A stretch of 64,000 nt of DNA from Dendrobates tinctorius (GCF_039654945.1 NW_027361806.1:3596001-3660000), one strand, 5' to 3'; positions 1 to 64,000 are shown, counted from the stretch's first letter. A program made the numbers and translations. Notes: generated by a model not told the origin, from the letters alone.

Positions 1-846
1 TTTATATATAACATCTGCTGCTGAGCTTTATACATAACATCTCCTGCTGAGCTTTATATATAACATCTGCTGCTGAGCTTTATATATAACATCTGCTACT
101 GCAGTGCTTTATACATAACATCTGCTGCTGAGCTTTATACAGTATATAACATCTGCTGCAGTGCTTTATACATAACATCTGCTGCTGAGCTTTATACATA
201 ACATCTGCTGCTGCAGTGCTTTATACATAACATCTCCTGCCGAGCTTTATATATAACATCTGCTGCTGAGCTTTATATATAACATCTGCTACTGCAGTGC
301 TTTATACATAACATCTGCTGCTGAGCTTTATATATAACATCTGCTGCTGCAGTGCTTTATACATAACATCTGCTGCTGCAGTGCTTTATATTTAAGTTCT
401 GCTGCTGCAGTACCTTATAACATCTGCTGCTGAGCTTTATATATAACATCTGCTGCTGCAGTGCTTTATATTTAAGTTCTGCTGCTGCAGTGCTTTATAC
501 GTAACATCTGCTGCTGAGCTTTATAAGTAACATCTGCTGCTGCAGTGCTATGTAACATCTGCAGTAGAAGTGCTTTATATGTAAGATCTGCTGCTGCAGT
601 GCTCTATTAGATTTGCTGCTGCGGTGCTTTATATTTAACATCTGCTGCAGTGCTTTATATTTAAGATTTGCTGCTACTGTGCTTTATATGTAACATTTGC
701 TACTGTGGAGCTTTATATGTAACACCTGCTGCATCTGTGCTTTATATGTAACATTTGCTGCTGCAGTGCTTTATCTGTAACATCTGCTGCGGTGCCACAT
801 GTGTAACTGCTGCTGAGCTTTATATCTAATGTCTGCTGCTGCGGTG
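1..846. repeat. Minisatellite A (~26-31 bp unit TTTATATATAACATCTGCTGCTG(CAGT)GC), left part
   Basis: Tandem degenerate units run from base 1 to the LTR insertion point. The same array resumes at 2184. Confidence 0.92.
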
Positions 847-2183
847 TGGGTGGCCCTCCCAGGGCCACGGGGTTACTCGGTATCGGGTCGGTGTCAGCGG
901 GATGTGTCACAGCATCAGTGACCCGGTCCGTGGCCCTGGGCGCCCAATTAATAGGGGGGATTGAATGATGGAATGTAGTTAATGGAATAGTTCATGACGC
1001 CACCTGTGGTGTTCGGGAAGTGAGATGTTGAGCCGACGCTGCGTGCAGATCCTCTGGGGCTGGTGGTGTGTTGCAGCCAAGATGGTGAAGCTCCCCACAG
1101 GTGGAGCTGTAGCCCCAGGGTAGTGTAGATGTAGGGGTAGAGGAGAGGCATAGGCGGTGTAGAAGCTGGTACCCAGATGTAGCGGTGCTGGGGGTGTTGG
1201 CGCAGGAATCAATGGAGGACACCAGGGGCTTGTAGTTCCAAAGCTTTACTCACAGTCTGTAGTACACACAGGTGCGTGCCTCCGTGCTGTGTTCTCCGGG
1301 TCAGGGACTCAATCAACCTCCAGGCCAGATGGAATGCTCCCTTCCAACACTCCGCCAACATGTGCCTTTCTGAATGTCTCCTCTTATAGCGCCTTTAAGT
1401 CTGAAGTACTCCTAGTACTGAGTTACACTGGAGTTCCTCCTGACAGATGTTGCCAAGAACTCTACTTGTACGGCAGACAGCTGTAGCCTGCTTCCGGGAC
1501 TCCTTACTCCTGAGTCCCGGCTCACTATCAATGTTGCTGTTGTGCTCCCAAGTCTTAGATGGGAGTAGTGCATTTACAGCCCACTACTCCACCGGTGTCT
1601 GCTGTAGGACCATTAGTATCCATACAACCTCGGGGACCGGGCCCCGGCCTTGCGCTTAGAACTTCTAGGCAGGGTTCTTCCTCTAACCCACGTCCTCTGT
1701 TCCCTTTTACTCCTACGTTCCTTACTAGTCTTTCCTTCTTATGGAAGATCAGGCTTCAGTTCAATGTCTTTCTCCTTCTTTCTTTTCCCGCACCAGCAGA
1801 CCCAGGTCACTGAGATCTGCTGCAGCACCTCCTTCCTCCAACCCTCTCTCAGGGATCTTCTTTCCTCACTCCTCTCTGAGTGACTCTCTGACTGACTGAC
1901 CGACTGACTGACTGACTTCAAAACCTAACCCTTCCCGCTCTTTTATGTATTCTAACTCCACCCGCCTCCCAGCACGTTTCGTGTTCCAAGCAGGGAGCCA
2001 CCAAAGGTGCTCTGCTACACTCCAAGCAGGGAGCCACAATGTGGCTTTGCTGAACTACTGTGTTGTGTGGGATGCAGGTGTTGGAGCGTGGTTAGGAGCC
2101 TCCAACTTACCTGGATGGTGGGGCACCACACCTCAGGAGGAGGTGCAGTACCTCTGTGGCGACTGAGCCTCAGGGGCGCCACA
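847..2183 (-). mobile_element. Solo LTR (Ty3/Gypsy-like, 4-bp TSD), family X copy 1
   Basis: TG...CA termini; GGTG duplicated at 843-846 and 2184-2187. Removing the element restores the minisatellite unit GCTGCGGTGCTT. It is homologous along its length to 52590-53852 (opposite strand). No coding domains. Confidence 0.8.
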
Positions 2184-2520
2184 GGTGCTTCATATGTAAC
2201 ATCTGCTGCTGTGCTTTATATGTAACATCTGCTGCTGTGCCACATGTGTAACTGCTGCTGCAGTGCTTTATATGTAACATCTGCAGTGCTTTATATATAA
2301 CATCTGCTGCAGTGCTTTATATGTAACATCTGCTGCTGTGCTTTATATGTAACATCTGCAGTGCTTTATATGTAACATCTGCTGCTGTGCCACATGTGTA
2401 ACTGCTGCTGCTGCTGCAGTGCTTTATATGTAACATCTGCTGCTGCAGTGCTTTATATGTAACATCTGCGCGGTGCCACATGCGTACCTGCTGCTGTGGT
2501 GCTTTATATATAACATCTGT
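2184..2520. repeat. Minisatellite A, right part
   Basis: Same TATATGTAACATCTGCTGCTG units as 1-846. Confidence 0.9.
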
Positions 2521-3433
2521 TGCCCCAGCTGTATATGGCCTATGATGTCCTTTTTATCGCCCACATTGGAAATCCTGCCTTGTTTAAAGAAAACTTCCAA
2601 AATCCCGGTACTGATTGTCGCGTAATCTGTCACTAGTCTCATTTCTCTCTTTCACTTCCTTTCCTATTGTTTCAGACATAACAGACACGAGCTCTGCTGG
2701 CTGAAATCTCCCGACTCAATATTTCCAAAGGTCATGAAAAAATGGAAATTTATCTGTAACTGATTACACTGTAACAACTACAATGATACTGCAAGTAAGA
2801 CTGAATTCAGACACATTTTCTAGCTCTGGGAAAGTTCAGCGACCACCTATATTCCAGCATTTTAGCTGTGATATTTCCTCAAGGGTTGCGACCCCACAGT
2901 TTATGCTCATCTTCATAAATGGGTATGGCCAGATAGTGCTTGTAAATACAAGTAATTTTGCAATTCACTGTTTCTTAAGCTTGTTGCTTGGGAGACCGAT
3001 CAACGCTGCAGAACATGCGCAGCGCTTACAAGCCTTCTTCTAATGAGCTTGTAAGCATTGTTTTGGAAATGACCAGGATCACTTGAGCGCACTGTTACCT
3101 CCTAATCAGGGCCAATTTCAGAGCATTGCTTACAAGTTAGCCAGCAGTGGTGGTCGGTCTCCTAGGTAATGAGCTGTAAACAAAATAAAAAAAGTGCTAA
3201 TATCTCAAGAACAGCTGCAAATTTTAATTAGTAAATTGCAAAAGTGCTTATTTTTAGAAGCTCTATCTGACAATATCCATCACTGAAGTAGGGAAAGATA
3301 ACCCTTTAAGTCCTAAATGCTGAATCCTTGTTATGTAGTAATAGGGGAGCAAGAGAGTAAGTAACTGGATGTTGAAGCAAATTCCTTGTCTGGGATCTCT
3401 GCAATGAAATGATGCTGTGGCCTATGTGACTTA

Positions 3434-4139
3434 GGCCGGAGTCGCACTAGCGAAAAAAAACGGACGAGTGCAATGTGATAAAAAATCGCATCGCACTCGG
3501 CCCAATGTTAATCTATGGGGCAGCTCCCATCATCCGATTTTTTCTCGGCCGCTTTAATCCGTCTGAGAAAATCGCAGCATGCTGCGATTGTCACCGATTA
3601 TCGGATCGGACTCGCCAATGCAAGTCTATGGGTGCGAGAAAAAATCGGATTACACACGGACCGTGCGTGTGACTTGCGAGAAATACGCACCCGGTGTCCT
3701 TTACAAAAGCCGGCAATTCAGTGCTCAATACAGTAAAATCACACTGACATGTTTAATAAAGAAGCGAAAGAATAGATATATACATGTTATTGAGACACAT
3801 ATATATATTAAATTAATATTTCATAGAGATCTACATAGCAGAATAGCCTCTAAATCAATTGCTTTCCCCCAACTGCGGGCAAAGCCTAAAAGCTTTACTG
3901 CGCATGCGCCGGTTAACTATGACCCGGAAGTATTTCGTTGGGCAAAGCATACTACGTGTGCGCGAGGCAAGATTGCATTGCACACGTGCGGACTATGGCG
4001 TACACCTACTCAAATTCCAGAAAATATTACAGAAGGCGGCCAAGGATGGGGAGGAGGAATGGATAGCAAACACCGCCCATCGGACCGGACAGGAGTCATT
4101 TAAATAGCCCGCCAAATTCAGGTGACAGATTCCCTTTAA
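3434..4139. mobile_element. Composite of MITE remnants (Harbinger-like left end, Kolobok/T2-like right end)
   Basis: TTA|GGCCGGAGTCGCACT start resembles the other TWA-flanked MITE ends in the window; ...GGTGACAGATTCCCT|TTAA end. The partner ends were not found. Confidence 0.4.
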
Positions 4140-4704
4140 TTTAAGGGGTTAATTCGTTGAAAAAAAATGTGTGAGCTCCGGCGGCAAAATCGCAACCAGA
4201 GAGGTAAAGCAGGTGAGTGAGGGCAGATTTTAATAGCCTTGAGTGGGACCATTGTTTTTGGCCCCCCTGGCTACAAAAATCTGCCTCCAGACACCCCAGA
4301 AAAGGCGTATTTATAAGATGCGCCTTTTCTGGCACTTATCCTTTCTATTCCCATTGCCTTGTAGCGGTGACTAATGGGTTAATAAGAAAGGGTTAATGTC
4401 ACCTTGCTATTGGAAGGTGACATTAAGCCGATTAATAATGGAGAGGTGTTAATAAGACACCTATCCATTATTAACCCTAGACTATTAAAGGGTTAAAAAA
4501 CACACACAGACATTAATTAAAAATTCTTTTATTGAAATAAAGACACCAAGTTTTTGACCATATTTATTCCTCTGCTAATACTTAAATAAACCATCGACCT
4601 GTAAAAAAAAATACAACAAAAAAGCAAAAATATCCTTACCTCTCCGCTGGTCAGTCAGGTCCCCTGCTGCAATCCATCAGAAAGGGTTAACTGGTTTACA
4701 ATGG

Positions 4705-5123
4705 GACCGGTGCTAATGCAACCAGGCCGCTGTAAACCACTGCCAGAATGAATTATTTAATCTCTGCGCAGCCTCCTTGGCTGCCCGGAGATGAACCAAT
4801 GAGCGTGGGAAAGTTTCTGCACGTGACGCTCTCTGGGGACACAACGACAACCTGAAAGGCCGTATAACACAGACGACGATTGCATCACAGTGCTTGGACT
4901 GGCCGGCAGCTCTCGACCGGTGGTAATGCAACCAGCCCGCTGTAAATCACTGCCAGAATGAATTATTTCATCTCTGCACAGCCTCCCTGGCTGCCCGGAG
5001 ATGAACCAATGAGCGTGGGAAAGTTTCTGCACGTGACGCTCTCTGGGGACACAACGATCACCTGAAGGGCCGTATAACACAGACGACGATCGCATCACAG
5101 TGCTTGTACTGGCCGGCAGCTCT
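4705..5123. repeat. Two-copy 210-bp tandem duplication inside a non-autonomous DNA element
   Basis: TAATGCAACCAG...GGCCGGCAGCTCTC starts at 4715 and again at 4925, with few substitutions. Confidence 0.85.
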
Positions 5124-5374
5124 CTAGATCCGCATGTGACAGCTGCACAGAACCACCGGCCAGTCCGAGAGATGCGATGCGATTGTCGTCCGTGTTATAT
5201 GGCCGTCAGACTGCTCCCTTACTATCATTCTCCCATTGTGTAGGCCCTCAGGAGCAGATAATTTAAAGAGCCCCAATTGACTTGTATACCGTTTATCAGG
5301 CCTCATTATTTGCCTCTAGCAAACTCCTGACTTTTCAGCTGTTCTCCACTCATGGTCATACATCTTATATGGCC

Positions 5375-6506
5375 AAAATCACAAAATGGCCCAGTATATG
5401 ATACAATCTATATACACCACAGAAACCAATTCTAACTTTTGTGGTAACAACATAACAAACGTTGACCCCACACAATGATGTATATATCTTTAAAATTTTT
5501 TACATTTTATTAGACATAAAAATACGACATTACATACAAATACACACAGTAGAAGTGCTGGAACACAAAATAGAAAAGGGACTACAGTCCATGGAATCCC
5601 ACATTGCGGCATCAGAAATAACCACCCACCAAAGTGGGGTTATACAAGAGGGACAAAAGCCACTATCATTATTATCAAAATCAGATTACATGTATTAGAA
5701 TACAACGTTGTAATTATTTGTATGGTTGCGCAAAAACCGCAGTTAATTAAGACCAAATTGCCCACAGTAAAGTATCAAACTACAAGAAATAGGCCATAAA
5801 CACCACAGTAAGGCATGAACCCTGTAGTGCCCCCTATAGCATAACCCCCATCGGGGGCCAGTTATACATACATAAATAATGGCTAGACTGTTCCATACCA
5901 GAATGTGCCAGTGGAGATGCCTGGACGTCCCTCTGCCCCGACGCGTGTTTCGCGCGTTTCTCACGAAGAAGCAGTGCGAAACGCGCGTCGGGGCAGAGGG
6001 ACGTCCAGGCATCTCCACTGGCACATTCTGGTATGGAACAGTCTAGCCATTATTTATGTATGTATAACTGGCCCCCGATGGGGGTTATGCTATAGGGGGC
6101 ACTACAGGGTTCATGCCTTACTGTGGTGTTTATGGCCTATTTCTTGTAGTTTGATACTTTACTGTGGGCAATTTGGTCTTAATTAACTGCGGTTTTTGCG
6201 CAACCATACAAATAATTACAACGTTGTATTCTAATACATGTAATCTGATTTTGATAATAATGATATAATGATAGTGGCTTTTGTCCCTCTTGTATAACCC
6301 CACTTTGGTGGGTGGTTATTTCTGATGCCGCAATGTGGGATTACATGGACTGTAGTCCCTTTTCTATTTTGTGTTCCAGCACTTCTACTGTGTGTATTTG
6401 TATGTAATGTCGTATTTTTATGTCTAATAAAATTTAAAAAATTTTAAAGATATATACATCATTGTGTGGGGTCAACGTTTGTTATGTTGTTACCACAAAA
6501 GTTAGA
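5375..6506. mobile_element. Fold-back (inverted pseudo-LTR) Penelope-like insertion with 13-bp TSD
   Basis: Arms of ~525 bp (about 5430-5953 vs 5976-6508) are near-perfect reverse complements. ATCTTATATGGCC is duplicated at 5362-5374 and 6507-6519. The centre carries a hammerhead-type GAAGAAGC..GCGAAACGCGCGTC remnant. Confidence 0.75.
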
Positions 6507-6946
6507 ATCTTATATGGCCGTCAGATGAAGGTGCTTGTATTGTGGAGGAAATAAATCAGGATCTGCCCCACAACCCTGAGCCGGGGTCTGGATCATATTT
6601 ATCTAAGGTGTATGGTCATCTTAACCTATGAACTATTGGTTTAGTATTATTTTAAGCTCCTGCAATGAGAGTTTTATGCTGTGTTTTTTGCGCAGTGTCT
6701 TGAAAATTCCAGCAAAGTGGATGGGATTTATAGATATCTAATCCTCGCTGTTCTTTTTTGTTATTCAGCGTAACCACTTAAAAGCACAACATAACAAAAA
6801 GACAAAAATGCAGCGTCCAAAAAGCTTGTAAAACAGCAAATGTAAGAAGAGAAGGAAGATCCGGCACTGAAGACTTGATAAAATCCACAGGAAACTTTAT
6901 TCACATATTTTCATAATAAAAACAGAAAGGGGAGGAAGACCCCCAC

Positions 6947-6990
6947 GCCTTACGCGTTTCGAACCCCACAACAGGTTCTTCTTCAGAGGC
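6947..6990 (-). ncRNA. Minimal type I hammerhead ribozyme of the PLE 3' region
   Basis: The minus strand reads GCCT CTGAAGA A GAACC-loop-GGTTC GAAAC GC GTA AGGC. It has the CUGANGA and GAAA cores, stem II, a palindromic short stem III, a GUA cleavage triplet and stem I GCCU/AGGC (extendable by wobble pairs). Confidence 0.8.
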
Positions 6991-7542
6991 ATAAAACAAA
7001 ATAAATTGCAAACAAGTTATAAACATTCTCAACCAACCGAGAGACTCCGCACATGTGTATAATCAAGGAGGCAGGCAATTAAACCCTCAGATTACTGGTG
7101 AAGTCACTCCCTTGCTTGAAAAGACACCTGAACACCAATAGAAAAAAACACATAAAATATACAAAAATATGTATGCATTACGTACGTATAAACATGCAAA
7201 TACATGACAAATTACAGATAACACATTAATCTTATTCATAATACATAGAAATCCACAATCCTCAAAAGAAAGAGAGAAAAAAAGAAAACACAAAATAAAA
7301 AAAAAAACCTCAGTGCTCAATAAAAATACATGAGATTATTGCTATAGTATCCAGAACGCTTCCCGACAATGTAGTAAATGTTCCCAGTCACCCCCTCTGG
7401 GGGGTTTCGCTACCCGTTCTATTCCCTTTACTTTGAGACTACGTAAATTGCCCCCATGTATTTCTAAAAAAATGTTTAGATAAACCAGACACATTCTTGC
7501 GACTGGACATGGACTCTGGATTAGAGGCAGTAATGTGCTCAC

Positions 7543-7727
7543 TTAATTTCCTCTGTCACCAAATCCGCAGGGGGAAAACCGCGATGGAAAACCGCACAAA
7601 AACCGCAAGAAAACCGCATGAAAAATGGAAGAAATCCGCAGGAAAAATGAAGGTCATTTGACCTGCGGATTTCTTCCATTCTGCGCGGAAAAATCCGCAG
7701 GGCCATAAAGTCCGTCTGCACTCAGCC
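7543..7727. mobile_element. Right half of a Harbinger-type MITE inside the PLE
   Basis: AAATCCGCAG/AAAACCGC motifs and a ...GCACTCAGCC|TAA end, similar to the MITE at 55724-56051. It coincides with loss of PLE sequence between the RT thumb and the endonuclease. Confidence 0.55.
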
Positions 7728-8000
7728 TAAAGAGCATCATTAGAACACGTTCTCTTGGCACGGATTAGTTCACCCAACGGTAAATTACGTATCACATGTG
7801 GCGGGTGACAACTCTCCGCATGCAATATAGCATTGCCACTAGTTTCCTTTCTAAATATGGAGGTATATATATTCCCCGTGTTAACATCTCCTGTAAGTTT
7901 AACATCAAGAAATGTGGCACAAGCACCATGTACGAGTATTTCATAGGTGAACCTGATATTTAAGGTGTTATTTCCAATGTAACTGAAAAAATCAAGCATG

Positions 8001-9711
8001 CCAGGAGAGGGAGATACAGGGGAAGAGTCTTGAGGAGATCATTTGCATATTCCCAGTGCCTTCTGGGATAAGTGAAGAGTCTCCGCGAGCTCAACGATCA
8101 CTGGGTTTTGGCCGTTGCAGCTGAAAAGAGGAAATCGGAAAAACCGGGGCTCATCTTTCATCGTTTTTAAGAAATCTCAAGATGGAAGAGGCCAGGAGCC
8201 ATTTGGTGAGCTGCATTTCTTGCTACATGTTCACAGATTTACCAGTGGAAAAGCCAAACTTCACATGCCACAAATGCAAGCTTGTGACCCTGTTGGAGGA
8301 AAAGTTGCAAAATCTCGAAGAGAGGTTAGCTACGTTGAAGATCATTAAGGAAGGTGAAGAGTTCTTGGACAGAGCAGAATTATCTCTTCATGTTACAGAA
8401 AGAGAAGAAATTCGAAGTGCACCTGAAGAAACAGAGGAATGGAGACATGTGACCCAGAGAAGCAGGAGGATCAGGAGGCAGTCAGCACCCATACTGCTCA
8501 GAAACCAGTACCAGGCTCTCACGCAGGAAAACGATGAAGAAATACATCAGGATAAGACTTTGCCAACAAACAGCAACCTTGTACGCCCTCAGAGTCCTCC
8601 TGGATGGAGAAAGAAAAATGTGAAGAAGAAACGGAGAGTGGTGGTCATGGGGGATTCCCTGTTGAGAGGAACAGAGGCCGCTATCTGCAGACCGGATATA
8701 ACTTCAAGAGAAATGTGCTGTCTTCCAGGTGCAAAAATTAAAGATGTGTCTGACAGGATATCAGGACTCTTCAGACCTACAGATGACTACTCATTCCTGC
8801 TACTACATGTGGGGACAAATGACACCGCAAGAAACGACCTGGAAACCATCTGCAGAGACTTTGAAGACTTAGGCAAGAAAGTGAAAGAACTGGGAGCGCA
8901 GGTGGTCTTCTCTTCCATCCTCCCAGTGGATGGCCATGGAACAAGGAGGTGGAATAAGATTCTGCAGGTGAACAACTGGCTACGTCGATGGTGCCGTCAG
9001 CAACGATTTGGATTTCTGGATCACGGAGTGAATTACCTATACGATGGACTACTTGCTAGAGATGGGGTGCACCTTACGAAGACTGGAAAGCAGGTATTTG
9101 TAAGTCGCCTTGCTACACTTGTAAGGAGAGCTTTAAACTAGAACAACATGGGAAGGGAAGCAAAAGACCAGAAAAAGCCATACACCTGACAAATGCTATT
9201 GAGAACTCTGCTATTAGAAGTGGAAAGGAAGAACAAAGACGAAAGAATCTAATTAATAAAAATATTGGAGAAAGAGAAACCAATCACAAACTAAAATGTT
9301 TCTATACTAATGCACAAAGCATGGGCAACAAACAAGGAGAATTGGAACTACTAACACAGGAAAAGAAATATGATGTCATTGGAATCACTGAAACTTGGTG
9401 GGACAATACACATGATTGGAATACAAGACTAGAAGGATACAACTTATTTGCAAGAAAGGGATGAAACTGAATGGGAGGAGACACAGATTAGATATTAGAA
9501 AAAACTTTTTGACTGTTAGAGTGATCTATGAGTGGAACAGGCTGCCACGAGAAGTGGTGAGTTCTCCTTCAATGGAAGTCTTCAAACAGAGGCTGGACAG
9601 ACATCTGACTGGGATGATTTAGCGAATCCTGCTTTGAGCAGGGGGTTGGACCAGATGGCCCAGGAGGTCCCTTCCAACTCTACGATTCTATGATTCTATG
9701 ATTCTATGATT
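8001..9711 (+). mobile_element. CR1 LINE with intact ORF1 and internally deleted ORF2
   Basis: 5' UTR, then ORF1, then the ORF2 N-terminus (KCFYTNAQSMGNK..DVIGITETWWD..EGYNLF) joined directly to the ORF2 C-terminus (RKNFLTVRV..WNRLP..FKQRLD), then a CR1 3' UTR and (ATTCTATG)n tail at ~9685-9711. Confidence 0.92.
8182..9141 (+). CDS. CR1 ORF1 protein: CxxC/CxxC zinc finger, coiled coil, SGNH esterase
   Basis: Open 319-aa ORF containing CISC..CHKC, a heptad segment, and the esterase blocks VMGDSLLRG, PGAKI, HVGTND and DGVHL. Confidence 0.88.
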   Translation: MEEARSHLVSCISCYMFTDLPVEKPNFTCHKCKLVTLLEEKLQNLEERLATLKIIKEGEEFLDRAELSLHVTEREEIRSAPEETEEWRHVTQRSRRIRRQSAPILLRNQYQALTQENDEEIHQDKTLPTNSNLVRPQSPPGWRKKNVKKKRRVVVMGDSLLRGTEAAICRPDITSREMCCLPGAKIKDVSDRISGLFRPTDDYSFLLLHVGTNDTARNDLETICRDFEDLGKKVKELGAQVVFSSILPVDGHGTRRWNKILQVNNWLRRWCRQQRFGFLDHGVNYLYDGLLARDGVHLTKTGKQVFVSRLATLVRRALN

Positions 9712-10568
9712 GCTGCAACCGAACCATAACATTATCACGTCATCAATGTATCTCCCCCACCACAGAACATTATCCAAAAAGGGATTATCCATAGTATATA
9801 TGTATTTATTTTACCAAAAGGACATATATAAATTGGCTAAAGTAGGAGAAAATTTACACCCCATCGGGCAACCACACACCTGAAGATAATACTGAGTATC
9901 AAATTTAAAAAAATTTGTGCTCAAAAGATGTTGCAATGCCATGATAATGAATCTTTTAAGATCAGAACTGAAATTGCTTCTCTCAGTCAGAATAGTGGAG
10001 ACAGCAGATAATGCCAAATCGTGAGGTATACATGAATATAAAGCAACAACATCACATGTTATCCATGACGTTGGTATTGTCAAGTGATTTACCTCAGGGG
10101 AGACCAAGCATCTTGACTTTCCCCCGTTACCCCTGCGTGACCATGAAAACCCCCACCCCTTCATCGGCGCCAACAAAGACACGGACACGAGTATTTTCTT
10201 TGGAATTTTTATGGCCACAGCAGCCTTTTATTAAACCAACAAAAAACAACAGTAAACACTGTATCATAAATAACACATAACACATAAGTACAATGACTTG
10301 AGCACTGAAAGGAGTAGTCCTTGAAGCCACAAGATCATGGTGAAGTAGTCCAAAATACTGTGAACAAACCCTGTCCATTTGCTCCCAGCCGTTACCCCAC
10401 AGGCTCAGGAGCACCAGCACACCAATAGATATTGTCCACGAACTACTTGGAGATCCGCCCACTTCCGACGGAAAACTCCCCATCCACCTTTCACCAGATC
10501 ACGACCAGCATACCTTTTAACGAAGGAGACCCTACACACCGAGTCTCCAAAACCAATTTCCACCGACT

Positions 10569-11035
10569 TCAAGGACTCCCCCCTCCTCCAAAACCGCCAC
10601 AACGAGGGGGCCTTGAACACCTGTTAACGCTGTTAACTTTTATCCTGGCCCGATTAACCTTCTCCAACGATCTCATAGACCGCCAACGCCTGCGTGGCAC
10701 AATCTCAGACCACACAATAGTGACCCCCCGGTACATCAACCACAACCTTAAGCAATCCTGCTTAATGTCCTTGATCAACTCCCAAAAGGGCCGAACCGCC
10801 AGATAGTTACCCCCAGCGTGAATAACGAGAATATCTGGTTCCCAGTCCAACCGGGATCATTCATGGATCTCCGGCAACACCCTTCGCCACACCAGGCCCC
10901 TGAACCCGAGCCACCGCACCACCGTCACGGCCCTGGGAATCCCCAGCTGTCTGGCTTCGTTCCTGACATTGGCTCGCAATGCTCCCCAATAAACAAAGGA
11001 GTGACCAAAAATCCAGACCAGCAGCGGCTCAGCAC
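10569..11035 (-). pseudogene. Ngaro SGNH hydrolase ORF (one in-frame TGA), preceded by a splice acceptor
   Basis: VWIFGHSFVYWGA..VRWLGFRGL..PDILVIHAGGN..IVWSEIVPR. There is no ATG; the frame starts right after TTTTATTGTTTCAG. Confidence 0.8.
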
Positions 11036-11159
11036 CTGAAACAATAAAACGACACTGACAGAAAAATATACTTGCAGCATAAATTTAACGCCAACCCACT
11101 CAAACTTCTGTTCGTCCCATGTTCACGACCAACCAAACCCCCCCTCCCTTTACAAATTA

Positions 11160-12020
11160 AAGTCGAACGTAACTGCGGTACCGATTGGACCTCCACCCCC
11201 CAATGCGCTGTATTAAAGAGGGATCTAAACCACCTCGGTCGCCGCTCCTATCCTGAATAAATGAGAGGCAAAGCGGGAGTCATCTATCCCCAAACACCGA
11301 ATGGATTTTTTAAAAACCGCGCCAAACTGATACCGAGACAAACTGCCCCCGTCTGCGTGGCACAACAAGGAACCACTCAAACTGGGACAAAGCTCCCAAA
11401 AACTCTGCAAGCACTGAACAGGGCACATTAACGAACCAGACACGCCACCCAACACCACCCGGCGGCCTTTCCCGGACTGGTCCGTTTTGGACCGTCGAAG
11501 CCAGAATTCAACCCCCCGTGAGGTCAATACATCCCTGGCTAACAAGCCACCCATCGACTCTTTATTGGGAGACACAAGCTCCCCCACCCGCAAAGCCCCA
11601 AAAAATGCAAACGAGAAGGCCAGGCGAAACAACAAAACCTCATATCGATCCGAACAGACTCCAGAACCCGACCCAATTGCTCCAATAGATTAAAAGATAC
11701 AGGCCGTCTTAAATCATCCCAGCCTCTGAGACGGCGGAAACCTTTTGTCGCCTGTTTGACCAAAAATGTTTTCGTCAAATCCCTGCTCCCGCGCAACCGA
11801 AAACCAAAAGACAAACCCGCTAACAAGCGCGTTACCTTTGCACGGGACCAACCCTCCCTCACACCTTGCCCCAACCAGGACAACAACATTCTCTCCTGAT
11901 CAAGCCTGGCCCAACTGGTTTGGCCGGCCGTAAGGACCTCTTCCCACATCAGCCACACTGCCTGGTAAGCCTCCCAAGTTTTTGGTGCCAGTGACGATTC
12001 AATCAGCGACTCTGCGGCCA
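11160..12020 (-). pseudogene. Ngaro tyrosine recombinase, frameshifted
   Basis: SLAPKTWEAY, FFGALRVGEL, LRRSKTDQSGKG, CPV, SHLFRIGAAT and G.WRSNRYRSYVR motifs. Confidence 0.88.
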
Positions 12021-13600
12021 GTAAGCCACCCTCCACAGCTCCTCCAGACAAGTTAGACCCTCGATCTCTGCTTCCGGAGCCAAAGAACGAAAACGATCCC
12101 ACTGCGAATGAGAGAGAGAGTCAGCTATCTCGTTCCTCACGCCGGGCACGTGCGTCGCGGTTACATGGGCATTCAAAGACAAACACAATAGCACCAATTG
12201 CTGTAAAACTCGAACAACTGGAGGGGATGACGCAGTAAGACCACTAATCGCGCTCATAACGCCCATGTTGTCGCAATTAAAATGAACACGCCGGTTCCTG
12301 AAATCCTGCCCCCACAAATGCACCGCCACTAGTATCAGAAAAATCTCCAACAACATGATGTTGCGCACCATAGCGGCCGAAACCCACGTGTCAGGCCATT
12401 GAGCCGCACACCATTTCCCTCTGAGATAGGCGCCAAAAACAATCCCGCCAGCCGCGGCCGTAAACAAATCCAATGCATCGTTACCTACCACCTCCGCCAT
12501 TACCAAAGAGCGACCGTTGTACTCCTCCAAAAAGGACTCCCAGACCGCCAAATCGGCCCTGAGCTCCGATGACAACCTAACAAAATGGTGGGGAGCCAGA
12601 ATCCCCGCAGTAGCGCTAGCCAGCCTACGCGAAAAAACGCGACCCATCGGCATAACCCGACAAGCGAAGTTAAGCTTCCCCAACAGTGACTGAAGATCTC
12701 GCAACAATATTTTCCTCAAACGACGCGCTCGGACCACTTCAGACCTCAAATCCACTAGCTTGTCCTCAGGTAACCTGAATTCCCATTCAACTGTATCGAT
12801 GACGATCCCCAGAAAACGCAAACACATGCTAGGGCCCTCTGTTTTTCCGAACGCCAACGGGACACCGAAACGATCAGCCACACACTCAATGGCTTTCAAA
12901 ATCCTGAAACAACACCACGAATCCACTGGACCAACACACAAAAAGTCGTCCAAATAATGAATAACCGAGTCGAAACCGGAAACGTCGCACACGACTCACT
13001 CGAGAAAGGAACTAAACGCCTCAAAATACGCACAGGACAACGAACAACCCATAGGTAAACACCTATCCACAAAAAAACCTGCCTTCCCAAAAACAGCCCA
13101 GCAGCTTCACGCTTTCGGGGTGAACCGGTAATAGACGAAAAGCGGATTCGACATCAGTTTTTGCCATAAGGGCACCGCGACCACATTTTCGCACCCACTG
13201 AGCCGCCTCGTCAAACGAAGAGTATACCACCGAACAAATCTCCGGATCAATGCCATCGTTAACCGACCTCCCACGTGGGTAGGACAAATGTTGAATGAGC
13301 CGTAACCACCCCCAAAGGGGAAACCACCAAATCTGGAAAAGGAGGGGAAACGAAAGGGCCAGCCATGCGGCCCAACAAAACTTCCTTTCTGAGTTTCTCA
13401 GAAACAACTGCGGAATGCTCCAAGGCTGAGCGCAAATTTTTTAAAACTAACAGGATTTCAAACGGAGGACCCGGAATGCGAAAACCCTCCTTAAAACCCG
13501 TATACAACAACCCCGTTCTTTCCCTATCCGGGTACCTATTTAGATAGGGAACCATCCTTTCCAGATTCACTGGAGTCTCCCCCTTGCGAATTTCCACCCC
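12003..13600 (-). pseudogene. Ngaro RT/RNase H, frameshifted
   Basis: GFKEGFRIP, RLIQHLSYP, AKTDVESAFRLLPVHP, HYLDDFL, FLGIVIDT, LLGKLNFAC, CDNMGV and HVPGVRNEIADSLS, spread over three frames. Confidence 0.9.
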
Positions 13601-13643
13601 CAGCTCTGGACTTCCCTTTCTTGAAACACTTTGACGCTCCATG

Positions 13644-15532
13644 TCAGGCGCCATTACAATTAGAGCAGAGGTGTTTGAATTTACAATTCGCCCCGAACTT
13701 ACACTGGCCGTCATTAAACTGCCAGCACACCCCCGCCTTGTGCGTTCCTGTCTGCCCTTGACCTCTGCCACCCGTAGAGCTGGAGTTGCCGCTACTCTGG
13801 CTGGTGCTTCCAGCCCCCCCATGAAAGGAGCTTCCAAACTTATTTTGAGCTATCACGCGCATCCACAATCCAATATCTTTTTGGTCCCAGCGAATAGCCG
13901 GACGCACAGCCTTCCTCTGACGGAATTGCTCATCGTACCTCAGCCACGCCTGACCGCCATACACTCTGTAAGCCTCCCCTATAGCGTCCAGATAACAAAA
14001 CAGCGCTGAGCAATTGTCAGGGGCCTTTTCCCCAATAACGCTTGCCAAAATGGCAAAAGCTTGTTGCCAATTCACAAATGTCTGAGGAATCAAACGCCAC
14101 CTGCACTTTTCCTCCTCCTCCTTCTTGCTATCCTCTTTCTTGCTTTTGTCTAAATTAAACTTCTCAAGAGGCAGCAACGAAAATATTTCCACATAGTCAT
14201 CCTTCCAAATCCGCTCGTTCACCTCTTTTTTTAAGTGAGCCCCCAACGAACCTTCAAAGCACACGTACACCTCTCCATGCGCCCGATCATCTAAATGCAC
14301 GCGACACTCCTTCTCTTTTTCGGTTTGTATCAACAGAGATACTGGCTCGCCAGAGCGGGGGCCCGGCTCTAGACCGCTCTGACCAGATGACCCCCCAACC
14401 TGCGACCCAACCCACGCTGCTACCGGCGATGACCCGACAAAGCCCCACTCCAAGCGTGACAGCAAACTACGCACATCCGCAAGCAAAACACACACTCCCC
14501 TAGCAGAACATAGACCGCTCAACCCAGCCCCCACCCCAACACCACTAGGTTCAGCCAAGGGCCCCCTTTCCACCACTGAGGAAGACAAAAGCGGGTGACA
14601 AACAGGGGACATGGACACATACTCACAGGGCTGCGAGGGGGCTGTGTGCCCTCCAGCCGGAAAGCCTGGATCCCCCGAAGCCTCGCGGACCTCGTGACTC
14701 ACGGTAGTGGACTCGCTGCCGCGTTGCTGGCCCCCGAAAATCCCCGCAGTGAGGACTGGGGTGGGAGGCCTGAACCCCTGGAGTGAACCAGGCAGCGGTA
14801 CCCCAAAAGCTGAAGCCTCCTGGCTCCCCCCGCCGGCGGCTCCTGGCGGTGTGCCGTCCTGTCGCACCCGGGCGTCCTGGGCCCCCCACGAAAGCTGGGA
14901 GCCCGAAATCGTCCTCCTGTCTCCTACGCTTCTTGCAGCAGGCACCAACCCCGCCATGCTGCCTGGCACTCCCGCTGCAGCCCCAGAGCTGGAAGTTCTG
15001 GTCGCCGTTTCTGAGGCAGGCACAGCTGAGGGGCCTGCGCAGCGGCGCCCCCCCCGCCGAAAACAATGCCCCCACACCGCTGGGGGACGATGAAGCAGGC
15101 CCTCGGAGCTGGGGAGGCAGGCCGCGCGGCGTGCCTGTCACCGCCGCGGCCCCCCGAAGGAGCAGGGGAAGTGTGATGCCCGGCGCGTGCTGGCTCCGCC
15201 CCCCTCCTGAACCGAGGTGGAGGCCCAGACACCGCCGCAGGGCCTCGCTGCACCCGAGGATTCCTCCCAGGCCGCGACACACAGGAAGGGGGAGTGAGCG
15301 TCGCGCGACCTGGAGGGTCCCGGGAGGGGCTCCTGCGGCGACGCGAGGCCCGGGGAGCGGTGTCGGGTGAGAGCCGTTCCGGAGGCCTCACCCGCCTTGA
15401 TCTGCTCTCCCTTCCATCGGCCTGCCCAGAGGTACCTGGAAGCAGGCCTGCGACTTGTGCCTCCAACCATCCCGGAGGCTGCCCCAGCGCTGCAGCCTGC
15501 AGCCGATCAAGGGTCTCTTCTACTCCTGCCAT
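13644..15532 (-). pseudogene. Ngaro ORF1 (gag-like), frameshifted
   Basis: Starts MAGVEETLDRL at 15532 and shifts frame into the 477-aa ORF with IWKDDYVEIFSLL, WLRYDEQFR and the CWQFNDGQCKFGANCKFKHLC zinc finger. Confidence 0.8.
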
Positions 15533-15991
15533 CCCGGTGAGTGGGTGATACTGCTTTGGAGCTGGGAGAGCGGGAACAGAGGGCGGGAACACCCCCAACC
15601 CTCACCTAAATACCCCCTGGCTCCCCCTCCCTGTTAACTCCTCAAGCCATTAAACCCTCCACCCCCCACCCCCCCCCCCGTCATGATGGCCTCCGCCCAC
15701 ACCTCCTATGGGGGGCTGGGAGTCCGGCCATTTCTTGTATGATGTGGCCCCCATGTGACCTCCTGGAGTGCATTCAATAGCTGTTTAGTATCTCTAATGT
15801 GACCTGGTGTCCTCAAAACCAATGGTTGTAGTTTTTGATCTATCCACTCTGAGAGCCTTTCATTAACCCCTCCAATGCCGGCCACTATGGGCCTAAAGGG
15901 TGGAGGGAACACGCCTTTGTGGGTTTTAGGCAAGGTGTTGTAAAACAGCATCCTCAAAAACACAATGAGAAAAAGAAACTAATTTACCTAA

Positions 15992-16545
15992 GGTTATGTT
16001 CACATATTGCACTTTGCACCAGTTTTTTTCTTTGTCTGCAGATTTTATGTCATTCGTCTAAAACACATGATTAACAAAGATAGTTTTATTCACCAAAAAA
16101 CGCATTGTTGCGCTTTTTTTTTCAGCGTTTTTGCACTTTCTCATTGCTTTTCGTGGGTGAAACAAAGCAGCAAAACGCTGAGTTAATCGACATGTTGCAG
16201 ATTTAAAAAAACGCTGAACTTTTCCAATTCAGTCAGAATAAAAAAAAAGTCGGAATTTGAGCACTGCAGCGTTTTCAAAATCTACAACATGTCAATTACT
16301 TCAGTGTTTTTCTGCTTTTTTTCACCCATAAAAAGCAATGAGAAAGTGTGAAAAAAAGGAGCATAACACTTGTGCTGCATTTTTTTTTGGTGAATAAATC
16401 AAACTTTATTAACATGTATTGTAGACAAATCATATGTGTAATCCACATGGAAATTGTGTTTTTCCATGTCGTGTTTTTACTGCCAAGAGCAAAGGTTTTG
16501 TCTGCAGAAAAAAATGCTGGAAACATGCCATGTGTGAATATAGCC
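15992..16545. mobile_element. Harbinger/Tourist-like MITE
   Basis: TAA|GGTTATGTTCACAT...GTGTGAATATAGCC|TAA, with internal inverted symmetry. Confidence 0.7.
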
Positions 16546-16952
16546 TAAAGTGTCCTGCATCTGCTACTAACAGTTTTTTTGAGACTGTCAAAAAATTATG
16601 CATTTTTAAAGTTGAAACTAGCACAGGAAACCTTTTGGTGATTTTTTTTTTATTTTCTGAACTAGTTTTGAACAGTTTTGTTGTTGCAGATTTCTGATTG
16701 GGCAATGTCTAGTTTGGAGTGGATTCTATCAGGAACAGCTTCAAAGAACCAAAATGCGTTCTCTGTTTTCCTAGCAATCGTTTTTCAAAACCTGAAGAGG
16801 AAAAAAATGCATAGAATGCTAAATATATGAACAGCAAAGTGGTTTTACAATTGAAATTAACGGGAAGAGTCTTTCAAACATTTTTTAACAGCGTTTTCAG
16901 TCTTTTTCTTGAGTGAACCCATTCTGTGTGCACATAGACTCCGCTATTTTAA

Positions 16953-17310
16953 AGGGAGTTGTCTGGGACTTTAAAATTGACCTCTCTGTAGGATAGGTCA
17001 TCAATGACTGATGGGTGGGGGTCCAACACTCGGCCGATCATCTGTTCCCGGTGTCGACTGCTCAGTTACAGAGCTGCAGAGCACAACTGTATAGTGGCAG
17101 CGGTTGGTTACTCCACTTCCGCCCCCTATTCAAATCAATAGGGGGATTGTACAGTACTCAACCGCGGCCACTATTCTGTCTACAGAGTTGTTCTGGAACT
17201 CTGCAGTTCCGTCCGCCGCTGACCGACACCGGGAACAGCTGATTGGCAGGGGGGTTCCTGGATGCTGTTCCCCAACCAATCAGACATTTATGACCCTTAT
17301 GACACCCCAT
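16953..17310. mobile_element. Kolobok/T2-type MITE
   Basis: TTAA|AGGGAGTTGTC...GACACCCCAT|TTAA, with the internal inverted pair CTGTTCCCGGTGTC / GACACCGGGAACAG. Confidence 0.6.
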
Positions 17311-17764
17311 TTAATAAATAATGGGGGGATACAGTATTCTACAGAACGCTACCTCTATAAACTCATAATATAGTATCTCCCAACATTTCATAGTTGCATA
17401 GATAGGAAAAAGATACAGATTCTCTAAGTTCTTGTCTGACCAGATTGCCCCCCCAGTTACCTTTACTCGTGTTCCCTGCCGTACCACAGAGCACTGCTGC
17501 GAGGCATCATCCCTTTTTTTTTTTCAAAGACTCCCATGCATCCTTCCTTCCATGCATTTTTCAGGTGCGAGTACAATTGAAGCTCTGATCACCGGCACTT
17601 CCAGGTCAAGGCGATGTCAGCAGCGGGATCAGGTCATATGATCACACTGCTGACGTCACTCCTCGGCACCGCATAGGTGGCAGAGGATTGGTGTGGTAAG
17701 TGATCCAATGGAGCTGAAGACACCAAAGATTTATTGTAATTTAGAGAAGGGGGAAGAATGTTGA

Positions 17765-18270
17765 GGACACAGTTTGGGGAGCATGGGGGTGCAGACACAG
17801 TATGGTGAGCATGGTGGTGCGATGGGTGCAGACACAGTATGGTGAGCATGGTGGTGTGGTGGGTGGAGACACAATATGATGAGCATGGGGGGTGATGGGT
17901 GCAGATACAATATGGAGAGCATAGAGGTGCAATGGGTGCAGACACAGTATGGGGATCATGGGGATGTGATGAATGTAGACACAGTATGGGGAGCATGGGG
18001 GTGCGATGGGTGCAGACACAGTATGGAGAGCATGGGGGTGTGATGGGTGCAGACACAGTATGGGGAGCGAGGGGGGATCGGTGCAGATACAGTACGGGGA
18101 GCAAAAGGGTTAGAAATTAGAGGATGGTATGGGGAGTGAGAGAGTAAATTTGAGGACACGGTATGGGGAGCAAGGGGGCGGATTGTGTGCGGAGACAGTA
18201 TGGGGAGCGAAGGGGGATGTATGTGAGCACAGTATGAGTATTGAGGGGGAGATGGGTGCCGACACAGTAT
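17765..18270. repeat. ~38-40 bp purine-rich minisatellite (GCAGACACAGTATGGGGAGCATGGGGG...)
   Basis: About a dozen degenerate tandem units. Confidence 0.8.
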
Positions 18271-20493
18271 GGCATGTCCAATTGATATGCAATTGACATG
18301 CAGTATGCTATATCCAATTAATATGCAACTGAGGCTGAAGAGCTATGGGAGATCTGAAACCTCTTTCACTCCAGCTCTATTCCCTACCCAGCGCCCATTT
18401 CTCCTGATTGACTGATGACTCATTTGCTTGAAGTTACACAACATAGAGGCTCGTAGTCAAGTAGGAGTAGGCAGTGCTGGGCGGGGAATAAAACTTGAGT
18501 GACAGAGGCTTCAGAACTACCATAGTCCTTCAGCCTCATTGGCAAATCAATTCAAACACTGATTTCTCAGTAACAGAGGAATGGGACCGGCCATGTAAAG
18601 GTATTACTGGACTTGTCTTTGAAAGTGCTACATGCACATATAAATAGATTTGGGGGGAGAAATCCTTTTGGCAGATTCCCTGTAAGGATAGGGCTTGCAA
18701 TAGGCAGAATTCTTATGGACTCTTTTGTGCGGCACAATACAGTTTTTTCAGCAGCACTCAGGCATAGAGAGCACATGCACTCAGGTCCTGATTCATTAAG
18801 ACTGGCATTGTATACGCCAGTCTTATTGAAGGTGCGTTGCAGAGTAGGATGCACTGAATTTATTTACAGGCGCACGCCATTTAATTAATTTGGCACCTCT
18901 TCTCAGTGGTGTGCACCTCCATGCATCTTGCTAGAAATGCTACTCCACTCAATGCTACGCCATAACTTTTGATGAACTCTCTAGGCAAACACTGCCACAC
19001 TCCATTCCTTTTCTTTGGTGATGGCTTAAAAATGCCAAAAATCACAAAAAAATTTGCATGACTTTGCTAAAACATGTTGCAAATTTTTTAAGGTGCTCAT
19101 GACAGTTTTCTACCGGAGATAGATAAATCGTCCCCTCGGGCTTTTAAGAAAAGAGAAAAATGTGATCTTCAGAGAAAAAGAAACAAAAAAAGTTTATGCA
19201 TAAAAAGTTAAGAAAAATAAGTCTTGTACTTAAATAACAGGTTTAGGAACCAGATCTGTGACCACCAGTGATCTGTGATTCTGATAAATCTTCAGCTGGC
19301 AGGAGACGATCACAAGGTGAAGTTTTAGAACTTCATTATCCTAATGTCATCACTGCAGGGGCAATGCCCCCATATCCACCATCAACCCTCACCTACTCAC
19401 CCGAAATGTCACCATTTTTAAATATATTTGTATTTCCACTGATACCCAATGGGAACACAAGAAGAGAGGGTAACACAGCCAACCAAATAAAAGTGCAGTA
19501 AACTGGTATATGGGTTTACCCAGTCCTTCACCAATTGGTAGTGTACAATACTACATCATATTCCTAAAAGATGTATCATACCCTTATCACATCAGAATGG
19601 CATATACTATTACTGCCCAGAATAGTCTACGAATTGCATTAGATAAATTTACACTCCACCCGGTGGTCATACTGAGTATTGCAGGTACTTACATTATTTT
19701 ATTTATTATTTTTCTTATTTAGGAATTAATTTTGGAAAATAACATATTTCACTTTTTTTTAAATAATTCACCATAAAAATTTGAAAAAATGTTTATTTAG
19801 AGGGGTAGTCATAGACATAATGATTAATTTAGAGGTCTCCCCAGTAAATTATATTATTATAATGGTGGGACTTTTACCCGCAGGTATGTACATTTTCCTG
19901 TTGAAAAAAGATCTATCATCCAAGAGCAAAGTCCTGATATCTCAGCTCAGCAGTTGAGGGCGGGCGAGGCTGACGGAGATACAATAAGGAGTCTATAGAG
20001 ATTTCACAGGATGTTTGCAGAATGACGTTATGGGATTGTGTCTCTCTGTAGTGATTTATCAGTCGCATTCTTTTGCTCTTTTCTAAGGTCTCCGACTGAT
20101 TGATTACAACCAGAAGGGTTAATGCGGCAGCGCTGACGGCCAATATTAACCCCATCGCGGGGAATATATGACCCATAAATGCCCCAATGCAGACGATATG
20201 TACCTTAGGCCGCGGTCACACTTGCGAGAAACTCGCACGAGTCTCGCACCCAGCGTCGGACTGGAACACCTTGGGCCCACCAAAGAAAATCATTCTTGGC
20301 GCCCACTATGTAGCTACATAGAAATAAATACAAGACCACCAATTGTGCGGTAAAACACGCTGATATCCGGGTATAATATAAGGTTGTACATGTCTTAATT
20401 ATGTAGCAGGAGTTGGGGTAGCCTCCCTCATAGAATATAAAGCAGCCCCCTCACATAGTATAATGCAGCCATCTCATAGAATATAATGCAGCC

Positions 20494-22212
20494 NNNNNNN
20501 NNNNNNNNNNNNNNNNNNNNNNNNNNNNNNNNNNNNNNNNNNNNNNNNNNNNNNNNNNNNNNNNNNNNNNNNNNNNNNNNNNNNNNNNNNNNNNNNNNNN
20601 NNNNNNNNNNNNNNNNNNNNNNNNNNNNNNNNNNNNNNNNATGAATAAATAGATATAGAGATAGATAGATATAGATATAGAGATAGATGGCTATAGATAG
20701 AANNNNNNNNNNNNNNNNNNNNNNNNNNNNNNNNNNNNNNNNNNNNNNNNNNNNNNNNNNNNNNNNNNNNNNNNNNNNNNNNNNNNNNNNNNNNNNNNNN
20801 NNNNNNNNNNNNNNNNNNNNNNNNNNNNNNNNNNNNNNNNNNNNNNNNNNNNNNNNNNNNNNNNNNNNNNNNNNNNNNNNNNNNNNNNNNNNNNNNNNNN
20901 NNNNNNNNNNNNNNNNNNNNNNNNNNNNNNNNNNNNNNNNNNNNNNNNNNNNNNNNNNNNNNNNNNNNNNNNNNNNNNNNNNNNNNNNNNNNNNNNNNNN
21001 NNNNNNNNNNNNNNNNNNNNNNNNNNNNNNNNNNNNNNNNNNNNNNNNNNNNNNNNNNNNNNNNNTCTTTATCTATCTATCTCTCTCTACATCTATCTCT
21101 ATATCTATCTATCTATCTCTATATCTAAGATAGCAAAAAGCAAAGAAATCGCGGACAGCACCGCTATTACTGTGTGTACTCAGTTGGTGTGCGGCATTCG
21201 GAGCGCTGGTGACAGGCAGCTTCAGGTGTTTGACCTGGAAATCCACTATGCTGTATACGTCCAAAGAGAAAGTTCGCACTCAACGAGATGATGAAATAAT
21301 AGCAGGTTTATTGGCACATGAATTGCATGCCGGCCGGGGAAGTGATATCGGGAGTGGAGAAAGAGCTGACAATGGCCGTTTCGCGCTATCTACGGGTGAC
21401 CCGTTGAAGCGCTTGGACAGCGCGAAACGGCCGTTGTCAGCTCTTTCTCCACTCCCGATATCACTTCCCCGGCCGGCATGCAATTCATGTGCCAATAAAC
21501 CTGCTATTATTTCATCATCTCGTTGAGTGCGACCTTTCTCTTTGGACGTAGATAGATAGATAGATAGCTATAGAGATAGATAGATAAATTGAGAGAGATA
21601 GATATAGAGATAGATATAGAGATAGATAGATTTGGGANNNNNNNNNNNNNNNNNNNNNNNNNNNNNNNNNNNNNNNNNNNNNNNNNNNNNNNNNNNNNNN
21701 NNNNNNNNNNNNNNNNNNNNNNNNNNNNNNNNNNNNNNNNNNNNNNNNNNNNNNNNNNNNNNNNNNNNNNNNNNNNNNNNNNNNNNNNNNNNNNNNNNNN
21801 NNNNNNNNNNNNNNNNNNNNNNNNNNNNNNNNNNNTAGCTAGATATAGATAGATATATAGATATAGATAAATAGATAGATAGATAGATAGATAGAGATAG
21901 ATAGATATAGAAATAGTCTATCGATCTATCTTTCTATCTATAGCCATCTATCTCTATATCTATCTTTATAACTATTTATCCATTATCTGTCTTCTATCTA
22001 TCTACAGTATATATCTATCTATCCATCTATCCAAAGATCTAGCTATTTATCCCATATCTATCTATCTATCTATTTATCTCTATATCTATCTAATCTATCT
22101 TTATATCTATCTCTATATATTTCTATATCTAAGATAGAGATAGATAAATAGATAGATAGATATAGAGATATATATAGATAGATATAGAAATAGATATATA
22201 TAGAGATAGATA
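20494..22212. repeat. (GATA)n/(TATC)n low-complexity tract with three N runs
   Basis: Ns at 20494-20640, 20703-21065 and 21638-21835, surrounded by GATA/TATC repeats. The tract resumes at 23848-23910. Confidence 0.9.
21134..21549. mobile_element. Second fold-back Penelope-like insertion
   Basis: Inverted arms at about 21256-21390 and 21415-21550, a hammerhead-like centre, and AATAAA and TGAGTGCG in each arm. Possible AGATAG TSD within the GATA tract. Confidence 0.65.
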
Positions 22213-23847
<1,635 letters not shown>

Positions 23848-24665
23848 TAGATAGAGATAGATAGATATAGAGAAAGAGATAGATATATAGATAGATAGAT
23901 ATAGAGATATAAAAACATATCATAATACTCACCTCTCCTCCTCGCTCCCACGCTGATCCCGGCTTCAGTGTCAGGAGCTGCCCCGTCTGCCAGACTCACA
24001 GCAGGTGCACGATGAAGTGACGTCATCGCACACCGACTGTTAGTCATAAGCAGAGGGGATTGATGGGAGAGAGAGCGTCATCTGATGCTCTCGCTCCCAT
24101 TACAATTGAGGGCAGTGCCGACCCTCACTTACTGCCGCATAGCGGCTGCCCAGGCTGGGGGCGGGACCCCTGGGGGAGTGCGGAGTGGAGACCAAGGGTG
24201 AAATGATATTCACTGCTTCCCACACCCATGTGGGCGTGGGAAGCAGTGAATATTCATTTCTCTTTAGCAGCGGGGACAGGGGCTCCTGCCTCCTGTCACC
24301 CGCTGCTGCTCAGCTGGCAGGGGCCCCCATAGCAGCTGCGTGGTGTGCCGCTATTAGCGACACACCACTGGCTGGGGGCCCCTGGAGCAGCGGGGGCCCT
24401 AGGCAACTGCTGGCCCTGTATGCCAGCAGGTGCCAGGGCCCACCGGATGCCAGGGCCCACCGGAGAATCCTCTGGTTCTCCGGTGTGCCAGTCCGACCCT
24501 GCTCGCACCTCAATACCCAGCACTGCCGCCGGCACTTGGAGCCGGAGCGTTCAACTGCGTAGAAATACATGCAGCCGCACACTCCAGTCCCAAGTGCCGG
24601 TGGTAGTGCTGGGAATTGAGATGCGAGCCTCGTGCGAGTTTCTCACAAGTGTGACCCCGGCCTTA

Positions 24666-45627: not shown

Positions 45628-48169
45628 TGGAAAATAAGTATTTGGTCACCTAAAAACATGCAAGATTTCTGGCTCTCACAGACCTGTAACTTCTTCTTTA
45701 AGAGGCTCCTCTGTCCTCCACTCATTAGCTGTAGTAATGGCACCTGTTTGAACTTGTTATCAGTATAATAGACACACTCTAAACTCCACTATGGTGAAGA
45801 CCAAAGAGCTGTCGAAGGACACTAGAAACAAAACTGTAGCCCTGCACCAGGCTGGGAAGACTGAATCTGCAATAGGCAAGCAGCTTGGTGTGATAAAATG
45901 AACTGTGGGAGCAATGATAAGAAAATGTAAGACATACAAGATCACTGATAATCTCCCTCGATCTGGGGCTCCACACAAGATCTCACCCCGTGGGGTCAAA
46001 ATGATCACAAGAACGGTGAGAGCAAAAATCCCAGAACCACACGGGGGGACCTAGTGAATGACCTGCATAGAGCTGGGACTACCGTAACAAAGGCTACTGT
46101 TTGTAACACACTACATCACCAGGGACTCACATCCTGCAGTGCCAGACATGTCCCCCTGCTTAAGCCAGTACATGTCCGGGCCCATCTGAAGTTTGCTAGG
46201 GAGCATTTGGATTATCCAGAAGAGTATTGGGAGAATGTCATATGGTCTGATGAAAACAAAATAGAACTGTTTGGTAGAAACAAAACTTGTCATGTTTGGA
46301 GGAGACAATGCTGCATCCAAAGAACACCATACCTACTGTGAAGCATGGGGATGGCAGCATCATGCTTTGGCACTGTTTTGTCTGCAAAGGGACCAGGACG
46401 ACTGATCCGTGTACATGAAAGAATGAATGGGGCCATGTATCGTGAGATTTTGAGTGCAAACCTCCTTCCATCAGCAAGGGCATTGAAGATGATATGTGGA
46501 TGGCTTTTTCAGCATGATAATGATCCCAAGCACACCGCCAGTAAAACGAAGGAGTGGCTTCGTAAGATGCATATGAAGGTCCTGGAGTGGCCTAGCCAGT
46601 CTCCAGATCTCATCCCATAGAAAAACTTTGGAGGGATTTGAAAGTCCGTGTTGCCCAGCGACAGGCCCAAAACATCACTGCTCTAGAGATCTGCATGGAG
46701 GAATGGGCCAACATACCAACAACAGTGTGTGCCAACCTTGTGAAGACTTACAGAAAACGTTTGGCCTCTGTCATTGCCAACAAAGGATATATCACAAAGT
46801 ATTGAGATGAACTTTTGTTAATGACCAAATACTTATTTTCCACCATAATTTGCAAAATAAATATTGTCAAATCAGACAAGGTGATTTTCTGGATTTGTTT
46901 TCTCATTGTGACTCTCATAGTTGTGGTCTACCTATGATGTCAATTACAGGCCGCTCTCATCTTTTTAAGTGGGAGAACTTGCCCAAGTGGTGGCTGACTA
47001 AATACTTTTTCTCCCCACTGTATATCTAATCTTACCATGTGTGATACTGACTGCTGAGCTGTGTATCTAATCCTATCCTGTGTGTTACTGTCTGCTGAGC
47101 CGTGTATCTAATCCTATCCTGTGTGATACTGTCTGCTGAGCCGTGTATCTAATCCTATCCTGTGTGATACTGTCTGCTGAGCCGTGTATCTAATCCTGTC
47201 CTGTGTGATACTGTCTGCTGAGCCGTGTATCTAATCCTATCCTGTGTGATACTGTCTGCTGAGCAGTGTATCTAATCCTATCCTGTGTGATACTGTCTGC
47301 TGAGCCGTGTATCTAATCCTATCCTGTGATACAGTCTGCTGAGCCGTGTATCTAATCCTATCCTGTGTGATACTGTCTGTTGAGCCGTGTATCTAATCCT
47401 GTCCTGTGTGATACTGTCTGCTGAGCCATGTATCTAATCCTATCCTGTGTGATACTGTCTGTTGAGCCGTGTATCTAATCCTGTCCTGTGTGATACTGTC
47501 TGCTGAGCCGTGTATCTAATCCTATCCTGTGTGATACTGTCTGCTGAGCCGTGTATCTAATCCTATCCTGTGTGATACTGTCTGCTGAGCCATGTATCTT
47601 ATCCTGTCCTGTGTGATACTGTCTGTTGAGCCGTGTATCTAATCCTAGCCTGTGTGATACTGTCTGTTGAGCCGTGTATCTAATCCTGTCCTGCGTGATA
47701 CTGTCTGCTGAGCCGTGTATCTAATCCTGTCCTGCGTGATACTGTCTGCTGAGCCGTGTATCTAAGCTTGCAATGTGTGATACTGTCTGCTGAGCTGTGT
47801 ATCTAATCCTCTCCTGTGTGATACTGTCTGCTGAGCCTTGTATCTAAGCTTGCAATGTGTGATACTACCTTCTGCTGTGTATCTAAGCCTGTGGTGAATG
47901 ACTTGTCTGTACAATGTTGCACTACATTCTGCTTCCTCTGACATCTCAGGGATTCCACACCTGACAGTGACCAGGAATGTATCACATCTTGCTGTGGCAT
48001 GTTCATGGGTAATGGATGCAGCAGATCACTCACCCCAAACCTCTCCTGTCCAGTGACTGTACGATTGGGGTCCATTCACACGGTGCAGTCCATAACCATA
48101 TTTGATATTTTCGTGCAGTTTTCACAGGTGAATCGTGTAACACAAATGTATCAAAATTGCACATTTCAT

Positions 48170-48530
48170 GCCCGGTGGGACAGAGTCCAGGTGACCCCTC
48201 CGCCTGCAGTCACCTGAGGGGTAAACAGGATTTAGTAATATGGATTCGGTTACCTGGGTGCCCGGCAGCAGGGTGGCACCTATGGCCGGGGGTCCGGGGT
48301 TCTCTCTGCTCGTGCGATGCCCGTCCAGCCCTGATCTTATAAGGGGCAGTAGCGGCATGCCCGGGCTCGCCAGCAGATTAATCATTGCTCCGGCTACTGT
48401 AAATCATTGCCACATAGGAGACATCTCGGTGCCAGCTGAGCGTGCAGAGCCCGGGCCCGGGGCCAGCCCAAATACCGGTCACCGTGGACACTGCGCGCCG
48501 CCTCCTCCTTCTGCGCTCACATTTTATTTA
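48170..48530. promoter_or_regulatory. CpG-rich non-repeat patch, candidate promoter or 5' exon for DYNLT4 and/or BTBD19
   Basis: Local CpG enrichment between the divergent genes, with minus-strand donor-like sites (CAG|GTGACT at 48214/48213, CAG|GTAACC near 48254). Confidence 0.3.
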
Positions 48531-48634
48531 TTACTGGGCTGATAATTGGGGAACAGTTCACATTTAATTAACGCCCTTTGTTCTGGGCCAAGATTCCTGT
48601 AACGGTGACGCTCCTGAAATACTCTGTGCTGCTG

Positions 48635-48717
48635 TAATAATAATAATAATAAATTTTATTTCTATAGCGCCGACATATTCCGCAGCACTTTACATTGCAG
48701 AGGGGACGTGTACAGAC
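48635..48717 (-). mobile_element. L2 3'-end fragment with (TAT)n tail
   Basis: Nearly identical to the 3' end of the L2 at 61216-61290. Confidence 0.8.
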
Positions 48718-49561
48718 TCTGCTCCTTCATATCACCGCCCCATACACAACAGACAGCGATGTTTGGCCGGCAGCCATCTCTCCCGATTCCTCTACACAGG
48801 AGCGCTCACTCTACCATCTCTGACATCGAGCACGCCGGATCGGAGACAGTGGGCCGGGCCCTCCGAGATCTGTGGTTTCGGCTGACAGTCAGTCTAATGT
48901 GTATGAGGGTCTTTACTCGCAGTCTGAGACCACCCAAGGGGCTAGCACATTCCTCTCCTGAAATACTCTGTGCTGCGGAGGTCTCTGCTCCCTCCATTAT
49001 ACAGCGCTCAGCCTGTAACCTCCCAGTATATTATCTCTCCTGAAATGCTCTGTGCTGCTGGGGCCCTGCTTCTCCTATGTTGCCTCTGACAAGGTCAGGA
49101 TAGTCCCCTCCAAAATACTCTGTGCTCCTGAGGGCTCTGGTTCCTTTACTATGTAGCTCTCAGCCTGTGAGCTCCCACAAGGCAGCACATTTCTCTCCTG
49201 AAATACTCTGTGCTCCTGTAAATTTTAATTTTTAGGAATTTACACCCAGCAGGGACCAAGACTTAACATGACCCGCAAAAGCTTGACATTATCTGCACAT
49301 GGCTACATGGAAGCGACGCTTCGTTGGAACTTTCCTGGTAGCCGGCGGCCATATTGGTTGCTACCCAACTTTTCCAGAAGCAGATAAAGTTTCAGGGTTT
49401 GTAGGCTGAGGATTGTCTGCACATTGTAATGCTGTGACCATGGTGCAGTCTGTGACTCATCGCTGCACCGGAGACTGACCCGCTGAGTCTGCACAGGAAT
49501 GTCACATCAATGAGCAAGAGCCAGAAACACACAGAGGGTCACAGCAGAGTCACCCCGAGAG

Positions 49562-52500
49562 TGTCACACAGGAGAGGATTAGATACACGGCTCAGCAGAC
49601 TATCACACACGAGAGGATTAGATACACGGCTCAGCAGACAGTATCACACAGGAGAGGATTAGATACACAGCTCAGCAGACAGTATCTCACAGGAGAGGAT
49701 TAGATACACGGTTCAGCAGACAGTATCACACAGGAGAGTATTAGATACACGGCTCAGCAGACAGTATCACACAGGAGAGGATTAGATACACGGCTCAGCA
49801 TTAGTATCACACAGGAGAGGATTAGATACACGGCTCAGCATTAGTATCACACAGGAGAGGATTAGATACACGGCTCAGCAGACAGTATCACACAGGAGAG
49901 GATTAGATACACGGCTCAGCATTAGTATCACACAGGAGAGGATTAGATACACGGCTCAGCATTAGTATCACACAGGAGAGGATTAGATACACAGCTCAGC
50001 AGTCAGTATCACACAGGAGAGGATTAGATACACAGCTCAGCAGACAGTATCACACAGGAGAGGATTAGATACACGGCTCAGCAGACAGTATCACACAGGA
50101 GAGGATTAGATACACGGCTCAGCATTAGTATCACACAGGAGAGGATTAGATACACGGCTCAGCAGACAGTATCACACAGGAGAGGATTAGATACATGGCT
50201 CAGCAGACAGTATCACACAGGAGAGGATTAGATACATGGCTCAGCAGACAGTATCACACAGGATAGGATTAGATACACAGCTCAGCAGACAGTATCACAT
50301 AGGAGAGGATTAGATACACAGCTCAGCAGACAGTATCACACAGGACAGGATTAGATACACAGCTCAGCAGACAGTATCACACAGGACAGGATTAGATACA
50401 CAGCTCAGCACACAGTATCACAGAGGAGAGGATTAGATACACGGCACAGCAGTCAGTATCACACAGGAGAGGATTAGATACACGGCTCAGCAGACAGTAT
50501 CTCACAGGAGAGGATTAGATACACGGTTCAGCAGACAGTATCACACAGGAGAGTATTAGATACACGGCTCAGCAGACAGTATCACACAGGAGAGGATTAG
50601 ATACACAGCTCAGCAGTCAGTATCACACAGGAGAGGATTAGATACACAGCTCAGCAGACAGTATCACACAGGAGAGGATTAGATACACGGCTCAGCAGAC
50701 AGTATCACACAGGAGAGGATTAGATACACGGCTCAGCATTAGTATCACACAGGAGAGGATTAGATACACGGCTCAGCATTAGTATCACACAGGAGAGGAT
50801 TAGATACACGGCTCAGCAGACAGTATCACACAGGAGAGGATTAGATACACGGCTCAGCATTAGTATCACACAGGAGAGGATTAGATACACGGCTCAGCAT
50901 TAGTATCACATAGGAGAGGATTAGATACACAGCTCAGCAGTCAGTATCACACAGGAGAGGATTAGATACACAGCTCAGCAGACAGTATCACACAGGAGAG
51001 GATTAGATACACGGCTCAGCAGACAGTATCACACAGGAGAGGATTAGATACACGGCTCAGCATTAGTATCACACAGGAGAGGATTAGATACACGGCTCAG
51101 CAGACAGTATCACAGGAGAGGATTAGATACACGGCTCAGCAGACAGTATCACACAGGATAGGATTAGATACACAGCTCAGCAGACAGTATCACATAGGAG
51201 AGGATTAGATACACAGCTCAGCAGACAGTATCACACAGGAGAGGATTAGATACACAGCTCAGCAGACAGTATCACACAGGACAGGATTAGATACACAGCT
51301 CAGCACACAGTATCACAGAGGAGAGGATTAGATACACGGCACAGCAGTCAGTATCACAGGAGAGGAGTAGATACACGGCTCAGCAGACAGTATCACACAG
51401 GAGAGGATTAGATACACAGCTCAGCAGTCAGTATCACACAGGAGAGGATTAGATACACGGCTCAGCAGACAGTATCACACAGGAGAGGATTAGATACACG
51501 GCTCAGCAGACATTATCACACAGGACAGGATTAGATACACGGCTCAGCAGACAGTATCACACAGGACAGGATTAGATACACAGCTCGGCACACAGTATCA
51601 CAGAGGAGAGGATTAGATACACGGCACAGCAGTCAGTATCACAGGAGAGGAGTAGATACACGGCTCAGCAGACAGTATCACACAGGAGAGGATTAGATAC
51701 ACGGCTCAGCAGACAGTATCACACAGGATAGGATTAGATACACGGCTCAGCAGACAGTATCACACAGGACAGGATTAGATACACAGCTCGGCACACAGTA
51801 TCACAGAGGAGAGGATTAGATACACGGCACAGCAGTCAGTATCACAGGAGAGGAGTAGATACACGGCTCAGCAGACAGTATCACACAGGAGAGGATTAGA
51901 TACACGGCTCAGCAGACAGAATCACACAGGAGAGGATTAGATACACGGCTCAGCAGGCAGTATCACACAGGATAGGATTAGATACACGGCTCAGCACAGT
52001 ATCACACAGGAGAGGATTAGATACATGGCTCAGCAGACAGTATCACACAGGATAGGATTAGATACACGGCTCAGCAGACAGTATCACACAGGAGAGGATT
52101 AGATACACGGCTCAGCAGACAGTATCACACAGGATAGGATTAGATACACAGCTCAGCAGACAGTATTACATAGGAGAGGATTAGATACACAGCTCAGCAG
52201 ACAGTATCACACAGGACAGGATTAGATACACAGCTCAGCACACAGTATCACAGTGGAGAGGATTAGATACACGGCACAGCAGTCAGTATCACAGGAGAGG
52301 ATTAGATACACGGCTCAGTAGACAGTATCACACAGGAGAGGATTAGATACACGGCTCAGCAGACAGTATCACACAGGAGAGGATTAGATACACGGCTCAG
52401 CAGACAGTATCACACAGGAGAGGATTAGATACACGGCTTAGCAGGCAGTATCACACAGGAGAGGATTAGATACACGGCTCAGCAGACAGTATCACACAGG

Positions 52501-52589
52501 AGAGGATTAGATACACGGCTCAGCAGTTAGTATCACACAGGAGAGGATTAGATACACGGCTCAGCAGACAGTATCACAGGAGAGGATTA
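49562..52589. repeat. 41-bp minisatellite, inverted relative to 44490-47885, ~74 units
   Basis: GGATTAGATACACGGCTCAGCAGACAGTATCACACAGGAGA units over 3 kb. Confidence 0.95.
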
Positions 52590-53852
52590 TGTAGCGCCCC
52601 TGAGGATTCAGTTGCCACAGAGGTACTGCACCTCCTCCTGAGGTGCGGTGTACCCCACCATCCAGGTAGGTTGGAGGCTCCTGACCATGCTCCAACACTT
52701 GCATCCCACACAACACAGTAGTTCAGCAAAGCCACATTGCGGCACCCTGCTTGGAGTGTAGCAGAGCACCTTTGGAGGCTCCCTGCTTGGAACATGAAAC
52801 GTGCTGGGAGGCGGGTGGAGTTAGAATACATAAAAGAGTGGGAAGGTTTAGAATTTGAGGTCAGTCAGTTGGTGAGTGGAGAGAAGATCCCTGGGAGAGG
52901 GATGGAGGAAGGAGGTGCTGCAGCAGATCTCAGTGACCTGGGTCAGCTGGCACGGGAAAGGAAAGAAGGAGAAAGACATTGAACAGAAACCTGATCTTCC
53001 ATAAGAAGGAGAGACTAGTACGGAACGTAGGAGTAAAAGGGAACAGAGGACGTGGGTTAGGAGAGAACCCTACCTAGAAGTTCTAAGCGCAAGGCCGGGG
53101 CCCGGTCCCCGAGGTTGTAGGGATACTAATGTTTCTGCAGCAGACACCGGTGGAGTAGTGAGCTATACATGCACTACTCCCATCTCAGACTTGAGGGCAC
53201 AACAGCAACTTGGATAGTGAGCCGGGACTCAGGAGTAGGGAGTCCCTGAAGCAGGCTACAGCTGTCTGCCGTACAAGTATAGTTCTTGGGAACATCTGAC
53301 AGGAGGAACTCCAGTGTAACTCAGTACTAGGAGTACTTCACACCAAAGGTGCTATTAGAGGAGATGTTCAGAAAGGCACATGTTGGCGGAGTGTTGGAAG
53401 GGAGCATTCCATCTGACCTGGAGGACACGGCACGGAAGCAGGCACCTGTGTGTACTACAGACTGTGAGTAAAGCTTTGGAACTACAAGCCCTGGTGTCCT
53501 CCACTTATTCCGGCGCCAACCTGCCCAGCACTGCTACATCCCTTGCGCCGGATACTACACCATGTACGTGTCACTTGACCTACTCTGCCCTGGGACTACA
53601 GCTCTGCCTGTGGAGGGCTATAACATCATTGCTGCACCACACCATCTGTCCCGGAGGATCTGTCTGCAGCGTCGGCTTACATCTTCATTGCTGAATACCA
53701 CAGGTGGCGTCACGACTTACACATTGACACTGAACATTTACAATGGGCGCCCAGGGCCACGGGCCGGGTTCCAGCTACCGTGACATCTCCCCTTGAGGAC
53801 CATCGGGCCCGGTACCAAGTACCCCACGGCCCTGGGTGTGAAGGGCGACCCA
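52590..53852 (+). mobile_element. Solo LTR, family X copy 2
   Basis: TGTAGCGCCCCTGAGG...GGGCGACCCA is collinear with the reverse complement of 847-2183. TATA-like CATAAAA ~52829 and AGTAAA ~53467. The TSD is degraded (ATTA vs TTTT). Confidence 0.78.
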
Positions 53853-53991
53853 TTTTGATACGCTGAGCTGCAGCCTCTGCTCTGGTTGCAGCCTGTGTCT
53901 CTGGCTGTGGAGTCCGCCCAGACTTTCCAGCCTCCACCTCAGGCATTTCCTGGCTGTGTCTGGGATCTGTGGGGGGATTCCATGTGCAGCC

Positions 53992-60643
<6,652 letters not shown>

Positions 60644-60747
60644 GTAACCCTGAGGATTGTGGGAGTGGTATCAGATAAAAAGGATGTTTTTTTTTGTAAT
60701 GATGGTGGGAGAAAAATCCTTTCTAGTTCTCAGTATAACCATTTAGA

Positions 60748-63716
60748 ATAGAATAGTGAGTGCAGCTCTGGAGTATAATACAGGATGTATCTCAGGATCA
60801 GTAATGTATGTACACAGTGACTACACCAGCAGAATAGTGAGTGCAGATCTGGGGCATAATACAGGATGTAACTCAGGATCAGTAATGTAATGTATGTACA
60901 CAGTGACTGCACCAGCAGAATAGTGAGTGCAGCTCTGGAGTATAATACAGGAGGTAACTCAGGATCAGTACAAGATCAGTAATGTATGTACACAGTGACT
61001 GCACCAGCAGAATAGTGAGTGCAGCCCTGGGGTATAATATAGGATGTAACTTAGGATCAGTACAGGATCAGTAATGTATGTACACAGTGGTGACTCCACC
61101 AGCAGAATAGTGAGTGCAGCTCTGGAGTGTGATACAGGATGTAACTCGGGATCAGTAATGTATGTACACAGTGACTGCACCAGCAGAATAGTGAGTGCAG
61201 CTCTGGAGTATAATAATAATAAATTTTATTTCTATAGCGCCGACATATTCCGCAGCACTTTACATTTCAGAGGGGATTTGTACAGACAATAGACATTACA
61301 GCATAACAATAATCACATAGATTATAACAAATACCAAGAGGAATGAGGGCCCTGCTCGCAAGCTTACAATCTATGAGGAAAAAGGGGAGACACGAAAGGT
61401 GGGTGGTAACAGTTGCCCTGATTGTTTGGACCAGCCATAATGTTAAGTGTGTAACAGTACGGACACAGAGGGCTAATGGATGCATAAAGCATGTGGGAAC
61501 ATGATGCGGGGAACCTGGTTATGGTAAAACTTTTGACTGTGTCACCCAGGGATAGATTAGGTTAATGTGTTGAGGCGGTAGACCAGTCTGAATAAATGAG
61601 TTTTAAGGGCACGCTTAAACTTGTGGGGATTGGGGACTAATCGTATTGACCTGGGAAGTGCATTCCAAAGAATTGACGCAGCATGTGTAAAGTCTTGGAG
61701 ACGGGAATGGGAGGGTCTGATTATTGAGGATGCTAACCTCAGGTCATCATCAGAACGAAGGGCGCGGGCAGGGTGGTATACTGAAACAAGGGAGGAGATG
61801 TAGGGTGGTGCTGAGCCATGAAGAGCTTTGTGGGTGAGGGTAATAAGTTTGTACTGGATTCTGGAGTGGATGGGTAGCCAGTGTAATGACTGGCACAAGG
61901 TAGAGGCATCGGTGTAACGATTGGCGAGGAATATGATCCTGGCTTCAGCATTCAAGACAGATTGGAGGGGGGAGAGATTGGTAAGATGGAGACCGATTTA
62001 GAAGAGAGTTACAATAGTCGAGACGAGAATGAATAAGAGAAACAGTAAGAGTTTTTGCGGAGTCAAAAGTAAGAAAAGGTCGAATTCTAGAAATGTTTTT
62101 GAGGTGCAGATAGAGCGAGCCAGTGATCGAATGTGGGGGGCAAAGGAAAGCTTGGAGTCAAGTATGACGCCAAGACAGCGGGCATGTTGCTGGGGAGTAA
62201 TAGTGGAACCACACACAGAAATGGCAATGTCGGGTATAGGAACATTAGTAGAGTGAGGAAACACAAGGAGTTCAGTCTTTGACAGGTTCAGTTTCAGATA
62301 TAGTGAGGACATGATGTTAGACACAGCGTTTAGACAATCGCCGGTGTTTTCTAGAAAGGCTGGCGTGATGTCAGGAGGAGAAGCGTATAATTGGGTGTCA
62401 TCAGCATAGAGATGGTACTGGAAACCAAATCTACTGATTGTTTGACCAATAGGGGAAGTGTACAAGGAGAAGAGGAGGGGGCCTAGAACCGATCCTTGAG
62501 GAACCCCAACAGTAAGGGGAAGGTGAGAGAAGGAACCGGCAAAGGATACAGTAAAGGAGCGGTCGGAGAGATAGGAGGAGAACCAGGAGAGAACGGTGTC
62601 CTTGAGGCCAATGGAACGGAGCATAGTGAGGAGGAGCTGATGATCCACAGTGTTGAATGCTGCAGAGAGATCCAAGAGAATTGGCATGGAGTAATGACCA
62701 TTTGATTTAGCTGTTAGTAGATCATTAGAGATTTTTGTGAGGGCAGTTTCAGTAGAGTGTAAAGAGCGGAAACCGGATTGGAGAGGGTCGAGAAGAGAGT
62801 TATCAGAGAGATAGTGGATAAGACGGGAGTAGACCAGGCGTTCCAGGAGTTTAGAAATGAAGGGAAGATTAGAGACAGGTCTATAGTTAGCGGCACAGTT
62901 TTGGTTGAGGGATGGTTTTTTAAGTAGCGGATGTATGATGGCATGCTTAAATGAGGAGGGAAAGATACCAGAAGAGAGAGAGAGGTTAAATATTTTAGCT
63001 AGGTGAGGGGTGACAGCAGGGGAAAGGGACTGGAGGAGATGTGACGGAAATGGGTCAATGGTGCAAGTGGTTGGGCGAGAAGATGCAAGGAGCCTGCTTA
63101 CTTCTTCTGTGACTGGTTCAAAATCAGAGAGTGAGCTAGATGCAGTGGGGGAGGGAGGACAGTGCATGGTATGAGGGGATTGGGAGATAATTTCCTGTTG
63201 GATCAGGTCAAGTTTTTCTTTGAAGTAATTGGCCAGATCGTCAGCTCGAAGCTCCGTGGTTGGGGCCTGTACTCTTGGGTTGAGTAGAGAATGAAAAGTG
63301 TCAAAGAGACGTTTCGGGTTATTGGACAATGAGGTGATGAGGGTGTTGAAATAGGTTTGCTTGGAGAGGTGAAAGGCAGTGTTGTATGTTCTAAGCATAA
63401 ACTTATAATGGATGAAATCTTCGTGTAGATTGGATTTTCTCAACAGACGTTCGGCGCACCTGGAGCACCGCTGCAGGTAACGTGTTTGCAGGGTTGTCGC
63501 CGAGTATAATACAGGATGTGACTCAGGATCAGTACAAGATCAGTAATGTAATGTATGTACACAGTGACTGCACCAGCAGAATAGTGAGTGCAGCTCTGGA
63601 GTATAATACAGGGTGTAACTCTGGATCAGTAATGTAATGTATGTACACAGTGACTGCACCAGCAGAATAGTGAGTGCAGCTCTGGATAACAATACAGGGT
63701 GTAACTCAGGATCAAT
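60748..63716. repeat. ~81-96 bp minisatellite (AGAATAGTGAGTGCAGCTCTGGAGTATAATACAGG...), split by L2
   Basis: Units at ~60748-61215 and 63502-63716. Confidence 0.88.
61216..63501 (-). mobile_element. 5'-truncated L2 LINE (RT domain) with 10-bp TSD
   Basis: RT ORF 63443-61998 ([40 protein letters not shown]) plus C-terminal LHWLP and WNALP, an L2-type 3' end with (TAT)n tail, and GAGTATAATA at 61206-61215 and 63502-63511. Confidence 0.93.
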
Positions 63717-64000
63717 ACACAATAAGTAATGTTGGAGTAAAATATTTCTTGGATCTTCCATTTTTTTTTTGCCTTGAGGATATTTTCTGAGCCTCCTGTC
63801 CAGCATTGAGAATTCTTCACATGCCAATAGAGATTACTGAATTCCTCACTGTCAGGCACTTTTGCTTATTAGAGGTTTGATGTGCTGCAGAAATGCCGTT
63901 ATCGCTGAGTGCAGGTGTGTGCAGGGTAATGTTCTGCTCATCTGGTCCTTGATGGTAAAGGAGATCATTTTTTCTTTGCCGCCACACTAACTTTATTTGA

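Follow-up and report, generated by a model that had tools for sequence, protein, structure and literature searches.

The SGNH esterase of Ngaro retrotransposons, whose hydrolase ORF has been known since 2004, is probably produced from a spliced subgenomic mRNA that joins the leader of ORF1 to the SGNH exon. Splicing would link the phase-1 donor that closes the ORF1 leader with a phase-1 acceptor located just past the tyrosine recombinase (YR), thereby removing the gag core, the reverse transcriptase (RT) and YR. The unspliced RNA would constitute the genome as well as the source of Gag, RT and YR, while the spliced RNA would encode a second ORF1 isoform of ~450-500 aa, comprising a helical N-terminus, a disordered Arg-rich linker and a catalytically intact esterase. 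This fusion, proposed in a sequence-only reading of a single Dendrobates tinctorius copy, is supported by the conservation of both sites and of their phase, by database gene models and by an intron-less locus, L113, and we infer the splice event for the D. tinctorius genome. Literature searches yielded no description of a spliced Ngaro hydrolase and no account of how the ORF is expressed, and a spliced form is not mentioned in the available portions of PMC9210276, PMC7192593, PMC5408684, PMC3905857, PMC9341512 and PMC8547959.

The window copy and the splice sites of its family

The window, a stretch of 64,000 nt from D. tinctorius (GCF_039654945.1 NW_027361806.1:3596001-3660000), contains on its minus strand an element that spans ~15737 to 10066 (Table 1). 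Its split direct repeats, its ORF order and the location of SGNH after YR identify it as a Ngaro element (order DIRS). Gag, RT/RNase H and then YR follow each other in overlapping frames, in the Ngaro order, and the A1-...-B1-A2-B2 arrangement is present, with A2-B2 recovered in 13 of 39 siblings within the fetched range. A1 and A2 are 92-97% alike inside sibling copies, and only A1 and one B are kept in the window copy. In Pfam searches RVT_1 scores above cut-off in sibling L060, the YR match of sibling L069 is Phage_integrase at E 0.0019, below cut-off, and the HSFRIG and RWxS motifs of YR are present in L082; the SGNH domain, which follows YR as in amphibian-type Ngaro elements, gives Pfam matches below cut-off. 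The copy is inserted in an older RT-like element, presumably Penelope-like by its motifs, whose frame is broken by the insertion and whose interrupted parts lie at 15960-15740 and 10066-9730 of the window. Several other Ngaro copies sit within tandem repeats (L104, L108).

Table 1. Features of the Ngaro copy in the window
Feature	Position	Strand	Remarks
A1 split direct repeat, element 5' end	15543..15737	-	matches A2 repeat of 13/39 siblings
Exon 1 coding part, ORF1 leader, ~300 codons	14627..15532	-	frameshifted in window copy
Splice donor, phase 1, exon end 14627	14621..14627	-	sequence and conservation among copies
Inferred intron: gag core, RT-RNase H, YR	11036..14626	-	3591 nt; most siblings ~3590-3610
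Second, proximal in-frame acceptor, 51 nt past donor	14575..14586	-	candidate site; 36 nt in other families
ORF1 gag core and CCCH zinc finger	13644..14626	-	premature stop at end in window copy
RT-RNase H, broken	12003..13600	-	YLDD at 12956-12945
Tyrosine recombinase (YR), broken	11157..12120	-	stop at 11159-11157
Pyrimidine tract and splice acceptor, phase 1	11035..11060	-	20 nt ahead of SGNH Trp codon
Exon 2, SGNH esterase	10569..11035	-	GHS at 11006; TGA at 10859-10857
3' repeat region (B)	10066..10599	-	AATAAA at 10232-10227; A2-B2 missing from window copy

The window copy is dead and cannot make a leader-SGNH product, so the question of splicing concerns the family and not this copy. 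Its ORF1, read from the ATG at 15532, shifts frame near 15100 and meets a stop at 14924. From its SGNH, ~195 nt have been deleted at 10630/10622, with loss of the D-x-x-H region. In siblings L058 and L042 the ORF1 leader is open from the ATG to the donor; it carries a predicted N-terminal helix pair, an R-P-P-x-R-L-S-P motif and a low-complexity linker.

The donor, CCT/GTGAGT at 14627/14626, falls after the first codon base in the gag-core frame, and the acceptor, TTTTATTGTTTCAG/GT at 11036/11035, likewise cuts the SGNH frame in phase 1. The pairing of a phase-1 donor with a phase-1 acceptor, the 3591-nt intron and the in-frame join postulated for this copy are thus all borne out in the sequence. 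A search of the D. tinctorius genome (6.36 Gb) for siblings, in which 40 of 733 candidates were scored and 39 besides the window copy were fetched, revealed that donor and acceptor both recur, in 33-38 sibling copies. GTGAG is present at the donor in 34/34 copies that hold the region (33 siblings plus the window copy; the region is missing in 6/39 siblings) and the acceptor AG is intact in 37 of the 39 copies in which it was mapped, counts that are not independent, as siblings share recent ancestry and sites in related families are also kin. When YAG sites are ranked by pyrimidine content, the acceptor comes first or second among 141-210 sites in each of the six elements scored. The donor/acceptor pair of the window family exceeds chance.

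Two details of the sequence-only reading require adjustment at the level of the family. Divided by 3, the intron length leaves a remainder of 1 in 18 of 33 copies, of 2 in nine and of 0 in six; since it varies, the 3n length of the window intron is an accident of decay, irrelevant to the join, even though the length of 3591 nt was itself correct. Likewise, the APSQP-C join is in frame as described, but Cys is not the typical junction residue, because the base preceding the donor is G in 28/34 copies and the residue is therefore usually Gly.

Conservation in other families, gene models and distant elements

Conservation extends to other families, represented by 40 copies fetched among 91 matches to a distant protein. 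Their SGNH DNA is 62-65% identical to that of the window family, with synonymous sites saturated. Judged from the sequences, SGNH is under purifying selection (dN/dS of 0.06-0.11 between subfamilies; dS saturated between families), and the catalytic GHS, GGND and DGxH motifs are intact in 38/40 copies. A pyrimidine tract and AG are located exactly 20 nt before the Trp codon in 38/40, the same distance as in the window; the two exceptions comprise one copy with a 1-nt indel and one with a deletion. The GTGAG donor was found by motif at the homologous position in 28/40 copies, and its phase is 1 in 14 of the 15 copies whose ORF1 is open from the donor position to the gag core. The split codon encodes Gly or Cys depending on the family, and Ser in P0030; as all are N-GT codons, the GT is kept while the residue changes. 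The prediction that donor, acceptor and phase would be conserved among copies and frog families therefore held despite synonymous saturation, and pol is flanked by an in-phase donor and acceptor, as for an env-type subgenomic mRNA.

A search for longer SGNH relatives returned 18 proteins. Most of them are NCBI models in which the ORF1 N-terminus leads into a low-complexity linker, frequently into QP plus G, D or V, and finally into SGNH. Of 256 proteins collected, 82 consist of the ORF1 N-terminus plus SGNH without gag core, RT or YR; among 150 representatives at 50% identity, 40 match a profile of the ORF1 N-terminus, and in 39 of these 40 the gag core, pol and YR are missing. Those fusion proteins that were traced to their source come from NCBI or MetaClust gene models and may be predictions; NCBI isoform sets rest on transcript alignments. 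Leader-SGNH models derive from at least ten frog genera, often from many loci (Bufo, Rana, Hyla, Hyperolius, Eleutherodactylus, Rhinoderma, Dendropsophus, Engystomops, Leptodactylus and Xenopus). The alignment of fusion models left out the L074 and L089 rows.

Comparison of spliced and unspliced forms locates the point at which they diverge. The Logan-derived matches are all unspliced, with complete ORF1s and short SGNH frames among them, which counts against the splice; their complete ORF1s read QP-GE at the junction position. Fusion P0239 aligns with the full ORF1 P0031 from residue 1 to QPG, where the alignment ends, and within one Rana cluster the unspliced contig ORF P0054 and the spliced model P0044 part at the split codon; P0112 and P0032 gave weak local matches only. 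In Hyla, a fusion model and a model of the gag core alone carry consecutive gene numbers on equal-sized contigs, as expected if one model sits in the intron of the other. The 11035/14627 joint is not among the 15 of 103 joints listed from four of six runs; none of the four is on record as RNA.

A metagenome scan yielded 15 loci with SGNH domains ~28-37% identical. A phase-1 acceptor lies just ahead of SGNH in L111, L112, L114-L118 and L120; L119 and L122, which are degenerate, keep the acceptor sequence, and L121, L123 and L124 are fragments. L115, a full element, displays a phase-1 donor, CCAG/GTAATG, at QP-G together with a phase-1 acceptor, and its leader ahead of the donor comprises 125 Arg/Gly-rich residues. 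On another metagenome contig, L113 (5040-5867) presents an open, intron-less leader-SGNH frame without RT or YR. Its 91% identity to the unspliced L118 starts exactly at the acceptor CAG, and an open leader precedes it, which makes L113 a candidate processed copy of the spliced RNA, with the appearance that reverse-transcribed spliced RNA would have. The L113 leader recurs in L121 and could not be linked with a complete ORF1 from the L113 family. A TATA-like box is located upstream of the L113 frame.

In the D. tinctorius genome, exact junction motifs of an intron-less copy gave 0 matches against 70, and 0 against 226, for the unspliced motifs (296 in total); in this genome, therefore, either spliced RNA seldom returns to DNA or none is produced. 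L070, with a 518-aa frame, was considered as an intron-less copy and rejected: its frame passes from the gag end into SGNH, with the junction between look-alike motifs, and it is consequently read as a deletion rather than a splice. A look-alike motif of 14 nt is common to the gag end and the start of the SGNH exon (L070:5600-5700; L108).

Alternative routes to an SGNH product

The alternative that survives best, although we consider it unlikely, is that a genuine acceptor is spliced chiefly to some other donor, later in ORF1, in the 5' UTR or in host genes, with the QP-G donor serving only a short proximal intron. A proximal in-frame acceptor is indeed kept, 36 nt past the donor in 25/28 copies and 51 nt past it in 26/34; in the Bufo isoforms P0234 and P0237 SGNH is preceded by an additional ORF1 exon that starts at a similar proximal site, and the host model P0018 uses the SGNH acceptor. 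However, most fusion models join directly at QP-G, the isoforms with the extra exon still yield leader plus SGNH, and vertebrate introns are very rarely as short as 36-51 nt. It is possible that the proximal acceptor (window 14626-14575; L082, L108, L092) defines a very short intron or a cassette exon.

Translation of SGNH from a start codon of its own in the spacer, by reinitiation or from an internal promoter, is less probable still. The SGNH frame was described as lacking a start codon, and this is true of the window copy but not of its family, since an in-frame upstream ATG is present in 17/39 window-family copies; the same applies to 13/40 copies of other families, and gene callers applied to contigs report short SGNH ORFs with their own start (P0054, P0249, P0251, P0086). 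Yet 27/40 other-family copies have no in-frame ATG, including the young, near-intact L082, L098, L101 and L104, the spacer ATG is variably placed where it occurs, and the apparent N-termini of the short ORFs are translated pyrimidine tracts. Least credible is a YR-SGNH fusion through read-through of, or a frameshift at, the YR stop: a spacing of 121 nt, the most frequent in the window family (17/33 copies, seven of them near-identical), does place SGNH in the YR frame after the TAA, with ~41 open codons, but elsewhere the frame offset from YR to SGNH is spread over 0, 1 and 2 (15, 13 and 10 copies of other families), an in-frame stop usually lies 12-30 codons ahead of the Trp, and spacer length varies freely while the acceptor is fixed 20 nt from the Trp. 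The spread of offsets, together with the copies devoid of an ATG, therefore argues against both the read-through and the own-start routes.

The predicted esterase isoform, related systems and possible host capture

A structure model of the fusion product that splicing would generate, built on a 25-sequence alignment, places two helices at residues 2-30 and an SGNH fold, both with confidence, and a disordered linker. Structures that match this fold include GDSL enzymes and 4c1b, the ZfL2-1 esterase (E 4e-7). With its short helices, linker and SGNH domain, the model shows none of the traits of env (signal peptide, transmembrane anchor, fusion protein). A sequence search of the PDB gave no match under E 0.2, the viral contigs searched gave no match, a protein atlas search with the leader gave no usable match, and complex prediction for two leader copies (residues 1-40) scored 0.06. 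If ZfL2-1 ORF1p is a guide, membranes or lipids would be the target of the esterase, which might be recruited to the Gag particle through the leader common to both; this role is conjectural.

In retroviruses and gypsy-type elements the env mRNA joins a 5' donor to a post-pol acceptor, and the unspliced RNA serves as genome. The analogy with env drawn in the sequence-only reading stands for the expression route, as one splice would express the last ORF in both cases, but fails for the product: Ngaro, a tyrosine-recombinase retrotransposon, would keep ~300 ORF1 codons and make an esterase-bearing isoform of the Gag leader, not an envelope glycoprotein. The closest described elements, the amphibian Ngaro-like DIRS-53_XT and DIRS-54_XT, likewise have split direct repeats and the gag, RT/RH and YR series, with SGNH as a fourth ORF downstream of YR (PMC9210276). 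In the available text of that study SGNH is a separate ORF "with no proven function", and neither "splic" nor "intron" occurs in its main text. According to the accessible part of PMC3905857, ZfL2-1 ORF1p, from the L2/CR1 LINEs, similarly combines a helical N-terminus, an Arg-rich part and a C-terminal SGNH esterase that hydrolyses esters and binds liposomes, although there the esterase belongs to a contiguous ORF1 before pol, whereas the Ngaro layout would be spliced over pol and YR. The bdelloid Vesta elements also have an esterase in the env position, a GDSL/SGNH ORF3, but they are LTR elements, and a gag-leader fusion was not found in the available portion of PMC5408684. Conserved alternative splicing in plant Ty1/Copia GAG RNA likewise derives two products from one retrotransposon RNA; as described in the accessible part of PMC5580714, that splice gives Gag alone by early termination, in contrast with the Ngaro splice, which would bypass the gag core and lead into an accessory ORF at the 3' end. 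The splicing mentioned in the available part of PMC7192593 concerns a reporter intron.

At L110 (4036-4677) a phase-1 acceptor opens an SGNH exon of Ngaro type that has no RT or YR upstream, and exons of this type form the C-terminus of long cold-shock (CSDE1-like) proteins (P0166, P0180, P0189, P0198); the L110-type exon has likely been domesticated. P0065, P0070, P0090 and P0092, of 1300-3100 aa, contain three to six Ngaro-type SGNH-like stretches and are possibly domesticated and repeated. P0018 is a KRAB zinc-finger gene model with an exon that starts at the Ngaro SGNH acceptor. In the leader-SGNH models P0017, P0203, P0204, P0242 and P0245 the catalytic motifs are altered or CCCH repeats have been added, and host co-option of the spliced product is possible. 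In P0197, from Anolis, and the similar P0188, a different basic leader is joined to a Ngaro-type SGNH, so the leader-SGNH pattern may extend to lizards.

A wider proposition, tentative and on balance doubtful, is that animal Ngaro elements possess an ancient two-isoform ORF1 system, in which Gag and a leader-esterase share an N-terminus; the esterase would join the particle and dock it on membranes, as a substitute for env that could move elements between cells, and its acceptor would repeatedly have let host genes capture the esterase exon. Dozens of RefSeq frog "genes", annotated as collagen-like, mucin-19-like or IF-2-like, are re-identified as transposon products. The splice defines the actual protein for study and provides a junction that can be scored in RNA data. 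If true, it would add tyrosine-recombinase retrotransposons to the elements with subgenomic splicing of the retroviral kind, with a splice-built protein that converges on the ORF1p-esterase layout of LINEs, and would explain how the long-unexplained last gene of Ngaro, usually without a start codon, is expressed.
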